Assembly: GCA_001938485.1 (NCBI GenBank)
Contig: MQRK01234723.1
Span: forward strand, 1-64,000
Reading direction: 5' to 3'
Length of the DNA stretch: 64,000 nucleotides
Source of the DNA: Girardia tigrina
Lineage: Eukaryota
Shown here: piece after piece, positions 1-64,000 of the stretch
How the letters are laid out: each line of letters begins with the position of its first letter
Numbering within the stretch: position 1 is the stretch's first letter
Notes under the pieces: generated by a model
The model's database searches: none
Seen by the model: the letters and a program-made list of their open reading frames with translations, nothing else
What the model was told of the DNA's origin: nothing
Program-made: the position numbers and the translations under genes

Positions 1-177
1 ATATATATATATATATATATATATAAAAGTATCATAATAATATTTCATTTTTATTTGAAAGATGAAATTAACCAAATAAACATTTTTAATACATTAAATA
101 ATATAATTATAACTTTTTTTTAAATTGTTTAAATATCAAAGAATTAATAAATATATCTTTTAAAACATTCTTTTAAT

Positions 178-621
178 ATGAATATTTCAAAAAGAATCCA
201 AAAAGAAGTTCAATTTCTGAAAAACGAGACGCAGTTTAGCGCAGTTCCTGATGAAACGAATATGATGTTGTGGAGGGCGACCATTAAAGGACCTCCAGAT
301 TCTCCGTATGAGGGAGGAATATTCAATTTGGACATGACATTACCAGAAAATTATCCGTTTAGTCCTCCAAACGTACAAATGAAAACTCAAATATTTCATC
401 CAAATATAAATGAAAGTAGAATCTGTGTGGATATTCTAGGTGGAGGATGGTCAGCTATATTGAATATTCAAAAGGTTCTTCTTTCAATAGTGTCCCTCCT
501 CAACGATCCTAACCCTAGGAGTCCATTAAACAGTAAAGCTGCTGATTTATATGTGAAAGATAGGAATAAATATAACGAGACTGTGAAGGAATGGGTGGAA
601 AAATATGCTCGTGAAGAATAG
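178..621 (+). CDS. Ubiquitin-conjugating enzyme E2 (UBC4/UBE2D-like), intronless, 147 aa
   Basis: UBC fold motifs WRATIKGPPDSPYEGG, YPFSPP, FHPNI..RICVDIL (HPN triad plus catalytic Cys), SLLNDPNPRSPLN; length typical of a class I E2. Confidence 0.95.
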   Translation: MNISKRIQKEVQFLKNETQFSAVPDETNMMLWRATIKGPPDSPYEGGIFNLDMTLPENYPFSPPNVQMKTQIFHPNINESRICVDILGGGWSAILNIQKVLLSIVSLLNDPNPRSPLNSKAADLYVKDRNKYNETVKEWVEKYAREE

Positions 622-2225
622 TCCGGCGAGATTCGCTACTTTGAGAAAGAAAGATTTTGTGAAATAAATTTATCGTTAAATATTTACTTTTAATATTTTA
701 TTAAAATGTTTTTATATTTAAAGAAGTAAAATAATTGTGACTATGAATTAATAAAGAGAAAAGAAATTATATTTATATTAATAGAAGTATAAGGCGTATG
801 TTAAAATGTTCAATTCACCGAATATAATAATAAAAGCAATTTATATTATAAAAGCCCAAGTCACTCACTGCCTGCTTCACTAACGCTCATATTATCTACT
901 TACAATTGTAAGTAGATATTTATATTAATAATAATTCATATGGAAAATTATTANNNNNNNNNNNNNNNNNNNNNNNNNNNNNNNNNNNNNNNNNNNNNNN
1001 NNNNNNNNNNNNNNNNNNNNNNNNNNNNNNNNNNNNNNNNNNNNNNNNNNNNNNNNNNNNNNNNNNNNNNNNNNNNNNNNNNNNNNNNNNNNNNNNNNNN
1101 NNNNNNNNNNNNNNNNNNNNNNNNNNNNNNNNNNNNNNNNNNNNNNNNNNNNNNNNNNNNNNNNNNNNNNNNNNNNNNNNNNNNNNNNNNNTTATTATTA
1201 ATATAATATAAATAAATATATACTGTCTCGACACTTGTGATATAAATATCTAGAACAATTATTTTAATTAATCTAATCTGTTCCACATCCAAAATTACTC
1301 AAATTAAAATCAAAAAATGAAATTTCTTTTCTCAATTTTACCCGTCATACATGACGGGTTATTTACTAGTAATATAATAATATAAAATAATATAATAAAA
1401 AATAAATATAAATACTGATAATAATATCGCATTCTCTAAAAATTAACTTTTATGATTGTATTTTATTAAAACTTTTAAAAATAATTTGATTAAATTTTTT
1501 GTCACAAATATTTTATTATGTCTCTTATTTTAACGTTTATTACTATTTGTAAAATTGCACTTCAGTTGTTCATTCTAATTTAAATATTAATTTATATTCG
1601 TATTTGTTATTCTATTTCAATTAAAGTTTTGTATTCAAATGAAATTACATTACAATTTTAGTTTGATTAATTCACACCTCATTTAATTTATTTATATTTA
1701 GATAAAATACAATTATTAATACAATGTTAATTTTTATGCTTATTAAGAACACCAACATTGGTTTTCGAACTTTTATTTTCATTACAATCAGAATTGTCTT
1801 TTGGACAACTCTCAGCAAAACTCTCGTCATTCGACATCGTTCTAAATTGATAATTTTTTGTTAATGTTTGTTAATAAACAATTATTCGAACAAATATTTC
1901 ATTATTTTCAGATTTTATTTTTAAAGTTCAAATTTTGTAATTTTAGTAATAATTTTATTTACATATTAATTTTATTAAAAAATTATTTCATGGAAAGAAA
2001 GAACATTTATTTAATTCAAAACTTAGTTATTGAATTATTTTTAGTCATGATTATTTTTCTCCCGAAATTTATTTCATGATAAAGGTAAAGAACTGGGCAC
2101 CAATGAAGTCCCAATACCACTCAAACATCTGTGAACTGGTAACACTGAAACAACTGAACCTGAATCAACGAGGAAATTGAAATGAAAATTAACTGGTTGC
2201 ACCGAGAATATGTTTTACACGTCAT

Positions 2226-3200
2226 CTAGTCTTGGTGCGCGACTAGTTGACTTTCTGTGTTTAAATTTTTCCGGAGAAATTGGCATGGTTGGTTGCATTT
2301 GTAAGCTGAGTTTCCGAATTTGTTGTGATAGTAACACCAATTGTTTTTGTACGTTTTGTGTTCCATTTCGGTTGGTGTTTTCCTGTTTGGTGCTTTCTCG
2401 TACTTGAAGTATCTTTTCGTTTCGTTCTCTCTTTTGAACTCCAGGTTAGAGCTGTTTGTTTTTTGAGTTAGTTTTAATTCGGCGATTTCTGTATTTAATT
2501 TTTCAATTTTGTTTAATAGTAGTTTAATCATGTCATTTTCTGTTTCTTGATCTCTTTTTTTGTTCTGAATGTTGTTTATATTTGGATTTTCGTTGAGATT
2601 TATTTGATCAGCAAGTTTTCTGAGCTCGTCGAAGTCTGTTTCTTTGCTTGCTAGGAGTATTTGTTTGGTATTGGTTGGCAGTAGTCTATAAAAGAAATAT
2701 TTGACCAGTTGTATGTTGACTGTGCCTTCTTCATCTTTTAAATTGTTTTTAAGGTCATTTACAATTTCTGGGGGTTTTCTGTCACCGAGTGTTGTGTTCA
2801 TGAAACATTCGTTTAATATTTGTTCTTGGTGTTTTAAGTAGAGTTGTTCTAACCATTTTTCTAAGTCTTTGAATGGTTCAGTTGATTTCTATATTTCATA
2901 TAGTTTTTCGTTTAGTTTCAGTAATATTTCATTTGGTAATTGGTTGATTATGTTATTATGCTATTGTTCTTTTATCTGTGATGTTGTTAAATTTTAGTAG
3001 GTTTTTGCATGTATTAAACCACTATGACGGTGATTTCCGGTTGTGAAGGGTGAAGTTTGGTAATTTTAGATTGGTTTTTTCTACTACTGCGTTTTTTGTT
3101 ATTTTATTGTTTGCTTTGTTTGACATTTGTGTTGTGTTTATGTTTTGTATGAATTGTTAATTGTTGCTTTGGGGCGAGACTTTGTTTTGTTCTGACACCA
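2226..3200 (-). mobile_element. Decayed Gypsy/Ty3 LTR retrotransposon: gag remnant with primer-binding site
   Basis: ORF 2226-2801 has LGDRKP and C-terminal WCYYHNKFGNSAYKCNQPC, typical of invertebrate Gypsy gag; minus-strand TGGTGTCAGAA at 3190-3200 resembles a tRNA primer-binding site. Confidence 0.75.
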
Positions 3201-3255
3201 AAGCATTACGGAAGCGAGCTAATGAGGTCGAAGAACTTTATGAACTCGTCTACAT

Positions 3256-3651
3256 CAGTGTTTCTCAACCGGTGTGTCGTGATTGGAACGGCAGTGTGTC
3301 GCGATGAATTGGTGTGTCGCAGGTGTGTCGCGATGATTTGCTTGATAATATGCAATACTCTTAAATTTTATATAATAATTTTCAAGATTCAACTTTGTAG
3401 TGTAGAGTCTACACTGTAGACTGTATACTGTTATCAAATAAAATCAATACGATTGCTGTTAACCATCCTCGATAAAACAGGTCAAAACATCAACATGGAC
3501 TCTAGTAACTAGAGTCACTTGACTAAAGTCTAGAATTAATACTTTGAAAACCTCATAGTTACATAATAACTTCGCTTGATAACAGATGTGTCACAAAATT
3601 TCATGTATTGTGTCGAGTATGTCATTCGGAAAAAAAGGTTGAGAACCTCTG
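3256..3651. mobile_element. hAT (Charlie-like) MITE
   Basis: TIRs CAGTGTTTCTCAACC / GGTTGAGAACCTCTG; perfect 8-bp TSD GTCTACAT (3248-3255, 3652-3659); subterminal GTGTGTCG repeats. Confidence 0.93.
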
Positions 3652-4544
3652 GTCTACATAACCTCGTTATTAATATAATAAATAAAAAGAAAATATAAAT
3701 GATTAAAAACTATAATTGTATATAACAATTAACGGAAGGAATATTAAATAAGAAACAAGAGAACAGTTGGATCACAGAAGAGGATAGAGTCACAAGAGTA
3801 AAAAAATATCACGAAATTTAATACGGGGAAATGGTAATTACTTTGGAGTTCAATGTTCAGTTAATTCGACGAACGTGTCGTGGAGTCGTTGTAAAGACCG
3901 TACAGTAGTACTACTTTGTTTCGGCCGGGAAACTGTGTTTGTCAAGTGGTTATCCTTGGTTGATTGAACGTTGTCTTGGACTGAGAAAACTTGCGGATTG
4001 ATATCGATTGTTTCCGTACTCGAAAAATAATCTGGTGAACTAATCAATTCAACAGACGACGGCTTCGGCAACTGATATTTGATTTAATTGGCAGCAATTG
4101 CCATTTTCTTGAAAAGGAATTATGACTATAAATTCGTTGTTAGTAAATTATTAATGATCGATATTATTGATCATTTTTGAATTTGTTTTTAACTTAATTA
4201 TTGCTAATAGCAATATTTTAATTAAGTTTACGTGAGCCAAATTATGACTTCTTGGATTTTCTTTTGATTTTTATTTTCACTGAGTTCGTTTCTTCCTTTT
4301 TTTAATTAAAAAAAACAATCGAATTTTCCGAGGAGATAAAAGAACGTAAACTAAAAAAGCAAAAAATATGGTTGAATTAATAAAAATACTGATAAATAAA
4401 ATTATTACAAATGAAATAAAAAAAATAATAAAATTCAACCACGAGATTATTTAAGACACGAGACAGATAAAAAAACTAAGTACAATGGGTTCCTTTAAAA
4501 AAAACAGAGTACATACTCTGCGTTCATGTTCGATATGCATGTCA

Positions 4545-5800
4545 GTCAAAAGTAAAGCGCACGAATACCTGTTATTAAAGTTCGAATTACGGGGCAGCTC
4601 GTGAAAGCGATGGTGGACACTGGATGCTCAATATCGATGGTGGATCGATATTTAGTGTGATCGAATGATGCGGAGCGAACACATGATAAACTACAGACAG
4701 TCATCATTCCAAATGTGGTAAAAAATGATGTATTGGTTGAACTCAAAGTCAGCGGTTGCAAAGTGAGAAGGTTGGTCTTGCTAGTTGAAAACCTGAGTGG
4801 GACAGAATTACAAGTGCTTTTCTGAATGGATATGATCGCTTTGCTGGGCGATGTTCATATCGGCGCAGACGGAGCGCAGAAAAAATTCGGACTCATGGAG
4901 TGGAAAAGGCCAGTTGAGGGAAAGAAATGTAACGGGAATTTTAACAGAAGTTAAGGTTAGCAGCACTAGCGACACAGGAGCAACCAGCGAAAAATACAGT
5001 GACGAGACTGGTAAGTCAGGCAAAGTACGAATCACGGATCAGGACTTCACAGTTGAGTTCGATTGGTCTTATTGGTCGATAAAAAGGCACTGGAGAGAAC
5101 GACAAGCGTCTTCGGTGCATATTAGTGTGGCAGAATATGCATCAGCCAAAATGCACAAGGCCAAAGGGGAGACGGAGTTGCTAGAGTGGAAGATAAGGTG
5201 GCGGTTGGTAGAGTGCGATAGCTCGCGCCTACCAAAGCTGCCGCTTATGACAGTTGTGTGAATATAGAAAGAGAAGGTCCGACCATTGCTCAACTATGGG
5301 GAACTCAATGATGCCATTTCCAGTCACAGCGCGGGGAGTCTGGTGTAGGCAGAAAAACTGAGGAGTTGGCGCAGGATTGGGCGCAAGTTAGTTATTGTGT
5401 ATTTGCGGTGCGCAAATCAAAGCGGATCACTATGGTCCTATCAGGTGGTGAATAATTACGAACGATCCTGACATTTAACATGGCTAGGATTCGAGTTGAA
5501 TGTCGCGTTAAAAGTCATGCAGAGAGTACTGCAGCATGTGTTGGCGTCGGATTCAGAATTTGATGCCAAGTCAGACACGTAATATTATGACATCGTGTAG
5601 GATAATGCAAGAGACCAGTAGAGTGACTGATGGAAGAGCTTGAGGGTTTTGAACTGGAAGCGAAACTACCTGTGGCACTCGACAGCTGCCGTGTATTGGG
5701 CCTGGCAGTTAAAGACGCAGTATATGGTACTTTATTATCACAGTGTGGCAGAAGTGTCCCAGAACTTCCGTACAGTCTAACCCGCCGCAGTCTATTTGAA
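4545..5800 (+). mobile_element. Decayed LTR retrotransposon pol (aspartic protease plus RT remnants)
   Basis: IPVIKVRITGQLVKAMVDTGCSISMV (DTG protease motif) at ~4565-4640; RT-like RLGFELNVALKVM at ~5483-5520; GC-richer than flanks; many stops. Confidence 0.8.
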
Positions 5801-6115
5801 ATTTACTTCATCGAATATTTAGCTTTATATTTAACAATTAATATAATACTTATATTTGTTATACTATCATAAGTTTTAAAGCAAGCAATTTGCAGATATT
5901 TTGATTGTAATTATCTTTTTCTTTTTTAATTTATTTTCTAGAATTTTTATTTCTTGAAATACAATTTACGATTTTAAAATACAATTGTTATTATTTGAAA
6001 TACAATTTTAAAATTTGAAATTCAATTGTTATTCTTTGAAATACAAGTTGAAATGGTGTATTCGAAAGCATTTTATATTTATAAACTAAAGTTTCTAAAT
6101 CTAAATATTTTAATA

Positions 6116-6246
6116 TAAAATCAAAAACGCCATTAAAATCAAATTTTATTGTCGCAATTGTTGTTAATTCAGCCTGAAGATGGTGGAAAATCCACCGAAA
6201 TATATTGCGACAATAAAATTTGATTTTAATGGCGTTTTTGATTTTA
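6116..6246 (+). ncRNA. Penelope-type minimal hammerhead ribozyme motif inside a 43-bp perfect inverted repeat
   Basis: CTGAAGA-T-GGTGG(AAAAT)CCACC-GAAA-TATA-TT at 6174-6206; arms 6116-6158 and 6204-6246 are reverse complements; degenerate copy at 41749-41781. Confidence 0.7.
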
Positions 6247-8438
6247 ATAAAAAATTGTCGTTATTTTTTAAATTTTAATATAAATTAGTTTATTTAATAA
6301 AAAAAGAAATATTTTGCATTGAAGTATGCTTAATAAAGTAAACTTGATATTCAAAATATTTTAATTTATTTACCATTCTGAAAATTGTTTTTTGTATGTC
6401 CTACGCAAATGCAATCAAAAGGCTCAAAGGATCAATTCGAATTATATTCATTAATCACAAATCAAGAATTTAAGTAAACACATTTTTATTGAGTTATTTA
6501 ATAAAATCATTTATTAATACTTGTAATTGTGTTTTAAATAATTAATTCTTCTCGCAAGATTTTTTTTCTTTTTCAAATACATCTGCCACTCGGAATTTAC
6601 AGATTCCTTACAAGTCATTTATTTGCAATATATAAAATTCAAGTTTGGTTTAATTTATACTTTAAAAGTGTCTCTTAAAAAATAAATCAAATATTTCTTT
6701 GAACTTTTGAAACATTTTTTTCTTTTTATCGTTCATTTTTGTTATTTATAAATTTCAAAGTAATCAAAATTAAATTATTAAATTAACGACAAATTCTTCA
6801 CGAAGAAAGTGTAATGAAATATTTGGAAAAGTTCCTAAAACTGAACTGGAGACCCTCTAATCATTCCGATGACTTAAAAATGGAAATAAAAGTTTTTCAT
6901 GAGATCAAGAAAGAATTATTTTATTTTTAAAAAAAAACTTTTAAATTAATTCTGAGTTCGAGATATATTTGAAAAATAAAATATAATATTATATAATTTC
7001 GAAGTACAAGAAATACAAATTTTGAGAACATTCAATAAATAAATAATAATATTTTGATTGCAAGCTTAGTGTAAAAAACTTTCGTTAATATTTATTAAAT
7101 GTATTTGTAGAAACACAAAGCGACCAAATCCAAATAAATATATTTCATCCCTCTCTTAATTCTTTCTTGTACAAATTCGTCCTCTCCTTCCAAGTCACAT
7201 CCACAGAACAAAGATTTATTTCCAGAATAAAATTATTTAAAAAACATTATTGTAATATTTGTAAAATTAAATTACCTAAAACCAAAAGACTTACTCGGTC
7301 AATAATATTTATATTTACAAAATACAAGTAAATACACTATAAATAAAATACAAAATTGTGTAATGCTGCGGTTTTATATACAATAAAAAATATTTAAATT
7401 AAAATAATATTCGATAATCAGATTTAACTATATAAATTAATTATAAATAATTTTAACATGATTGTAAATAGCGATTTTTGTTGGAAAAGTTTTCTTATAA
7501 CAAATAAAATATTTCTTTCTTTTTAAAATTTTTATAATTCTAATAATAATATTTTTTTCATATTTAAAAAATTTTTGTAATGTGATAATTTTCTATGTTT
7601 TGAAAAGATTTAAATTAAAAAAATACCGATAAATCGGATTTAATTTAAATAAAAAATAATTATTCAACAAAATTGAAAAATTATTAATAGTAAATTTAAA
7701 AATTTAACATTTAAGACACAAATGGCTTTTTCGACTATTTTTTGGTACCTGATGAATTACTAATTTATTAAAAAATCAAACATCATATAATTACAATTTA
7801 TAAATAATTAATAATATATTTATAAATCATATTTTAAATAAAATTATTATAATAAAATATTTGCATTACTTAACATGTTTATAAATAGCAAATTTTTAGG
7901 CAATTTTATTCTAAATAAATAATTATTTCTTATATTTGAAATATTTACTAATTATTATTATTGTACATGTTTTAAAAACTTTGTAAATTTTCTTTAATAA
8001 AATTATTTTTACTAAATAAACATTTTGTAAGTAATCGAAATATTTTTATATTATAGGATTGCATCCTCCACAACTACATGACAAATATTATTTGTTTGTA
8101 ATAAAATTGTTGTAAGTTTAAATATGTTAATTTTTAATTCAAATATTAAAATAAATTTTAAAATATTTTTAATACATTTAATAATGATTTTATTAATAGG
8201 AAATTGACTAAAATAATCTTTAAAATTCTTATCTTAAAAGACATTGTCAAACAATTAATAATTTAATATTTTATTTATTCGTATTATATTTTATTAAAAG
8301 TTATAAATAAAATTTATTACAATTAATAACAGAAAATTACACAATAAATAAATTAAATTAAAAATTTTAACCAATCTTCATAATTTAAAAAAACATTTGA
8401 AATATAAAATTATAATTTTTGTTTAAATAATAATTAAT

Positions 8439-9956
8439 ATGCAAATTATTTTAATGGAAGAAATTTCCCATCAAACAATGAATGATAAATATGAATGTCA
8501 AATTTGTCTTTCGCGTGTTTCCGACAAAGTGATGTTTGATACTTGTAACCATTCATTCTGTACGTACTGTGCCGGGTCTTGCATCCTCCATGATGATAGG
8601 TGTCCTTTCGACAGATTGAAAATTGCATCAATGACGTATTACAATAACTCGAATGGGGAAACAATTACCAAAAGTATTATTGATTGTGCAACAGAAAAGT
8701 TTATAGAAACAATTAACTTCATTCTTGATAAAATTTGTTGGAAATTGAAAGAAAGTTGTTTGTTTATGGAATCACAATCGGAACAATATGGAGAACAAAT
8801 AATTGAAAATCTGAACGAATTAACCTCTGTTTCCGACGAGAATATCTTTGAACAATCTCAAAAATGTATTCGAATGTGCGACGTTTTAAATGAAATGAAA
8901 ATTGATATAAAAAACGAAAGAGGAGTATTTAATAGAGAATGGAGAGACATTAGTATTCTTCGTAGAAAAAGTGACAAAAATATGTTTCACAATTACTTTG
9001 CCTCTGATGATTGTAAATTTACTATATGGCGTTGTTTTGAAATCATATATCAAATCGATACATACAAGAAAGAATCCCTTCATTTCATAGGAAACTATTT
9101 AAAATGTACCGGCAACAATCTCCATCAAAGGAGTTTTAGAACATATTTTGAATACGTTTTAAATAATTATAGATTGATAGAGAAAATAGTTCGTTCGAAT
9201 AGACCACTTATTAACGTATGCCTTCTGTGGATCCTTAAAAATCCGTGGTGCGATGTTCGGGAATACGTCAGATGTCCTGAGAACAGTTGCGTGATCTGTT
9301 GGGAATCTTCAGAGACATCGAAACTAGCTACATGTGAAGTTTGTGGTACCGGACTTTGTTGTAATTGCACGAAGAATTTCCTTATAATTGACGACAAATG
9401 TTTGCTAAAATGTGATGGTAGATTAATAAGGAAAGACGGAGGTCATCGTGATCCTAATGTAAAAGATATTGAAGAAATGATCAATTCATACAAGGATGAA
9501 TATTTGCAATTAATATTGGACATTTTAGGTCATGTTTATGAAATAATGAAGGGGTTATCGAAAGATGAACGTTCAACTGAGAACTTCTTTACTCAAGTGA
9601 GGGACATTGATGACGTATACAAGTCTCTGTCGTTCAGTGATCATCAAGATTGTCTGTCAATTAATATGATTTTGACGAATACGTTAATGACATCAAAACT
9701 TTTATTAGATTTGATCAGTTTGAAAATGCTCATCTCATTATCTTTTCAGCCATTATCTACGTCTGATCATATCCAGACAGTTAGGCAGCATATGGCACCA
9801 TTAACATTTAAAACGGAGATATTGATAAAAAAGACAAAGAATTTGAATTTCGAAGAATCTCTGAAAACGGAGTACTCGACTGTTATCGAAGAATTGCGAG
9901 ATATTTTAGAAAAGGTATTTCAATTGCTTAATATAAAAGGACATAATTTTCAATAA
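8439..9956 (+). CDS. Intronless protein with two RING-type zinc fingers, probable E3 ligase, 505 aa
   Basis: N-terminal CQIC-x12-CNH-x2-CTYC-x10-CPFD RING; second RING-like cluster CVIC..CEVC..CCNC..CLLKC mid-protein; long open frame in very AT-rich DNA. Confidence 0.85.
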   Translation: MQIILMEEISHQTMNDKYECQICLSRVSDKVMFDTCNHSFCTYCAGSCILHDDRCPFDRLKIASMTYYNNSNGETITKSIIDCATEKFIETINFILDKICWKLKESCLFMESQSEQYGEQIIENLNELTSVSDENIFEQSQKCIRMCDVLNEMKIDIKNERGVFNREWRDISILRRKSDKNMFHNYFASDDCKFTIWRCFEIIYQIDTYKKESLHFIGNYLKCTGNNLHQRSFRTYFEYVLNNYRLIEKIVRSNRPLINVCLLWILKNPWCDVREYVRCPENSCVICWESSETSKLATCEVCGTGLCCNCTKNFLIIDDKCLLKCDGRLIRKDGGHRDPNVKDIEEMINSYKDEYLQLILDILGHVYEIMKGLSKDERSTENFFTQVRDIDDVYKSLSFSDHQDCLSINMILTNTLMTSKLLLDLISLKMLISLSFQPLSTSDHIQTVRQHMAPLTFKTEILIKKTKNLNFEESLKTEYSTVIEELRDILEKVFQLLNIKGHNFQ

Positions 9957-10084
9957 ATCTTGCTTCATGATAAAATTTTTGTTCGTTTATTTTTTATTTT
10001 TGTGTAATAGTGATTTGACATTTTAGTGAAATGAGTCTGTTATTCGCGTCAATACTGTCAGTCATTTATTGCAAAATTAATTAC

Positions 10085-10330
10085 ATTTTATTACTCTGAC
10101 GTGGCAGTTAATTTTAGTTCGCTAATCAAATTTAAATGGTTTTATAAAAGAATATTTGAAATTTAAATCAAATTTAAAATTTTAAAAATTAACTTGAATG
10201 AATTGTATTTAAAGATATTCTTTATAAATTCATTTGATTTAAAATATTAATTTAGTAGAAAAATGAGTTGACCAAAACAGATTTAAGATAAAATAGATTT
10301 TAAAAAAATAATTTGAATTCTATTAACAAC
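10085..10330. repeat. Dispersed AT-rich repeat (second copy ~17815-18055)
   Basis: Shared blocks GTTAATTTT(C)AGTTCGCT(A/G)ATC and GTAGAAA(A/T)ATGAGTTGA(C/T)CAAAACAGAT. Confidence 0.6.
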
Positions 10331-11550
10331 TATAAAATATTTCAGTGTACAATTAACTTCAATAAAACATTATGATTTTTATTTTACAACTTGATTTTTT
10401 TAAAAACATTCATTACAATACTTTTTTAATAAAACTTTTCAGTTGACAGAAAAATAAGGTTAAGCTTATATTGTTAGATTATTATGACTTAAACTAAAAA
10501 CTGGGAAAAAGTAACCGAGGAAAGCCTTTTTTCAATGAATAAAATTGAAAGAAAAATACATTTACTTTTCAGAGTGATGTTGCATAGCAGAGGTTTCATT
10601 CCGTAGTAGAATGTCGAAGCGTGTCCCACTTGGTTAAAAATGGCGACGGTGAGATCACGGACGAAACTGATAATTGAGATGCGGATATCTGTAGTTATGT
10701 TCCCCTTAGTGGATATTGTGATGGTGTAGGGACGTTGAACCGATAACATCAGAGTAAATTCAGTGGCGGAAGTGCTTGTATCCTTGTGGACCAGAGTGCG
10801 TGTATGAGATTTATCGTATAGTGCTGTTTGAGGGTGTGCGCTGCGATTTTTGTGGCCAAAAACATGATTTGAGTCATGTGTGTAATGATTAATAGGTGTA
10901 TAAAGTATATAATAACTGAGTTTCAACAAACAATCATACCTGCTTACACCGGTTTGGTTGCTGGATCCAAATTCTTACACAAGTGAAGTGCTGGTCAAAG
11001 AATTGCAATTTTGCCTTACAGTTGCCATTTTCTATAACCGTAAATATTGCCCAGACGCAACTTAAAAGCCATCGAGGAAGCCTTCTGACCTATTTTATAG
11101 AACATTACTTTATCTTTTAATCTATTGTTCAGTTATATAAAATGTGTTGCGGTCGAGAGTTCACTTATACACTATACATGCAGTTATATAACATAATGCA
11201 CATAAAAAATTAGCTAATTCGATACATTTATTTAATCATCCCATCACAATCCATATATACGCAGATTGAGTTCCGAAATCCCGAGGTTATTCTTGATCTC
11301 CCCGCATTTCGATAGAATTTTGTAGAAGCTAAAGCGTGACATAAAGATAAACATACAAAATTGAATAAAAACTTACCCGATGAAGGAAAATGAATATCTA
11401 CCCCTCCTCAGATAGTACATCGTGAGAGACATCAGTGGCGATAATCCGTTAGCAAATCGCACTATCATGAAGAAAGTTATAAGGTATGAAGAATAAAAAT
11501 TAATTAAAAATGAATCCGAAAAACAATAAAGACTCTTACCATACTTCCCA

Positions 11551-11620
11551 GTAGGCATAGAAGGTCATCCGACCTTCTGCTGAGAGCTCTCCGTGGGCCG
11601 AGTCCCTGAGCGAAACCCAC
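11551..11620 (+). ncRNA. Candidate type III hammerhead ribozyme with variant core
   Basis: GTAGG-CA-[stem I TAGAAGGTC/ATCC/GACCTTCTG]-CTGAGA-[stem II GCTC..GAGC]-GAAA-CCCAC; two deviations from the canonical core. Confidence 0.5.
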
Positions 11621-11949
11621 AAAGCAGTGGCACATTTCAGAGAGAAGATATAACCCCTATAAAATTGAGAAATTAATTAAAAACATAAAGAAAATTGATT
11701 AAAGTTATCTTGAATCAGTCATTGTTCCGAGAATAACATCACGCGATGAATAATCATTAATCATCCGTGACAAAGCGGTCCTTGTTTGGAAACACACCGC
11801 ATGGAGACAGTTGTTTCAGCAAATCGAAATCGAAAATCACCGTCGTTGGCCAATCAGAAGAAGCCACGAGGAATTGCACATCGGCAGGTAAACTAATGGT
11901 ATTATACAGTGCGTTCCAAAAGTCTGTTCGCACCCATAATTTAATACTT

Positions 11950-14858
11950 TTATAAAAAAAACTTTTTAAAAACCACGTTTTTCTTGCGGACTAAAAAGAA
12001 GAAAATAATTTTTGGGTAGAGATATGTTGATTATGATATAGGGTATAGAGAATCCGGGAAGAAAAAACTTTGAATTAGATATAATACTCTATCACGAATA
12101 ATAATTCAGAAAAATTAAAATAAAATCAAACATAAAGTAAATAAAGAACAAAAACTTTCTAAGTTAGTTTCATTACTTATGATCTAGTTTTCAGAATTTT
12201 ACTTAACAAAACTGAAGTTACAAACTTATTTGAAGACTAAAAAGTAGAAAATAATACTTTTATAAAAAAACGTGATTATGATTTTATTTTAATTTTTCTG
12301 AATTTATTTTAATTATTTTAGAATTTATGTAACATATTTTTCTATTTATTTTTATTTATTTATTATTTTATTTTAATTATTATTTATTTAAACGTGGGGC
12401 GCATTTTGTATATATTATTTATTTTATTAATTCTTACATTTGTCTTGTAGTATTTGCATGCTTGTTTATAAAGAATTATGGAAGATTTCTCGAGAAATAC
12501 CAAGACTCTAAGAATTCTTAGACACAACTATAAAAAAAATCAATCAATTTAATAACAGAACTTTTCGTAGTAATATCAATCGAAAATTTTTAAGTAGATG
12601 AATAGAAGGGATTCGCTGTTATGTAACTCGCTGTTTTGTAATTCGCTGTTATGAGGATACGCCGAATAGAATTCTATAAAATTTCACTAGTGTCAAGATA
12701 ATAATTATAAGAGATAATTTTTGGAATTCATTAATGAAGTTTCATATATTTTTTGGGTTTTTTGTAAAAGGAAAAATATTTGGGGAACTAATACAGGATT
12801 TCATATCGAAAGTTCTGATTTACCAAAGATTTTATATCGCAAGCTTCTTACACACTCCTTTGAATATCGCTTGAAAGATACTCATTGCTACTACTAATGA
12901 AGTTTTTAAATTCATTTGACCATTTCTTTAAATTTTTTATTCCGTATTTAATTTGTTACTAATTGAGAGGTTAAATAGTTTTCAATGCTTATGCTTATTA
13001 AAATTATTAAGTATAATATATAAATATGGTGCCATTAAGAATGTANNNNNNNNNNNNNNNNNNNNNNNNNNNNNNNNNNNNNNNNNNNNNNNNNNNNNNN
13101 NNNNNNNNNNNNNNNNNNNNNNNNNNNNNNNNNNNNNNNNNNNNCCCACGTTTTTCGTGATAGAGTATTATATCTAATTCAAAGTTTTTTCTTCCCGGAT
13201 TCTCTATACCCTATATCATAATCAACATATCTCTACCCAAAAATTATTTTCTTCTTTTTAGTCCGCAAGAAAAATGTAGCTTTTAAAACGTTTTTTATAA
13301 AAGTATTATTTTCTACTTTTTAGTCTTCAAATAAGTTTGTAACTTCAGTTTTGTTAAGTAAAATTCTGAAAACTAGATCAAAAGTAATGAAACTAACTTA
13401 GAAAGTTTTTGTTCTTTATTTACTTTATGTTTGATTTTATTTTAATTTTTTTGAATTTATTTTAATTATTTTAGAATTTATTTAACATATTTTTCTATTT
13501 ATTTTTATTTATTTATTATTTTATTTTAATTATTATTTAATTTATTTTTTTAATTTTTATTTTTTTGAGATCTCTCCGGTAATGTCGCGATTTTTTACAT
13601 GTTTTTGTATACTTTTTCTATTTTTTCGAATTTATTTTAATTATTTTTGAATTTATTTTACATACTTTTCTATTTATTTTTTATTTTATCAATCATTATT
13701 TAATTAATTTTTCTAATTTATTATTTTTTGAGCTCATTCTCCATTGTCGTGATTTTGTTTTGATATTTTTGTATACTTTTTCGATTTTATTGGGATTTTT
13801 TGAATTTATTTAAATTATTTTTCTATTTATTTTTTATTTTATTTATATTATTATTTCATTTAATTGTTTTTAATTTATTATGTTTTGAGCTCTTTCCGGC
13901 ATTGTCGCCTTTTTTCAATATTTTTGGAATTCTTAAACATTTTTTTAGTTTTTTTAAAAAATTCTATTTTATTATTTATTATTTTATTTATTTATTTAAT
14001 TTATTGTTTTAGACTTCATCTGGTTCAGCCATGATTTTTTTTAATATTTTTTGAGTTTATTTTAATTTTTCTGAATTTATTGTAATTATTTTAGAATTTA
14101 TTTAATATATTTTTCTATTTATTTATTTATTATTTTATTTTAATTATTATTTAATTTATTTTTTTTAATTTTTTGAGATTTTTTTTACATGTTTTTGTAT
14201 ACTTTTTCTATTTTTTCGAATTTATTTTAATTATTTTTGAATTTATTTTACATACTTTTCTATTTATTTTTTATTTTATCAATCATTATTTAATTAATTN
14301 NNNNNNNNNNNNNNNNNNNNNNNNNNNNNNNNNNNNNNNNNNNNNNNNNACTTTTTCTATTTTTTCGAATTTATTTTAATTATTTTTGAATTTATTTTAC
14401 ATACTTTTCTATTTATTTTTTATTTTATCAATCATTATTTAATTAATTTTTCTAATTTATTATTTTTTTGGACAATTTAAAATATTTTTTCTGATTTATT
14501 TTAATTTAATTTTTCTATTCATTCATTCATTAATTTTCTGGACAACCTGCTTATCGTCGCAATTTTTCGATTATTTTTATTAAAAAAATAATTTTAACAC
14601 ATCATTGATGTTGGTTAGTGTTCACTTTCATAAACATCCGCCATCTTGTTTTTTCCATACAAAATTTATTAATCAAATTGTGCGCAAACTAAGTACTTAA
14701 GAAGCATAGAAGTGCTACAATATTGAATTGTTAGGTGGAATATGGTTTCATACAAAGTTTCAGAAAGATAGGATTTTAAAAAATGGTCGAAAAATCGATC
14801 TCAAATTTTGTCCCGGACACACAAACAAGAAAGCAAGTTAAGAAAAACGTTTTAAAAA
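11950..14858 (-). mobile_element. Helentron-associated (HINE/DINE-1-like) non-autonomous element with central tandem repeats, inserted in the Tc1
   Basis: Minus-strand 5' end TTTT..ACGTTTTTCTTAACTTGCTTTCTTGTTTGTG homologous to 32606-32650; ACCACGTTTTT sub-TIR at 11972-11982; internal inverted duplications 11945-12270 vs 13150-13460; subtracting it leaves a ~1.35-kb Tc1. Confidence 0.6.
13430..14520. repeat. T-rich degenerate tandem repeat array
   Basis: Repeated GAATTTATTTTAATTATTTT(A/T)GAATTTATTT..TTTTCTATTTATTTTT units. Confidence 0.85.
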
Positions 14859-14938
14859 TTATCACTTATACAAATTTCCTAAGTAAAAAGACGATGAAGT
14901 GGAAGTAAATATTATATTTACAAATAAAAATGTTATTT

Positions 14939-15989
14939 TTAATATTTTGTGTGGTATCCTTTCATCTTGATGATTGAAGACACCCTTCGCGGCATCGAAT
15001 CGACAAGTCGACGACATAAAGAACTTGATATGTTGTACCATAACTTTTCTATTTCTATCCACATTTTCTCTGAATTCAAAGTATCCATATTTTTTATTTT
15101 TCTCTTTATAATACCCCACAAATTCTCAATTGGGTTTACATCTGGTGAGTTGTCAGACCAATCAAGAATATTTATCTTCTTTGTTTTCAAAAAAAGACAC
15201 TGTTGATGCTGATCGATGGCAAGGTGCTTTGTCTTGCTGAAATATAAAATTTGGAAGAGGGAATACCAAGCATTGCCCTGTAATTTCTATGCTCTTGACA
15301 CTTAGGTCTTGATAGTTCTTCGAATTTAAATTTCCGTTTATCCGTTTTAAGATACCAACACCAAATCTGGAGAAAGATCCCCATACATGAACTTTGGCAC
15401 CGTGCTGGAGGACCTTCTTAGTACAAATGTGACTAAGCCTTTCATTGTCAAACCTTCTAACGATTTCGCTACGAGTGTGACTATATGTGCAGAACATAGA
15501 TTGATCGCTAAAAACTACATTCGACCACTTATCGATGTCCCAATTTTGTTTATCCCGAGCCCATTCAACTCTTCTTTTTCATTGCTTTCCATTCAATAAA
15601 GGCTTGCAAACAGCATAATGACTTTTTAAGCCGTACTTTATCAAAATTCTATTCACTGTACTTCGTGATACATGTATTATTCTAGCTGCATTGAAATCTC
15701 CTGTTATTTTACTTATCGACAAGCGCCTATTTTTCAAGCATATACGGCGAATAATTCTTTCAGAACGTTTTGGTAATTTTGAAGGTCGTCCACTACGTTT
15801 TTTATCTTCATATGTACTTTTTATCTCCATTGTCTTGAACTTATGTACAATTTTTTGAATGCCCCGCTTTGAAACAATAATACCATGTGTAACCTTCATA
15901 ATTTCTTGTATCCGACCCGTTGAATGACCCTCGTTCATTAATTCTACAATAATAATCCTAAACCTTATATCTATATTTCGAGTTGTCAT
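14939..15989 (-). pseudogene. Tc1 transposase, frameshifted
   Basis: Paired-like HTH with RSGRP, KVHVWGSF, FQQDKAPCH, SPDVNPIENLW spread over three ORF pieces (15579-15989, 15162-15497, 14939-15190). Confidence 0.92.
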
Positions 15990-16797
15990 TGAATTTAAAA
16001 AATAGACATTTAATCAATTCATCTTAAAAAAAGATGGTCTTGATATTTCAATTTCAAAATTTACTAAAATTATTTAAATTAAAGCATTTAAACAAATTAA
16101 AAAATTTAATAAATAGCATAAATCAAAATTTCAATGGGTGCGAACAGACTTTTGGAACGCACTGTAAATACAACAGTCATATTGCAGTAAGTCAGAATGT
16201 TTTTGCAGTGAGGCAGAACATTAGAACATTAAAAACCAGAGAGAACTTTTTGAAAAATAGAACAGAACATTTGAAGCGAAATATTTGGACAAGAACATTA
16301 ACACTAATCTGAAGAATAACTTCGAAGGGGAATTCAAAAATATTAACAAAGAGAATTTTAAAGAAGAATATTAACAGAGAGAATTTTGAAGCGATTTTCG
16401 AATAAGCGAGATCATACGACAATAAATTCAATAGCCTTATCAATATCCCTCCGGAGATCGAATAGAATAAATGTAATTAGAGAAGTTTAATATTCAGTTT
16501 TATGAGTTTAATATATGTATAATTATATAACTGTATTTTTATTATATATCTAGTAAATTAATTAGATTTAATCTTTTAGTCGAGTTTTAGAAAACTTTAG
16601 ATCCTGTCGTCGTCATAGTCGCCATCCTCACCTATAAATGAATATTGAACGGAGAATTGAAATGAGCCTCAGCAGACGGAGAATTAAACTTATTATTAAC
16701 AAACAAGGAGTTAAGGTGAATATGATGTCACCACAAGTTGGTAAATGTAGAGTCGTAGGAAAGAGTACGTGCAGACCTGGATCGGGGAAGCGTATGT

Positions 16798-17549
16798 TGT
16801 GACAAATTTTTCCGAGGCCTAGTCGTGGATTAACCGTTGGCCATGGGCCTAAAGCGATTCACCTAAGGTGTCCGCTATGATTGTAAAAATAAAATTTTTC
16901 TTGAACAAATTACTCCTTGTGTGGATTAATGTGATGATAGACGATGAGTAGAACTTAAATGAGAAGGAGCGAGTTGGTTAAGAGACCTTCCAAACATTAG
17001 CTGTTCGTAAATGAATAACGAAGGGACCTGTTGTTGATATATAAAAACACACAAGTAGTTGTCACCTGGAACAATAGAAATGAATAAATACTATACGAAT
17101 ATATAATGATATATAACAATATATAACGATAATGTTTTATATAAATCTTAATTTTAGACAAATCGACAATTCACATAACAGTGCCATAAGTTCACATGCA
17201 GCATAACAGTGCCACAAGTTATAATACACGACATAACAATGTATAGAGCAGGCATGAGGGAAGCAATCACAAGAGAAAACATAACACATAGCAAGAAATC
17301 AGCCCCGAGCGGCACTGAGCTAGGCGGGGGGCCAACAGCCCGTCCTGTCTTTAAATTGAACCCACAGGCCCTCCGAGCTTGGAACTGCTAGTCAGATGTC
17401 AAATAAGGTGAGGCGTCCGACCCATTTACAGATAGATATACCAGAGAGTGAATAAATTCATAAAATAATATTGGGTTGTGGTTGACCCTTAATAACCACT
17501 GGGGGCTCAGGAGCATTCAAGAATGTTATAACTCAGAAGGGTCGTGACA
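16798..17549 (-). mobile_element. Probable solo LTR
   Basis: TG...CA ends (TGTGAC / GTGACA), near-TSD TATGT vs AATGT, non-coding, GC-richer. Confidence 0.4.
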
Positions 17550-18632
17550 AATGTTTGTGTTTGTGTAAATTTTATTCATTACCTTTTTATTCTTGGTCTA
17601 AATTTTTCTGAACCCTATCACAAAAGGATTAACAATATTAGAGAATACAAAAAGAAATTAAAGTTGTATAGTAAAATTGATGGATTCGATGTAATAGTCC
17701 GCTGAAAAAAAGTCTTTGTTGTCCTAATCAGCAACACAGTTTTTATTAATTGAAAATTTCATCGAATATTCCGCGAACTTCATAGTTTTTAATAATTCAT
17801 ACTATGAGGAGTTGGTTAATTTTCAGTTCGCTGATCGAAATTTAAATAATTTATAAAATTATTTGTAATCGAAATCAAATTCAAAATTTAAAATTAATAC
17901 TTAGAATGGTACTTAAATTTGAATTTGAAAATATTCTTCATAAATTAATTTGAATTAAAATATTATTTTCGTAGAAATATGAGTTGATCAAAACAGATCT
18001 GATTAAGTACTTTTAAAATTAATAATTTTAGTGAAAAATTGAATTCTATTAAAAACTTATTAATAATTGAAAAAAATTCTTTTTTCAAATTTTAAAATGA
18101 ATTAAGGATATGATTAAAAAATTAAATATTTAAAATATAAAAATTTGAATATTAAATATAAGGTATTTTTAAAAATTTCAGAAAATAGTAAAAATATTAT
18201 AAAATGTTTTTTAAAACGCAAAAATATTTCATTTGAAAAAATAAATTATAAAAAGCAATATAACAAGATTAAAATAAAAAAAACAAATTTAAAAAATAAA
18301 TAATAGTAAAATTAAAAAAAAATTATAAATGGCTATAAAATTAAAAAATTAAATATATGTTAAAATAATAATTGTCATAAATATTTTCAATAAAATTTTA
18401 TGACAATTATTAGGTTGAAAAAATGAACGGGGAATGAAGAAATGTAACTACGTGGTACGTTCAATAAGTATCCGACTTGACACAAAAAAAATCCTAAAAT
18501 GACCATTTTTATAACACAACAAACACTTAACGTATGAAGTTTTAACTTTTTTAACATAATGTCAATTTTGCACTTCATACTTCTGCCAACAAATAATCAA
18601 CTTAGAAAACATATTTTTGAAATACTCCAGAC

Positions 18633-20569
18633 CAATGTTCCCCCTAAGCTGCGGGCGTGAGCGCGCGCACCTTGTAGACTAAGAGCGCGCAGTGGTAAGA
18701 TTTTTGCGCGCAGCAATAAAATAATATATAAATAATATCCGAAGCAGCATTTGCTACAAAAAAATCACCTAGAAGATCTAGAAACAATTCGTAATCGGCC
18801 AAATGGTGGAAGAGTTCGATTGCTGGAAGAAACAGAGGAAGATCGAGAATCACGGCAAGAAACTTTCAAACGCAACCAAGCTTCAAAAGAAAAAAATAAA
18901 GTTATTAATTGACAACATTATTTTAGCCATAAAAATTAATACATCCATTATTGCCGTTCAAAGCATTAATGAGCATATGTCAAAATATATTTCTTCATTG
19001 CCAGAAAACTGGAGAGGAAAAAATTATGCTTTCGAATTTGTTGAATGTATTAGTAATGTTCTTCAAAATCAGCAAATGAGAGAACTAAGGGTAGCAAACT
19101 ATCATTGTCTTATAATAGATGAAAGCACGGACATAATAGTTCATAAAATGTTAGTTATGTATATCACGTATCGATTTGAGAATAAATACAAAACTATTTT
19201 TGCTGGAATTCAGGAGCTTACAACATGTGATGCTGATTCTATTGTGGTGACAATAAAATTTTTTACCAAGTATATAATTTAGACCTGAATAAAATGGTAA
19301 TGTTAACGTCTGACGGAGCAGCTATAATGCTAGGAGTGCCGAATGGCGTAGCTGCGATTTTACGCCGAAAAATAAAACACTTAGTAGTTCAACATTGTGC
19401 ATCTCATCGAGAAGATTTAAGAATAGATGACGCGTGAAAAAATAACATTCAGATGAAAGAGATAAATATGTTACTGAAAACTGTTTACACTATTTTGCAT
19501 CATTCGTCTCTAAAAAAGCACAAATTTCAAGAATTGGCATCTGTTTTAAATTGTGATGTTTTGTCGTTCAGACCACTTAATGAAGTACGATGGCTTTCTC
19601 GTCAATTTGCAATAGCTCCTATCGTTAGAAACTATGATGTGCGTATCCAATATTTTGAGAAAGATGTAGATAAAATAATGATCCAATCTCAAAATACTGT
19701 TTACGTGCCCTAAAAAGTGATACTAACCATTTCACCATAGTGCTTTTAAACGATATTTTGAGCGAACTCGGGCAACTTTGTAAGTTTCTACAATGATGGA
19801 AGCCAATGAATACGCAAAGGCGGTAATTAGCAGAATGAAGATTCAATACGTTGGGAAATAAAGCCTTCTGGAGCCGAGAAGCGGAAATTATTTTATCCAA
19901 ACCATTAGATGAAGAAAAAAGTAGATTGTAAACACATTATTAAATTTATTAGTGATTTATGTAATCATCTGGAAAGGTGCTTTCCATCGGAAGAGATGAG
20001 AGAATGGTCTGCTTTTGATTACAATGCGATCTCAACCAAAGTAATAGATTTTACTTTTGGGCAAGCAAACGCACAAGCTCTCATTAGTAAGTATTCTGAA
20101 ATTCATTATGTGAGCGACGATGAACGAGATGATATATTGGAAGAGTACTCATCATTTAAGTTTTTAGTTGCCGTGAATCTAAAAGAAAAAATAGCCAAAG
20201 ATTTTAATAGCATGTTTTCGATCAGGTTCAGCAATGACGAGTTTAGTAAAATGGCGTATCTAGTCGAAATATACTGGACATTTCAAGCAAACAGTGCGGA
20301 TTGTGAAAGAGGGTTTAGTATTATGAATACGATTAAGTTGAAGATAATAAACCGTATCGAAACGTCACATCTCGTCATTGAGATTTATAACTTTTGGAGT
20401 AAGAATAAATGTCGGCGTGAAAAAAATTAAATTTCAAATATTTCAAATAAAAATTTTCTGTCTTTTATATTTAAAATAAATTGAATTTGTATATAATTAT
20501 GATTTATGCGCTCATTTTTTTATTTACAAAATTTTTGCGCGCAGCTAAAAAAAATTAGAGGGAACATTG
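18633..20569 (+). mobile_element. hAT transposon (ZNF862/Tip100-like) with pseudogenised transposase 18803-20430
   Basis: 15-bp TIRs CAATGTTCCCCCTAA / TTAGAGGGAACATTG; perfect 8-bp TSD CTCCAGAC; motifs LIIDESTD, SDGA, HCASH, EVRWLS, SADCERGFS. Confidence 0.95.
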
Positions 20570-20929
20570 CTCCAGACCATCTTCAAATTGTCTTTGGATG
20601 CAAACTGAATGCCTCTCAAATACTTCTTTATATGTCTGAAGAGATAAAAATCTATTGGTGTCAAATTTTGGCTATACGGTGGTTGATGCACAAGTGCTAG
20701 TCTAGAACCTTCAATTGCGTCCTAGAAATGTCCGCTATATGTACGTTACAATATATCTTTAATATCAGCTAAATACATGAATTATCATTTGTTTCTGTAA
20801 ATGATGTGATACCTGATCAAACTGAATTATTTTGTACAATTGAAGTAAGTTGTTCAAGAGCTGTTGGATTACTTAGAAGATAATTATTTTGGAAGACTTA
20901 CTTTGGATAATAGTCATCGCTGACTAAGA

Positions 20930-21250
20930 TTTCCAATTGATTTATGGAACTGTTACGCTACTGTTTAAAATGGAATTCCGAAAACCAATGATTCTGAGGA
21001 AAACCAGCATCGATGGTTAAGTCTATTGATTGAAGCAAATCTTCGACAATATAGAAAATTATTAATAAATTAAAGGAGGAACAGAGTTTTAATGAATTCT
21101 TTATTAATCAATGCATTGCAGGAAACGATCTGCCATATTCTCAAAAGACTTACAGAGATTGTGTTAAACGTATTGTGAACATAGTGAACGATTATAATAA
21201 TCGTAATTTATTAGATTATCTTTAGAGGATTTTAACATAATTTTGATTTA
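20930..21250 (+). mobile_element. Mutator/MULE transposase C-terminal remnant
   Basis: Degenerate WN..GIPKTNDSE and terminal LDYL/RG..HNF-like text, resembling the MULE RTNN.VE...YLR..A.N tail. Confidence 0.45.
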
Positions 21251-24121
21251 AGTGTTTAATAATTTGTATTTTTAAATATGCATATATTTGAATGTAATTT
21301 AATGGAATAAATTTTTTATATCTATGAAATTTTCTTTGTCATGGGCCTTGGGAAAAAAATCAAAACTCTATTTGACATTGAACTGCCTTCTCCCTGAAAA
21401 ACACATGAGACTGAAAGCATATTCCGACCTTTATAATAAAGTTTGCGACTCGACTTTTTTTATTTTTATTGAAAAATTTCAATCATTATTTGCTTTTTCT
21501 GTTGATCGATTATCCATCCAAATTATTTACTTGTTTTGAAACGCTCCTTCTTTTAAATGGTGCCTGAATATTTTTAAGAATAACTTAAAGGACCAAAAGT
21601 GATATCTGATGAAATCTTCCAGCTGATAATCAGGAAAGCAAAAGGGGCATCTTCACATCCTTTTCCCATTTGTATGAAAGTATCGGGTAAGCACAGTCTG
21701 AAAAATAATGGAGCTGGTATCGCAATTGGTCTTTCAAATTTTCTAAGTCAAAATAGACCAGAGATGTGACCAAACGCATACTTGCATCCGTACCTATGCG
21801 GAACTATGTCTATTAAATTTAAAGGCTTTTCCCGAAATTAGTCTATAGTTCAATAACCGGTGTTTGGATACAGCTAATGCAGTTATCCGTACAGTCTGGG
21901 TTGGTCTCATAAGAATAATATTTGAAACAGTTTAAAAATACAGTAAATAAATTTATTACTTTTTACCAGAACCCCATTTCGTGTAATAAGTACATTTGTT
22001 TCATCGATTTTTGTAGTGATCATTCTATCATAATTCGAGAATATCTTCAACTGTCCGAAATTGAATATCATCATAAAGATTGACTATCCAGGATTTAAAA
22101 CATCACCTTGAAAACCGGAGTATCATTCAAGAGCGTATTACTTGCACACCCTACTTTCTTTGAGTAAAATTTTACAAAGATAATTGTTGCAATAACATCG
22201 ACAAAGTGTACTAGCCGTGCAGTCTATCACATGAAACAAATCCTATTTCTGGATCCCTCATTATCCATAAAAAAACATTTAGAAAGTCTCGAATTGATCC
22301 AATAACTTTCTTGTTTGTTTTCAGAGAAATTCGAGACCGTCGACCCTCATTTTATATGGGCTGTGTCCATTAAATATCCGGAAGGAAGTAAAGAACATGA
22401 AATATGAATAATATTTTGAGTCAACATTGGTGGGTTTCTAAATGTATTTATTTTTCAATATATGAACAATCAATTAATACATTTTTTACCAGTGTCTTAC
22501 CAGCTCCAACAAGGCGTTCCGTCGAAAATGGTTGGCTGATTCTCTAGGAATTCTTGTTCTACCTTTTTTACTTCTGCTTTTGATGTAATATGTCAATCTT
22601 GTAGATGTTTCATAAGGTGGAAGAACAAATAAATATCATTTGGGGCTAGATACGGTGAATAGGGAGGGCGTGGAAACCCACATTCTCTACTTAGCTTGTA
22701 GAAAATTTCATATAATTTTCATATCCTTAGCAGAAATATCTATTGAAACCAAGTCATAGAGATCAGCAAAAATCGTTAGCATAAAAGATTTCATATGGCA
22801 TGTTGATTCTCGTAGCTTCTTTGTGTTCGGCTCATTCGGTAATTTCAACTCTTTAGATTCATGTTTAATGTATGGTAGAAAGAGATAGAATGAGGTTTCG
22901 TCAAGTTTCACGATTGTTTTGCAGAAAAATATCTCCAACTTGTTCCAATGTAATGAGACTGGCATGATTCGAACTCAGTCTGTTTTTAAATATTGCACTC
23001 ATTAGGTAGCGTGGAAATAACCGTTAAGAAAGTTTTCTGAGACTCAGATTTTATTAAGTAATCCAAACTTCCTTTGCTTACATTCAGATGATGCATCTGT
23101 GAAATTTGAAAATATTCTAGAATTTTTCTTTAAAGTTTTCACTAATTTCCAAAGGTCTTCGAGTACTTTTCTCATAAAAAAGAATCTGTCTAATATATTT
23201 AAATTGTGCAATCCAATCTTAAATAGTAGTTCTGGATGGGTTTCCATCATGGTATACATTCCTCAATAATTTTCAACGTCGAAAACTTCTTCAAAACCAG
23301 GAACTTTATTACACTACAAAATACCACAGGAGAATAAATGATTATGACGAAAAATTTAATGTCTGAAAAAGTTAGACAACGAGCAGATGCTGCAGTAAAA
23401 CAAATTGTATTTCAGTTACCTGTAATAGTCAAGAAATATATCACATAAAATCAAATAAATTGACAACTTATTAGACCTTCAATCCGAGTATTTAATGGTC
23501 GCGCTACATAAATTAACGTTCTTCTGATTGGAAGTGGAAAACGACAAATACAACAAATGGCAATAAGAAATATCATTTAATAAAGATAATAGTAGTATTA
23601 ATAATAAATAATAAGATAAATTCAAATCTCTACGAGACAGAAACTATTGAATGAAGCTACAGAAAGAGTAACTGATCACAAATCAAAAGTAGATAGATAA
23701 ATAGCATAATATAGTAGTAACACTAGAGAGAGAGCATTATATAATAACTGTCGCTGATAAAATCAATCAGTAATATAAAATATATCAGAATAAGAATATT
23801 TAACAGTGTAATCTCTATTAGAATAGAAGCACTCAAACAAACACACACACACATTTCATCAACCAATCATTCAACGGATCGGGCAATTGCAAATGAACAC
23901 AAATAAATTTGAGCCTGCAAAAATCGATCAAATGACACACACAAATCCAATTTGAGCAACACACACACAAACAGACCAATCAAAGGAATGAACTGCAGCG
24001 GAAATGGTTGTTGAGGAATGAACTAATGACAACAACGACAGTAGTAACAATATTAGTAATAATAATGATAATAAAAAGCAATGGTTACAACAGTACATCC
24101 AAACTCGTGGCAGAGAAAGTG

Positions 24122-27100
24122 TTAATCCGTGACCTTCCGGTGGCGGACCCCTTCGTTACTTTCAGTGTTTCTGGTATCAGCAAGTAAAGATTGGCGCATG
24201 GGATTTGCCTCCACTTCATGGGTCGTCTTCTGTCGTTCGTAAAAGATGATGATAGCGAGCAGAATAATGACCTCGATCACTATTCCAATGAAAGGCCACA
24301 AAGGAGCTAGTCTGTCTGAAGAAGGCCGCCGTCAATATATATCTCGGTCACTATGGAAGCTAGATCAAAATATACCTTTGACTCGCAGTTGCATAATGAC
24401 GGAATCATTGCCGTATTTATTTTTGGCTACACATTTATAGTAACCGGCGTCTCGCTTCACTAATACATCCCACACAATTACGTCCCTGAATTTGGAAGCG
24501 TTGTGAGAAGTTGACAACCGGTAATTGAATGACGTTCGTTTAGGAACTTCCATCCATTCGAGATCGTCAGGAACTAAAGGATAACCCGTGTATTTACACG
24601 ACACTTCCATCTTACCACCCTCAGTAGAGCGTTTGGATTCAATGAATTCCTGAAGAAATGGTGGAGCTGCCAGCAGAAACATTAAGCTTAATTTTAGAAT
24701 CAATCTTCAGTCTTACAAAAAATATGAGCTGTCGCGTTAGTACTCATCCCATTATCTGCAGTGATCTTCATAGTGTATTGGCCGGTAACTTTCTCAGCTG
24801 AAAATAAGCAAATTTTAGCGGAATGATAAAAAAGTAATAATAAATATTTCAGATAACAGCTCCGATAGTAACATGACACTAATCGAAGACTATAGAATTT
24901 TAAGGAAGACAAATCTATTTATCAGTCTCCCATTGAATAAAGAAATGTATTGCACACAATAGATTGAAACTAAAACCATTATATCATCAGCAATTATAAT
25001 TTCTAACGAAAAATGTTTTGAATTTTAATTTAATTGATTTATAATTTCTGATGATTATGCATGAAACATCGAAACATGTTCAATAATAATTTTCTTAAAC
25101 AAGCTTTAACTAAATTATTTTTTCAAAAATATCAACTTTGCGTTTAGAAGACTCAATAATAAATTTATGGATTTGAATTTTTAAGACAATGCGTTTCTAG
25201 ACATTCCAATCTCATTCCCTAATCAATTGCCATTTGATTATGTGTACATAAGAAAAATTAAATTTTAAATAATTTAGTTAAAATTATTTAAGAAATTAAT
25301 TACTATTAATTTAATTTTAAAAATTAAGTAAAAAGCATTAATTGTGACCATTGTCCCACCAGAGCTTTTCCTTTGGGGGGGGGGGGAACAGCGATATGCA
25401 TGCAATTTCTTCCACTCTAAATCAGAGCGGAAACTGATGATAAAGCAATATGGTATTATAGTAATTTACCATTAAGAAAAAAAGAAAGATTTTAAATTGA
25501 TTGAGAATGAAATTATTTTCCCAGTTAAAAAAAATTGTCCATATCATCACATGAGAGTTATTGGCCAAAAAGTGAATAACCATCAGAAAAAAACAAAAAG
25601 AAATGGAAACACCCCTAATTTTACTATAATTCAACAAGGAGACACACTAATAAACATTAGAATAGAGTAAAACTACAAGTGTGTCACTGATTCACAATAT
25701 CCCGAGTACCATAATAAGGTAATATTGAAAAGCGAATTCTTCTTTCCTTTTTTTACCATTTTCGGACAACTTCCCGCGCTTTCTCATCTGTCATTTTTTC
25801 TTGACCATCCTTCTTGACAAGCATACATATTTCCAAGTTATCAACGGACATACGTTGCCTTAAACGCGTGAGGATCCTATTCATGCCACTGAACGACCTC
25901 TCGACACTTGGTGTTCCCAAAGGATACAGAAGAATAACTGACGCAATCTTTTAGAGGTTAAGAAAAGTTTCAACGAAAACTTCTGTTGAATCCACCAAAG
26001 ATCGAAGCACATTCGAAGAAAAATGAATGACTACCTTTTGTCGAAGAAATGCCAGATGGTTACGAAACACATTGAACTCATCCAAAGCTTTGTCTGTTAT
26101 GCTGTTGAGAACTTTATGAGTTGCAAAAATCTTTCGCAACGGTGGGGTTTCGATCTGAACGACAATGAAAGAATTAATATAAAACCAAAATTCTTTCTTG
26201 AACATTTCATAAACACAGTTAAGAAAACAGCAAAACAAAGTTTGTGATGATATTAGTAATGTTACATATTTTTCGGCGAGTCAACTACAACGCAATATTT
26301 ACCTAAGCTTATTGTTGCGTTAACTGTTTATGAAATGTAGGCTCCGCACCCGTGCAACTCAAGAAAATTGAGGTACTCTTCTTGACAATCTAATGAAGGA
26401 TCAAATAATGAAGTCGCGGAGTACATCGCCATAAATTGATCAGAAAATCGATCTGCAAAGCTTTTTCAACAGACACATGATAAATGGTTTCACAATTTTC
26501 GAATGCATAGAAACAGGATCGATTTTAATTTCCTTAACAAGAGCTGTTGACGTTGATTGAATGAAGTGCTGTGCTTCATCTTGATAAAGAATAGGATTTT
26601 CTAATAATTCATTCAAATACCATTAATTTGGCAGTTGATTTGAACTCATCCAATCTCACAAGAGTAGAGTTTGGAGACTGTAGCTGATTTGATAAAACGA
26701 AGTGAGGTTGAAGAATAAGCTTCAATGCCAAGAGTAGAGCAATTCCCTTTGATGTCTGAAGTGTCAAAATCAGACCACCAGCTTCTGATGATAAGTCACC
26801 ATCATCTGTATAAATTTCTTGCAAAGTGACTAATATTGATTCCAAACATGTGATTGTTGATGCAATATCCATCTTGTGTTGTCAGACCGAACAAAGTTCG
26901 TATTAGGTCCATCAAGCAAGTCTTGAATTACTTTAAATTTTCTGAGGTTCCTCGGACTGTTATAGAAGAGCCGCCACAGGCCATTTAGAGTTGAGAAGAT
27001 TCTTTTAATTTCTGGATACTTTTGGGTGGCATTCACGCACACTAACTGTAAGACGTGGCTACGAAAATGAATATGTATCGCGTCTTTGGTACGATATTTA

Positions 27101-30100
27101 ATCAGCAAATCTTGCGTGCCATTTTTTTACCAGCCATGTACCTGGCACCATCGAAGGAGAGTCACATTTTTTTCATTTTCACAACACATCCAAAATGACG
27201 TCGGTAACTGCAACCGATTCAGTACTTTTCAACTCTTTGAGTTCGATGAAAGTCTCCACTGGAACACCATTTAAGGGTAAGAGTGCATATGCAAACTGAT
27301 GAAACAATTCATCTTCACAAATCTGTTGTTTCATCAGCCATAACTGCAATGTTGGTGCTCGATCCTCGCAGGGAGAGCAATGAGAGCAAACCATACTTTA
27401 TTTATCAAGAGAAAAAAAAATTATTGACATTTCTTGTTTCATTTTTTGTCATTGTTATTTATTCTGATATGTTTGATATTTTCTAAAAAAAGATTTATAT
27501 GTAAAGAAATTTTTTTTTTGAATTAATCAAATAATTGAATGCATTGGAAATAGGTGAAAATTTGTATAGAGAGAATTTTGTTAATAATATTTTATTAATA
27601 ATTAATCGATTTCGCTTTTGATTATTTATTATTACATAATGACAGACAGGAATCATAATTATATTATAAAAATATTTAGTTAAATATATTGAGCATATCT
27701 GGAAAAAACAGAAAGACTACCGATCTGCCCCCACACAAATTTATAATTCATAATTAATTGCATGAATAAATTATTAATAAATTAACTAAATAAATTAATT
27801 ATTTTTATATTGATGACAAGAGTCTTAGAAAAACTTAAGCTATTGATTTTCTTAATTTTTATGGAGGGATCGGAATTATTTCCGTTTTTCCAGAATTAAA
27901 GAAATAATTAAATTTGTATTACTGAACTCAGAGAACTTCATACCGACAGAATGACAGAAATCATAATTCTATTATAGTATTAATTTTTTTTAATACTTTT
28001 TCATTTTTATTTGTAATTTTAAAATAATTTATATTTTTTTTTAACAATCTGTAAAAAATTTTGGGGCGGAATCCACAGATTTTTTTTGGGGGGGGGGAAG
28101 TTTCCCCCAGAGAGCTCTGGCGGGTAAACTGATTGTGACCAATCCCTTGACTCATCAACACCAATAACTTTTACATATTTATATGCACACAAAATCAAAT
28201 GAAAATCGACCTGTTTATGAGATTGAAATGTGTAGAAAAGCATTGTCTTTAAAATTCAAGTCCACAAATTGTGTTTTCTATATAAATACAAATAAATAAA
28301 TATACTTCACATATTTCAATCAGTATCGTGATTCATGAAATGTAAATAAATCAAGTTTCTGCAAATGTAGAACCTCTAACAAAACAGTAATTGATAACTA
28401 AACCGATGACCAAATCATGTATGAATATATAATTGAGATACACTATTATGAACTTTGTAACAATAATTCCTGCAATATTCCCATAACAATCCCCAAATAA
28501 ATAAATAAATAAATATAATTATTGGAAATTTATAGTCCAAAAAAAGAAAACAGATTGATATATAGAGTTAATGAAATATTAAAAATATAAATATATCCCA
28601 CGAGAAATTTAGATTAAGGAGAATAAAGATAGAGGATAAGAAACAGGTTAATGTCATTAAAGTGTGAAAATATTTAATTATTTATTGCAAATTGAGAGTT
28701 TTGTCTTGTGTAACAATTAATTTGGAAAATAATATAATTTATTTCGCCATTTAGCAGAATAATTAATTTAAAGACTAAAGAATTTTAAAAGAATTAAACG
28801 TTTTAATACAGTAGAATTACCATGCCGATGGTAAGATAAAACCATTTTTGTGGTAACACAACGGGAAGAATTATCATTCTTTTTCAATGCTTTATATTAG
28901 CTTGCTTTCTATATATATATATATACATGTATGTATCCATGGAATTTAGAAATCCATTTTTGAAGGCCTTTACTCAACTCATTTTTTTAAATGATAATGT
29001 GAAAATTTAATCGAACTATTAAACCAAAAAAAAATTTGCAAAAAACGTTTTACGATTATTCACAAATGTTTGAGCTGAAATATATAGAAATGGTTTGGTT
29101 TTTTTCCTTCCATACTTTATAATAAATTTATCATGTTATTAGTAACTATTTAATATTAAATTGGAGCTGTAAAATTTTTTTGTATGAAATTTTCTTTTCT
29201 ACAAAAGATTTAAATAGTTGCTAATAGCATAATAACATTACAAATGTAATCGTGATTTTCCCTTCTACAAAAGATAAAAAAAATCTGTTGACCAAGACGA
29301 ATTCAGGCCGAATAAAGCATGAATATAATTTTTTTTTGATTTTCTAGTTGATTATTACTTAATAATGAAGGATGATTATAATAATCAACGAAATTGATAA
29401 CAATAATCCACATTTTAATTAACTGTTTATTAGTTGGATCAGAGAACAGGAATATCGATGTAGCTGAACCAACCTCATCTGAGAACAATTGCACTTGTTG
29501 ATCTGTCAAAATGATACAACAAAGATATTAGTGACTAAAGTGACAAGAAATTTTCGACCCAACAATTCTCCAAAGAAACATAAGTAGCCAATAATTCTAT
29601 CACCCAACCGGTTGTGTTGAAATATTGACATTTCTCCGCAACAAAAATCAATTGAAAAAATATATTTACATAATTTTCAAGAATTAATTTCTTTTTCAAT
29701 TAATTGGCGAATCTATTTTATCAAGAATATCTCTCCTGTGTGAAACACTGACAGACAATCGGGACATTCTTCCCGATGCCAACCCATCAAGCCGGGGATA
29801 TGCGGTAGTCATGCGCGCCACACCATTCTACCTCACCAGACTCACCATCACCAAATAATAATAATAAAAGTGGACAATTGATTCCACAACCGAATAATAA
29901 ATGCCAAACTAATCGTAAAGAGCCCATTGTTACCTGAGACAGGTGAGTTCTGTCCAATAAACTATAATCCCGACCACAGCTCTGGTAAACACAAACATAA
30001 ATTATCCCAATGTATATAAATACAGAGAACTCAAACTTATATTCTGTCTACTTCTGTATAATTATCTATTTTCTTTAAATAATTTATGTATCTTAGATAA

Positions 30101-33100
30101 CTTTAGTCAAGTTCTGATTTAGTCAGCAATTGACCAGTATTAATAAGTGTGACTCTCGTCCCTAAAATATCACTCTTACTTACTTTGTTTCTTTGCGACT
30201 AGTAAAGTTATTATATAGATAAGATTGAATAATCTCTATTGACATAGAATAGCGATTTCCCCCTTGGGACAAAAGAAATAATTAGATAAAATACAATTCA
30301 TTGAAGTACCCTAACAGGAGATAGTGAGTCAAAATAAGATTTGAAACCACTAGCATTCTATCGCCATCTAATCCCATATGAATATTAATTTGAACAACGT
30401 TATAAACTTATCATGTAGTTATATATAATCAAGCTAGTTTAAAATAGATCATGAATGGACATCGACAGATTTAGCTTAAGTTATAATAAATTGCCCTGTT
30501 AACCGCTATTACTAAGAAGTGAGCTGTAACTATGAACTACTTATATTCTATTGATTCCCACTTTTGAAGTACTCAGTAGTGTATTTATTAAAGAATATTT
30601 ATTCAATAAAATTGTTGTAATATAAACTAATTAGATGTGTCATGGAATAACGAAATGATATTATTCTTCAATCCTTGCAACGTGCAACAGTCTCAGATGT
30701 TCAGAAACAGAATTATTTTCTATAGCACAATTTCACTCTTACACGACTGAAAATTTTACGAATCCCTCATTCAGCCCTGCAACACGGGTTCATTCAGATG
30801 AATATCCGACATCCCTAGGATCAGTAGCGTTGCTAGACGAGTGCGGGGCGTGCAGACCGCACCGGGTGACACAATCTTAGAGGGTGTCAACAAATGAAAA
30901 ATACATCGCGGAAATAACCCTGAATAAATAACCTGACGTTATGCTAAGGTTAACTAAAAAACACATGTTAATCGGAGTCCATGGCATCAATTTCCAGTTA
31001 AGAAATATTATTACGTCATTTCATGTTGATTTGACTTTACCAGTAATTGAATGCTATGATAAAGTAACACACACGTTCGTTGACTTGTGAAATCATTCAA
31101 TCGGTGCGGTACATAGCAGCTGTAGATACCCTACAAAATTCATTTACAATACATGATGGACGGATTGTGCTCCACTGCCTCCACACTCAGAATAAATCTG
31201 GAGGGGTGACACCGTGACTTTACAGCACTGGGTGAGACCAACCATAGCGACGCCACCGCCTTACACAACACGGTTTCATTCAGATGAATATCCGACAACC
31301 CTTACATAACACGGTTTCACCCATACGGCATATATAATTATCTATTATCTATATACCACGTTGTAAGATTTATAGATATGCTAAACCATTCTGACAATCT
31401 TGTGAGATCTTGAATGACATTTACAACGCCTCATCTCTTTATGTGAGACCAACTATATCATCTCTTATCCTTCATATTTAACAGAGATACGAAGCGAATG
31501 GAAATAAAATATCATTAGGTGGTTATAAATTATAACCACAAAATGATACTTTATTATATGTTATCCCGGGATCCCGTGATTGAAACCCATAGTTATAATG
31601 CAGACTATAAACTCATGATCGTACAAAATATTTTGCAGGATAAATAAACGACAAGGATTTTAGTAACGAAATTTAATAATACAATAGATAAAAAAGTGAC
31701 CGATTTGCAGTTCTGAATGGTAAAGTAAACATTAACAATAACGAAACAACAAGCTTAACTGAAACAAGTTTTAAAAAATTATGTAAACACGCGAACTAAA
31801 AGGACTGGAGTTAAGGAATGTTACTTGTACAATCCAAAGATGGGATACTTGCTCAATCCCGAAGGAGGGTCTCCAGAATGATGCAAACTGCCATCTAACT
31901 ATAAAACCTTCAGAATACGTTCGTGACGGATCGAACAACATATAATGTCAATTAGATAAATTTAATCACTCAATAAAACAATTTATCCCTACTTTATGTT
32001 TCAATGTGACATTTATGGACCAATATTAAATAAGTACGGAGTACCAAATGTACCTCTTAACCATTTTCATTAAACCTTTTCTTTACCTTTATCTTTGAAA
32101 TATATATTGTCGTTTTCGATAGAAATGTAAATTATTCCTAAATAGCACAAATCATGGGAATATATAAGTAAAGGAAATTGAAATGAATATAAATCTCGAT
32201 CGAATATGCACGCCAATATCAAGAGGCCGTGTTCGAGAATAGCGCATCCCCGTAGGTGCATGTATCAAATGAGTAACCCGGTATACGAAGACGACTTTTG
32301 CAAATCCTTTCATAACACTAGATAAGATTATCAGATATGAAAGATTACTTCAATAGATATCCCCGCGTGTCTCTTGCAATTATTGAAACATGACCTATTT
32401 ACAAAGGAATGAAATATCTGCGTTGGTACTCATGTTTTGACGGATAGGACGCATTTGACAGAAGAGATTATGCATTGATGACTTATTATTCATGTAAATA
32501 TTAAAGAGCAATATCTGAAAATTTGTTTCCTAAAGAATGCCTCAGTCGCTAAAACATTAGAATCATTTTTTATTGAATAATGATTATGCATACAATGTTA
32601 AATAATTTTACCACGTTTTTATTAGCTTGCTTTCTTGTCTGTTTGTCTGTCTAGAACAAATCTTGCGATTGATTTTTCGACCACTTTCAGTCATCCAATT
32701 CAGCTGAATTTTTTTATAAAGGTTTGCTTCCGATGACAATACAATTTGATAAAAAAAATAATTTTCTCTAATTTTTGTTGCAAAAAACCACTTACGATTA
32801 TCTACAAATTTATACACTGTATTAAATAGCAATCTTTTCGTTTATTTTCATGAATGAAGTTTTATACAGGCTTGCTTCCGATGACNNNNNNNNNNNNNNN
32901 NNNNNNNNNNNNNNNNNNNNNNNNNNNNNNNNNNNAAGCATTACCAATGCACTAAAAAGAGGAAAATAATTTTTTTCTAGACATGTGAGAAATTTTATAC
33001 CTAACCAAAAACGTGGGGCATAGAAATGATAGATTGTTACTAAAAAGCAGTAAAAACGAAATAGCAGTTACTAATAGCAGTAATTCAGAAATCCGCCCCA

Positions 33101-36100
33101 CGTTTTTGGTCAGGTATAAAATTTCGCACATGTCTAGAAAAAAATTATTTTCCTCTTTTTAGTGCATTGGTAATGCTTGAAAAACGTGGTTGTTTTTATA
33201 AAATTTTTTTATTAATAATATTATTATCATATATAAATACCCTTTATATAGACGTAATAATGTATCTTTTACATATAACAATTCTTTATGATCCTTTAAA
33301 TATGATCCTTAGCAATAAATTATCTGATTCCTCTTAAACTGCGTACGATCCTTTTTGGAGAATAATTATTTGTTGAAAAAATAAAAATTAATCTTACGTC
33401 CCTGACTCTGAACAATGAGATCAGTTATATTTGGCTATTTAATGCCGTTTAGATTTCAAAAAAGGAACAAAAGGCAATTTACATTTCTTAAAAACCATTT
33501 TCCCATCATATGATCTAAATAATAAAACCTCTCAATAATTTCTAAACCGATTACAGAGAATTCGAAAATCTCATTATTCTACTTTCATTTTTCCAATTTA
33601 AATAAACGTTCATTAATATTGGGCCACAAATTGATATAAAGATTTTAAATGTGATTTTTTTAAATATTAATAAAATAAAATTTACAATATTTGTTCCATT
33701 TAAACAAATAAAATACCAAATATTTAATTACACTATCTAGTCATGAGCGTTTGAAATGAAGTGCTGCAGAAGGATGCTGAAGATTACGGGGAAAAAAGAA
33801 GACCAGCGACTTTGTCTGGAGAGAGTGACAGAAATAATAGGTAAAAGATCGGAATCAATAGACGAGTTCATCAAGAAAAGGAGACTGAAATTCTACGAAC
33901 ATCAGATAAGAAAACAAACACTAGCAAAGGTTATGATTGAAGGAAGATTTGAAGGAGAAAGATTTAGAGTAAGACCAAAAGTCAATGGACAATAACTTAA
34001 AAGAATTGAGTGAATTCAACATGGAAGATCTGAGAAGAGAGACTACAAAAAGAGAGATGTATCAAAGACTTGTACATAATTTGGTGCAGCCACGGCCGAA
34101 TGGCAAAGGTCCAGAAGAAGAAGATCTAATCATTAGGTTATGTAGTATACCTCGGGAAAGATGATGTATGTACTTATGGTGTCCGTATTTTTAATCACTG
34201 GACGATTTATCACATTTTTGGTTTTATCGTGGATTCATCACACTTTAATTTTCTCGTGGATTGATGAAGTCCTAGAATTGTATTTATCAATGGGATCGGA
34301 GTACGAACGGTGTGACGTTGTATTCCTCCAACTAAGGAACTGATAGAATTTTCTTCAATTTAGACAAACGATTAAGGTAAATAGTAAATTTACTTCGATG
34401 ACAGATGTTGATACCTTGATATTATTATTAGTATCTTTATTAACACATTTAGAATTTTTTAAGTTTGATCGGTAAATTTTTCAATACATGGCTTTGAATA
34501 GCGATTTGTATTTAGTAAACTGATCACAGTTTAGATTATAAAAAGAAAATAATGTTTCAATTCTGTCTAATCGCTTATCAATTTTTTGGAAGCCTTATCT
34601 TCAAACAGGACTTGGTAACATGACTGAAGATATTACTACTTTAATCAATAATAATTAACGACTAATGTAAATTTAGGCTGAATATAGCGATAGATAATTC
34701 AATAAAATTAATAACAATAATTTAAAAAAAATTCTGTGAAATATGTAGCATGTTCAATAAATACGCGAACTTAGTAAACGGGGAAACTTTGAGATGAAGT
34801 TTGCCACGTACAATGGATGTGCTGTTCGCGACGGATCTACTGAAGTATTAGTAACTGTTAGGTCATCTGAGTAATGGAATAGTTAACGTTGCGATTATTT
34901 TTTCTAACTTTGTTTTTTCTATTATGGATGATCGAAATTGATTAGCTGATAGAACAACTCCACATCAAATTCTTTATGAAACCTGTGAAAACTTACAGAA
35001 AATTTATGTTATTTCGATGGATGTTTATGAAGACTAAGTATTTAAGAGGATCAAGCGTTTCTGTGAAGATTGTGAAAACTGCAAGGATGATTATAGGTCA
35101 GAATGACCATTTACTTAACTTTTTCAATGAAAAAAACAAACTTATACAATAGCTTATGCTTTACAATGACCGATTCACTGTGTGAGGAATATTTGGTGTG
35201 TGGATGTTTTTGTGTAGTGTTTGCATGTTTAAATGTTGTGTGTTGATTTGGGATTGTGCCTCTCCTAATTAGATGGATGATTAATATTTAATTTCTTATA
35301 ATCTGAAACTAATTTATTTAAATTTAGATTTAATATTCAAATTTTTAATTTTTATTATTGCAACTTTTAAAAAAGTTTATTGATTTTATTTTTGTAAATT
35401 TTTAAATAATTAAAATGAAATTAATGTTTAAAAATGACTATAAAAATATTTTATTTCAGCCAATAAAATTTAAATTAAATATTTTTAAATAAAATAATCT
35501 TCTCAAGTATAGTTCATATTATAATGGGAGATATTGAAAATTGATTGATGGATCTTAGTGAAAGCAATACTGTTGATCATCATAGAGATGATAAGAAATG
35601 TGAATGTAATAAATGTTCTGTAAAATGTGTGAGTTCTCTTAACACACTGTACAGATGATTACTGATGAACTAAATTTGAGAAAATTGTCCCTGCACATTA
35701 TTCTTTGAAAAATATTTGGGATTGAGAAAATTGTGTTCAAAATTTATCCCAAAGTTACTAACATCTAACTAAAAGGAAAAAAAGTACAAATGCTACAACG
35801 ATTGAAAAAATGCATCTCAAACTCGCAGTTTTTAAAAAGGTTATTACGAATAATATTTCATATTTCTAAGAGTACAAACATTGAGCTGAAATCAGAGCAG
35901 AAAATGGAAAGCAAAATATAAACCACGGTTCAAAAATGTCAAAAAGCCAATCAAAACTGCTAGTTGGTTTGGACATTCATGCTATTGTGCATCATGAATT
36001 TCTCCCTGAAGGACAAACAGTGAAAGCTGAAGTCTACCTGAAGTCTATCAAGCGTATGAGGGATCATGTGTGTCGTCTGTGACGACATCTGTGTGATGGT

Positions 36101-39100
36101 GATGAATGCCTTCTGCACACAACAATGTGCTCGTTGATTCTGTAGTCATTGTCCGTGAATTCAGTCACAAAACTAGATCATTCTGTATATCAGCTAAAAT
36201 AAGTTCCCTGTGATTTCTTTATTCCCAAAAAGAGCATGCTGGAGTGACAATGATATGATGTTGAGACGATAAAACGTAAAATGACGATGAAGCTTGACTC
36301 CTAATGGCTTCGATGTGTATGTTTTGAACAATTGAAACAAAGATAGAACACATGTATTTATACAAATCGGTTTTATTTAAAAGGAGATAAGATTGATGTA
36401 CACTAATTTTAGTAAAGTAAACTTTTTGTGACTTTAGATCGCGTATTTACTGAACAGACCACGTATATATACAATATTTAATTTCATACCTTTTATTCAA
36501 AAATATTTGCTAAAAGAAACACAAATAACAAATTTTGAATGGAATAAACGTTGGACATATTGAAATTATTAAGAGAGAGATCGAAGGAATAAATTTATAA
36601 ATAATATTCACTAGAAGACATGCAGCTAAATATTTTGTTGATATTCAGACCAGAATCTCAATCATCATGCGGTAATATTATATTTCTATTGAATCAACAA
36701 CGATCAACCAACAGACCGTCATTACCCCTAACCCTGGCAACAATCTAGATTACGCGAGGAAACATGATCCGGGATCAAGATTATGGAGGCTGTCGGTTAA
36801 CTTCAATACATCCACTTTGCTTTCATCTAATAAAATAGTATTATCAAACTTATCCCCAAATTAAAAAAAAAGATATGAAAAAATTATATCATTCTTATGG
36901 TAAGTATAGATATTACTTTCAGAGTTAATTAAATCACTTTTTCAATTCTAGTTCTCTCATAAATATTTTAAACTAATTAGTTAATGAATAATAAATATTT
37001 TAATTACTGTTTTTATTGATTGCGCAGCATTAATTGGAAATATATGTGCAAGTTATTAATTATTATTTGGAAAATATTTTCCGGAAATATTTTAGCATGG
37101 TCGACAGAACGGTACGTCAGAAAATAGTTCGATCAAATGATCATAATTGTCCAATGATCCAGCTTTAATGTCATTATTTATTGGTTAATACCACTCTCAG
37201 AATTTAATTAAATTTTAATAAAACTAAATAAATGTTTATATTGAATATAATCAATTTTAAATAAAAATAAAACAAAAAGCTGAGTTTCAGACATGAAGTA
37301 GTGGAGCCAATCATGGCCAAAGAGCTTTGGACTAGTTACCTTCGAGCCAGACCAGACACAGTGTAGTGACACAAATTTTTATCAGTATTTATAAATATTA
37401 AATATATATACATAAAATCCTATATTTCTTATTTATAAATTTATCGAAATTCGAACTTAACAACATTCTAACAAAACTGAGAAAATTTCTCCTAAAAAAA
37501 GTGGTTTCCCGTCATCGGACTAAAAAAAACATTTTGTGATTCAATAATTTTTCAATACTGATTTGTTTTAATAATTGTAGATAAATAAATACATTTTTTT
37601 GAAAACTAATTATTCTTTTGGTCTGACAACTGAATCGTTTGATAATTTCCAATTTCAAAATATTATAACAATTTCCCCATGAATTTGGTGTTTATCGAGT
37701 CACACAATCGATCCGACATTCTGTTGAGAATAACTGGTCGAATGAGTTTCCATTCATTCGAACTCGTCAATAACGACAACAAAATCGATAACGATAACGA
37801 CAATCGAAATTCTAGTGGCAAAAGTCACATTTTCGTTCACCCAAACGAACTCGTATTTCGAATCAAAGAACAATCGATGAAGAAATCGATTTATTTCAGT
37901 TATCGAATCAATTGCGATTGGACGATCGATCAGTTAATCGGGAAAATTGGCCGCCAATCGGCAACAATCAGCGACCCGATTGCCATGGACGTCGTGATCT
38001 CTTACAGCGACTGGCCCCGGTCCGACAACCACACGACTCTGATTGTCACTTTCACCCCAGTCGATTCTATGCGCCACTCGAACAAGATCGATTTGTCGAT
38101 CGATGTGCTCTTGTTCGTTGATCCAGCCGAGACAAAGTGCACTAGTGTCGGCGAGTTGCATCGATCGGCTGTCGCCAAGATCAACCAAATGATCGGCAAT
38201 TATCGCCGATCGTTAGAGTATTTGTTGTTGTTGTCGTCATCGATCGGTGGTCAGCGAAGAAGGAAGATCGATAAATTAATTGCGCTGCGTTTCCAGATTG
38301 GAATCGATGAGATTTTGACGATGATCTTGCCGGATTGTGAGTGGGACGATGAGGATTCGTGGAAACGGACGATATCAGCCGAAAACACTGTTGAACATGT
38401 TTACGAGTTTCCCGTTTTGAGGGAATCTGAAGATTCGAGTTATATCCTCGTGTTGGTGGTTGTGCGGCCGAAGACGGCCGCTCCGATCGGGATTTTACCC
38501 TGCGATAGTCGATCAAGGCAATCCACTAAACACAGCAACATTAATTAGCTCAAGTTATTGATCTCAATAAGGTCTTGAAATGATGTCACCAAACTTTATC
38601 GAAATTACACGATAGGAAAATTAAAAGATGTAAGTAGCCAAAAGTGCCCCTGATCAAAATCTTCATTTATTTCACAAAATGTTATTGTCGACCCCTATGT
38701 TTCACATTTCAGTGAGGTTCTGCAATGAAGTTACCATACAATGAGTACTTTGCAAGTTGAGAAAGAAATGCCAATCTGAAAGATGACCATTTAATTGAAA
38801 CTGACAGCTGAATGTACATAAAGGCTTATTATAAAACTGAAAGGTCAGAAGTAATTAAAAGATAAAGTGGATTAATTTTTCACCTTTTATTTAATTAAAG
38901 ATTATAAGCATTGAAACAGCTTTCCTTTGCCCATTTGAATGTTAAATTATGACTCATTGGAGTCAATAAAGATTCCAAATACTACCATTCGTAATGTGAA
39001 CCGAGACTCTTTTGAAGAACAGAAGATTAATCTGCTAAAACAGAAGAGATTCTATTCTTACAACACAACCAGTGATCAAGAACCTTACTCGATCATCACA

Positions 39101-42100
39101 CTCACTCATGAAAGCTTGATAATCCGAGTTGTGAGATGGCAATATGTCTCTCCAGTGAGTACGAGTTTCGACACGATCCGTGACCATTGAATTTAGATAT
39201 AGCGTTTTTTCAAAGCATATCTTTTATTCTATGTATATTTTTATTATAAAAAATTCGTAACTTATAAAAAAGCATTTTCTCATCAATATATCGCGTCATA
39301 AAAACACTGGAAGAGTAATTACCATTTTATTCAGTGAACGACTTTGCGAAAGAATTTAATTTAATAATCAGATGAAGTTATTGTAAAATAAATAAAAAGA
39401 ACTGATAAAGAGGGGGGCGTCGCTACAGAAGAGAGAGACTCAGCAAAATCTGATAAGTGGAGACTCAAACATTTTATTTGTAAATCCATTATTAGATGGA
39501 GATACTAAACGAAATTACTTTGTTTAATTATTGCAGAGATAAATATCGTTCATTTTTGTATTTAAAGATTTAATGTTAATATATTTTGTAGTATTATTTT
39601 TAGGACTGTCACTCAAATTTTGGACTCAAATCGACTCGGAGTAAACACATTTAAGGAATATTAATCCTCCAAAATCGACTTCACGATTCTTGAGAGGAAA
39701 AAAGAAACTTTTGTATTTCCTGATAAAACAACTTAGGGAATTCAGTAACTACTTTTATTTCGATAAACCCTTTATCTAGAAATTACTTTTAAATGATATT
39801 CCGCAACTAAATATAATTAAATCGGCACGGAAATTCGTTGTTCTCCTGTTTGAGTAATTTCTCCTTCCACAGAACCAAATTGTCAACATCCATAAATGGA
39901 TGTTTACATCACAATAGTTTTTATCACATGAAAATACTCTGCGTAATTGAAGTTTCCAGGAGTAAAAGTATCATAATGGTAAAATCCGACAATAGTGAAC
40001 AGGTCTGTATGACTCTTGAAATACTGCCTGGCTATTGAAGTTATGTAGATTTCATACCCCTACTAATTAATCAACCACATAGATTGATTGGCATGATATC
40101 CTCCGGGGATTTGTTGAAGAGAATTCCCAAAGAAACACTTAAAACCAACAAAATGTCTAATTGATTGGGTTACAGTCTGTGGACGGACGGGATGATATGT
40201 ACGACTACTCCTGTCCGGGACCAAATTGGCAATTATCAACGGGGGTTAATGATCCCAACGATTAACTGAAGGCTCCTTCCAATAGATTTCAGTTGTGCCT
40301 GGATTATTAGATTTATGTAACTGATCTCAATCTGACTCCATCAAATTTTATTACCTCAAATGTGTGAACTTGTCGAACAAAATCTCTTACTTAGAGTTAG
40401 TCAAAAGTGACGTAGGAAAGAAAATCTACAGAAAAAAATATTTCAAATGATGAAATTTCTTAAAAAATCTGAAAATAATTTTACATTTCTTTGTCAGAAA
40501 AAATTAAATTAAAAATTGCAATTCTCAAAAAAGCAATTTTCTTTTTCGATTGGCACTTAAATTTGGGGAAACACGAAATTAAAAAAATACTCATTTTATA
40601 CATTTATGGATTTTATTAAATTGATTGTCTCCATTAAAGCTACTTAGCGACGGCCAATCTTCTGGCTCTCTGCAGCCAGACTTCTTTGAAAGCAAATTTG
40701 ATGCAATGCATTCCATTGTCGTAATTCACGACATGTGTAGAGAGACCCTTTTGAGCAGAACCGAAATAATTGTTAAGATTATATCAACTAATATGGGTTA
40801 ATACAACCAGTAAGCAAAAAACAAATTATTTTAAATATTATTACATATACAAAAGATGCAGAGAAAAGGTAAAATCAGAAAAGATTGATTTGTGATTTAC
40901 TCAATTAACCAAAAATTGTTTTGTTAAAATAATAGAACTTTTTGAAAACACGAAAAAAGGGACTGTACAATGTTGGAAATATATGGAATATATTTTTGGA
41001 AGATTAACGCCTTATTTTCATTGAACCTTTTTTATGAGGAATACATGCAATTATCAGATGCTGCATTCAACTAAAGTGGCGTCTGAATGTCCTCCAACAT
41101 TGGCTTCATGGGACCCTACAATGTATTTTCATGGACCCCCAGAATTAAGAATGCACGTTAATGTGCTAATAATGTAGATAGGTGCACATACTTAGTGTTT
41201 TGAAAGTTTTAGTGATTTGCTTCTCACGCAACATGCACATGTCTTACGGTATTTTGATGTGCCACGGCCATTGAGCACTCTCCAATTAATCTCAGCCTTT
41301 AGAATGAGCACGATTTTAAATCCATATTAATTGATTTTCTTAAATGCAAAGTGTTTCAGCATACTTTTACTTAACACATATGTGGTTATGTTTATATTGT
41401 ATTTCATCGAGATGAGGCTCTTTCAAATATATTTAAGCCTTTGCTGGTTACCGACCTTGATAGCCAGAGAATATTCCGAAAAACATCAGCTTAAATGACT
41501 TCATGATTACGCCAAGCCACGGATAGATCTTTAAAAACATGAAAATGATTACGACAAAAAGAAGTTCGTGTCTTCCAGTAAGAGATGGAAAATTCGGTAC
41601 AGTGGTTTAAATAGACTTCGCGAGATCGATGTGAAAGTGAACTGAAATGGCATAATGATCATGCAGTGTAGTGAGATGTGGCAACAAGATCAATTTCTTG
41701 AGAAATAACCTCATACGCATTATACATCACAATTATCATTAATAAGGATTGAAGATGGTGGGAAATCCTCCGAAATATATTACGATTGAAACAAAATTTA
41801 ATTTTATCAACAAATTAGTTAATTATGATTAGAAAAGTCATTGTTTTTTTGCATTCTAATAGAAGTTAGCGTTTTATAAATTTTGTCATTTTCATAATTT
41901 CTGTAGTCTTTCGAGGAACACATGGGAAATTATTGTTTTTGTCACTAACAATAATGCAAACCAAAAGATTAAATTAAAAAATCCTGCTAATTATTAGTCC
42001 TATCGTTTGGAAAATGCCATTTTTTAGAAGAGTCATAGGCAGAATTTTAATAGCAAGTCTCTGAAAGTCTTGGTGGCTACCTGCCTAGGAGATATTATGT

Positions 42101-45100
42101 CAATAATTAATCACTAGTCACTGATTTAAAACGGATGGGAAAGAAACTGTTTTGTTATTTCTTTTAGAAGTGAATAAAAAATTAATAATACATACATAGA
42201 TCACAATACAAATTCTTATCTAAAAAAAATAAATAATAACTTACTGAATTTCTTAAACGATATTGTGAAAAATTTAGCGCCTTTATCTACGTATTCCAAC
42301 AACTCGAGGTCGGGTCGATTATTTACGTTCATGGGTTCTCCATTGAAAAGGAAACTATATTCTTTTTCCTTAATATAAATATTTTTATTATAATATCAAA
42401 TTAAGTATTAATAATTGTATATATTATTTACGTTGATACTCAGTGAAATTTAATGATACGGTGTGTTTATAGATTTTTTTAATAATTATAGTTTTATAAA
42501 TTAATGGGGTAATTACTTTAATGATAAAACGTTTATTGTATATATTATATGAGATGAAATTACAAAAAACTTTAGTCATAGTTCATGTCTCCTTAAAAAC
42601 TTTATCTAAATCTATTTTGGATGTCAAATCGTTGACTTAAAAATCAAAAGTTCGACCATTAGTAGTGAACAAAAAGAAGTTTCATGCCATGGTGAAGTAG
42701 CAGCCCTGTACTAGCACCAGCAGGCTGTCCGAGGAGCTCGGCCACTATCAAAGCACCATTATTCGTCATCTGCATAACTTTGGTTTGGTAAATAAAAATC
42801 CTTTGAGAGCTCGCCACGAATTGACAAATATTCAAGCCAAGCGGCGAATTGATCTTTGCCGTGAACTACTCAATAACCAAAGAGACAGTCTGTTTTGGAA
42901 GCAAGTTACTACAGGAGATAAAAAGTGGATTTTCTTCCGTAATTCTAGTGGGGGTAAGCAATAACTTCATCTTGATCAGCTAACTCAGCAAGTTTTCGTC
43001 AATGTCACATCAAAAAGTAGGTGATGTTGCATGTTTTGTTGAATTATGAGGGATCTGTGCACTGGGAACTTGTTCTTGATGGTCGAACCATCGATGGTAA
43101 CCTTTATAATGAACAATTACAGCGATTTCATGATGCTTTGAGCACTCGCTAAGCAAGATTGGTGAATCGCGGTTGAGCAATCACACAGCATGACAATACT
43201 CAAGCTCATAAAAGTAGAAAATTCAGGAACCGCAGGGGATCAAAGTTATTCCACACTCAAAATAAAGCCTCGATCTTGCCCATTTTAGTTATCATCGATT
43301 TCGGTTTCTCTTACATTTTTAACAAGGGAGACTCTTTGGTTCGAGGAATAGGTCAAAACTGGAATCGTCAATTTTATTGGCTCCAAGACCCCTGTATGAT
43401 ATCGCAATGGCAGAAAGATAGCTTCAAGTCATTGAAAATGATGGACTGTATTTTGAGGAGTAATATAATCAGTATCATAAAAATTTAGGTAGTATAATAG
43501 TCACATAAAAACATGAATAACTTTTGACTCAACCTTGTATATATTCATACCTAATGACATGCCTTAAATTAAAAATTAGTTTTTACAATTGGTATCTATG
43601 ATATGAAAGCGGAAAATGCGCCTTTATTTTGCATCAATTTAATACATTAAAATGGAAAATTGATACGAACTTTGAAATTTGGTTCATCATCCAAGACTAA
43701 ACCAGCAGACTCAGTGGAAGGTGATGTTCTCGTAAAATATGAAGAAATAAACTGAAGCTTTTGTTTAACATTTTCATCTTACTACTTCACCTTATCAGAC
43801 AAAGTGCCTTCACGGCCCAAAATACATTTATTGATGTTCATTTTACAAAAGTGTGAGTATCCTAACTAAATAAAATCAGTTGTTTTACGAATATATTTTT
43901 AATAATTATTACAAATTGTTATTGTTGGAATTGCGGGTAGGTCGAGGACTCATTTTGAGGATCATTTATTCTAAGCACTTAGTACCAACGATTTGTCATC
44001 GAAAATAGTCTTTTGTTAATTTTAGGAGCGTCATTCTTTCATTCCCTGCTGGCTAATATTATTTTGAAGAATCAAGCAACATTGAAAGAAATTAAACTGT
44101 TATTATGTTTATAAGACATTTTACCAACGATGTTAAAGGACACCCTATCAATATTATCAAATTAATAAGATCTGATAAATTATGACTAAAAGTAATGAAT
44201 GTTTTGACTTTTAGCTATCAGTTGAGTGCTTTACTGCCGTTTAATAAACGCTTTACTGACCTGGCCAGAGCGCACGTTAGTTTAGGCATTAAACCTCCCG
44301 AGCTCAGTTTGGCGTGATGTCAGAAACTCATTTCTGATGTAATATTATCAACAATATTTCTACTTCTAATTGTAAAATTCAATTAATTTCCGCCGATCAA
44401 AACCAAAAGCTAATTTAATAGAAAATCATCAACAAAACAATTGTTAATAAGAGAGAATTTGTATCTAAATGGATTCGAAAACTTAGAAATACAAAATGAA
44501 CTTTAATAGGACAAACTCTGGCCAACTTCGTCAATAGTACACATAGGAATTTGTGTAAAAAGGAGAGCGAACGTCGATCAACAATCTAAATTAGAGATCG
44601 CTGCAATTAGACAGAACATTTATAGGCATTTTTTTAATTTTTAAAGGCTGCTTAGCTTAATTTGTGACCAAAGACTGAAAATACAACAACTAAACAATAT
44701 CTCCACCGATCAAAACCAAAGCTCTCCTATTGAGCCCTAATATCCGCCGACCGGCACATCCTAGATTCCTCATTTCCTCTCTCCTATGTCAGCCTCACTC
44801 ATTCATCCCGTCACGATCATCAATCTTCTACGACTTTATTACCCGGGAAGATTTTTCATTAATTTCAGATTTTGTCGCAGAATTTATTTATTTGGGTACA
44901 ATTTATTTTAACAATGTGCCTAAAATATTTGAGACTCGTTGATGAAGAATTGTAATGACTTTGATATTTACTTTAAGAGAAAATACATTTAATTTAATAA
45001 ATTAATTAATAGTAATATTCAAAAAAACAAATAACAAAATATTTGTGTAAGTCACATTCTTTTTTATTTTGAAAAAAAGAACAAACAGAACCGCTGACAT

Positions 45101-45383
45101 AACTGTTTGTAGAAGAATTGTTGAGCATGACATAATGATTATATGAAGATTCTCTTACAAAAGCGCTCAAGATGCACGAGAACATTAGTGATTATTTATT
45201 TTTATTTTGAGATTATGGAATGATTCAATATTTACATTATCGTATGAGCATGAGCATTATTTCGTAATACTTTTAAATATATTTTGACAATTATTTTTTA
45301 TTTGCCACCAAAAATAATTTTTTTGACTGATTCGAGGATTAATTCTTTTGGAAAGTTAATTTCTCTTTTGGGCAAAAAAATCA

Positions 45384-45439
<56 letters not shown>

Positions 45440-48400
45440 GTATATAATTCTATATACATTAAATTGAATTATTAAAATATAATTATAGATTGTATACGCG
45501 CATTAGCAAGTCAAGTATGGACGATATGATCAAAATGCCGTGTAATTAGTTGAGATATTTTGTATCTCTTAATGGAGCTACAGTGATCCATAAATACCTA
45601 AAGAGGATGAATGTGTATTTTAAAAAATATAAGTGATAATTTAATAATTCAAATAAAAGTCAAAGGTCCAATGAATTCAATGGTTCAATAAATAATTATC
45701 AAATTTATTCTCGGACAATTAATGGAACAACATATTAGCAACAGTAAAAGGATTGTGATACAAGATCATATAAACTTAAATTCAGTCTTTTTTAGGTTAA
45801 AAGGAAAATTTTATATCCAAATTAAAATTTTAGTTCATTTTTTACTTAAAACCCTATTATAAGATACTGTTATACCTAAATATAAAAAAATTTTAAATTT
45901 AGTATATGAATATAAACGTTACTATTACAGATCATTACATAAAGGTATGGACACACCTCACTTAACCTTTTTCGATATATGTCTCATCAAATATTTCTTA
46001 ATAAATCTGCTTAGAAAAAATGTTTTGAAGCCATTTTGTCAGAATTAAAGCTTTTAGATCCAACCATATACAAACATGTATATTTAAACTACCTCAAACT
46101 CAATCTGAATTAGAGATGGGCTTAATTCAATTAATTTAATTAGAGAATTAAATCATTCTTCATAAAAATATTTAGCGATTTACATTCTAATAGTCCTTAT
46201 TCGCACATTTTCCAACAGAAAAAGGCAGACTTTTTTTTGAAAAAAACGTCACTGAAAATTCTGAATGTCGTAAATGACATAGTCGAAATTAAAGATAAAA
46301 GTCTCTCAACCCGACCCGAATTATCATAAATCAAACCCGAACCCAACCCGATTGTATTTTATAACAACCCGAATTAACCTGAATGTAAATTGATCTTTAT
46401 TGGACAACAAACTATCAGTCTTCCGCAAATGATGGGAGGCCAATAAAAAGCATTTTATCTAGGGTAGTTGGTGAAAAACGAAGACGTCTTTTTCTGATTA
46501 TAAAACCAGCTTTACTAAACATTTTCTCTGATGTTGCAGAAGCAGGTACACTAAAAATAAGTCGAGAGACTCGAGAAAATTGAGGATAGTGACTCTCTCT
46601 CAATTTCCACCAATCTATAATATCAAATTCAAGTCCAACACTTGGTTCTTCTGAGTTCCAGTTCTCCTGAGAAATTCGTTCCCATTGTTCCAATACAAAT
46701 CATCAAGGGTTCGCGAAACCTGAATTATAAAGATACTTTGCGTCTTTCATTTGAAATATATCTTTGTACGCAAATGAAAAGTAATTGTTGATCTACGATT
46801 TGCTGTGTGAAAAGTTAATAACCTAAGAATATTCTCTCACGGTTGAGTAATGTGCACGTGTTTAAAAACAGAACTCTCATTCGATAACAGATGACTGGAT
46901 GACACTTAAAAACATTCAAGTGCTAAAGATAATCTTTTTTGACGTAGGATTTAATGTTTCGAATGAGCAGGAAGCTTTTCTCTACTAAAATTAAATTCCT
47001 ACATTCCCACACAATGGCGCAAAAGTAATATCCTAAGTTCTTCAGCCCTAGTTGTTGCCACTGCACGATGACCTCTTGATTGGAGTTGTGATAACAATTA
47101 TGAAGGAATATTGCATGTTCTTGAAATTATATATTTTACTGACCCTGGCAATTCCTTTCTCAAAATATTTCTAGGACTCAATTTCAACAAAAATACAAGA
47201 TTGCTATCATAGAATTTTACATATACGTCTCGGATACTATATCGTACATCTAGAACATAATAATAATGATAATAAGCGCCTCAAGAGGTTGATGACATCA
47301 TTTAATATTCCTGATAATTATTGTATTATTTGGTAATCAAATCATGCATTAATTTGGCTTGCTATTTAATACTAACATTTTGTAAATAAACAGGAAAATG
47401 TTTGTTTTGAAACTTAGTGATAAATCAGATATCATTCAATCCGGACCCAACCTGATTTTCTAAACTGTAACCCCAAACCGACCCGACCCGAAGTAAAAGA
47501 TTGCTAACCCGCCCGAACCCGACCCGATACCGAGTTGGGTACAGGTTTGGTTCGGGTTCGGGTCACAATCTACCATCTCTAATCTGAATACCCCTTTATC
47601 TCTGAACCATGGTATAAGGAGCATAAATATTGTATAAATAATATAACTCCTTTTAATTCTAAATGTAAATATTCCGGTCTTTTGAAATTTTCTTCTGAGC
47701 TCATAGTTACAGGAAAAATTGTGTTAATGTTTGAATCAAATATTCTTAAAATTTTCGAAATTATTCACTAATTTAGAGAAATTAAATGATAAAAAGTTAG
47801 CTATTTAACCATTTTTTACTCACCGGTATAACAAATTATACCAGACCTTTTCTAATGACTACGGCTTCACTGACGAGAGTCTGCGAGGTTGGATTTGCCG
47901 TGATCGACCTATGCGATGACAATCATGTTGCGAATATTTCGCTTTTTGTCCATCAATGAACAGATTTGTTCTAATCGAAATTCCAAATTCAAATTTTTCT
48001 TCTTGTTAATTTAACTTTTTAAAAAAAAAATAATTTCACTTTGATTGTAAATCCGAAACAATCATAATAAATATTAATATAAAATATTCGGAAAAGTTTT
48101 TAATAAAATAGTACAGTTTTAAAAAAAATACAAAATTTAATATCAAAATTTAATTTCAAAAATAATAAAATTTATTTTTATTTACAATTATTTAGATATT
48201 ATTGGTTTGTGCAAAAAATGAAAGTAATCATCAGAAATATACTTAAACAAAACATGTATAAATATTATGTTAAATAGTTGTTATTAAATAAATGTTTCAA
48301 AAATGTCTTCATCTGAGTTTTTATAAGAACCCAACGACGAACCTAACAAACATCATGATTAGAAAATTGATTAACATAATATTGGTTTTGAAAGAAGGTT

Positions 48401-51400
48401 TTGTCAGTAAATTAACATTTAATTAAAATTAAAATTTTTACAATAACAAGGGTTCGTTTTCATTAATTTAATCGCCATTACTTTCGATTAATTGTTCTCT
48501 AACAAGGCTGCAACCAGAAAATTCTTCGGCAGTAAAACTCTTGTGTTTTCAGGTTGAAAAACTTTTAAAAGGGTTTGGTCAACGTGTTTTAACTAACTGA
48601 CAAAACTTTCGTTCCAACTTCATATATTAAAGACATTCAAAACTTATTTCAAGTTTTAACGAAAAAAATTATTTTGACAACATAGAATTTTTAAACTATA
48701 GATGTTTTTAACTCAGCAAAGACAGAAGAGAAAACGACGTGTTATTTTAACCAGAAGAGGTTGAAGCCTTGCCAGTAAGAGAACGGAACTGAAGACATGT
48801 TAAATGCAAGCCTTGGGCACTCGATTGTGAAAGCAGAGATCGTTGGATTAAATTTGCAAATGGAGCTCAAAATGTTATATGCTATACCAAAACCAACTAT
48901 CCATAAAACTCAAACCTTTTAATCTAGATATATCTAGTTGTATATTTTTTTATTTGTATTAAACAATACAAATATAAATAAAGACAGCATCGATATTGTA
49001 GGCCACAGAATAAATATCAATCACTAAACATTGTGCACTCAATGATTATTTTTTATTAAATTTCTCTAAAAAGAGACTTGATCGAATCATTTGACTTAGA
49101 GTACAATTGTAAGGGTAAGACCAAGTAAATAATTTTATACTGGCATTACACCAGGTTTCATGACACATATTTAGTGTATTAGTATCTAAATCTTTCAAAT
49201 TCTCAAGCAAATTTTTGTTCAAAACAAATTTAAATGTAAAAGACAGAGAGAAATGATTTATTTGCCTGGTGCGCATGGGATCATCGAAATAATCCGATCA
49301 TTAATCAGCATACTGCAAAATGATGATAACCGGATTTGATGCCAATTATCTAATCAGCGCACAAACCGCTCCGTTTGTTCCGTCACTCGCTGACTCACGG
49401 CCCCTTCAAATAACGCGTTACTTCACTCTCAATCGATGAATGAATCCAGCGTTCGCCATTGACAAATAGTACAACACAATCAACGTTTTTGTATTTGTAA
49501 ATGTTAATTTTGTATCAATATCGATTTTGGTAGTAATTTCATTATTTGGTTACTATTTCATTAATTGTTAAATTCATACAATTTACATAATTTTAAGTTT
49601 TATTTCTTCGCCATTATTTTTAATGACAATATATTTCGATGAATCGACCGTCATCATCATTGAATAATTAGTTGATTCATCTGTATATAAAGGCCACTGT
49701 AAAGACCGATCGATTTTTTTAAGACTCATCGAATTTTAAGTTTTATGAGATCCTGATATAATTTTAAAATTTAATTCATTATTAGTTACTTTTAATATCG
49801 CATTTTAAAAGTTTTGAACCTTTCAAAGTAATGTTCTATAAAGTATTACTTGGTGTCATATTACTATAGTAACTTTATTCTCTTTCCGAACCATAAAAAA
49901 ACAATATTCTGATCTTTATAATTATCTTTCAAAATTATCCACTGTTTTATTAACTAATTTTTCAAGGTTGAAGCGTCGAAAAATATTGAAAGTAAAAAAT
50001 ATAGGGTGTCCAAAAAGGTCCCAGGTTTTTTATTGCATTTTAATTATTTAATTATGAAATTATTGTAAATCTTATTTTTTAAGATGACAGAATTAATAGC
50101 TAGAATTATTCGATTATTTGAGCACTGGAAAGGATTTGAAAACAATATTTTGTAACATTCTAAATATGCAAATGTAAGTGTCTTCATTTATTAATAATTT
50201 CGTTATTAAGAAACTTCCTTTTCTTGACATTCATGGCCCTTGCATGAATTGGAAATATTGAACTGAATTATACAGTAAGACAACAGGTCTTTACACAACA
50301 CCACAGAGCTTTTGTGTGGAAAAATATAGAGGGTATGATAAAAAGCCTAGTGTTCACAGAGTTTGAAGCTTACATTTCAATTTTAAAACCACAAATCATA
50401 TTTTAAATACTCTTAGAAGACGCTTGAATGAATAATATGTACACAAACAAACAAATAGATTACAACATTAAGGTTACATTGGACAAATTATGTACACAAA
50501 ATCGGGTTAAAAACGATTAAATGATGAAAAAAATGAAGAGCACAAACAAATAATTAGATTTACAGTATTTAAGAAGAGTTTTGCAAGAATATAAGTAATG
50601 TCAAAGTGAATTCAATAACACTCAAATTTCAAAGCTTTTTCTCGAATAATTCGAAAACGATTTGTGGATTGTAAGCTAATCTGATTCATAAATTTGATTG
50701 TCACGGGTGTAAAAACTCGTACATCTCCGTCAAGACAAATCATCATCTCCACACCTAGATTCGTGAGCCTTCACAATCAAGACGATCGAGTAAGGTTTTC
50801 GATCATATGTTGTATTATAAAAATAGAATCTCTTCTGTTTCAAAGGATAAATTTTATGTTTTACAGAAGGGTTTTGATTCACACTATGATCGGCAGTTAA
50901 GTAAATCATTATTAATAGAACACTACAAACCATTAAAAAAATTCAAAACGGACAAAGTAAAGTTGTTTCAAATCCTCAAATTTTTTATTAAATTTTTTAA
51001 AACATTTTGCCATTATTGGATTCTTGCTCACAAGACATTATAACGAACACCAAAATTTATTTCTATAACAATTAGAATTTTTTTTGAGGAACTTTTGTAT
51101 TTTCTTTTTTACACAACCAATATAAATAAAAATATGTATAAATAAAAATATGATTTGTATATTTTTTACAAATTAAAAATTTATATTTTCTTTAATAAAA
51201 ATTATAGTAAATTAAAATTTTGTCACAAAAATTTTATTGTGTCTCTTATTAATTTTTCAATTTTATAGTACATTTAAATTTAACTATTTTTCAATTACAT
51301 TTCCAAAAAAAATTAAAATCGCATTTTTTATTTAAGTCAATTTAAGGGTTTTCAATTACTTATAATTCCAAATTTTTAATTTCCGATAAAAATTATAATT

Positions 51401-52690
51401 ACATTTTCCAAAAAAATTATAACCGCATTTTAAATTTACTTTGATTTAAAAGTTGCAAAAATTAGTTTAGTTTGCTTTTATTTCGAAAATAAAAATATCA
51501 AACTTAAATTACTTTTATTTTATTTCAAATAAATATTTTCATCANNNNNNNNNNNNNNNNNNNNNNNNNNNNNNNNNNNNNNNNNNNNNNNNNNNNNNNN
51601 NNNNNNNNNNNNNNNNNNNNNNNNNNNNNNNNNNNNNNNNNNNNNNNNNNNNNNNNNNNNNNNNNNNNNNNNNNNNNNNNNNNNNNNNNNNNNNNNNNNN
51701 NNNNNNNNNNNNNNNNNNNNNNNNNNNNNNNNNNNNNNNNNNNNNNNNNNNNNNNNNNNNNNNNNNNNNNNNNNNNNNNNNNNNNNNNNNNNNNNNNNNN
51801 NNNNNNNNNNNNNNNNNNNNNNNNNNNNNNNNNNNNNNNNNNNNNNNNNNNNNNNNNNNNNNNNNNNNNNNNNNNNNNNNNNNNNNNNNNNNNNNNNNNN
51901 NNNNNNNNNNNNNNNNNNNNNNNNNNNNNNNNNNNNNNNNNNNNNNNNNNNNNNNNNNNNNNNNNNNNNNNNNNNNNNNNNNNNNNNNNNNNNNNNNNNN
52001 NNNNNNNNNNNNNNNNNNNNNNNNNNNNNNNNNNNNNNNNNNNNNNNNNNNNNNNNNNNNNNNNNNNNNNNNNNNNNNNNNNNNNNNNNNNNNNNNNNNN
52101 NNNNNNNNNNNNNNNNNNNNNNNNNNNNNNNNNNNNNNNNNNNNNNNNNNNNNNNNNNNNNNNNNNNNNNNNNNNNNNNNNNNNNNNNNNNNNNNNNNNN
52201 NNNNNNNNNNNNNNNNNNNNNNNNNNNNNNNNNNNNNNNNNNNNNNNNNNNNNNNNNNNNNNNNNNNNNNNNNNNNNNNNNNNNNNNNNNNNNNNNNNNN
52301 NNNNNNNNNNNNNNNNNNNNNNNNNNNNNNNNNNNNNNNNNNNNNNNNNNNNNNNNNNNNNNNNNNNNNNNNNNNNNNNNNNNNNNNNNNNNNNNNNNNN
52401 NNNNNNNNNNNNNNNNNATACACCTACTATTTGATTCCACCTACTATTTTAATAGTAGGTGGAAAATTTTTTGAAAACTTCATTACACCTACTATTTCAT
52501 GTCCACCTACTATTTGATGTTATCCGTTATAATAAAGTAACATTAAAAAATGTAACGAGCAAATATAATTGGTGATGATGGAAAAGAATTCCGACAACAT
52601 GTACAATAATCAATTTCTTAATAAAAGCTTTAACAAAATTATTTTTCAAAAATATTAAATTAGAGTTCAAAAGACTATATAATTCATTCT

Positions 52691-52734
<44 letters not shown>

Positions 52735-53894
52735 TAGGGGACACATTATTATAACCAACTGATATTTTAATGCTTTTTTTATTATAACCTCCGTATTTTC
52801 TCATGTTTTGATGAAACGATTTTTTAATGCCAATCAGCAACAAGGAGACGTGTCTGGCAAACACCAGGAAGTCAACGAGTGGTGCGTGAAGTCGTCAAAC
52901 ACCCAACCAAAGTCATGTTTTGGGGTGTTATCAGTTCAAAAGGTTCTGGACGTTTGCATATTGTCGATGGTATGATAGAAAAAAATCAATATATGAATGT
53001 TTTGGGCGAACGGATACTGCCTCAACTGCTGCAATGGTCTGATTCAACTGAAAACTGTATTTTCATGCACGATTCAGCTCCATGGATACAAATATTTATG
53101 CAGAATTCACGAATTAGTCAATTTTTTAAAATATTTATTAATTCAATTATTAAATTAATATAAAAAATTCTGCATTTAATATGAAAAATTTTGTATTTAA
53201 AATGAAAATATTTAAATTTCAAATGAAGAAATATAAATTTAATATGCAAAAAGTATCAATTTTATATGTTACCAAGTGTACAAAAGAACTTACAAATAAT
53301 AAGTGCTGATGTTTTTAAATACATTTTGCAAGCTTGTCACGAAGAAGTTGTAATAACTATGAATAAATATTTCACATTAGCCGTCTATTTCGCACATTAA
53401 ATTGAGATTTTTTCACATAGTTCACGAATTCGGCAGTTACACAAAACGGCAAAACAAATTTATATAAAAACATGGAAATATATTTCATATTTTTTTAAAG
53501 TCAAATTAATTAAATTTTAAATGCATTACAATTATGTATAAATGTTCAAAACCTATGGAAATCAATAATAAAGGTGCAAGTTGATCTCAACAACCCCAAT
53601 CACTCGTGATAAACTCCACTTCACTCTCGCTCACCTTCAATCCAGTCCACGCCTCAAATCGAAAGGTCAAATTGAGTGTCGCCGAGTCGTTGATGACGAG
53701 TTTGTCGTACTTCATCATGTCGACATACTTCGTCTTGATCTTCGTCGGCAGAGTGATATCGCTGGACGTCACTGATCGATCGATCGACACGGACAAATAG
53801 AAAGACAACGAAAGCAAATCGACTCACATTGCAGATTGGCCAAACTCGTATAGATCAACTGGAGATAAATGACGAGAAAGATTTTCAAATTCAT
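24122..53894 (-). CDS. BSG: Basigin/neuroplastin (CD147-family) Ig-superfamily membrane protein, ~297 aa, 6 exons: 53828-53894, 53635-53771, 42245-42368, 24717-24797, 24376-24666, 24122-24315
   Basis: All introns GT..AG with compatible phases, 894 nt total; signal peptide [19 protein letters not shown], two Ig domains, diagnostic [34 protein letters not shown] with intramembrane Glu, C-terminal VRHRK. The three 3' exons are firm; joining the 5' exons is my reconstruction. Confidence 0.85.
25150..28280. repeat. Older inverted-repeat (foldback/MITE) arms flanking the hAT
   Basis: ~25165-25250 is a diverged reverse complement of ~28180-28270 (TGGA(T/C)TTGAATTTT(T/A)AAGACAATGC..TTCTA.ACATT.CAATCTCAT). 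Confidence 0.65.
25360..28119 (-). mobile_element. hAT transposon with decayed ZNF862-like transposase (~25760-27400)
   Basis: Ends CAGAGCT / AGCTCTG with G-rich subtermini; [25 protein letters not shown] dimerisation motif, [12 protein letters not shown]; no clean TSD. Confidence 0.85.
30822..31258. mobile_element. hAT-type MITE within a ~40-bp tandem repeat
   Basis: Imperfect TIRs CAGTAGCGTTGCTA / TAGCGACGCCACCG; CAACACGG(G/T)TTCATTCAGATGAATATCCGACA repeated on both sides. Confidence 0.6.
32606..33210 (+). mobile_element. HINE/Helentron-like non-autonomous element
   Basis: T-run then sub-TIR ACCACGTTTTT, GTCTGTTTGTCTGTC microsatellite, 84-bp internal inverted repeat (32936-33019 / 33095-33178, 2 mismatches), 3' sub-TIR AAAAACGTGGT, T-run. 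Confidence 0.65.
33745..34123 (+). mobile_element. 5'-truncated RTE-clade LINE
   Basis: [33 protein letters not shown]-terminus, (GAA)n tail, 10-bp TSD ATCTAGTCAT / ATCTAATCAT. Confidence 0.85.
35850..36468 (+). mobile_element. Mariner transposase remnant
   Basis: [19 protein letters not shown] at ~35983-36040; TIR-like end TTTACTGAACAGACCACGTA. Confidence 0.75.
37679..38548 (+). CDS. UFSP2 N-terminal-domain-like ORF (no protease domain visible), nested antisense in a basigin intron
   Basis: Collinear resemblance to recalled UFSP2 N-terminus: DILLRITG~DILFRIRG, NELVFRI~[23 protein letters not shown]~MTLPVDAVISVAPEET, ILTMILP~LVTISYP; 289-aa open frame, GC-richer. Confidence 0.6.
   Translation: MNLVFIESHNRSDILLRITGRMSFHSFELVNNDNKIDNDNDNRNSSGKSHIFVHPNELVFRIKEQSMKKSIYFSYRINCDWTIDQLIGKIGRQSATISDPIAMDVVISYSDWPRSDNHTTLIVTFTPVDSMRHSNKIDLSIDVLLFVDPAETKCTSVGELHRSAVAKINQMIGNYRRSLEYLLLLSSSIGGQRRRKIDKLIALRFQIGIDEILTMILPDCEWDDEDSWKRTISAENTVEHVYEFPVLRESEDSSYILVLVVVRPKTAAPIGILPCDSRSRQSTKHSNIN
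42561..43539 (+). mobile_element. Mariner element remnant
   Basis: [32 protein letters not shown]-like motifs with stops; right TIR ACATGAATAACTTTTGACTCAACCTTGTA. Confidence 0.8.
45388..45429. repeat. (AT)n microsatellite (others at 1-24 and 52695-52731)
   Basis: Direct observation. Confidence 0.95.
46111..47581 (-). mobile_element. hAT (Ac/ZBED-like) internally deleted transposon
   Basis: TIRs TAGAGATGG / CCATCTCTA; perfect 8-bp TSD ATCTGAAT; ACCCG subterminal repeats; hATC motif [24 protein letters not shown] at 46415-46693. Confidence 0.93.
47854..47980 (-). pseudogene. EEF2: Elongation factor 2 N-terminal gene fragment
   Basis: Reads [39 protein letters not shown] vs eEF2 [40 protein letters not shown]; one stop and one frameshift. 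Confidence 0.88.
52732..53090 (+). mobile_element. Tc1 fragment
   Basis: TA-CAGTAGGGG start; [28 protein letters not shown]. Confidence 0.75.
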
Positions 53895-55826
53895 TTTGTA
53901 ATCAAATATGATTTAATATAAACATCGACAATTAATGCGTTAAAACAAATCGAAAATTGTTATCGCGTTTTATTAATAATTATTATTTATTATCGAGTAT
54001 TGTAGAAAAATAATAATTATTATTATTTATTATCATTATTATTATAAAATATTGTGAATTAAAATTTTTAAGATAAATAATTTTAATCCGATTTTGGTTT
54101 AGAAAATATTCGTTGTTCGTGCTTCGATGTTTTACAATTTTAATTAGTTTTACTCCATGCTCAATATTTAAATCAATTTTGAGTCGTTTTAACAGTAATT
54201 TGATAATTTTCAAAAAAAATATTCGTTAAAGCTTGTTTTAGCAAATGATCAGTGTACAAGTTTCGAAGATTTCATACATCATCATCACTAATAATTATTT
54301 GTTACGAACATTTTTGAATGTTGATTTAGATTTAATTAAATTATTTTTTTATAATCAAATAATTTAATTAAAACTTGGATTAGAAAATTCGATGTTTTAT
54401 TATAATTTTAAATGAAATATTTTATTTTAATTAAAAGTTGTATAAAACATTATTTTAGTATTAGTTTAACTTAAACTTGATTATTTTGTACGAAAATCGA
54501 ATCAGCTTTCAACAAACGCAATATTCGAATTTGTATAGAGTCTTGTGAACGTTAATTTGATTTTTTTGAAAAATAATTTAGTTCAAACTTGTCTACAAAA
54601 TGATTATTTTACGTGTTTAAATGTTTCGTGCATCATCATCACCAATTATAATTTTTTATGAAAATTCGTTTTAATTTTATTTTATAAAGCATAATTAACA
54701 TTCAAAATTGGCAAGTTAGGCCATTTCAATTTTTAAAAATCTTTAATTATATAATCGTTATCTATTTAATAATTGTTGTAATCAATTTAATATTTGTGCA
54801 ATTAATTTAATAATTCTTACAATCAATTTAATAATTGTGAATAAATTCAAAAAAAATTACAATTTATAAAATAAAAAATTTTGAAGCCAACTTAAGTTTA
54901 TTAAACAGTCATCGTCAGAACAAATGATTTTTCAAACGAAAGTTACTGATAGAGTGCAGTTAGTAACTATTTGTTAATGGTTATGAAATCTTTACTTCAT
55001 CTATGCATCATTTAAAAACTCCGTGGGTTTGAAGATCACGACGAGAATAAGGAGCGTAAATCGCTCGGTAACAGAAATCGTCCAAAGATATTCATGATAA
55101 AAATGATATTTAAAGAAACAAAAATAGATGTCATCGTGACAGATAAAAAAGCTGACACTCTTTGGAAATATTAAGATAAAAGGGATCAAGTAAAAAACAG
55201 TAAGGGATCATATAAAGAAGGATCATATATCATCGAAGTCAAAGTGAGGATCTGTAACTGATGAAAATTGCAGATTTTTGAGCAGAGTGAAACGATGAGA
55301 CAAGGACATTTGGAATGGAGCTCAAATAAATAAAATGAACAAGGTAAATAATGATTTCATGATAAATACGAAGATATCAATAATGATGAATCCAAAAAAG
55401 GAAAGAAATTAATGAAATCTGTGATACCGGTTATACAAATGTGATTGAAAATAATATGCCTGAATAAGTTATTGAAGTGGTAAATTTGTTAGGTTTGATT
55501 TGTAATTTTGTTATTCTAGATTGCGATATTGTCCAAGATGAGAAAATTGTCTAGATATGATATTGAGAAGATAAATGTTTGGAAATATGATTACTGATTC
55601 CAGAAATTCTTGAAAATAATCTAATGTAATTACAGAACCTGATGAAACATTGAGTAAGAGTTCGATCTCCGTGTGATTATAAAAGTGAAGTGTATGAGTC
55701 GTCGATTAAAGAGCTGATACCTTAGCAATCGATATCAGGTTTTAGAGTGAATTTTGGCAAAATTTTGGTGTTCGATTTTGAAACACTTGAGATGAATGAG
55801 ATGAAAGACAGACGACCATTTGATAT

Positions 55827-56490
55827 TATTAGGGTGAACCAAAAGTTTTTTCGTATTTTTATTAAAAATTGAAACATAATTTTACAAGAAATAAAAAACA
55901 TTTAAATTTCAAAGTAAAGACCATTTGAATCTATAGCTTCAACCCATCCATGGGTAAGTTATGCGATCCCGCTGCGGTACCATTGTTTGTTCTTAGAACC
56001 GAAGAACTGGTGACACATGTTTTTGACTTCGGCCAGATTATTGAAGCTGCGACCACGAAGAAAGTGTGCCATTGAGCGGAAAAGGTGATAGTCGGATGGC
56101 GCAAGATAACGGACTATACGCTGGGTGTGGAAGAAGTTCAAAGGCGTCAAGATTTTTGATTTTTTCCTTTGTTTGTTTGGTGGTGTGCGGTTTTGCATTG
56201 TTCTGTTGTTGAAGAACTCGTTTTCGATTGATCAAAGTGGGGTATTTCTCGCCAAGTGCCGCATACATTCGATCAAGTTTGGCGTAGTAAATGTTAGCAT
56301 CAATAGTGTGACCATTTGGAACCACCTCGATGTGAATCACGCCTTCGAAATTCCACCTAATACACAAAAGTGCCTTCCTTGAGAAACGATCTAGTTTCAC
56401 TACCGGTTTAGCCATTTGTCCGAGGTCCAAGCATTGATTTTGTTGGTCTGGATTACTGAAGTAAACCCACTTTTCATCGCAAGTTATAAT
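55827..56490 (-). mobile_element. Mariner (DD34D-type) 3' half
   Basis: WNFEGVIH, QQNNAKPH, HPAYSP/LAPSDYHLFRSM split by a frameshift; TIR-like TATTAGGGTGAACCAAAAGT. Confidence 0.88.
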
Positions 56491-57681
56491 TTATACATTA
56501 ATTTACATTAATAACTTATTAGTAACTATTTAAATCTTTTGCAGAAGGGAAAGTTTAACAAAAAAATTTAGAACTCCATTTTTTGCAATTAAATAGTTAC
56601 TAATAACAATATAAATTTATTATAAAATAAACCAAAACATTATATAATTTAAAAGTTTATGTTTATTTAAAAATGCCTTAATACATTTTTAACTAAAAAA
56701 CTTTTGCGAAATAAAAAGTTATCATTATTTGTATCTCATTCATTAATCACAGATTTGAAAAAAATATAAAAAAATATATCAATCAAAGAAAGATGTTTAC
56801 CGCAGATTGTGAAATACGAAATTTATTGTGAAGATGAGTCTGTTTGTGTTGTTAATATATGTTTTCACGAAAATTGTGGTATTGCTAATATGGTAACCAC
56901 TGCTCATGTGACAACAAACATTATGGGTTATGAATATTTCAATGAATCAGAATGGGATTTGGAATTATAAGTATATCATTAGGGAGAAAAATACTTATGG
57001 GGATTGGGTTTATGACTCCTTTAGCAAAAAATTTTTAGAGACAGATGGTACAAATTATAAAGAAAAATTGAAGGCAGTAAAGAAAATTCTTTGAATGAAA
57101 AATCAAATTCATTGAATCTGACAAAAAAATATGATGTACCTAATGTAGCTATACCATTGTTTTTCTATCAACTGTTCGAATAAAATTGTTTATTTAAACA
57201 TTTTATGCAAAAAAATGAAGAAAAAACATAGTTCCGATGTTTCTAAATGAAGTTAGAGATTGTTTAAACTTTTTAAAACGTTTATTAAACTAAACAAAGA
57301 CCGTTTAAACGTTTAGAAAATTTTAAAACGTGCCCACGTCTAAGTGTGACTGAGGTTCAAAATGTTCTTAACTCTTAAATCGCCTCAGAAAATCACAACA
57401 GCCGTAAAAAGCATTCCTCGTGATGTGATCTTGGTATTCAACAATCCGGTAGATTAGGCAGAATAAAGGAAATGTCTAAACGAAAGAGTACTTCTTGACA
57501 AAGATGAGGAATTTAAACACCTGATCAAATGAACTATATCTGAGCAATAGAAAGAGTTAGTCGAACACTAGAAAGATCATCTAAAAATACTTCAACCGCG
57601 TATCAAACAAGTAGCTTGTACATATATTTCTTACCTTAGAATATTTACTGAGCAGAAGGAACTCGCAGACACATTAAGAAT

Positions 57682-58460
57682 GTGCATCTCGCCACGCCAC
57701 CGACGACACAGAGAGGTGGTAGTTCATTCATATGTCCCACGGAGAACTGTCACAAAAGTTATAAAACTAATAAAGGAATACAACGGCATTTATTAATTGA
57801 TCATCGAATCCAAGGTAATGGTACTACGAACATCCAAGTAGTACAAAGAACAGACATAGAGAGACGTACTGGATTTTTAAACTTGAAAGCGGAACATGAT
57901 ACCCCAGCGTCTGTCGGTGTAACTGATGGAGACAGTCCAGGAGTTATTACTAGTGTGGTGCTGAGTTTTTGACTGGACTAAATAACGAATATGAGAGTGT
58001 TTCACTTTGACTTTACTGGACTAAATAACGAATATGAGAGTGTTTCACTTCCCATTTCTCCGTTGTACTAAGTGCGTTTAGACAGCCAAAAGTTTCAGAA
58101 TCACGGAACAAAGGAACATGACTGGTGATTTCTCAGAGGGCAGCCGAAGCGTGCCCATACATTGATAGCTCGCACTCGTGCATTTGAAGCTGTGTGAGAG
58201 GATTAGAAAACTTTGTATTTGTTAAATGGTTTCTACCGGATACAGAGTCTATGATTCAATACCATGTTATCTGACTTACCCAGTTATCCGTCACAATCGG
58301 AGGAGGCTTAGAAGGTAGAAACGATCATCCAATTTAGTTGCGCTGAGGGATGCCGTGCTGAAAGAAGCCCGAAAAAAAACATGGTACAGCTCGCCGTCCG
58401 TATGATTCATTCAGGTACAGAACAGGTACGTTGTCCCTTCGATAAATAAAGAAAGATGAA
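57682..58460 (+). mobile_element. Retroelement-like remnant with a C2H2 zinc finger
   Basis: FICPTENCHKSYKTNKGIQRHLLIDH; ~40-bp tandem duplication 57973-58050; GC-richer non-coding tail. Confidence 0.35.
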
Positions 58461-60213
58461 ATAACTTAGTATCTGAACTTTATCAAAATTGAATGAATAT
58501 TATTGACAATATTTTAATATACACAATCTTACCCAAGTTTGGACTGACTAGAAAAAGTCGTTTTTTTGTTTTAGTCGATTTTATTATAGTTCTCAAAAAA
58601 TTTTATGTAACGTAATTTTATAGAACTAAATTTCATTAATGACTTTAAAGCGTTGCATTTTATTTCTCTTCTATTTTTGTAGCAAAATGTGATGACTTTT
58701 AAAACATGAAAAAATTGATTATGTTAAAATTTATAACATTGAATGACTTCATGTATTTTTTTAGCTTTAATCGGTTTTTACTCGATGAATCTTTTCTTTG
58801 AAATGTGAACCAACGACCTCGATTGTATTTAGTCGTCGATTGTCTCTCAAGTAATAATAAATATTGATAGTTAAGAATATTTGATACTTGAAATACAATC
58901 GCACATTTCAAAAGATTTTAATCAATATTACTGCTTCAAAATAATGCTCAAAGTTTTGAAAATGACAAGAGAAAATCAAATATCGAAATAAAAACGTTCT
59001 CAGATAGTAATTTTGAATAAAATCGGTCATTCGTAGCCCAAAAATTGCACAAATACTGGGAGTTTCACAGAAAGGGGTGGTCGCGTTGCGATTCCGTTTT
59101 AATTCATTTGTTAAAAATAAAATCAATATTTAAATAATTTAATTAAAATAATTAATTAAAATTAANNNNNNNNNNNNNNNNNNNNNNNNNNNNNNNNNNN
59201 NNNNNNNNNNNNNNNATATATAAGTATATATGTATATGTGTATATATATATAAATAAATATACATATGATCATCGCGTTCATATGGTTTTGCGATGATTG
59301 CTGTAAAACCAGCGCAATGTCCAAGCATTATTTGAAGTCAAAAATATTCTAAATAAATTAAGAACTCAATACAAGCCGATCATTCAAGCGGGATTAAAGC
59401 CACTTCCNCCAGCTACAGTTAAAGCGTTTAATAATACACCGAATTCAGATAATAAATATCAAAGGATTAATTTTGGAGAAAACGGAATACCTTATTCTCC
59501 AGTAAAAATAGAAAAATCTATCGAAAATGAAAAACATAAACCAGTAAATACGTTTCTACACTCAAATGGAAATGAGTCTCCCACCAAAGATTCCAAATCT
59601 AATGGATCTCTTAATCAAATCAATTTAACTTTGCATCACGAAAATTCAGCTGTGGGGAAATCAGTTTTCGTTCCGAAACTAGCGTCATTTTTTACTGTTC
59701 ATCGCAACGTAAACCATTCTGATCATTTTATAATTGGTCGACATTGTGAGCCTCATTTTTGTTTTTGTGTGTGTAATGAATGTGTCATTGGATTGATTTT
59801 TGACAAATGAAATTGAGGAATTTGCTTGTGTGTGTTTGATTTGGTGTTAATGTGAATACATTTCACAGTTTTTAAAAAACAAAAAAAAATTTGCAGTTCA
59901 ATTCTTTCAATTTTTGTAGTTTTTCAATCATGCAAAATAAATAAATCAATTCTGTTTTGTCAAATAAAAATTTTGAAAGTTTCGCTTGAAAAACAATCGT
60001 TGTACAATTTCTTCTTGAAAATGCTTCAAGATAATATTAAATGGNNNNNNNNNNNNNNNNNNNNNNNNNNNNNNNNNNNNNNNNNNNNNNNNNNCGAAAA
60101 TTCAGCTGTGGGGAAATCAGTTTTCGTTCCGAAACTAGCGTCATTTTTTACTGTTCATCGCAACGTAAACCATTCTGATCATTTCATAATTAATCAACAT
60201 TGTGAGCCTCATT

Positions 60214-60404
60214 AGTAGTGAAAAAATACAGAGGGACAGGACACGTACCCAAAAAACTTTTTTAATTCACCTACCAGATTCATCAAAAATGAAGGCTTTG
60301 AACCTGTTTCACAGCTCCAAACCCTTCATTTTGTGATGTAGCTGGAGAGTAAATTAAACAGTTTTTTTGGGTATTTCTCATATCCCCTGTATTTTTTCAC
60401 TACT
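60214..60404. repeat. Imperfect 191-bp terminal palindrome
   Basis: AGTAGTGAAAAAATACAG / CTGTATTTTTTCACTACT, TACCCAAAAAA / TTTTTTGGGTA, AAAATGAAGG / CCTTCATTTT, centre CTGT-TTC-ACAG. Confidence 0.9.
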
Positions 60405-60641
60405 TACATTCAATATACATCTAAAATATACCCAAAACACAACTCAAAAACTAAAACTAAACTAGTCTAAAAAACAGACTAAGAGTATCACAAAGAGTTG
60501 ATATATTCAAAGGATAGTACTCTCGAAGAGTTGAAATCTAAGATGGGGTATCAATAAAAGCAGAGTCTACATTTTAACAAAGGATAGTCGTAGAGTTTTA
60601 AAAATGAAGTCTACATCTTAACAATTTTTATCTATAAAAAT

Positions 60642-61229
60642 ATGATCGATAAACATTTTTGTGTCACATGTTCTAAATTTATTTCAAAAACTAATAAAGC
60701 TAAACATGAAAAGACACAAATACATCATACAAATTTAATTTTAAAACAACAGATTGATAAAGATTTTCAAGAAAAGACTGGTGGAGATCTTCAAACTTTA
60801 TCAAAGAAGTTACCAGATTTTCCATGGTCTAAATATAAAGGAGAACATCATCTACCAAAATATTCATATGCAGGACCTGGAACACGTTTAGATATNNNNN
60901 NNNNNNNNNNNNNNNNNNNNNNNNNNNNNNNNNNNNNNNNNNNNNCCAAAATATTCATATGCAGGACCTGGAACACGTTTAGATATAAGGTTAAACGAAA
61001 ACGATCAACCAAATCCAGGTGAAGAACCTATCAATCGAGTTGATGAAGCAGCTCTAAAACATGATATAGCATATAGAAATAATGACATTCGTTCAAGACA
61101 AAAAGCAGATATTGATCTAATTCAAGATTTAAATGAGATCAAGAAACCAACACTTGGTGAGAGACTAGGAAGATTACTTGTTAAAAATGCAATGAAGTTA
61201 AAGATTATGTTTGGAGGTGAAATAGATGA
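60642..61229 (+). CDS. Partial second copy of the ZnF-PLA2(-integrase) gene, broken by assembly gaps
   Basis: Near-identical to 61515-62050 but 15 codons shorter in the linker; sequence duplicated across the N gap at 60896-60945. Confidence 0.7.
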
Positions 61230-61514
61230 NNNNNNNNNNNNNNNNNNNNNNNNNNNNNNNNNNNNNNNNNNNNNNNNNNATACTCGCTACCGGTTTGAAC
61301 CCGAAGGCGCTCCGATGCACACACAACTTGTTGATGTGCGCGGAGGAGACGCGTCTGTTCCCATAAGCAATAAGAAGACAGAGAGTAATCACCGAGGGAA
61401 GTATGAAGGGATACAAGATAAGTGTGAGTTGCCGTTTAACTCAGGAAAGCGGATGGGGGCTCAGGGCCAACGAAGGTGTCTTAAAACGGAGGGAACACGA
61501 CATATAAAAAAAAT

Positions 61515-62906
61515 ATGATTGATAAACATTTTTGTGTCACATGTTCTAAATTCATTTCAAAAACTAATAAAGCTAAACATGAAAAGACACAAATACATCA
61601 TACAAACCTAATTTTAAAACAACATATTGATAAAGATCTTCAAGATAATAGTGTTGGAGATCTTAAAAAACTAACTTTAGAACATAATACTGGTGGAGAT
61701 CTTCAAACTTTATCAAAGAAGTTACCAGATTTTCCATGGTCTAAATATAAAGGAGAACATCATCTACCAAAATATTCATATGCAGGACCTGGAACACGTT
61801 TAGATATAAGGTTAAACGAAAACGATCAACCAAATCCAGGTGAAGAACCTATCAATCGAGTTGATGAAGCAGCTCTAAAACATGACATAGCATATAGAAA
61901 TAATGACATTCGTTCAAGACAAAAAGCAGACATTGATCTAATTCAAGATTTAAATGAGATCAAGAAACCAACACTTGGTGAGAGACTAGGAAGATTACTT
62001 GTTAAAAATGCAATGAAGTTAAAGATTATGTTTGGAGGTGAAATAGATGAGAATATAGAAAATGATCTCGAAGAGAAGCAAAGTATGAAACTAGTTACTG
62101 AACTTCATAAAGAATATAGAAAACCCAAAATATTTCTAAAAGTTAAAGTGTTTAACAAAGATGATATTTGGGGAGCAGATTTAGTTGAAATGAAAAAAGA
62201 TGATGATTATAAATATATCTTAACTATTATAGATTTATACACAAAATATGCATGGGCTTTCCCATTAAAAAACAAAACAGGAAATACTATAAGAAATACA
62301 TTCGAAGAGTTATTCGAACAAGAACCAGATAGAATTCCTAAAAAACTATATGTTGATCATGGATCAGAATTCTATAATAAAACATTTTTAGATTTCTTAA
62401 AACTAAACAATATAGAAATATATTCAACATTCAATCAACCAGATGAAAGAAGTCAAGGACCATCACATAATCCAGTTATAGAAAGATTCAATAGAACATT
62501 AAAAAACTATATGTGGAAAGAGTTTACAATACAAGGAAATCAAAAATGGTTAAAGATATTACCAAAGTTATTAGATTATTACAATCATAAAGTTCATAGA
62601 ACAATCGGTGTTTCTCCTGAAGAAGCAAGTGATAATCCTGATTTAATAAAAGAAAGAGTAGAACAAAATAATAATACAAATGATGATATGATAGATATCC
62701 AAAAATTTAAAGTAGGTGATCATGTGAGAATCTTTAAATGGAAGAATAAGTTTGAAAAAGGTTTCACACATAAGTGGTCTAAAGAAGTCTTTGTTATAAG
62801 TGATGTTCATAAAACAAAACCTATAGTCTATTCAATTATTGATCTAAATGGAGAGAAGATATTAGGAAGGTTTTATAAAAATGAATTACAAAGATCATCT
62901 TTTTAA
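61515..62906 (+). CDS. Zinc finger - parvovirus-type phospholipase A2 - retroviral-type (rve) integrase fusion, 463 aa
   Basis: CVTC..HEKTQIH; LPKYSYAGPG, PINRVDEAALKHDIAY, RQKAD; WGADLVEM, IDLYTKYAW, YVDHGSEF, VIERFNRTLK, YNHKVHRTIG, FKVGDHVRI, GRFYKNELQ. Confidence 0.92.
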   Translation: MIDKHFCVTCSKFISKTNKAKHEKTQIHHTNLILKQHIDKDLQDNSVGDLKKLTLEHNTGGDLQTLSKKLPDFPWSKYKGEHHLPKYSYAGPGTRLDIRLNENDQPNPGEEPINRVDEAALKHDIAYRNNDIRSRQKADIDLIQDLNEIKKPTLGERLGRLLVKNAMKLKIMFGGEIDENIENDLEEKQSMKLVTELHKEYRKPKIFLKVKVFNKDDIWGADLVEMKKDDDYKYILTIIDLYTKYAWAFPLKNKTGNTIRNTFEELFEQEPDRIPKKLYVDHGSEFYNKTFLDFLKLNNIEIYSTFNQPDERSQGPSHNPVIERFNRTLKNYMWKEFTIQGNQKWLKILPKLLDYYNHKVHRTIGVSPEEASDNPDLIKERVEQNNNTNDDMIDIQKFKVGDHVRIFKWKNKFEKGFTHKWSKEVFVISDVHKTKPIVYSIIDLNGEKILGRFYKNELQRSSF

Positions 62907-64000
62907 ATCATCTCAACAGTAAACATCTTACCATTTTTTATCAGGATTTGACAATGCTTCTCTTCAAGAACTAAACAAAAAGCCTTTGCTTTAAATTCAC
63001 TTGTTTTTGAAATGTGAACTGAGATATCACATCCATTTACGGATAGTTTTTCATCTTGTGCAGATACATCAAAACAGAAGATGGAGTATAGATTCTTAAA
63101 ATCTCGAATGTTTAACTGAGCAGTTTCAATTTGAAATTCTTTACACATTTTAAGATAAGCGAGATAGGGTTCCATTTGATAATTCTTTGAGGAATCAAAT
63201 TCCATTTTATTGATAGGATAGTAAGAGTTATTAATCTGTACTCTTAAACTCGTGATTTGATTAGTACCATCTTTTTGTATAAATAAGGAGTTATTTTTCT
63301 CAATTGAAGTGGTTAAGTCTTTGAAAGCTAGTAAAACATATCTTGGTCTAGAACTGGTTAAACTTACTTTCCAACTTATGTTTGTACTTCCTGGTGTAAG
63401 ATCAATGGTTGTTCCATTTCTATTTAAGAAGTTGACTGATATAGGTTTATCTTTGTTCAATCTTTCTAACAAAGCAACTTCACTTCTGGGGTTAACTGTT
63501 AACTCTGGAACCCATAACTCTATTAAATCAAGTTCAACTTTACCTGTAGGTTTTACAGCAGTAGCACCCTCACCTGTACCTGTACCATATAAAATATCTG
63601 CGGGATTCAATTTTCTATTTATGATGATGTTGATAGGTAAGAGAAATAAAACTCTGTTATAATTTTCTAAGAATCCAAATAACTTATTCAATGGGAATCT
63701 TCCTTCTGATGTATATGATTTATCAGCTTTTAGTTTATCATCATTATTATATAAAGACTTTCTGATTTTAAAACCAGTATTATCTGTGGTTCCTTTTTCA
63801 ACATCTGGAACCCAACCTATAGATTCACCTTCTGGAGATGCTTTGTTTAACATGATAAAATTTAACATGCTTGAAAAGTCACCACAGTTATGAATATTTT
63901 CAATTTCTGATGAACCAAGTTGTAATCTCATATTTTCAAACATCCTTGGAAAGAAGTTGTTTTCAAGTGTAACATTTGAATCAGCAACAAAGCCAGATAG
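62903..64000 (-). CDS. Double jelly-roll major capsid protein of Polinton/adintovirus type (5' end beyond window)
   Basis: Frame open to the window edge (..TLENNFFPRMFEN..); PLNKLFGF, IELWVP, RPRYVLLAF, VQINNSYYP, IFCFDVS motifs; convergent with the integrase, stop codons overlap. Confidence 0.8.
   Translation of the reverse strand, partial: LSGFVADSNVTLENNFFPRMFENMRLQLGSSEIENIHNCGDFSSMLNFIMLNKASPEGESIGWVPDVEKGTTDNTGFKIRKSLYNNDDKLKADKSYTSEGRFPLNKLFGFLENYNRVLFLLPINIIINRKLNPADILYGTGTGEGATAVKPTGKVELDLIELWVPELTVNPRSEVALLERLNKDKPISVNFLNRNGTTIDLTPGSTNISWKVSLTSSRPRYVLLAFKDLTTSIEKNNSLFIQKDGTNQITSLRVQINNSYYPINKMEFDSSKNYQMEPYLAYLKMCKEFQIETAQLNIRDFKNLYSIFCFDVSAQDEKLSVNGCDISVHISKTSEFKAKAFCLVLEEKHCQILIKNGKMFTVEMI

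What the first reader, a model, noticed from the sequence alone, without database searches (positions are those of the whole stretch)
60214..60404. Polinton-like terminus that is itself a ~90-bp imperfect hairpin
Seen: the first 191 bp start AGTAGT, end ACTACT and are self-complementary along their whole length, with bulges. Known: Polintons begin with AG/AGT repeats and have TIRs pairing the two ends; self-folding terminal hairpins characterise parvoviruses and hairpin-ended linear replicons. Inference: the element may use hairpin-primed replication or resolution, a second parvovirus-like trait alongside the PLA2.
Basis: partly seen in the sequence, partly recalled or inferred. Interest (0 to 1): 0.78.

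Follow-up and report, generated by a model that had tools for sequence, protein, structure and literature searches.

The report
Fold-back tip of an animal Polinton
The outermost 191 bases of a virus-like jumping element (Polinton/Maverick) in an animal genome fold back on themselves into a long, mismatched hairpin that a second, diverged copy also carries; whether this hairpin starts DNA copying or is a tolerated leftover of a copying error is still open.

Summary
The hairpin is real. 60214-60404 folds at -49.5 kcal/mol (z -12.6); its arms share 78 of 93 aligned bases and end in a perfect 18-bp stem. It starts exactly where an empty-site paralogue is interrupted, with the Maverick (AGT)2 end motif, and runs without a gap into a PLA2-rve integrase gene; a jelly-roll capsid gene follows beyond scaffold gaps. 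This is the left end of a group-2-type Polinton. It is not a stand-alone MITE here, because host sequence does not resume after it. In run X1 one contig repeats it exactly with another flank, and a second, about 10% diverged copy has the hairpin joined to the same inner DNA. That copy is in the same orientation, not a flop isomer; it shows one compensatory pair (chance about 0.1). The right end, the TSD and the replication gene could not be seen. PLA2 is ordinary in this group and gives no support. Hairpin priming from terminal palindromes was proposed in a 2026 preprint for protist virophages/PLVs; I found no report for animal Mavericks. Most likely an inherited snap-back duplication of a protein-primed end (0.45); a working hairpin origin stays open (0.3).

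The parts
59639..59757 (+). Empty-site paralogue of the target (host repeat), uninterrupted at the CTCATT position
   Evidence: 97% identical to 60095-60213; runs X1, X2 and X3 each show empty-site continuations as loose ends at 60213
60095..60213 (+). Filled-site left flank (host repeat); 60208-60213 (CTCATT) is the candidate 6-bp target site duplication, unconfirmed
   Evidence: Sequence; the right end was not available
60214..60404 (.). 191-bp imperfect terminal palindrome (fold-back tip of the Polinton left end)
   Evidence: exact copy in X1 record 1 and a diverged copy in X1 record 2
60214..60231 (+). Outer 18-nt end motif starting with (AGT)2
   Evidence: 16 of 18 identical to a motif found in inverted orientation on both sides of a PolB-bearing Polinton gene block (L095/L096); (AGT)2 end motif per PMC8097293
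60387..60404 (-). Inner, inverted perfect copy of the 18-nt end motif
60405..60641 (.). Non-coding subterminal DNA (probably the rest of the TIR and the integrase upstream region), with short tandem repeats
   Evidence: Joined to the hairpin in both X1 records 1 and 2; no notable fold
60642..60895 (+). 5' part of the PLA2-integrase gene, contiguous with the hairpin and cut by a 50-N scaffold gap
   Evidence: 93-96% identical to the 5' part of the 61515 ORF
61280..61508 (.). Different upstream sequence in front of the second integrase copy, between scaffold gaps: a mosaic of copies
61515..62906 (+). 463-aa PLA2-like domain + rve integrase fusion
   Evidence: Pfam PF08398 E 7e-10 and PF00665 E 1e-13; 1450 homologues
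62903..64000 (-). Double-jelly-roll major capsid protein, 5' end beyond the window
   Evidence: Pfam PF21738 E 3e-26; 25% identical to the capsid of L090

Best explanation
This is the left terminus of a group-2 (Alpha-type, PLA2-bearing) Polinton/Maverick integrated by its rve integrase into a host repeat (shown, except for the TSD). Its outer 191 bp are an inverted duplication of the ancestral ~95-bp end, which is inherited as part of the terminus (shown for two copies). Inferred origin: a snap-back (template switch) during strand-displacement copying from the end made a mini-unit with a valid AGTAGT end on both sides. That unit became the element's new tip, for example by integrase-mediated insertion into a Polinton end followed by use of its outer end. 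Inferred working: the outer (AGT)2 still serves protein-primed initiation and integrase recognition. The foldback can pair the 3' end of a displaced strand, but it is tolerated or auxiliary rather than the obligatory primer, and its arms drift apart.
For: The junction coincides with the empty-site break and the Maverick end motif. The hairpin is joined to the same inner DNA in two copies with different flanks. Arm divergence (16%) exceeds copy divergence (about 10%), so the duplication is older than the split of the copies. Copy divergence in the hairpin (15 listed substitutions + 2 indels in 153 nt) is no lower than next to it (6 + 2 in 86 nt). In the part of the stem where both partners are seen, the second copy closes 4 mismatches and opens 2 pairs, as expected from decay in both lineages. 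No flop orientation. A relative with a 16/18 end motif has PolB and no foldback. Of the longer related loci inspected, 6 carry a PolB-type ORF and 1 an SF1 helicase.
Against: The copy with 15 mismatches looks young (an identical terminus occurs with another flank in X1), so the imperfect hairpin survives in a lineage that spreads. There is one compensatory pair (60297/60321), with chance about 0.10. The outer 18 bp are perfectly paired, and the strand whose 3' end would self-prime forms the stronger hairpin (-58.0). Joining a snap-back unit to the genome needs a second event for which there is no direct trace. The PolB-bearing relatives are distant (about 40% integrase identity); the replication gene of this clade is unknown.
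Confidence: 0.45

Rival explanations
1. Functional hairpin origin or telomere. After excision or strand displacement the bottom strand's 3' ACTACT end folds back on the inner copy and primes synthesis. A nick or cruciform cut (host nuclease, or an element nuclease such as the EndoVII-like HNH domain in relatives' PolB) opens the closed end again and restores a blunt AGTAGT end for the integrase. Mismatches would be kept, as in poxvirus telomeres.
For: The geometry fits: a perfect 18-bp stem ends exactly at the 3' end, with template continuing inward. The hairpin persists across about 10% divergence with one compensatory pair. Precedent: terminal palindromes in all complete members of five virophage/PLV subtypes, tied to non-pPolB replicons (10.64898/2026.07.28.741278, section 7). 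Group-2 Polintons often replace pPolB by helicase/primase genes. PF02945 hits in 5 of 5 long PolB-type ORFs tested that span the region, only 1 above the Pfam cut-off.
Against: No flop isomer in the one informative second copy (a 50% chance even if isomers exist), and no second isomer of record 1 among X1 contigs, which drop rare variants. No head-to-head junction was listed. The hairpin is not more conserved than adjacent DNA. (AGT)2 is explained by protein priming. No replication gene was visible.
Confidence: 0.3
2. The foldback is selected for another cis role on DNA: a cruciform that helps excision, a packaging or protein-binding structure, or a local panhandle that re-creates a duplex origin for protein priming without pairing to the far TIR.
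For: Two further contigs (X1 depth about 280; X2 depth about 23) match only the region around the apex, about 60281-60359, which hints that the apex is the best-kept part (inferred from depth bins and distances to contig ends). Mismatched hairpins serve packaging in vaccinia (PMC8956199, abstract).
Against: The apex-only contigs were seen only as table rows. No binding or activity data exist.
Confidence: 0.13
3. An independent MITE-like foldback that happens to sit next to a headless Polinton, or an assembly join.
For: The window holds other MITE-like foldbacks (32936-33178, 6108-6253). No X1 contig bridges this window's host-to-hairpin junction. The element is a mosaic across 50-N gaps.
Against: Host sequence does not resume after the hairpin. 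Depth over the inner arm equals records 1 + 2 only, both continue into the same subterminal DNA, and no loose end is listed at 60404 (15 of 76 loose ends shown). The hairpin-to-integrase stretch has no gap.
Confidence: 0.07
4. The unit works as an RNA hairpin (small-RNA precursor or VA-like decoy).
For: The RNA fold is strong (-81.7, z -13.7).
Against: Any palindrome folds as RNA. There is no strand bias of wobble-type mismatches (2 G-T type on +, 3 on -, of 15). No credible Rfam match (one hit, E 0.12, far below its gathering score and outside the hairpin). Its limits match the DNA end, not a transcript.
Confidence: 0.05

Closest known systems
Group-2 Maverick-Polintons / Alpha adintoviruses (Polintoviricetes)
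   Same: (AGT)2 end motif, rve integrase, PLA2-like domain, double-jelly-roll capsid, animal host (Ig I-set exon in the window), insertion at a clean site
   Different: The end motif is repeated in inverted form 173 bp inside, making the tip a 191-bp foldback. The words 'hairpin' and 'palindrom' do not occur in the vertebrate and nematode Maverick papers checked, nor 'hairpin' in the adintovirus paper. PLA2 is fused to the integrase. pPolB, ATPase, protease, right TIR and TSD were not seen.
Terminal palindromes of Halocafeteria seosinensis endogenous virophages and PLV subtype 4 (bioRxiv 10.64898/2026.07.28.741278)
   Same: A palindrome inside the TIR next to the target site of an rve-integrated element; the authors propose the same hairpin-priming model and an accidental-origin alternative
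   Different: Protist host and other virus classes; 52 nt in the figured subtype and found with at most 4 mismatches allowed, against 191 bp with 15 mismatches and 4-5 gaps here; linked there to non-pPolB replicons, unknown here
Parvovirus/AAV terminal hairpins and poxvirus flip-flop telomeres
   Same: A long self-paired end with a paired 3' terminus; mismatches and bulges as in vaccinia (PMC8956199, abstract)
   Different: No Rep/HUH or resolvase gene seen; no flip/flop pair seen; unbranched rather than T- or Y-shaped (parvovirus shapes recalled); integrated with an integrase-type end

Membership tests
Polinton/Maverick | rve integrase | tested here: met
   PF00665 E 1e-13 in 61515-62906; its 5' part is contiguous with the hairpin
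Polinton/Maverick | Double-jelly-roll major capsid protein | tested here: met
   PF21738 E 3e-26; linked to the terminus only across scaffold gaps, but adjacent to the integrase, and the closest homologues of both lie on contigs of the same lengths (6660 and 16244)
Polinton/Maverick | (AGT)2 or (AG)3 end motif at the host junction | tested here: met
   motif per PMC8097293
Polinton/Maverick | TIRs at both ends and a 6-bp TSD | not testable with these tools
   The right end lies outside the window and no genome is held; record 1's 30-nt flank was not displayed
Polinton/Maverick | pPolB, packaging ATPase, protease | not testable with these tools
   Beyond the window; the closest relatives' contigs could not be fetched (searches found none)
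Group 2 / Alpha adintovirus | PLA2-like domain with a group-2-type capsid | tested here: met
   PF08398; association; no tree was built, so the group label rests on gene content
Hairpin-primed replicon (parvovirus- or poxvirus-like) | 3'-terminal foldback able to prime | tested here: met
   In silico only:
Hairpin-primed replicon (parvovirus- or poxvirus-like) | Flip and flop isomers among copies | tested here: inconclusive
   2 of 2 orientable sequences (records 1 and 2) are in one orientation; too few
Hairpin-primed replicon (parvovirus- or poxvirus-like) | Nicking or resolving enzyme and a non-protein-primed polymerase | not testable with these tools
   The replication module is not in view
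Independent MITE | Unit flanked by a TSD with host sequence resuming on both sides; many stand-alone copies | tested here: not met

The most novel reading that the evidence does not exclude
A lineage of animal Polintons has moved from protein-primed ends to long, mismatched, poxvirus/parvovirus-like hairpin ends. It keeps the (AGT)2 motif only as the integrase site, primes DNA synthesis from its own folded 3' end, and re-opens the closed end with a structure-specific nuclease. This would be a living intermediate between TIR-ended Polintons and hairpin-ended DNA viruses, inside an animal genome.
Probability: 0.25. Interest if true: 0.8.

Novelty: new variant of a known kind. Interest (0 to 1): 0.45.

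Why it matters
Polinton replication has been inferred from gene content and end motifs rather than observed. A long imperfect foldback at a canonical (AGT)2 end in an animal extends the terminal palindromes just reported in protist virophages/PLVs to animal Mavericks. It gives three sharp tests that need only sequence data: isomer orientation, the replication gene, and covariation across families. If the hairpin works as an origin it bears on how hairpin-ended DNA viruses arose from protein-primed ancestors. If it does not, it shows how snap-back products can replace a Polinton's ends.

Tried and rejected
No whole genome is held, so the right end, TSD and replication genes were not reached.

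IMG/VR scans with the window's integrase, its capsid, the closest capsid homologue and a capsid alignment found no relatives. The exact 18-mer gave 1 hit in a phage-like contig.

A self-comparison of 91 fetched loci gave inverted matches of 40 nt or more in 12; none begins with (AGT)2. L085 (525 bp) and L039 (220 bp) are inverted duplications of coding DNA at contig ends, probably chimeras. L044, L069, L073 and L089 are internal or simple repeats. L060/L086 are end overlaps of one contig. L045, L064, L087 and L091 were not examined further. Most loci do not reach an element end, so this blank is weak.

An apex pattern in prokaryote genomes gave 26 short chance matches. The promoter scan was at chance level (the bacterial model is not suited). 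No RNA holder was listed. Run X6 laid 1 read and is uninformative. The ESM Atlas gave only leads below 0.9 to PLA2/rve clusters. Earlier-findings look-ups by sequence and place were empty.

Literature: searches found no report of a long terminal foldback in animal Polintons. The 2006-2007 founding papers and Repbase entries were not read, and no supplements were opened (those of bioRxiv are closed); any of these could mention such ends.

Full report
Observation. Window 60214-60404 starts AGTAGT, ends ACTACT and folds into one unbranched hairpin (ssDNA -49.5 kcal/mol, z -12.6, 0 of 200 shuffles). The arms share 78 of 93 aligned bases with 5 gap columns, the outer 18 bp are perfect, and pairing stops at both limits. 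Adjacent non-coding DNA does not fold unusually. Chance pairs of the same end motifs in IMG/VR never have paired arms (0 of 11). The host genome does contain other foldbacks; one in this window scores higher.

Context. The host is an animal (Ig I-set exon; Tc1/mariner remnants); no genome is held. The 119 bp left of the hairpin have a 97% identical twin at 59639-59757 that reads straight through CTCATT|TTTG, whereas the filled copy reads CTCATT|AGTAGT. This fixes the left junction. After the hairpin the host sequence does not resume. Instead 237 bp of non-coding DNA lead, without a gap, into the 5' part of a gene whose complete copy (61515-62906) encodes a PLA2-like domain fused to an rve integrase; a convergent double-jelly-roll capsid gene follows. 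Three 50-N gaps and near-identical duplicated pieces show that the scaffold mixes several copies, so only the hairpin-to-integrase-5' link is contiguous. (AGT)2 is the commonest Maverick end motif and is read as the jumping-back signal of protein priming (PMC8097293, passages). PLA2 is typical of Alpha/group-2 elements (PMC8502044, passages; 10.64898/2026.06.19.733378, section 5), so it is no evidence for parvovirus-like replication.

Other copies. Four runs were laid on 60095-60895. X1, which may be the window's own source and is then not independent, holds record 1 (307 nt, depth 240). It matches 60214-60490 with no difference but has 30 other bases before AGTAGT; these were not displayed and could be the right flank of this insertion or another site. 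Record 2 (308 nt, depth 111) aligns over 60252-60490 with 25 substitutions (21 listed) and 4 gaps; its last 69 nt did not lay. It is a second family member in which the hairpin is joined to the same inner DNA. Depth over the inner arm equals these two records, and none of the 15 displayed loose ends (of 76) lies at 60404, so a high-copy stand-alone MITE is not indicated. Summed depth over the PLA2 coding part is some hundreds of times higher or more (up to 5e5; not a copy number), so many related Polintons must have ends less than 80% like this one. X2 and X3 show the empty site; X2 also has one contig over the apex region. Against my reading: no X1 contig bridges the window's own host-to-hairpin junction (depth bookkeeping). 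The tool warns that records are filtered, so this is unresolved.

Is the hairpin maintained? Of record 2's 15 listed substitutions in the hairpin, 9 lie where both partners are seen: 4 close mismatches, 2 form a compensatory T-A to A-T pair, 2 open pairs and 1 is in a bulge. Of the other 6, whose partner is unseen, 2 would close and 4 would open pairs against the window's arm. One compensatory pair arises by chance about 10% of the time, and divergence in the hairpin (17 events in 153 nt) is like that next to it (8 in 86 nt). The data fit selection on pairing or slow decay of an older, more perfect palindrome about equally. Record 2 is not the inverted isomer: it shows 6 of 26 expected substitutions and none of 7 expected gaps. 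With two orientable sequences this is weak evidence against flip/flop.

Comparators. Of 8 IMG/VR matches to a degenerate 18-nt end motif, 2 lie in inverted orientation on either side of one Polinton gene block (L095/L096, same contig as L090). That block encodes capsid, ATPase, PLA2, rve and a 1294-aa protein with PolB motifs and an endonuclease VII-like domain. Its end has no inner inverted copy (best 11 of 18) and only short local stems (z -3.9). Its flanks are themselves inverted copies of each other, so no TSD could be read. The outer 18 nt are thus a conserved Polinton end signal that can occur without a foldback. EndoVII-like hits appear in 5 of 5 long PolB-type ORFs tested over that region (1 above the cut-off); HNH insertions in pPolB are known (10.1101/2023.08.22.554363, passages). 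None of 91 fetched loci showed a comparable terminal foldback, but few reach an end and the closest relatives could not be fetched.

Mechanism. Shown: a Polinton left end whose tip is an inherited inverted duplication. Inferred: the bottom strand's 3' end would be fully paired with template ahead of it (-58.0 kcal/mol), so it could self-prime. I judge it somewhat more likely (0.45) that the tip arose by snap-back copying of a protein-primed end and is tolerated or auxiliary, because the motif is a protein-priming signature, relatives combine it with PolB, orientation is fixed so far and the arms drift at the local rate. A working hairpin origin with nuclease resolution is the main rival (0.3). 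It gains weight from the report that group-2 elements often lose pPolB and from the Halocafeteria preprint, which found terminal palindromes in virophage and PLV subtypes with non-pPolB replicons and proposed this model (10.64898/2026.07.28.741278, passages and section 7). Mismatched hairpins have a packaging role in vaccinia (PMC8956199, abstract), which supports a third reading (0.13).

Novelty. The element is a member of a known class, and terminal palindromes with proposed hairpin priming are in print for protist elements. I found no report of a long imperfect foldback at the (AGT)2 end of an animal Maverick in eight searches or in term look-ups in twelve papers. The founding papers, Repbase and all supplements were not seen. 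Earlier AI notes of this scan mention a 50-nt palindromic viral tip in a chytrid and giant palindromic Polinton satellites; these are unchecked leads. Verdict: a new variant of a known kind, real and testable, mechanism open; interest 0.45.

Noticed in passing
window 60281-60359: One X1 contig (depth about 280) and one X2 contig (depth about 23) lay only on the region around the hairpin apex. The X1 contig's laid part is about symmetric around the loop and has no laid neighbour at its 60338 end. It may come from further families or from mini-elements that share the apex.
   Followed up: partly
window 60797-60895: Summed contig depth on the PLA2 part is 1e5-5e5 in X1 against about 350 on the terminus, which suggests a very large Polinton load in this host.
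   Followed up: no
window 60509: The X1 contig carries one more copy of a 16-bp unit than the window; a 22-bp tandem array lies at 60564-60624.
   Followed up: no
window 32936-33178 and 6108-6253: MITE-like foldbacks (84-nt arms 98% complementary, next to a gap; 52-nt arms 92%).
   Followed up: no
window 11950-13457: Large inverted duplication (arms of 152 and 167 nt, 95-99%) around an N gap, beside an A+T-rich repeat array at 13400-14540; possibly an assembly effect.
   Followed up: no
L090:86-3970, L060:11469-15431, L044:8563-12642, L045:6648-10424, L091:5976-9863: PolB-type proteins of related Polintons carry an endonuclease VII-like (HNH) domain, more widely than the nematode and oomycete cases noted in the paper passages read.
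   Followed up: partly
L073:1-8752: Tandem repeat of a PIF1/SF1 helicase gene plus a related integrase, with no capsid gene among the ORFs listed; resembles a stand-alone replication-integration module.
   Followed up: no
L095/L096 (one IMG/VR contig): A whole Polinton gene block sits between 1.09-kb inverted repeats, of which about 770 bp lie outside the AGTAGT motif; either an assembly echo of one flank or an unusually extended end.
   Followed up: partly
window 178-621 and 8439-9956: Intron-less host-like genes: a divergent ubiquitin-conjugating enzyme and a RING protein.
   Followed up: no

What the first reader, a model, noticed from the sequence alone, without database searches (positions are those of the whole stretch)
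61515..62906. Single ORF fusing a parvovirus-like PLA2 entry domain to a Polinton integrase
Seen: one gap-free 463-codon frame ordered ZnF, PLA2 (intact YxGPG Ca-loop and HD dyad) and DDE integrase with SH3-like tail, with no chromodomain after FYKNELQ. Known: this PLA2 type is the endosomal-escape domain of parvoviral VP1u; to my knowledge Polintons/adintoviruses that carry it encode it separately from the integrase. Inference: the integrase may be virion-packaged with the membrane-penetration enzyme, coupling entry and integration, possibly as a protease-cleaved polyprotein; GG motifs border the PLA2 on both sides (TGG-DL, MFGG-EI), reminiscent of adenain sites. Best candidate for an undescribed system.
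Basis: partly seen in the sequence, partly recalled or inferred. Interest (0 to 1): 0.9.

Follow-up and report, generated by a model that had tools for sequence, protein, structure and literature searches.

The report
Phospholipase–integrase fusion of a Polinton-like virus
An intact gene of a virus-like element in an animal genome joins a parvovirus-type membrane-breaching phospholipase to a retrovirus-type integrase; the fusion is real and shared by many relatives, but the papers I could search do not discuss it.

Summary
Window 61515-62906 (+) is one 463-codon open frame with no gap. It encodes a C2H2-like finger, a parvovirus-type PLA2 (Pfam PF08398, above cut-off), a retroviral-type DDE integrase core (PF00665) and an SH3-like tail with no chromodomain.

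It converges on, and overlaps by 4 nt, a double jelly-roll capsid gene that runs off the window end. The element is therefore a Polinton-like/MELD-type dsDNA virus element in an AT-rich metazoan genome.

The fusion is neither an artefact nor unique. 94 of the 120 best database relatives (38-78% identity) carry both domains. In 82 aligned fusions the PLA2 catalytic residues and the DDE triad are invariant or nearly so.

Diglycine-type motifs sit at both borders of the PLA2, in low-confidence hinges of the model, and are depleted in the integrase part. They fit the cleavage rule of the mavirus maturation protease but not the adenovirus P4 rule. Cleavage and virion packaging remain inferences, supported by analogy with mavirus, whose integrase is a virion protein.

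In nine literature searches the PLA2 appeared only as a separate gene (PLA2X, CAP). Verdict: a new variant of a known kind, of moderate interest.

The parts
61515..62906 (+). PLA2-integrase fusion gene, 463 codons plus stop, intact
61515..61643 (+). N-terminal C2H2-like finger module (aa 1-43), specific to the closest subfamily
   Evidence: Cys7, Cys10, His22 and His28 spacing; beta-beta-alpha in the model at pLDDT 77-90; present in about 16-24 of 82 relatives; not detected by Pfam
61644..61697 (+). Disordered linker (aa 44-61) ending in the N-side diglycine motif
   Evidence: pLDDT below 50 at aa 45-61; G60 in 73/82, G61 in 63/82, D62 in 79/82
61698..62042 (+). Parvovirus-type phospholipase A2 module (aa 62-176): calcium loop, His-Asp dyad, distal Asp
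   Evidence: PF08398 E 6.9e-10; H123, Y127 and D139 in 82/82, D124 in 81/82, G91 in 80/82
62022..62042 (+). Boundary motif (aa 170-176): invariant Lys and Gly plus a second Gly; candidate maturation cleavage site
   Evidence: K170 and G174 in 82/82; G174 plus G175 or G176 in 76/82; confidence dip at 171-180; followed by a gap-rich, variable-length linker
62043..62162 (+). Linker helix and conserved pre-core segment (aa 177-216); no HHCC zinc motif
62163..62684 (+). Retroviral-type integrase catalytic core (aa 217-390) with DDE triad D222, D281, E323
   Evidence: PF00665 E 1.2e-13; triad in 82/82; PFV integrase matches
62700..62903 (+). SH3-like C-terminal domain (aa 396-463); no chromodomain follows
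   Evidence: beta strands at 403-460; 77 of 82 relatives end at the same place, and 5 have a 38-46 aa extension
62903..64000 (-). Double jelly-roll major capsid protein gene, convergent with the fusion gene and overlapping it by 4 nt; open to the window edge, with about 78 N-terminal codons outside the window
   Evidence: PF21738 E 7.5e-24; 71% identical to residues 98-444 of P0269; frame open to 64000; structural matches to MELD-virus, virophage, adintovirus and mavirus capsids
60636..61229 (+). Fragmentary second copy of the 5' third of the fusion gene (finger, linker, PLA2). It is in two pieces, each ending at an assembly gap, and no integrase part is present
   Evidence: 93-99% nucleotide identity to the full copy; one in-frame length difference in the linker
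61280..61508 (.). GC-rich (about 52%) stretch directly upstream of the start codon, unlike the sequence upstream of the fragmentary copy; unexplained
   Evidence: no Rfam or tRNA match

Best explanation
The gene belongs to an endogenous Polinton-like (MELD-type) double-stranded DNA virus element in a metazoan genome. It encodes a member of a large conserved protein family in which a parvovirus-type phospholipase A2 is fused in front of a retroviral-type integrase. Shown: the architecture, the conservation of both active sites, the neighbouring capsid gene and the family. Inferred: the protein is built into the virus particle, as the integrase of the related virophage mavirus is. After uptake, the PLA2 breaches the endosomal membrane as the VP1 unique region of parvoviruses does, and the integrase then inserts the linear genome. 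Also inferred, with less confidence: the element's cysteine protease releases the PLA2 by cutting at the diglycine-type motifs on both sides of it.
For: The ORF is intact and both Pfam domains pass their cut-offs. 94 of the 120 best relatives have both domains. In 82 aligned fusions, H123, Y127, D139, D222, D281 and E323 are invariant and D124 is present in 81/82, so both enzymes appear to be under selection. The capsid gene is adjacent and convergent. Two relatives' capsid and fusion proteins share source and contig length (6660 and 16244 nt), which suggests conserved adjacency (inference only). Mavirus virions contain the rve integrase and the protease; that protease cuts at GG|X or GX|G, and a packaged lipase-like protein is also cleaved (PMC6048507). 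Virion-packed lipases were already proposed for Polintons and PLVs (PMC4642659). GG/GxG motifs occur at the N-side site in 67/82, at the boundary in 77/82 and at the calcium loop in 65/82, but in only 2/82 each in the integrase core and tail. In the integrase part, 13/82 have any such motif against 41.4 +/- 4.5 in shuffles. Both border sites fall in low-confidence hinges of the model.
Against: There is no direct evidence of particles, packaging, cleavage or enzyme activity. The window holds no protease, polymerase, ATPase or terminal repeat. The boundary motif is also kept in most PLA2 proteins with other tails, so it could be a structural cap of the PLA2 fold. The 82 sequences are related, so motif counts and the shuffle control overstate independence. 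The adenovirus-type hydrophobic residue four positions before the cut is present in only 8/82. Gene neighbourhoods of relatives were not examined.
Confidence: 0.55

Rival explanations
1. The fusion protein is packaged and works uncleaved. The PLA2 stays tethered to the integrase, and through it to the genome ends, so that membrane penetration and delivery of the integration complex are physically coupled. The diglycine motifs are flexible hinges or helix caps, not cleavage sites.
For: The PLA2 occupies the place where retroviral integrases carry their N-terminal HHCC domain, and no HHCC motif is present. The boundary motif is kept in PLA2 proteins with unrelated tails, as expected of a structural feature. 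The adenovirus-type P4 rule is not met. The parvoviral PLA2 itself works while tethered to a capsid protein (PMC4642659).
Against: GG/GxG motifs are depleted in the integrase part relative to shuffles, which suggests avoidance of a protease. Mavirus processes its packaged lipase-like protein at such a motif. A variable-length linker follows the motif.
Confidence: 0.2
2. The PLA2 acts inside the producing or target cell rather than from the particle, for example on nuclear or other internal membranes during genome delivery or exit. The fusion would then only secure co-expression with the integrase.
For: Nothing in the window shows packaging. The same PLA2 module is joined to several different tails, so it behaves as a portable enzyme module.
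Against: All characterised uses of this Pfam family are virion-borne entry functions (PMC8502044; PMC4642659). The integrase of the nearest studied relative is a virion protein.
Confidence: 0.12
3. This copy is an inactive genomic fossil or an exapted host gene. The open frame would then reflect recent insertion or host use, not a working virus gene.
For: It lies in a repeat-rich, poorly assembled region with transposon remnants and a fragmentary second copy. Only 2.5 kb of the element is visible.
Against: The 463-codon frame and every catalytic residue are intact. The neighbouring capsid frame is intact as far as it can be seen. The two differences in the PLA2 piece of the second copy are both synonymous. 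The 4-nt gene overlap is typical of compact viral genomes.
Confidence: 0.08
4. The single frame is an assembly or gene-model artefact that joins two genes.
For: There are assembly gaps and redundant pieces just upstream.
Against: There is no N inside the ORF. 94 independent database proteins from other samples show the same fusion.
Confidence: 0.01

Closest known systems
PLA2X of Alpha (Mayetiola-class) adintoviruses and the 'CAP' ORF of Spodoptera Mavericks (PMC8502044, PMC5803895)
   Same: The same Pfam family of parvovirus-type PLA2, placed at the N-terminus of a protein of a Polinton-type animal element, with a presumed role in entry.
   Different: Those are separate small genes whose tail is a pX-like peptide or has no recognised domain, and the integrase is encoded elsewhere and carries a chromodomain. 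Here the tail is the integrase itself and there is no chromodomain.
Integrase and capsid of 'MELD virus sp.' entries in BFVD (A0A8S5L5R7, A0A8S5L5M3)
   Same: They are the best structural matches of the integrase part (E 4e-18, 25% identity) and of the capsid (E 1.3e-15).
   Different: The deposited integrase is 327 aa, too short to hold the PLA2 module. No deposited viral protein matched over PLA2 plus integrase.
Mavirus virion proteins MV02 (rve integrase) and MV13 (lipase-like, cleaved) (PMC6048507)
   Same: A packaged rve integrase, a packaged lipolytic protein processed by a clan CE protease at GG|X / GX|G, and a double jelly-roll capsid.
   Different: The two functions lie on separate proteins, the lipase belongs to a different fold family, and the host is a protist with a giant-virus helper.
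Parvovirus VP1 unique region
   Same: The same PLA2 family, with a calcium loop, His-Asp dyad and distal Asp, tethered to a virion protein.
   Different: There it is fused to a single jelly-roll capsid protein of an ssDNA virus; here it is fused to an integrase of a dsDNA element. The direct sequence match to AAV capsids is weak (E about 1).
Retroviral / Ty3 integrases (PFV intasome)
   Same: A DDE catalytic core plus an SH3-like C-terminal domain.
   Different: There is no HHCC N-terminal domain; a PLA2 module and, in this subfamily, a C2H2-like finger stand in front of the core.

Membership tests
Parvovirus-type phospholipase A2 (Pfam PF08398) | Profile match above the curated cut-off | tested here: met
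   39.5 bits against a cut-off of 23.9, E 6.9e-10
Parvovirus-type phospholipase A2 (Pfam PF08398) | Calcium-binding glycine loop, His-Asp catalytic dyad with the following Tyr, and a distal Asp | tested here: met
   All are present in the window protein. In 82 relatives: G91 80, P92 74, G93 64, H123 82, D124 81, Y127 82, D139 82
Parvovirus-type phospholipase A2 (Pfam PF08398) | Phospholipase activity | not testable with these tools
Retroviral-type (rve) integrase | DDE catalytic triad in an RNase H-like core | tested here: met
   PF00665 at 51.6 bits against 32.6; D222, D281 and E323 in 82/82; PFV core match
Retroviral-type (rve) integrase | N-terminal HHCC zinc-binding domain | tested here: not met
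   There are no conserved Cys or His pairs between the PLA2 and the core. The only zinc-finger-like motif is C2H2-like, lies at the far N-terminus and is limited to a subfamily
Retroviral-type (rve) integrase | SH3-like C-terminal domain | tested here: met
   Beta strands at 403-460 with high confidence; two- and three-domain integrase structures match
Polinton / Maverick (Polintoviricetes) | rve integrase | tested here: met
Polinton / Maverick (Polintoviricetes) | Double jelly-roll major capsid protein | tested here: met
   PF21738 E 7.5e-24; Foldseek matches to MELD-virus, virophage, adintovirus and mavirus capsids
Polinton / Maverick (Polintoviricetes) | Protein-primed family B DNA polymerase | not testable with these tools
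   The element runs off the window at 64000. No polymerase is present in the window, and relatives' contigs were not fetched
Polinton / Maverick (Polintoviricetes) | Terminal inverted repeats and target-site duplication | tested here: inconclusive
   No inverted repeat involves 58500-64000. The far end is outside the window, and the near end lies among assembly gaps
Polinton / Maverick (Polintoviricetes) | Adenain-like cysteine protease, packaging ATPase and penton protein | not testable with these tools
   None lies inside the window
Adintoviridae as proposed (PMC8502044) | Integrase with a predicted chromodomain | tested here: not met
   No chromodomain. Only 5 of 82 relatives have a C-terminal extension
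Adintoviridae as proposed (PMC8502044) | PLA2X: PLA2 with a pX-like tail as a separate virion gene (Alpha class) | tested here: not met
   The PLA2 is fused to the integrase in one frame. Whether a separate PLA2X also exists in the element cannot be seen
Adintoviridae as proposed (PMC8502044) | Adenovirus-like hexon | tested here: inconclusive
   The capsid family is about 410-448 aa. An 'Adintovirus sp.' capsid is rank 5 and a MELD virus protein is rank 1
Substrate of a clan CE maturation protease | Adenovirus-type site: Met/Ile/Leu four residues before the cut plus the glycine pair (my own knowledge of the rule) | tested here: not met
   The window protein fits at the boundary site only. Across the family the P4 column is Met/Ile/Leu in 8/82
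Substrate of a clan CE maturation protease | Mavirus-type site GG|X or GX|G (PMC6048507) | tested here: met
   Boundary site in 76/82 and N-side site in 62/82. Both lie in low-confidence hinges
Substrate of a clan CE maturation protease | Actual cleavage | not testable with these tools
   No proteomic data are at hand

The most novel reading that the evidence does not exclude
In a whole lineage of animal Polinton-like viruses the PLA2 has taken the place of the integrase's HHCC N-terminal domain. The enzyme that opens the endosome is then part of the integration complex bound to the genome ends, so that penetration, genome escort and integration are carried out by one virion protein. This arrangement is not known from any studied virus.
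Probability: 0.2. Interest if true: 0.7.

Novelty: new variant of a known kind. Interest (0 to 1): 0.5.

Why it matters
Particles of Polintons and their animal relatives have never been seen, and how they enter cells and when the integrase acts are open questions. An entry enzyme can only work during entry if it is inside the particle. A conserved fusion of that enzyme to the integrase is therefore sequence-level evidence that these integrases travel in the virion, as in mavirus and retroviruses. It also defines a recognisable lineage marker (PLA2 plus rve in one protein, no chromodomain, small capsid protein of about 410-450 aa) for sorting the many unclassified elements in animal genomes and metagenomes. 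Finally, it shows that the same PLA2 module is joined to different virion partners.

Tried and rejected
**Assembly artefact.** Rejected: there is no N in the ORF and there are 94 independent fused relatives.

**Broken capsid gene.** The ORF list suggested a 346-aa capsid gene, but the frame is open to the window edge and simply runs off.

**Adenovirus-type cleavage rule.** It fails family-wide at P4.

**Zinc finger as a family feature.** It is limited to the nearest subfamily and is not seen by Pfam.

**GC-rich stretch upstream of the ORF.** There is no Rfam, tRNA or Pfam signal; it is left unexplained.

**Terminal inverted repeats.** None was found in the window.

**Organism names of relatives.** The cluster look-up gave no accessions or species.

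**PDB sequence search of the capsid.** No hit.

**Dupuy et al. 2011.** This is the source of the PLA2-bearing insect fragments drawn in Yutin 2013. It is not held in the library, so I could not check whether its figure already shows a fused gene.

**Unused resources.** The third large protein search was not spent, because an integrase-only query would return the same fused proteins.

Full report
**1. The observation**

Window 61515-62906 (+) is a single open frame of 463 codons plus stop. No N lies inside it. At the local base composition, 463 codons without a stop have a chance of about 7e-18.

Pfam places an integrase core (PF00665, aa 217-303, 51.6 bits against a cut-off of 32.6) and a parvovirus-type phospholipase A2 domain (PF08398, aa 82-151, 39.5 bits against 23.9) in the same protein. 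By sequence, the core matches foamy-virus integrase structures (E about 2e-6), and the PLA2 stretch weakly matches AAV capsid chains (E about 1).

An AlphaFold2 model built on 82 relatives is confident (mean pLDDT 87.7). It shows, in order:
- a small beta-beta-alpha finger (aa 4-43);
- a disordered linker (45-61);
- a helical PLA2 (to about 175);
- a dip in confidence at 171-180;
- a long helix;
- the integrase core (218-390);
- a beta-rich SH3-like tail (403-460).

Foldseek returns the PFV intasome integrase at E 7e-16. There is no chromodomain. The one soft point is the zinc finger, which rests only on Cys/Cys/His/His spacing and the predicted fold.

**2. Surroundings**

The gene converges on a minus-strand gene and overlaps it by 4 nt. 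That gene is a double jelly-roll capsid protein (PF21738, E 7.5e-24). Its frame stays open to the window edge, so it runs off at 64000 and is not broken. Against a 444-aa relative, about 78 N-terminal codons lie outside the window. A model of that relative best matches a 420-aa protein of a 'MELD virus sp.', followed by virophage, ascovirus, adintovirus and mavirus capsids.

Elsewhere the window carries an Ig I-set exon, Tc1/mariner remnants, a RING-finger ORF and a ubiquitin-conjugating enzyme gene, in DNA of about 29% GC. This is an invertebrate-like metazoan genome, not human.

Only about 2.5 kb of the element is visible. No polymerase, protease, ATPase or terminal repeat can be seen.

Just upstream lies a fragmentary second copy of the gene's first third (60636-61229). 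It is in two pieces, each ending at an assembly gap, and has no integrase part. It is 93-99% identical in DNA to the full copy and has one in-frame length difference in the disordered linker. In the PLA2 piece both differences are synonymous. It may be a real partial copy or assembly redundancy from a multi-copy family. I did not fill or infer any gap.

The 229 nt directly before the start codon are unusually GC-rich, differ from the sequence before the fragmentary copy and match nothing.

**3. The fusion is a family**

The full-length protein finds 1450 relatives. Of the best 120 (38-78% identity, 255-530 aa, from JGI, ENA, NCBI and Logan assemblies), 94 carry both PF00665 and PF08398. Of ten 'integrase-only' relatives of similar length, eight have a sub-threshold PLA2.

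In an alignment of 82 fusions conservation is as follows:

| Feature | Residues | Share of 82 |
|---|---|---|
| PLA2 catalytic His, the Tyr after it, distal Asp | H123, Y127, D139 | 82 each |
| PLA2 catalytic Asp | D124 | 81 |
| Calcium loop | G91 / P92 / G93 | 80 / 74 / 64 |
| Integrase DDE triad | D222, D281, E323 | 82 each |

Both enzymes therefore look selected. 77 of the 82 end where the window protein ends, and five have a 38-46 aa extension that in three is annotated as a chromodomain.

The finger occurs only in the nearest subfamily. Most relatives start 1-30 residues before the N-side glycine pair, and a few carry another small N-terminal domain, DUF5679.

Searching the N-terminal 200 residues alone against 1.84 billion representatives gives 945 hits. 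Many are short. Among the longer ones, some are fusions and some have the PLA2 in front of a tail that is not an integrase. So this PLA2 is a portable N-terminal module.

Two capsid relatives and two fusion relatives share source and contig length (6660 and 16244 nt). This suggests, but does not prove, that the gene pair is syntenic elsewhere.

**4. Mechanism**

Shown: the architecture, two conserved active sites and the capsid neighbour. The rest is inference from named precedents:
- Parvoviruses use this PLA2, tethered to a capsid protein, to escape the endosome. Yutin et al. 2015 proposed that lipases of Polintons, PLVs and virophages are packed into virions for the same purpose.
- In mavirus, the studied relative, the rve integrase and the protease are virion components. 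The protease cuts at GG|X or GX|G, and a packaged lipase-like protein is cleaved at such a site.

An entry enzyme fused to the integrase therefore implies that the integrase is in the particle.

On cleavage, GG or GxG motifs are found as follows:

| Region | Proteins with at least one motif (of 82) |
|---|---|
| N-side border of the PLA2 | 67 |
| Calcium loop | 65 |
| PLA2/integrase boundary | 77 |
| Integrase core | 2 |
| Integrase tail | 2 |

From the boundary onward, 13/82 have any such motif, against 41.4 +/- 4.5 in composition-preserving shuffles (minimum 29 in 500). Both border sites lie in low-confidence hinges, and a variable-length linker follows the boundary site.

Against cleavage:
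- The sequences are related, so the counts are not independent.
- The boundary Lys and Gly are also kept in PLA2 proteins with other tails, which fits a structural role equally well.
- The adenovirus-type hydrophobic residue four positions before the cut is present in only 8/82.

I put virion delivery at about 0.55, and cleavage at roughly 0.4 within that.

**5. Comparison with what is known**

Published accounts list the PLA2 of these elements as a separate gene. Examples are PLA2X with a pX-like tail in Alpha adintoviruses, 'CAP' in the Spodoptera Mavericks, where the integrase has a chromodomain, the leafhopper adintoviruses and the entomopoxvirus-associated PLVs.

The best deposited viral match of the fusion model is a 327-aa MELD-virus integrase with no room for a PLA2. 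No viral entry matched across both halves.

Nine full-text searches found no description of the fusion. A 2026 preprint on mosaicism in these viruses does not mention it. The library is open-access only, and the 2011 paper behind the insect fragments drawn in Yutin 2013 is not held, so prior depiction in a figure cannot be excluded.

Membership: the domains are true members of PF08398 and PF00665. 'Polinton' is plausible but untested for its polymerase and termini. The proposed Adintoviridae features of a chromodomain integrase and a separate PLA2X are not met.

**6. Verdict**

This is a real, intact and conserved gene. It is a new variant of a known kind rather than a new system. Interest is moderate (0.5).

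**7. Steps left out, and a slip**

Steps left out: I did not fetch the DNA of relatives' contigs by look-up, pattern or related-locus search.

Noticed in passing
window 61280-61508: A GC-rich island (about 52% against about 29% around it) lies directly upstream of the fusion gene's start codon. It is not shared with the fragmentary second copy and has no Rfam, tRNA or Pfam match. It could be the element's terminal or promoter region, or a misjoined contig.
   Followed up: partly
window 59639-59757 and 60095-60213: A 119-nt direct repeat at 97% identity, with an assembly gap between the two copies. Together with the duplicated gene fragment it suggests that redundant small contigs were scaffolded next to the element.
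   Followed up: no
window 178-621 (+): An intact single-exon ORF of 147 aa with a full ubiquitin-conjugating enzyme domain (UQ_con, E 3.5e-45). It is either an intronless host gene or a retrocopy.
   Followed up: no
window 8439-9956 (+): A 505-aa open frame with an N-terminal C3HC4 RING finger, unusually long for this AT-rich DNA.
   Followed up: no
window 15582-15989 (-) and 56038-56430 (-): Remnants of Tc1/mariner transposons: HTH domains of a Tc3-like transposase and a partial mariner DDE domain.
   Followed up: no
window 24368-24703 (-): An ORF fragment with an immunoglobulin I-set domain (E 6.9e-7), probably an exon of a host cell-adhesion gene. It marks the host as a metazoan.
   Followed up: no
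window 11950-13457 and 13395-14469: Two pairs of long inverted repeats (152 and 167 nt, 95-99% complementary, about 1 kb apart) lie next to a degenerate short-period tandem array. This may be a foldback-type or MITE-like element.
   Followed up: no
window 32936-33178: An 84-nt inverted repeat at 98% complementarity with a 75-nt spacer, starting right after an assembly gap.
   Followed up: no
relatives P0175 (416 aa) and P0201 (2741 aa): The same PLA2 module sits at the C-terminal end of an MBT-repeat protein and of a very long protein. These are probably gene models that run from a host gene into an inserted element, or captured fragments.
   Followed up: no
relatives P0100, P0102, P0162: In some family members a 40-aa DUF5679 domain stands in front of the PLA2, where the window protein has its C2H2-like finger. 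Small N-terminal modules seem interchangeable.
   Followed up: partly
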